A DNA stretch of 18,452 bases from Vitrella brassicaformis CCMP3155 (Eukaryota > Protista > Chromerida), in assembly GCA_001179505.1 (NCBI GenBank), contig CDMY01000808.1, forward strand, positions 1 to 18,452. The letters are read 5' to 3'. Numbering within the stretch: position 1 is the first letter of the stretch; every line of letters begins with the position of its first letter. A program made the translations under genes and the position numbers. Of this stretch, positions 1 to 18,452 are shown one piece after another. Below the pieces are notes generated by a model. It was not told the DNA's origin. It made no database searches and worked only from the letters and a program-made list of their open reading frames with translations.

Positions 1-308
1 AGCAAACCCTGATCGGACGCTTCTTGCCCACTGGGCGAGCCACAGCAAAAACGTCAGGCCCGGTTGCATTGACAATTCATTTCGTACCATCGTCGTGCCT
101 CCTGCATCTCTCGCGTCAGTCATCACTCATTGGCGAGCTTGAAGCACACTGATCGCTCTTGCTGCGGATGGGAAGCGATGCGAAGATGGACGAACGCCGC
201 GGCTAAAGCTATCCCGATGGAGAAATTCTCGCCGAGACGGCCAGGATGAGACGGCCCCCGCGAGTTCAAAGAAAAAGAACGAGAGCGTCATCAAAACGCC
301 CTCCCGTG

Positions 309-1021
309 ATGTCCTCTAGCTCTCTCTCAGCTCGGGACCTCATCCTCACTCCTCTATCCACTTGTGTTGTGTGCCTTTTCTGGTCAGACCTTCTCCAAGT
401 GCCCCGCCCGTCCCCCTGGTGCTGCCTACGATGCCTTTATGTTCGTGCGGATGGCGGTGAAGGGCCTGTGGCACATCACCCACTCCCACCGATGCATGCT
501 GATGCTTGTTCTCATCTGCTGCGACGTCTTCTTATCCAGGACCATATTCGAGCCTCCGACACGCCCCTTGCCTCGCAATCCGCCCCCTCATTCAGCCAGT
601 CGCACACCTTATCAACCTCACCTGCCGTCCCGCACTATTTGGGCGTTTGAGCGGAGACGAGGATGCGATGGAGGACTTCATTCAGGTGGTGAAGGACAAC
701 AAGGACCGGATGAGAAGAGATGAGAGAGTGTTCACCGAGGGAGGCGTCGACTACGTGTGGATGGGCGAGGACACACTAGTATACGGCATCGGCTGTCTCG
801 TCAAAGAGATTCTGCTGGGCCTCGAGCCTCTAAAGGAGGTACAGCCGCCGCCGGATGAAGAAACGGAGACGACGAGACTTGCGAGGGAGGCAAAGGAGGC
901 GGAGGAAGCAGAGGAGACGCAGACTGTTGCAGCGCTGTACGTCAAAGCGGCACTGCAGCTCAAGGATACAACTGATCAGGCGATCGGCATGCTCACCGCC
1001 CCCCCCACACAGGCCAGATGA
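309..1021 (+). CDS. Hypothetical protein, probably 2 exons, charged helical C-terminus; 5' structure uncertain
   Basis: Exon 540-1021 reads as natural protein (LFGRLSGDEDAMEDFIQVVKDNK...LAREAKEAEEAEETQ) after a ccag acceptor. A phase-compatible GT donor near 457 links it to the frame starting ATG 309. No family recognised. Confidence 0.4.
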
Positions 1022-1071
1022 TTCTCTTACCAAGCTACAGCGTATCTATACTGGGTGAAGACCGTGATGTC

Positions 1072-2032
1072 ATGGCTGACAAACCTTGTGCATCGCGCAT
1101 GCCACCCGAACCCGGCCAATCGCATAAGTCTCGAGCAGATGCAGGAGAGCTTCCGAGAGCTGTCGACGAGTATTTCAGCACAGATCACTGTCTGATGTCA
1201 GTGTCTAGTGTACATCACTGGACGGCAACAATGGGAGAGCTCATGCGTCAGGCAATCTTGATGTCGGTAAGTGAGGAAAAGAAGAATTGAGCCAATAGAG
1301 TGGTCACATAATTCGTGTGTACCATTCTCTGCATCCATGCACGTCAGTGCCGTTGGGGGAGCCATTCGTGTCGACAGACGTGAGGGCAGAAGGCGTCTCA
1401 CCACCAGCATCCGTGACACCGAGGGATACGGAGACCAATGGGAAGAATTCTGGTCAGTCGCTACGACCAACTGAGTCCCTCGCAACCCATTCCATCGGCG
1501 TTGACGATAGGACAGCTCCCTCTCAGGCCAACACCAACACACACGCTGCTGGAGAAGTTCAAAAGGAGCTCCCTGCCTCGCCCAGTGCCATGAGACAGAT
1601 GCGAGAGTCTATCTGCCACGCAAAGCCATTCGTGACGACGCGACAAATCCCGTGAGGCTTGAGCCGACAAAGGATGCCGTTGCTCTGTGGGAGTATCAAC
1701 GACGGAAGGCCGCACTCAGGGCAGAGATGCGAAGGGCAAATACACAATGGCTGCCTGATGTCTCAAGGCAAAAACATGATCATGCTTGCTTGCTGCTTGC
1801 GCACGTGCCATGTTTGTCATCAGGCTGAACGGTTGCAGGCCGAGAATACTGCACTGAAGGCGATGGTGAGAAGCGATACAGGCGCCACTCGTTGTAATCC
1901 GGGTGCTCTCTGCGTTGTATGTGGCTTTTCGTTACATATTAGGCTGACAAGGAGAGACAGGAGAAGGCGCAAGAGAGGACCGGAGCACCACTGAGCAGAT
2001 CAACAAGAACAGCGCTGCCAAGGGAGAGCTGA
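1072..2032 (+). CDS. Hypothetical coiled-coil protein, multi-exon, 5' exons uncertain; 3' end is chimeric with the duplicated block
   Basis: 3' exons join in phase 0: ...ALWEYQRRKAALRAEMRR | AERLQAENTALKAM | ADKERQEKAQE. This uses a putative GC-AG intron (1736-1823) and a GT-AG intron ending attag. The frame ends at TGA 2030-2032 inside the duplicated segment. Upstream frames are ambiguous. Confidence 0.35.
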
Positions 2033-2784
2033 TCGCAGGGATCGGTACCATCACCAGACGCACAGCACTCTCACGCGCATTTTGCCGCGTCCTTCTGGTT
2101 CAGAAAGTCTTCAGAGGATAGTTGCGTCCGGAGTGATGATCAAAGTGCAGTCGGCAGACGGAGAGCTGGTGGAGATCCCTCTCGAGGCGGCCCGGAGGTC
2201 AAACGTCGTCAAAGGCATCCTGGAGGGTGAGCAGAATCAATGCATTGACGGGCTTGCGAGTGGGTGCATTGTATGCAGCGCATTGCTTTCATCTGTGCAG
2301 GTGCTTCGGATGAGAGTCAGATCACTCTCCCCATCGATGCGCATCTGCTGAACATGGTATTTCACAAGTACTGCGGTCACTATGCTGGCAGGGAGATCCC
2401 TGTCATCAAGCCGCCACTGCAGTCGACGGACCACATCGGAGAAGTGAGTCATTATGACACACATACACGGCGGATGCGTGTGAGTGAGTGTCTGTGTGTG
2501 TGAGGATGAGTGTCTGTGTGTCGGTTCCTTGGTTGGCGTGTCATGTCAGGTGCTGCTGCTTGAGCGAGAGGTGCTGGGCACAGCCGATCGGCAAGAGCTG
2601 TACCAAGTCATGAAGGTACGTGACCGATATGGTACCCCATCCATCCATCGTCTGGTTGCGGTCATGCCTTCATTGCTGCATGCATCAGGCTGCTGATTGC
2701 TTGGACTTGCAATCGCTCCTACAGCTGACGTATGCCGCCATGGCGTGTCACATCAGGGTAGGTACGGCCACACACAGAGAGGCA
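1984..2784 (+). pseudogene. SKP1-like: Truncated duplicate of the Skp1 part of the 8889-12412 gene (Skp1 exons 2136-2226, 2301-2443, 2550-2615, 2689-2757)
   Basis: Spliced translation MIKVQSADGELVEIPLEAARRSNVVKGILE...AADCLDLQSLLQLTYAAMACHIR matches Skp1 family motifs. It aligns by eye, introns included, with 9051-9860. Homology stops inside an intron, so the SPQEIKDTF exon and everything downstream are missing. Confidence 0.8.
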
Positions 2785-2836
2785 TTGATCACACGTGATA
2801 CAGAGGCATTTTTCCCGTGGGGGCTCGTACATCGGC

Positions 2837-2896
2837 CAGTTTGACCAGACGGGGCCAGCTGTGGCCTTAAGCAAGCGGTCCCGTCTGGTCAAACTG
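2837..2896. repeat. Perfect 17-bp inverted repeat with 26-nt spacer
   Basis: CAGTTTGACCAGACGGG (2837-2853) and CCCGTCTGGTCAAACTG (2880-2896) are exact reverse complements. A small GGCCA-gctg-TGGCC hairpin lies between them, overlapping the inner edge of the left arm. Confidence 0.95.
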
Positions 2897-3248
2897 TAAG
2901 GGGCACACGTATGAGGTGCAGCTGTCCTTGAGGGACGCTTTGTATTTGTGTTGTTTGGGTACGTGCAACGACAGACAAGAGTGCGTGTCGATGGCAGTGC
3001 GTGAGAAGACCGGGCTGTATTGCGATGGCGGGCAACGTGCGTGTGGGCATAAGCAGCATCTTTTCTTTTATCGTTGCCTACACTTTATATCTGACTGTTC
3101 TCCTTTCATCGGAGAGACACGTATCTGATGCATGCCTGATGCATTAATGAGACTTCGAAAAATGTCCACACCCAGAAAATTGTCAACGAAGGCCTTTCAG
3201 CGTGCGCACATCAATGGCCGTATCCATCTCTCCTTTATTCCAATCAAA

Positions 3249-4620
3249 TCAGCTCGAGACAGGCTGGCCGTTCTTCCACTGCCCCTGGCCCACCAGCTTG
3301 CCCTTGTTGTCGTAGCGGCAGAATGTGCCACTCACAAAGCTGCCGGCGTGCCACTCGCCCTCGAACTTCTTGCCGCCCGTCCCGTGGTCGTACTCGATGC
3401 CGTAGCCATGACGTTGGCCGTCCGCCCACTCTCCCTGGTACCTGCGGGCACAGAAGAGAAAGATGGACTTATGTATGTTGGCGGCGGCAGGATGGTGTGA
3501 TCTCGCTGCTCACCAGACAGTGCATCCGTCCTCGTAGAACATTGTGCCCTGGCCCTCTTTCTTGCCCTTGGACCATGCCCCTTCATAGGCCTTGTGGTGG
3601 GCGAAGGTACGGCCGCCCAGCTCTGGACGAGGACCGTAGTAATCACCTGGAGAAAGACACACAGGACACACATGCATTTCTCTCACGTCTTCTCGAGTCA
3701 GAGAAACCGTATTCGGTGCCGTGTCCGTGTCTCAGCCCATCAAGAAAGCCTCCCTTGTATTTGACGTTGCCCTGCATTGAGAACAGGACAAGGGAAACAG
3801 CCGGCTGATGCATTGGAAGGAGCGGCATCCGGGAATCCGTGTCTCGCTCACGTTGTGGAAGTGTTCGATGACCTCCTCGCTCTCGTCGATCTGGTCGTCC
3901 TTCCACTGGCACTTGAAGTGAGGGTTGCCGTTCGGAAAATAGGCGATGCCGACTCCGTTGCGCATTCCCTTGCTCCACTGGCCCTCGTACTCTTTCTTGT
4001 TGACCAAATCGCCGTCTCCTTCGTAGTACTTGATGCCCTTGCCGTGGAACACACCCTCGCGCCACTCTGAGGAACACAAGGAGGAATCAAAGTCTCTGCA
4101 TTCCTGTCGGATTGAGGTTCTGTTTTCGCACCTCCCTCGTAGCGCTTGGCATTGGGGGGCACATCAGGATTGGAAGTGATGCCCGCAGACAGGACGCCCC
4201 AGCCCTCAGGCACCTGCAGCCACTCACACAGTGCATCCCTCCCACAACGAATGAGGGATGCTCTCTGCTTAAGCTGACCCCTTTGCGAGCGGTGCCCTCG
4301 TATTTGCCGTCCATGTGCTCCAGGATGGTCGTCAGCCCGTCGTGTCGCGGCGTGGGGGAGTAGTTCTCGAGGGGCACAAGGCGCTTCAGACGCTCGTTCT
4401 CCTTCTGAAGGACGGCAAGCTCAGCGCGGGCGAGGTCGCGCTCGCGGACGGCTTCCATCTTGAGGCGGGTCTCTTCGAGCAGACGCTCATGGAGGAGTCC
4501 CTTCTCGACGTGCAGGTTGTGCAGCTGGTCTTTGAGTTTGTCGGTTGTCATGTCGCTGCTGGTGGGGAGCACCATGGCCTGGTGGTGCGTGTGCATCGGA
4601 GTGGGAGTTCCCGGCTGCAT
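3249..4620 (-). CDS. MORN-repeat protein with N-terminal coiled coil (copy A, 6 exons)
   Basis: Phase-consistent GT-AG splicing gives repeated Y-x-G-x-W-x-x-G-x-x-x-G-x-G motifs (YEGQWSKGMRNGVG, YKGGFLDGLRHGHG, YEGAWSKGKKEGQG, YQGEWADGQRHGYG). ATG at 4620, TGA at 3249-3251. Confidence 0.88.
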
Positions 4621-4862
4621 GGCTGCTCTTCAAACGACGTGAAGGTCCGGGAGTGGCTCAACAAAGCTTGGGGTAGAATCGGTATCCAAGGACCGTTGAA
4701 TGGCGCTTTGCTAATGGCGCTTCCGAGTCGTCGGTGATGGGGGGCCGCCCCCACCGTTTGCGAGCTCAAAAATCAGAAAACAGCGTAAATTCCGCCACCC
4801 GGCTTCTTTATGCTGCACCCCTTGAGGCTACAACAACAGCTGGGCATCTTTCTGCTCTGACA

Positions 4863-4888
4863 CCATCCATCCATCCATCCATCCATCC
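4863..4888. repeat. (CCAT)n microsatellite directly before the RING-gene ATG
   Basis: Run of ccat units ending just before ATG 4891. Confidence 0.9.
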
Positions 4889-4890
4889 AG

Positions 4891-6683
4891 ATGGGTGCCC
4901 GTCAGTCGCGTGGAAGTGAGGAGGATAATGAGTGGTGGGAGTGCGCCGAGGAGGAGGCCGAGAACGTCACGAGCGGCGGCATCCATGTGCGACAGAGGAC
5001 CTGCCTTCACCAGCCGGTACCGGCTACGCCACAAGGTCCCCCCGTCTTCCTGTTCTTCCCACTTAGCGGAGGGCGGCCGACGGCAGTCGACGGCCAGCGA
5101 GGAGAACAACATCATCAGTTGCAGCAGCAGCAAGAGCAGGCCGCCCCTCCCTCACGGCCACCGCGCGTACGCATCGTCGAAGGCAAGGCTCCCGTTCCGC
5201 AACCCCCGCACCACCTGGGCAGACGGCAGGTGTGGCGACCAGTCAACCGGCAGCCATCGGCGGCCGCCGCACTCACGGGGCGACCTGCCAGCCAAGCTAT
5301 AGCGCCACCACCACCACCACCGCCACCACCACAGACGACCACGCGCGTCTGGCGACCCAAATGTCCGCCGACTGCCCCTGAGGCCCCTACGCGGCTTTCA
5401 CCACAGCTTCGAGCCACGGGGGCACCGACGCAAATCTGGACTCCCGTGGCCCCCTCACGACGCGGCGGCAGGAACCCACCAGCAGGAGGCAGACGCCCAT
5501 ACCAACAGGTCGAGGGCGGCAACACCACCACCACCACCACCAACACTGGGGCACCTGAGGGCCGACCACGGACCATCCCTCAGGTCCTACAGCCGACACC
5601 ACGGGCGAGGCGTTGCCATTGGAGGAGCAGGAGCCCGCTGTGGAACCTTCACCCATTGCCCCTGCTGCTGAGGTCGGTTTTGATGAAGGTGTTGATGGAC
5701 GCAGCAGTAGCTCTGGTAGGTAAACAAACAAACAAACAAGGACATGCAGAGGGAGGGGGAGAGGGAGGGTAGGGTACTGTACACGTGTGCGTGTGTCTGA
5801 GTGTGGTGTGCGTCATTCAGGTGATGACGATGATAGCCCAAATGTCGTCGCCTTCTTGGCCCCGCCGTGCCAGGCGCGCCCTCCCCCTCCACCGCCCCCA
5901 GCCCCGCAAACACCGCTATCTGCGCGTCAAAGTACGGCCGATTATCGGCATCTAGCAGCATCGAGCAGCCGCCGTGATAGTCGTAGCAGCAGGCAGCCAT
6001 TTCCTCCGATGCTGCCACCGCCCCCTCCGCCTCGCCCCTCTCCTCCCCAGGCCCCCGCACATCCCCTCATCTTTCGACCTGGGCGCACCGTCTCGACGTA
6101 CGTCAGCGAGTGTTCGTGTGTTGCACGTGTGTGGGTGTCACTTTTTCTCCTTTCAGCGCGTCTTCGGCTGTCGGTGCCTGGGAGGGTGAGCAGGTGTTGG
6201 ACCAGATGTGCTGGCAGATGGAGCAGAGGGAGAGGGAGACCAAGGAGAGGGAGGAGGCGCTGATACGGCAGCTGCAAGAGGCCCAGTGGAGGTCGGTCAG
6301 CATGGGCGGATCGCATGAGACACAATCGGGGGGGCGAGATTCATTCTGTGTGTGTCTGTTTTGTGCAATGCATTGCCTTGCTTGCCCTGCAGGCTTGCTA
6401 GTGTGGCGGATGGCGCAGAGAACATGAAGTGCGCTGTCTGCATGACATTCCGCAAGAACGTTTTACTCCTACCATGTGTAAGCACGCATACACACACATA
6501 CTCGCGATGCATGCCTGCGTTCATCTTTGTGTTGTCTTTCTATCCCTTCCGTGGCCTACAATGCAGCATCACTTGTGTCTGTGTGGCAGGTGTGCTGGTT
6601 TCATTATGGGCGGCCCCATGGCTGAGCGGCATTGCCCCATCTGCCGACAGCATATAACAGACGCCAAACAAGTGTACCTCTGA
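4891..6683 (+). CDS. Pro-rich, coiled-coil, C-terminal RING-HC (C3HC4) E3 ubiquitin ligase-like protein with an apparent 1-nt frameshift at 5559-5561 (pseudogene or sequencing indel)
   Basis: Last exons splice to CAVCMTFRKNVLLLPC|HHLCLCGRC...CPICRQHITDAKQVYL*, the C-terminal RING type seen in MGRN1/XIAP/MDM2-like ligases. The preceding exon EQRERETKEREEALIRQLQE is coiled-coil-like. N-terminal MG could be a myristoylation site (inference). Confidence 0.8.
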
Positions 6684-7152
6684 CAGCGAAAGATAGAGAG
6701 AGAGAGAGAGGGAATGTTGTCTAGCAGAGGGCCTCAGATAGGGATGAAGGCATTGTGTCTTCGATATGCCGTCCATAGGGACATTCGGACATTGATTCGC
6801 GGATGTGCATGCTACTGTATTTGTTAGTTGTCTTGTGTACACAGCGGACGATCCACATGTGTGATTGCATCTGTCTGCGCGTGTCAGTTTCAGAGCCGAG
6901 ACATTGATTCGGCCAGGCAACCCATGTATTCACAATCCACCTCACCCCGGCAGCGACCCGCACCAGCCAAGCCAGTCTGTTTATCCACGCATGCAATCAA
7001 ATCAGTGCGACAAGCCAGTCTGCACACTCACACACACACACACACACAGTACTCGCCCGCCTCTCGCACGCACATCGTCTTGTCTGTTGTCTCCACCTCA
7101 CGCCCATCCACCCACTCTCTCCCCCATCTACGCTCTGTCCTCTCTCACCTAC

Positions 7153-8408
7153 CTATGCTCCCGTCCCCAGCACCTCCGTCATGGCAGAGCGGGTGCGGTC
7201 ATGGGGCTGTAGCTCTGACGTGTACACATCAACGCGGTACTCATGCCCACCACCACTGAGCCTACCCTCCCGCTCAACCACGATGGCCGCTATGTGCCCC
7301 TCCCCCAGGACCTCAGAGCCCAACACCACCAGCCGCGTGTGATTCACCCCGCCCTCCTCCCGCCTCTTGTCGAACACCGCAGCGCGACCGCCCCACTGCG
7401 GCCCGCAACCCACCGCTAGCAGCTGGTGCACATGATGGGTTGCATCCAAGGTGTCCCGGCGGGCGAGAGTGAATCGCATGTGTGGGGACCGGAAGTTGCG
7501 TAGCCAATCGAAGAGGACGAATGCGACCATGCAGGCATACGTCCGGTATGTGTAGCCGTCCAGCTGTGTGGGGGGGTTGTCGGGCTCGAATGTGGCGGGG
7601 GAGAAGAGGGGGCTAGGCGAGTCGAGGAGGCGGGGCTGCACGTAGCGGTCACTGATAAAGACGCGGATGGCGTTGTTCCTCATCAGAGGGTGCCAACTGC
7701 ATCCTCTTCCTAGCAGCACCCAAGTGGCGTCCGACTCGACACAAACATACACCATCCGGCTGAGAATTGTCCACTGGCGGGGCGCCTCCCTCTCGCTGAG
7801 GAACTCCTGGGGGCTCCCGAACACACCGAAGTGCTCATCGACGAGATGCACCGGCCTCCCCTCTTGCAGCCAGCGGATCATCGTCAGGTGCGGTATCCAT
7901 CTGCGCCAGTTGCCGCCATGTGCGAGGATGAAGAGCCGCTGCATGAGCATGTTGGTGGCCATAGCGACGGCCGTGCCGTGTGCCAGCTGTGGGAGCGGCA
8001 CCTGGATGAAGACGCCGAGGCCGAGGGACGCCACGACGATGGGCCAGAGGCGCATGAGTATGGGCAGCAGGAGGGCGGGTGTGAAGAAGGCCGGATGGGC
8101 CTCGATGAGCGACTCCAGCTGGGAATAGCTCCTGACGTATTGGGCGACAGAGGCCGTCAGCACCTGAGGCACCTCGGAGGCATCGAGGCTACCCTGCTGC
8201 TGCTGGTGGTGCTGGTGGGACGATGCACTGCTGCTGGCAGCTGAATCAACACACACACACAGACATACAGACAGGTGTGTGTGGGTGGATGGCTATGTCT
8301 TGTGTGCAGTGGTGATGCCGCCGCTCTAGGATTACCAGCAGGAGCAGCAGCAGCCGACGCTGCGGATGATGATGCTGTTCCAGAAGCTCCATCACGAGTA
8401 CCCGACAT
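7153..8408 (-). CDS. Hypothetical protein of a lineage-expanded (Vitrella-type) family, 2 exons
   Basis: Long open exon (about 360 codons) with motifs HGGNWRRW, FGVFG and RLVVLG...VYTSE. A short first exon MSGTRDGASGT...APA joins through a phase-1 gtaatc...ttcag intron. Family assignment is from recollection, not from a search. Confidence 0.75.
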
Positions 8409-8888
8409 CTGAGAGATACACACACAAAGCGTATGATTCAAACCGCTCAGTCACTGCATCGGTTGCCTCTCCTGTTATGCAGCTTCCCTCTCTGCCTCGC
8501 CGTACATACCTGGATTGGTTGACTCCTCGGTGTGCCAAACAGAATCCCTCAGCAATATTGCCAGCTACACGAACGATATGACCTGCAGCATCAAACAGCA
8601 GACAGCCATGCACAGAGCCGTGTGTGATCTAATGCTCATCTCGTCAGCTCCTCTCATGGCAGCATTCTTACCTCAATTGGTCAGAGTAGCGTCATCCGCT
8701 GGAGATGGCCGCGGCGCTACCGATCGATATCATCTGTACGGCTCTCGTTGGCCCACAATAGGTACTCCGGGGCCGCTTATCCTCAATCAAAGAACATCCC
8801 CCATTTCTCTTTTCGCGAGCTTGAGGCGAGCTTGTATGCGAGGGGACCTGAGTTTGGACAAGGGAAGGCATGCATAGTGAAACTGCCC

Positions 8889-11800
8889 ATGGCAGAGCAA
8901 AGTGTAACCGTTGCTTTGGATGAGAAGCGCAAGCGGCTTGCCGTAATCGAGAAGCTGCTGCCTGCACTGCACGACAAGCCCACCGACCTCAACGCCCAGA
9001 GGGACAAGGCCGGCAAGGAGGACATCGAGAGCATCGACGGCAAGATCGCCAGCACCACTGAGCAGATCAACAAGAACACCGCTGCCAAGGGAGAGCTGAT
9101 CGCAGGGATAGGTACCACCACCAGACACACAGCACTGTCACGCGCATTTTGCCGCGTCCTTCTGGTTCAGAAAGTCTTCAGAGGATAGTTGGGTCCGGCG
9201 GAGTGATGATCAAAGTGCAGTCGGCAGACGGCGAGCTGGTGGAGATCCCTCTCGAGGCGGCCCGGAGGTCAAACGTCGTCAAAGGCATCCTGGAGGGTGA
9301 GCACAATCAACGAAACGAAGCGCTTGAAGTGGCACATGCAGCCGAGTACCTTTCTCTGTGCAGCTGCATCAGATCAGACTCAGATCTCCCTGCACGTCGA
9401 TGCGCATCTGCTGAACATGGTATTTCACAAGTACTGCGGCCATTATGGCGGCAGGGAGATACCAGCTATCAAGCAGCCACTGCAGTCGACGGACCACATC
9501 GGAGAAGTGAGTCACCATGACACACATACACCGGGAATGAGTGAGTGTGTGTGTGTGTGTGTGTGAGGATGAGTGTTTGTGTGTCGGTTCCTTCCTTGGT
9601 TGGCGTGTCATGTCAGGTGCTGCTGGTTGAGCGAGAGGTGTTAGGCACAGCCGATCGGCAAGAGCTGTATCAGGTCATGAAGGTACGTGACCGATGTGGT
9701 ACCCAATGGCATCCATCCATCGTCTGGTTGTGGTCATGCCTTGCTGCATGCAATTCACCAGGCTGCTGATTTCTTGGACTTGCAATCGCTCCTCCAGCTG
9801 ACGTACGCAGCCTACGCGTGTCACATCAGGGTAGGTACGGTCCACACACACCGAGAGGCAGCGAATCCATCCTGCCTTCTTTGTCGGTTCCTTTATCCGC
9901 CACAGGACATGAGCCCTCAGGAGATCAAGGACACTTTCGAACCGCTGGCCGCCCGCATGGGTGCAGACTTAGAGGTGCGCTGGGCGAGTAGAGGTCCACA
10001 CACATGAAGGCCTTTCCTACCTATCGCTCTCTGCTCATACAGGCCGACAGCGATAGCGAGTGTGAGTCAGAGAGCGAGTCTGTCGAGGGCGACAGCAGCG
10101 GCGAGGAGGGGAGAGACGAGAATGGTGACGGAGAGGGGGATGAGAACGCCGCGGTCGCCATGTCCACTCCAACAGCCACGGCACTAGGCGATGCTGACGG
10201 TACGTACGGGAAACGCAGCGAGCACCAGAGTGGATGAGGGCAAAACATCTGGGTGGGGGTGTGGATGTGTGTCGACATTCAGATGACGAATGGAGTGAGA
10301 GCGACGAAGACGACTCCGAGTGGTGTGCGAGCGACGACGATGGGGACAGTGACCTCAGCTCCGGCTCTTCCCTCGACAGCGACCCAGACAGACAATTCGG
10401 AGAATTCAAAACAGAGGTACAGTACGCAGGGAGGCAGGCAGAGAGACGCTAGTATCGTCCGTCATTGTGTGTCCATGGCATTCATGCAGGACGTCCCCCA
10501 TCTGTGTGGCATATTCCCATACCTTCCCATGTGGTGCGTCCGCGCCCTACCCGAGGAGCTCGTGGAGGCGGTGACTCCCCACTACCGCCATGTCCTCATC
10601 GACACGTCAGAGTTCAAGGAAGATATGCTCATCCTCGCAGACCTGGCGGCCACCAGAGAGTGGGGGAGCCGCCTAACCAATCTGACGACACTCACCGTCC
10701 GGCATAGATCTGTCAGTGACAGCCCGTCTACCGTCGCCCCACCCCCGACCTTCTATGAGTCCCTCAAGTGCCTATTGGCAGGGCATGTGGAGGGGCGGAA
10801 AAAGATGATCGACACCATGCGGCGTGAGGCGACGGGGTCAGGCCGAGGCCCTCCGTCGGCAGAGCTGCTACCGCACGGGAGCCTTACCACCATTCTCACC
10901 AGCATCGACGGGTACGTCCCTCCGTCCGGCCGGCCCACTGGCCCATCGCGGCCCCTTCCCTGCCTTCATGCTCTCACCAGCATCATCAACCTGCCGCCTG
11001 GCGCCATCGGCCTGGGTGACTGCTTCCAGCTGCCAGCCCTCGAATCCCTCACTCTCGCATCGGACGACTTGCGTCTTCTGCAGACCGCTGTGATGAAGTT
11101 CTATCGGCACTCTGCTCGTACGCCGACGCATCTGCCTGGCGAGGCAACTCCTGAGGAGAAGACGGCGATGTTCAGGGCGTTGGCAGCGCACTGGCCGGGC
11201 GAGGGCGGCCAGAGTGGAAGGCTCTTGAAGTTCTCGCGCCTGGCGTCCATCGGCACTGTGAGGCTCGAAAGAGGTCCTCTGGAAAGCCGCGATGCGATCC
11301 TGGAGCTCAGGGTGGGCATCCGTTTCACATCACATGCGGTGTGCATTTGTCTGTCTGTCCTTCCTTGGTTCTTTTCAGGACGTCTTGGCGCGTTACGGGT
11401 GTGTGGCGTCGCTGGAGCACCTCTCAATCGGCCTTCCGGGAGACAGCATAGTCGATGCCACATGGCTGCCTGTGTTCTCTGCTTTGGAGAGCTTCCACTC
11501 TGCCCTCTGCCGACCAGCCGTGTCGGTCCAGATCACTCACTTCAGCAATGCTCGCGGACTGATCATCGATCTGGGGTCCCTCCTGCCGTCCATGCAGCGC
11601 CATTCCTCGTACGCCACCCCTTTCGTCATGGAGTGCGTGCAGAAGACTGCTTGCCTCGCCACCGACCTCGACTGGACCATTGCTGCGGCGGACCTCGTCC
11701 AGCCGCCCGCGTATGACGCGGCAATCCGAGACTTCGTTGCCGGGCTATTGTTCCAGTGCGCTTGCCGTGTGACGGTGTGCAATGCTGATGGGCTGGCGCC

Positions 11801-12412
11801 GCCCGCCGATGCACAGGGGTGCAATGCATCCATTCTCGTAAGTGGCAAGCAACATCAAAGAAAACAGAACTGTCTGGCATTTCTCGTGGGCCGATTTTCC
11901 TGCGTTCAGGCAAATCTGTCGCGCGATTGCTTCCCTCACTCTGATTACAAGCTGACGCTGTCCAGCCGCCTCGGCTGCAGGATCGCCTGCCAGCTGGCCA
12001 GCAGACTCAAATGCACCGAGCTGATATGTCGTGGCGTGACGGTCGGCCAGGCGCTGCAGGTGATTTAGTCTATCGGCGACAGAGAACTCAAGGGAGCGGT
12101 GTTGGTGGTGGAGGATGTGGGCGTCGAGGGCATCATGTGGGGCGACAGGGCGACTGATTTGCCGCCGATCGAGAAGCTCGAGCTCAGCCTGACCGGTGAG
12201 CCAGGGAAGAGTGTTTTCGACGTGATTTGTTTGTATTTGTTTGTGCATTTGTTTGTGTATTTGTTTGTGCAGTGTCGGAGGATGTAGACAGTGACAGTTT
12301 CCACCATCTGACGTCGACATCGCTGCTGCGTCTGCGAGGCCTGCGTGGCCTCCACGTCATGGTCAACGGCAGGCCAATCATCAAGTATGGCACATGTTTG
12401 AGCACGGAATGA
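8889..12412 (+). CDS. SKP1-like: Putative fusion protein: coiled coil - Skp1 - acidic linker - F-box-like/LRR-like region (12 exons, in-frame TAG at 12066-12068)
   Basis: Exons 8889-9111, 9171-9296, 9364-9506, 9617-9682, 9762-9830, 9906-9974, 10043-10199, 10283-10416, 10490-11311, 11379-11837, 11910-12195, 12273-12412. All 11 introns are GT-AG and phase-consistent. About 808 aa to the TAG, about 897 aa to the final TGA. The Skp1 assignment is strong; the F-box/LRR assignment is motif-level only. An in-frame upstream start near 8748 is possible. Confidence 0.75.
12224..12272. repeat. Intronic 12-bp-unit tandem repeat (ATTTGTTTGTGY-like)
   Basis: atttgtttgt(at/gc/gt) units run up to the acceptor AG at 12271-12272. 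Confidence 0.8.
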
Positions 12413-12994
12413 CTGACTGACTGACAGACAGACAGACACTAGACGCTGCATGTGTAGCCCGATGTGTGAGCTGTCAAATCAGTGCATAGCTTTATTGCCA
12501 CAGTCTGGTTTGAGAGAAACACAGAACGGGCGAGTCAGACGACGTTCGTCTATTGTTCGTCTAAGCCTCAGACCAACACACCAGGATTCGTAGCAGGCAA
12601 ACACACCCATACAAAGCAAATGAGCGTGTGCAAATGACAACGCTCATTGACAACAAACATAAACACATGTATGTGGCACACGACACAGACGTGAGACACG
12701 AACCACAATAGACACAGCATTCAAATCCAGCATAGCACTTACACTTGACGCCAGCTGAACGTCCTATGTGAGGACATTCACGGCCTTCCACCTCTCTCTG
12801 GCTCCTTCTTAAGCCTTGTCGGCGAAGCTCAACGGGGGCCGAGGGGCCGGCAGCAAAGAGACTTCGGTGGAGTCCTCCCAATCGTCCCACTCCGTGCGAC
12901 GCTGCTGGTCACGCACACCAATCTGCACACCACACACCATACCACACACACACACACACACGATTCATGAATGGATGCACGAATGTATGCAATC

Positions 12995-15900
12995 TCACTT
13001 CTCCTTTACCGCCTCTCTGAAGGCCTGACGCAGGCCGTCCACCGTCAGCTCTGACGGCCTGCGGACACACACACACACACACACACTTGGTGCAGCCATG
13101 CTCGCCGTGTGTCTCCGTGCATGTGTCGCCCCATTCCTTCGTTGATTGATCGCCTCATGTACCTGAAGGGCTTGATGATCTGGTAGGTGCCCGACTGGCG
13201 CCCCACGTTGTTGCCCTCCTTTCGGGCATCCTGCAAGAAAACCAGTGAGTGCCCGGTACACGCCCAGCGCAGGCACTCCTGGAGGCGCGCGCAGTACCTG
13301 GAGCATCTGTGTGACTTGGTGGCTGGGCATTTGAGCAGGGTCGATGGTGCCCACAACCAGATGGTAATACCTGCGGATGAATGCGCAAACACCCACCCCA
13401 CGCACGCGCGCACGCATGGCTTTGTGTGCACATGGATGTCTCTCTGTTGGCTGTGCCTGTGTGTGTGTACCATACCCGCGGGGATGCCAGTGCACCCCAC
13501 GACGCATAGCACCCGGCTTCTCGCCTTGATCGTCCTCCTGATAGATGGATAGATGGATGGATGGATGGACTGGGTCACACAGGTGTGTGCGAGCGGTGGG
13601 TCTGTCTATCTGTTTTTTCTGCATGTCGGTGAGTGCACATGGCCTACGCGTTCCTTGGTCTGGCGCTTGCGCTTGCGCTTGCGCTGCGGGTCGGCCATTT
13701 GCTGTAACACAAGCACACAGACACAGGCACAGACACAAACAAACACAAAGGCGTGGGCACGTGTGTGGGTGTAGGGGTCGGTGGCTGATTGAGCCACGTG
13801 ATGTGTGTACGCACCTCCAGCCGCCTCCTGTCTATGTCGCGCTGCTCGTCCAGCAGGGACTTGGCGAACTGACACAACGCATAATTGCACATGGCGTGTG
13901 CATGGGATTGTGTGTGTGAGCAACGGACGGACCTGGTAGAGTTTTTCGCCTCTGAGGATCCTTCGTGACGTCAGGGCAGAAATGCCTTCACCTGCAGCCA
14001 CGCATTGCCAAGAATACACACCCTTGGGGCCGCTGTTGTGTGCGTGTCCGTGTGTGTGCACCATACCAGCATCAGGGCGCGGCAGAATGCGACGGCTGTT
14101 GGGAGAGTCACCAGTCTCCATGGCTGCTTCCTCCCTCTCCTGGTGCTCCTGGTCCTCCATCTCGACGACATCCCGCTTTCTCTTCTTCCCCTGTCCGGCT
14201 GCTGCCGCTGGTGCTGGTACGCGTGAGGCTGTCTGTGTGCTCTGTGTGCGAGTGAATGTTGGTGCGGTGAAGGGGCCGGTCGAGGGATGGGCATTGTGTC
14301 TGCTGAAAGTGGGGAGGCGATAGTCGGCTGCAGAGTCCAGACAGAGACATGATAAGGAAAGCACAGATTGTGCTAGCCTTTGGGCAGCCTTCTAATGATC
14401 CCTCCCCGTATCATGCAAACTGACCGTGTCTCATGCCGTTCTTCCACTGCCCCTGGCCCACCAGCTTGCCCTCGTTGCCGTAGCGCCAGAATGTGCCACT
14501 TACAAAGCTGCCGGCCTGCCATTCGCCCTCGAACTTCTTGCCGCCCGTCTCGTGGTCGTACTCGATGCCGTAGCCATGACGTTGGCCGTCCGCCCACTCT
14601 CCCTGGTACCTGCGGGCACAGCAGAGAGAGATGAAGACATGTGTGTCGGCGGCGGCAGGATGGTGTGATCTCGCTGCTCACCAGACAGTGCATCCGTCCC
14701 CGTAGAACACTGTGCCCTGACCCTCTTTCTTGCCCTTGGACCATCCCCCCTCGTAAGCCTTGTGGTGCGCAAGAGTGAGGCCTCTCAGAGCTGAATGGTG
14801 GTCGCGATAGTCGCCTGCAGACCCACATGTGGAGCGCACAGACACAGATGGGCCGTTTGCTTGTGTATGTTCGTGCTATATACGTGAGAGACGGCAGCGG
14901 TCGTCATCTGGAGACACACACATGAAAGCACAGAATGGTATGTGTCAGACTGTGTCTCGGTCCCCCTCTCATGTATCTGTGTGTCTCTACGAAGCAACTC
15001 ACTGTATTCAATGCCTTGTCCATGCTTCAGTCCGTCGAGAAAGCCTCCCTGGTATTTGACCTTGCCCTGTATCCAAAACACCGGCATCTGAAGTGTTGAT
15101 GGCCCCACTGTTCCCTGAGCCTCACTCACGTTATAGAAGTGTTCGATGACCTCTTCACTCTCGTCGATTTGGTCGTCCTTCCAGTGGCACTTCAAATGAG
15201 GCTTGCCGTTGGGGTAATAGGTGGTGCCGGGGCCGTTGCGCATTCCCTTGCTCCACTCGCCCTCGAACTTCTTGCAGCTTGTCCTTCCATCGTACTCGAC
15301 CCCATGGCCATGACGCTCGCCGTCCATCCACCTTCCCTCATACCTGCATGAAAAGATACGGGTGAGACGGGAACCTGCATTGCTTGTGAACAAGATGTCA
15401 GGTACTTTGCCTGATTGCCCACCAGGGAGTGCATCCGTCCTCGTAGAACAGTGTTCCCGAGCCCTCCCTCTTGTCCCTGGCCCAGCACCCCACGTAGACC
15501 TTCGGAGGGGCAACAGTGCGGCCGCTTGGAGCTGAATGGTGGTCGCGATAATGGCCTGCAGACCCACATGTGGAGCGCACAGACACAGATGGGCCGTTTG
15601 CTTGTGTATCTGTTCGTGCCATAGACACGTGCACCATACTTCTCTGGTATTCGGTGCCGTATCCACATCTGAGTCCGAAAAGCATCTGGCCCTCATACCT
15701 GACGCTGCCCTGCATGTGAATGGCACAAAGACAGACAGGACGGTATGGAGACGCTCTTTTTCACGTTTCTCAGTATAATGCTCTTCATTCGCCCATGTGG
15801 ACTCACTCACGTTGTCGTAGTATTCAATGACCTCCTTGCTGTCATCGATCTGGTCGTCCTTCCAGTGGCACTCGAAGTGAGGGTTGCCGTTCGGAAAATA

Positions 15901-16514
15901 GGCGGTCCCTTCCCCATTGCGCCTTCCATGGTTCCACTGGCCATCGTACTCTTTCTTGTTGATTAGGTCTCCAGCTCCTCCATAATATTTGATGCCATCG
16001 CCATGAAACAAGCCCCCACGCCACTCTGAAGGCCAGAAATGGGCGTCCAAGCAGTGTATAGGTTTGTTTTCTATCGTTGCTGGCTCCCTCACCTCCTTCG
16101 TATCGTTTGGCGTTGAGGGAGACGTGTCGATTGGAAGAGCTGGTTATACGCAGAACGCCCCAGCCCTCAGGCACCTGTGTCCACATAGGCAAGATGGACC
16201 TCCTGGCGATGGATGAGTTTCATCCAGCCCCTTTGGTCCATGCTCACCCCGTTTCGTATCATGCCCTCGTACTTGCCCCCCCTCAAACGATCGTTTCGCC
16301 TGTCAAAGACGCCATGATGAGCGCGGGCGAGGTCAACCTCACACATAGCCCCCACGATCTTTAGGCGGTTCTCTTTCATCATCTCTTCGAGGAGACAGTC
16401 GTGAAGCGGCCCGTTCTCAACAGTCTGTGTCATGTCGGTTGTCGTGTCGCTGCTGGTGGGGAGCACCATGGCCTGGTGATGCGTGTGCATCGGAGTGTGA
16501 GTTCCCGGCTGCAT
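12995..16514 (-). CDS. Putative fusion protein: coiled coil - MORN repeats (copy B) - basic NLS-like patches - AP2-like domain (18 exons)
   Basis: Ten MORN-region exons (16514 to 14425) splice in phase. A phase-1 gtcagt...tgcag intron (14424-14328) joins them to eight more in-phase exons with KKRKR and RKRKRKR, ending GVHWHPRGYYHLVV...KPFRPSELTVDGLRQAFREAVKEK*. Without that intron the MORN part stops at TGA 14411-14413. MORN is confident; the fusion and the AP2 call are moderate. Confidence 0.65.
14789..15609. repeat. Intragenic tandem duplication of a multi-exon MORN module
   Basis: 80-nt segments 14789-14868 and 15530-15609 differ at only 2 positions and include identical intron sequence. 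The exons ...HWKDDQID.S.EVIE.. and G.V.Y.G each occur twice. Confidence 0.9.
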
Positions 16515-17246
16515 GGCCGCTCGTCAAACGACGTGAAGGCCAGGGAGTGGTTCAACAAAGCTTGGGGCGGAGTCCGTATCCAAGGACCGTTGAATGGCGT
16601 CACCACAGGAAGATAAGTCACTGTTTTGCACTGTTTCGGGAGAGACTTGGGCTTTTAGGCAAGGAAACGTTTCGCGCCCATCTAAGCTCGCCCGAATGAA
16701 AGCAAAGCAGAGTGCCGCAGGTGGTTCTGTGAAGCAGAATCGATGCAAACGGATGCACTGAGTAATCCCTGTCTCACAGCTTCCTGAATTACCCACACAC
16801 TCCTGAGAACGGACCGCTCCTCTCCACCCTTGTACAGAAGTCGGTCCTGATCAGGCGTGTGCACGTCGTTCCGAGGCTCACCGACACTCTTGGACGACTT
16901 CTGACCCCTCGCCCAATCATTTCTGGTACGTTGAGGCACTCAAAAGATCCGATCTTATCATGTACACACTAACATACGTACGTATACGTATCTGCATGGC
17001 CTCCTGACTCAGAGACCCACAGACACCTCGCCGACTGTCTGCTTGTCCCTCTGCTATACCTGCAGCACGAGATCTGCCGTGTGCAGTAACTTTTTGACGT
17101 TTGACGTAATTGAGGCGACCATGGAGGGGACCAGATGCGTCTGATCATATTTCTATCTACACTCAACTCGTTGCACACCATGTTAGTTAGCATCGCACCA
17201 CGCTGTGCTGTGTTTCGTGGGCCATGCCATGCGCACAAATTATTAT

Positions 17247-17335
17247 ACACACAAACATACATACACACACGTACACACACACAAACACACGCACATACAC
17301 ACGCACATACACACACGCATGCACACACGCATGCA
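17247..17335. repeat. Degenerate (CA)n microsatellite tract
   Basis: acacacaaacatacatacacacacgtacacacac... low-complexity run. Confidence 0.85.
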
Positions 17336-17893
17336 CAGCGTCTACCGCGCGCTCCACATACAACCACCCACCCTTTAGCTAGTGGGTAAGCGCCACGAGA
17401 GATTTCGATCCATTGATTCGACCGGTCACCTCACACGTTTGTCCAGCCACGCCACCAACCGTGGATGCATTATACATTCGGTCCAGGTCTGTGAGTGTGT
17501 GTGTGTGTGGGGGGGGAGGGGGGGATGTGTCACTTAAACTCACACACAAAACACAACACGCCGCACAGACGCACAGACAGGCCAGGGGACGAACCTGACC
17601 TATACAGAGAAAAGGAAATCGATGAGCCCCACGGTCACACATTCTTCACGTGCAAAAGGTAAGCGGTGACAGAAAGAGGGACTGATTTGTCTTTTTGTGT
17701 GACGTGCTGCAGCGTCTTAGCTTGAATTCGTTATCATGTGAAACGGACTTTTTCTCATGATAAAACAGACTTCTTGCCAGCGTCAGGCAAGTCTTGAGAG
17801 GCCTTACAGGCCCTCTTGATCCGAATGCGACGCATTTGCAGTGAAGTGCTTCTGCGAAAAAAAAAGACGCGAGCACAAAACACTTCGCCATTC

Positions 17894-18452
17894 CATCAGT
17901 CGAGTCACATAAGTGTGTGCTTGCTTGTCAGTCAATCAATGAATTGATTCCATTCATTCATTCAGTGAACTCCCTCGGTTGCTTCGCTTGGGAGACGGCC
18001 GTGATCCTGGCCTGACTGGCCACGAGGTGGCCGGCCATGGGTGTCTCACATCACCCATACATGGTCAATATAGCCGGCCACCCTATATAGAAACACCCAC
18101 CCTCCTCCCCCGTCGGGTCTTCCGGCGGAAGAGCCGACGGGAGAGGTGTACGTATACATGTATTTCTACGAATGTGTACCCTGTAAAGGGTATACGTACA
18201 CCTCTCCCGTCGGCTCTTCCGCCGGAAGACCCGACGGGGGAGGAGGGTGGGTGTTTCTATATAGGGTGGCCGGCTATATTGACCATGTATGGGTGATGTG
18301 AGACACCCATGGCCGGCCACCTCGTGGCCAGTCAGGCCAGGATCACGGCCGTCTCCCAAGCGAAGCAACCAGGGAGTTCACTGAATGAATGAATGGAATC
18401 AATTCATTGATTGACTGACAAGCAAGCACACACTTATGTGACTCGACTGATG
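17894..18452. repeat. Long near-perfect palindrome (arms 17894-18157 and 18190-18452, 32-nt spacer) cut off by the window end
   Basis: The arms are reverse complements apart from one indel (ccctcggttg on the left, caaccaggg on the right). The right arm runs to the last base, so the true arm length is unknown. Confidence 0.97.

What the first reader, a model, noticed from the sequence alone, without database searches (positions are those of the whole stretch)
8889..12412. Skp1 fused in one polypeptide to its own F-box-like/LRR-like receptor: a possible self-contained SCF module
Eleven phase-consistent introns join a Skp1 domain, through a long Asp/Glu/Ser linker, to a region that starts PHLCGIFPYLPMWCVRAL (resembles F-box L..IF.YL) and continues with LxxLxL-type units (LTNLTTLTV, LPALESLTL, LEHLSIGL, IEKLELSL). 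In canonical SCF ligases Skp1 and the F-box protein are separate, exchangeable subunits; combining adaptor and receptor in one chain is the BTB-Cul3 strategy. A natural Skp1-F-box-LRR fusion would hard-wire one receptor to Cul1. I do not know of a described example but cannot search.
Basis: partly seen in the sequence, partly recalled or inferred. Interest (0 to 1): 0.8.

Follow-up and report, generated by a model that had tools for sequence, protein, structure and literature searches.

The report
Natural Skp1 fused to F-box-like receptor
In the alga Vitrella brassicaformis one transcribed gene joins a Skp1-like adaptor domain to an F-box-like, leucine-rich-repeat receptor domain, two parts of a protein-tagging machine that are normally separate proteins, but this copy is cut short by a stop codon and its function is untested.

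Summary
The gene is real. The spliced product equals an annotated 808-aa protein of Vitrella brassicaformis CCMP3155.

- **Skp1 part:** residues 87-221 are a divergent Skp1 domain. It passes the Pfam Skp1_POZ cut-off and matches human SKP1 at E=1.4e-11 through helix 7. It has no helix 8.
- **Linker:** 97 residues, 57% Asp/Glu/Ser, net charge -34.
- **C-terminal part:** it has no Pfam or PDB sequence match. A confident AlphaFold model (pLDDT 88) shows three short helices followed by a leucine-rich-repeat (LRR) solenoid. Its best structural neighbours are F-box-LRR receptors (D3, COI1, TIR1, FBXL17, Skp2).
- **Family:** the C-terminal part belongs to a Vitrella-only family of at least 59 proteins. 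Only two of them carry Skp1.

Two paralogs have GAG there, and it removes about 88 conserved residues. The sister fusion is frameshifted, and selection on the receptor part looks near neutral.

The architecture is confirmed. A working single-chain SCF (Skp1-cullin-F-box ligase) module is plausible but unproven. The scan noted similar fusions on other pieces of this genome. I found only engineered fusions in the literature.

The parts
8889..12068 (+). Coding region of the fusion gene (11 coding exons, 10 introns, stop TAG 12066-12068); product = P0001, 808 aa, Vitrella brassicaformis CCMP3155
   Evidence: Hand model. Spliced joints in X5/X6. 100% identity to P0001.
8889..9111 (+). Exon 1: N-terminal ~74 residues with no family match; absent from paralog P0002, which starts at MIKV
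   Evidence: No significant Pfam hit. RNA-like contig 8859-9109 + 9169-9295 + 9363-9482 joins it to the Skp1 exons (table 8). blastn finds no E1 in L002.
9171..9974 (+). Exons 2-6: Skp1-like domain (P0001 residues ~87-221): BTB/POZ part plus helices H5-H7; no H8
   Evidence: Skp1_POZ E=1.4e-5, 25.6 bits against cut-off 21.9. Skp1 C-terminal domain sub-threshold at 13.8 bits. phmmer against human SKP1 in PDB gives E=1.4e-11, aligned to SKP1 residues 4-134.
10043..10416 (+). Exons 7-8: acidic linker (residues 233-329, 57% Asp/Glu/Ser, net charge -34), predicted disordered
   Evidence: Composition. pLDDT <50 in model mb0909cfc2442. Joints 9975-10042, 10200-10282 and 10417-10489 seen in RNA-like contigs.
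10490..10582 (+). F-box-like three-helix motif (residues ~328-360, starting two codons before in exon 8): VPHLCGIFPYLPMWCVRALPEELVEAVTPH
   Evidence: Helices at model residues 4-10, 19-23 and 27-36, followed by the first strand. Family motif alignment A5. Sub-threshold Pfam F-box-like hits in relatives P0006 and P0035. No hit for P0001 itself.
10589..12065 (+). LRR solenoid (residues ~363-808) across exons 9-11, introns 11312-11378 and 11838-11909; member of a Vitrella-only family
   Evidence: AlphaFold pLDDT 88.2, pTM 0.86, alternating strand/helix. Foldseek and VIA matches to D3, COI1, TIR1, FBXL17, Skp2, RanGAP and ribonuclease inhibitor. Family of 59 proteins, all Vitrella where a source or organism is recorded.
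12066..12068 (+). In-frame TAG that ends the ORF early; paralogs L002 and L001 have GAG (Glu) here
   Evidence: Present in DNA-like and RNA-like contigs with 0 differences (table 8). Alignment to paralogs.
12069..12412 (+). Former coding tail after the stop: 12069-12195, spliced intron 12196-12272, 12273-12412 (TGA); still homologous to the C-terminus of paralog P0003
   Evidence: BLASTP to P0003 gives 56% identity, E=8e-12, and 61%, E=0.002. GT..AG joint seen in X1, X5 and X6.

Best explanation
This is an expressed chimeric gene of Vitrella brassicaformis. It encodes, in one chain, a short N-terminal segment with no family match, a divergent Skp1-like adaptor domain (BTB/POZ plus helices H5-H7), a 97-residue highly acidic disordered linker, and a receptor domain. 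The receptor domain is an F-box-like three-helix motif followed by an LRR solenoid. It belongs to a Vitrella-specific, fast-evolving family that is usually not fused to Skp1.

The most likely mode of action is inferred, not shown. The F-box-like helices pack on Skp1-like helices H5-H7, probably within the same chain, since the linker is long enough. This would give a pre-assembled adaptor-receptor unit. Its POZ face could dock on Cul1 and its LRR surface could bind a target, much like engineered Skp1-TIR1 fusions.

This copy has lost about 88 C-terminal residues to a GAG->TAG change, and the receptor part shows little purifying selection. It is probably a young member of a birth-and-death receptor family rather than a conserved core component.
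For: - **One transcript:** spliced joints for all introns in RNA-like contigs, absent from the DNA-like run.
- **Gene model:** identical to P0001.
- **Skp1 domain:** Pfam Skp1_POZ above its cut-off. Human SKP1 match at E=1.4e-11 through H7.
- **Receptor fold:** AlphaFold pLDDT 88.2, pTM 0.86. Foldseek top hits are D3, COI1 and TIR1 (E from 1e-6). VIA gives FBXL17 Z 8.6, Skp2 7.8, TIR1 7.7, FBXL3 7.0. For Skp2, FBXL3 and one FBXL17 entry (6w66) the aligned chain range begins near the chain's N-terminal end, where I recall the F-box lies.
- **F-box signals:** the ten nearest named ESM-Atlas feature clusters are all F-box families. A shape search with my model puts F-box clusters nearest. The family motif is F-box-like, with Pfam F-box-like hits at E=0.011 in P0006 and 0.067 in P0035. 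UniProt names family member P0046 an F-box domain-containing protein.
- **Constraint on Skp1:** dN/dS 0.47 against the sister copy, p=0.02.
- **Sister copy:** a second fused paralog, P0002, is also transcribed.
- **Precedent:** engineered Skp1-TIR1 fusions are in use in fission yeast (PMC8229956).
Against: - P0001 has no Pfam F-box or LRR hit, and family profiles find nothing among PDB sequences.
- P0001 has Val where the family motif has its conserved Trp.
- The Skp1-like domain lacks helix H8. In solved complexes H8 inserts between the F-box and the LRR (PMC13237083).
- The Pfam Skp1 C-terminal domain is below its cut-off.
- The model of Skp1 + linker + F-box-like part was poor (pLDDT 64, pTM 0.52). 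The tool gives no contact map, so docking is untested.
- The gene carries a premature TAG followed 127 nt later by a spliced intron. Its sister copy is frameshifted.
- dN/dS of the receptor part is 0.79, not distinguishable from neutral (p=0.15).
- Cul1 binding was not examined at all.
Confidence: 0.5

Rival explanations
1. It is a decaying or not-yet-functional chimeric gene. A segmental duplication placed a Skp1-like module upstream of a member of the expanding receptor family. The chimera is transcribed but is drifting toward a pseudogene and has no ubiquitin-ligase role.
For: - There is a premature TAG where two paralogs have GAG.
- The sister fusion P0002 is frameshifted, and the frameshift is visible in RNA-like contigs.
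- The receptor part has dN/dS 0.79 (p=0.15) and the post-stop tail 1.13.
- A further partial copy of the Skp1 module lies at 1984-2784. It is 88% identical including introns, which shows the module is being duplicated locally.
- The stop lies 127 nt before a spliced junction. By inference this may expose the mRNA to nonsense-mediated decay.
Against: - The Skp1 part shows purifying selection (dN/dS 0.47, p=0.02).
- All introns keep their splice sites and the frame is open for 808 codons.
- Both fused copies are transcribed.
- The truncation removes only the last ~88 residues of the solenoid.
- High turnover and relaxed or diversifying selection are, from my own knowledge, usual for large F-box families.
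Confidence: 0.25
2. The Skp1-like domain is a Cul1-independent cap. It binds the adjacent F-box-like motif and keeps the receptor out of SCF complexes, or stabilises it. The protein would then act as a non-degradative LRR scaffold or as a decoy.
For: - The Skp1-like domain is divergent: the C-terminal Pfam domain is sub-threshold and H8 is missing.
- From my own recollection, the canonical motif AANYLDI contributes to the Cul1 contact. It reads AADFLDL here.
- Most family members manage without a fused Skp1.
Against: - The POZ part still passes the Skp1_POZ cut-off.
- No residue-level test of the Cul1 surface was possible.
- There is no positive evidence for loss of Cul1 binding.
Confidence: 0.13
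3. The C-terminal domain is an LRR protein whose N-terminal helices are not an F-box. In that case the Skp1-like domain serves another purpose, such as oligomerisation or recruiting other F-box proteins in trans.
For: - Sequence methods do not recognise an F-box in P0001.
- The best VIA matches overall are non-F-box LRR proteins: RanGAP Z 10.1 and NLRC4 Z 9.0.
- TM-scores are low, 0.2-0.5.
Against: - Helices of the right number lie directly before the first LRR strand.
- The weak Pfam F-box-like hits in relatives are in register with the start of the profile.
- All ten best Atlas feature hits are F-box families.
Confidence: 0.1
4. There are two separate genes, a Skp1-like gene and a receptor gene, wrongly merged.
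For: RNA-like contigs of three runs (X1, X5, X6) carry unrelated sequence before position 10428, inside intron 8. This could be an alternative 5' exon for a Skp1-less isoform (table 7).
Against: - Spliced joints 9975-10042, 10200-10282 and 10417-10489 connect the Skp1 exons to the receptor exons in frame.
- There is no stop between them.
- The paralog P0002 has the same layout.
- The foreign 30-mer was not found in the window or in the fetched loci, and the join lies in GA-rich low-complexity sequence.
Confidence: 0.02

Closest known systems
Canonical SCF pair: Skp1 plus an F-box/LRR receptor (FBXL type such as Skp2, FBXL3 and FBXL17; plant TIR1, COI1 and D3/MAX2)
   Same: There is a Skp1-type POZ domain with helices H5-H7. 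The receptor has three helices followed by an LRR solenoid. The best structural neighbours are these receptors.
   Different: The two parts are in one polypeptide, joined by a 97-residue acidic linker. Skp1 helix H8 is missing. Pfam does not recognise the F-box or the LRR. The receptor family is found only in Vitrella.
Engineered Skp1-F-box fusions (Skp1-TIR1 in the fission-yeast auxin degron system; PMC8229956, 10.1101/2021.07.19.452993)
   Same: An adaptor and an F-box-LRR receptor are joined in one chain.
   Different: Those fusions are man-made. The paper's abstract says the existing fission-yeast system is limited in efficiency because TIR1 is fused to Skp1. Here the fusion is natural, uses a long disordered linker, and its activity is unknown.
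BTB-domain substrate adaptors of Cul3 ligases
   Same: The logic is the same: a POZ-fold cullin-binding domain and a substrate-binding domain in one polypeptide.
   Different: The POZ domain here is of the Skp1 type (Pfam Skp1_POZ), not BTB. An F-box-like element lies between the two parts. The cullin partner was not tested. This comparison rests on my own knowledge.
Skp1-like proteins with extensions (plant SKP1-like 20, PDB 8if6_B)
   Same: It is a divergent Skp1 paralog, matched at E=2.5e-6.
   Different: The PDB chain is only 175 residues long. A short, non-receptor extension in those plant proteins is my own recollection.

Membership tests
Skp1 family | N-terminal BTB/POZ-like domain (Pfam PF03931 Skp1_POZ) | tested here: met
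   P0001 residues 87-144, E=1.4e-5, 25.6 bits against cut-off 21.9. Exon 2 alone gives E=7.5e-5.
Skp1 family | C-terminal helices H5-H8 that hold the F-box (Pfam PF01466) | tested here: inconclusive
   PF01466 gives 13.8 bits against cut-off 22.3, covering profile positions 1-27 of 48. phmmer aligns residues 88-221 to human SKP1 4-134 at E=1.4e-11, that is through H7. No residues correspond to H8; the acidic linker follows instead.
Skp1 family | Binding to the Cul1 N-terminal domain | not testable with these tools
   There was no contact read-out and no Cul1 sequence in hand. A literature check for interface residues gave nothing usable.
F-box proteins | Sequence match to an F-box profile (PF00646 or PF12937) | tested here: not met
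   P0001 has no hit even at E<=10. Of 36 family motifs, only 2 reach F-box-like and 1 reaches F-box, all below the cut-offs (best E=0.0072). Profiles A5 and A4 find no F-box protein among PDB sequences.
F-box proteins | Three-helix motif directly before the substrate-binding repeats | tested here: met
   Helices at model residues 4-10, 19-23 and 27-36, then strand 39-43. VIA alignments to Skp2 (chain 96/100 onward), FBXL17 (320 onward) and FBXL3 (38 onward) start at model residue 1.
F-box proteins | Binding to Skp1 | not testable with these tools
   The model of residues 80-470 had pLDDT 64 and pTM 0.52 and came without a contact map. The VIA search with it was uninformative, Z<=4.6.
Leucine-rich repeat proteins (ribonuclease-inhibitor / FBXL type) | Solenoid of alternating beta-strand and helix | tested here: met
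   pLDDT 88.2, pTM 0.86. RanGAP Z 10.1, NLRC4 9.0, FBXL17 8.6, ribonuclease inhibitor 8.2. 35 Foldseek matches at E<=0.001, nearly all LRR proteins.
Leucine-rich repeat proteins (ribonuclease-inhibitor / FBXL type) | Match to a Pfam LRR profile | tested here: not met
   No LRR family at E<=1 in P0001-P0003, and none at E<=0.01 in 28 members.

The most novel reading that the evidence does not exclude
Vitrella makes natural single-chain SCF substrate receptors. A Skp1-like domain is tethered to its own F-box-LRR receptor and plugs directly into Cul1. This would bypass the exchangeable Skp1 pool, and with it the oxygen-dependent Skp1 glycosylation control that protists use. It would be a Cul3/BTB-like solution evolved inside the Cul1 system, and it recurs at several loci of this genome.
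Probability: 0.33. Interest if true: 0.8.

Novelty: new variant of a known kind. Interest (0 to 1): 0.55.

Why it matters
SCF ligases are built on the idea that one Skp1 adaptor is shared by many exchangeable F-box receptors. A natural fusion of adaptor and receptor would show that evolution has also tried the hard-wired design otherwise known from Cul3/BTB ligases and from engineered degron tools.

It would offer a test case for several questions:
- how receptor exchange works;
- whether Skp1 helix H8 is dispensable;
- whether such a receptor escapes control through Skp1 modification.

It also gives a fold and a probable role to a Vitrella-only family of at least 59 proteins that are almost all annotated as uncharacterised.

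The weight of this particular locus is limited. It is truncated, weakly constrained and has no protein-level evidence.

Tried and rejected
- **Pfam on single exons.** Only exon 2 hit Skp1_POZ. The other exons were too short or have no family.
- **Family profiles against PDB sequences.** No F-box or LRR protein was found, so sequence profiles of this kind cannot settle the F-box question.
- **Long Skp1-domain proteins.** I searched with the Skp1 region of P0001, with candidates of 444-1414 aa. Only P0001 and P0002 came back. This word-based search does not exclude divergent fusions elsewhere.
- **AlphaFold of residues 80-470.** This was meant to show docking of the F-box-like helices on the Skp1-like domain. 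The Skp1 part had only two or three sequences in the alignment and folded poorly. No contact map is returned. pTM 0.52 is higher than I would expect for two independent domains, but that is indirect. The VIA search with this model was uninformative.
- **P0027 as a third fusion.** Its first residues look like Skp1 H5/H6 by eye, but BLASTP gives E=1.2 and Pfam gives nothing. I left it as a lead.
- **TAG as an error or a reassigned codon.** I rejected an assembly or sequencing error. The TAG stands in DNA-like and RNA-like contigs of four runs from four different studies. I judged reassignment of TAG unlikely. The annotated Vitrella proteins used here fit the standard code and both paralogs have GAG at that place. 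Read-through was not tested.
- **Loose end at 10428.** The foreign sequence was not located.
- **Literature.** I found only engineered Skp1 fusions and no natural Skp1-F-box fusion. The library is incomplete, so this is not proof of absence.
- **Scan notes by sequence.** Both look-ups were blank.
- **Method note on length limits.** To reach full-length relatives I used the uninterrupted window ORF 10253-11713 as query, with scoring limited to the exon-9 residues.
- **Method note on joining exons.** The joined product was used only as the database protein P0001.
Full report
**Source and gene model**

The window comes from Vitrella brassicaformis CCMP3155, a photosynthetic relative of apicomplexan parasites. 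This identification rests on a protein identical to the window's product.

Three-frame translation gives a + strand gene with these exons:

| Exon | Coordinates |
|---|---|
| E1 | 8889-9111 |
| E2 | 9171-9296 |
| E3 | 9364-9506 |
| E4 | 9617-9682 |
| E5 | 9762-9830 |
| E6 | 9906-9974 |
| E7 | 10043-10199 |
| E8 | 10283-10416 |
| E9 | 10490-11311 |
| E10 | 11379-11837 |
| E11 | 11910 onward |

All introns are GT..AG and phase-consistent. The annotated protein P0001 (808 aa, named 'SKP1 component POZ domain-containing protein' by UniProt) matches this model residue for residue. Single exons were searched by reference. The joined product was used only as the database record P0001.

**Transcript evidence**

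Of the runs that hold this stretch, X2 behaves as DNA. It covers everything and shows no joints. X5 and X6 carry spliced contigs.

- Ten of the eleven introns appear as GT..AG joints. These include the critical ones between the Skp1 exons, the linker exons and the receptor exon: 9975-10042, 10200-10282 and 10417-10489.
- For intron 9 only a paralog-type variant joint is listed, plus a contig whose match ends at 11310.
- Equal contig depths show that E4-E5-E6 share one contig and that E6-E7-E8 share another. E8-E9 is bridged by a further contig.
- One contig runs from 8859 through E1, E2 and E3.

That test is not met. The kinds of these runs are not on record, and contigs cannot prove one full-length molecule, so long-read cDNA remains desirable.

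**The missed stop codon**

There is an in-frame TAG at 12066-12068.

- It is present with zero differences in the DNA-like contig and in RNA-like contigs that are spliced at 11838-11909 but continuous across the TAG (table 8).
- The sequence after it (12069-12195, intron 12196-12272, 12273-12412) is still homologous at protein level to the C-terminus of paralog P0003.
- Both paralogous loci have GAG at that codon.

This copy has therefore lost about 88 conserved residues to a single-base nonsense change. The eleventh intron lies in what is now 3' untranslated sequence, 127 nt after the stop.

**The Skp1 part**

- Residues 87-144 pass the Pfam Skp1_POZ cut-off.
- The C-terminal Skp1 domain is only partly matched and is below its cut-off.
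- Against solved structures, residues 88-221 align with human SKP1 residues 4-134 at E=1.4e-11, that is through helix H7.
- No sequence corresponds to helix H8. In solved complexes H8 inserts between the F-box and the LRR (PMC13237083).

The domain is thus a real but divergent Skp1 relative. Its cullin-binding ability was not tested.

**The linker**

Residues 233-329 are 57% Asp/Glu/Ser with net charge -34. They are predicted disordered.

**The C-terminal part**

- It has no Pfam match and no sequence match in the PDB, even as a family profile.
- An exhaustive search of 1.84 billion representatives found 27 relatives. A profile search found 41. Together these make 59 proteins. Every one with a source name or organism on record is from Vitrella.
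- Only P0001 and P0002 carry Skp1_POZ. Other members have MORN repeats or other N-terminal parts. UniProt names two of them SH3 and START domain-containing proteins.
- With this family as alignment, AlphaFold gave a confident model: pLDDT 88.2, pTM 0.86. It shows three short helices followed by a regular strand/helix solenoid.
- Foldseek's best matches are the plant F-box-LRR receptors D3/MAX2, COI1 and TIR1, then NLRP-type LRRs, FBXL3 and ribonuclease inhibitor.
- VIA-align gives RanGAP Z 10.1, NLRC4 9.0, FBXL17 8.6, ribonuclease inhibitor 8.2, Skp2 7.8, TIR1 7.7 and FBXL3 7.0. The alignments to Skp2, FBXL3 and one FBXL17 entry begin at model residue 1 and near the start of those chains' listed ranges.

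The LRR fold is well supported.

**Is the N-terminal motif an F-box?**

For:
- Across the family the motif reads DxPGxLxxVxAFLPLHLLxxLSxxxWxxAAP...THLxID. By eye this follows the F-box pattern.
- Two members give sub-threshold Pfam hits in register with the start of the profile: P0006 at E=0.011 and P0035 at E=0.067 for F-box-like (P0035 also 0.1 for F-box).
- The ten nearest named ESM-Atlas feature clusters are all F-box families at score 0.90.
- A shape search with my model puts F-box clusters nearest.
- UniProt names one member an F-box domain-containing protein.

Against:
- P0001's own motif (VPHLCGIFPYLPMWCVRALPEELVEAV) is more degenerate. It has Val at the family's Trp position and gives no Pfam hit even at E<=10.

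I rate the F-box reading at about 0.7.

**Docking test**

A model of residues 80-470 (Skp1-like domain, linker, F-box-like motif and first repeats) had only two or three sequences covering the Skp1 part. It came out at pLDDT 64 and pTM 0.52. The tool returns no contact information and the structure search with this model was uninformative.

**Evolutionary state**

- The sister fusion P0002 (locus L002) shares 83-84% identity. It lacks exon 1.
- P0002 carries a one-base insertion at the place equivalent to window 11481. The insertion shifts the frame and is visible in RNA-like contigs. The rest of its receptor domain was called as a separate gene.
- P0003 (L001) has the receptor domain without Skp1 as annotated.
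- Between the window gene and L002, dN/dS is 0.47 in the Skp1 part (excess of synonymous change, p=0.02). It is 0.56 in the linker, 0.79 in the receptor part (p=0.15, not separable from neutral) and 1.13 after the stop.
- A partial copy of the Skp1 module lies 7 kb upstream in the same window, at 1984-2784. It is 88% identical to 9051-9860 including introns. It runs from the end of exon 1 through exon 5.

Local duplication of the Skp1 module is a likely route to the fusion. The picture is of a young, fast-turning-over gene family, not a conserved component.

**Interpretation**

- Shown: one spliced transcript; a Skp1-like domain; an acidic linker; an LRR solenoid of a Vitrella-only family; a premature stop.
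- Inferred: the three helices are an F-box relative that packs on the Skp1-like helices, giving a pre-assembled adaptor-receptor that could dock on Cul1.
- Rivals: a decaying chimera; a Cul1-independent cap or decoy; an LRR protein without a true F-box.

**Comparison and novelty**

The library of papers yielded only engineered Skp1 fusions, such as Skp1-TIR1 in fission yeast (PMC8229956). It yielded no natural Skp1-F-box fusion. A study of Toxoplasma F-box proteins that included Vitrella does not mention one (PMC11570480).

The scan itself has noted similar fusions on other pieces of this genome. One of those was followed up with the same conclusion, that no published example was found. I could not check those loci.

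I class this as a new variant of a known kind. Interest is moderate because function is untested and this copy is truncated.

Noticed in passing
window 1984-2784 (+): A partial second copy of the Skp1 module, 88% identical in DNA to 9051-9860 including introns. It covers the end of exon 1 through exon 5 and then diverges. Its exon-2 equivalent hits Skp1_POZ (E=4.6e-5). Loose ends at 9051 and 9840 in the laid contigs match its flanks, so it seems to be present in the RNA-like run X6 as well.
   Followed up: partly
window 10428 (inside intron 8): Contigs of X1, X5 and X6, but not of the DNA-like X2, carry 122-255 unrelated letters before 10428. The 30-letter consensus is absent from the window and from L001-L003. 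It may be an alternative 5' exon, an unassembled paralog, or a chimera at GA-rich sequence.
   Followed up: partly
L002 6001-9238 (contig CDMY01000648.1): The sister fusion gene P0002 is split by a +1 frameshift, equivalent to an extra C after window 11481. The annotation calls the remainder of its receptor domain as a separate 224-aa gene (8426-9238). The frameshifted form is seen in RNA-like contigs.
   Followed up: partly
L003 113-2119 (contig CDMY01000363.1, gene cut by the contig start): Family member P0027 begins with AASYLHIPRLIQIAQIKIALYLRAESSPSEI. By eye this resembles Skp1 helices H5-H7, and a short linker and the F-box-like motif follow. The similarity is not significant (BLASTP E=1.2, no Pfam hit). 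It may be a third, older fusion.
   Followed up: partly
window 8870-8923 (+): A short upstream ORF of 17 codons (ATG at 8870). It overlaps the main ATG at 8889 in another frame and lies inside the transcribed 5' region (contigs start at 8848/8859).
   Followed up: no
window 17894-18452: The last 559 bases are a 96% self-inverted repeat.
   Followed up: partly
window 3267-4705 versus 14435-16599: Several direct repeats of 74-92% identity link the region upstream of the fusion gene with the region downstream (for example 3267-3620 with 14435-14788). The window is a mosaic of segmental duplications.
   Followed up: no
window 9545-9566, 12215-12270, 12412-12440: Simple repeats lie in and near the gene: (GT)n in intron 3, TGTTTGT-type units in the last intron, and ACTG/ACAG units right after the TGA at 12410.
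   Followed up: no
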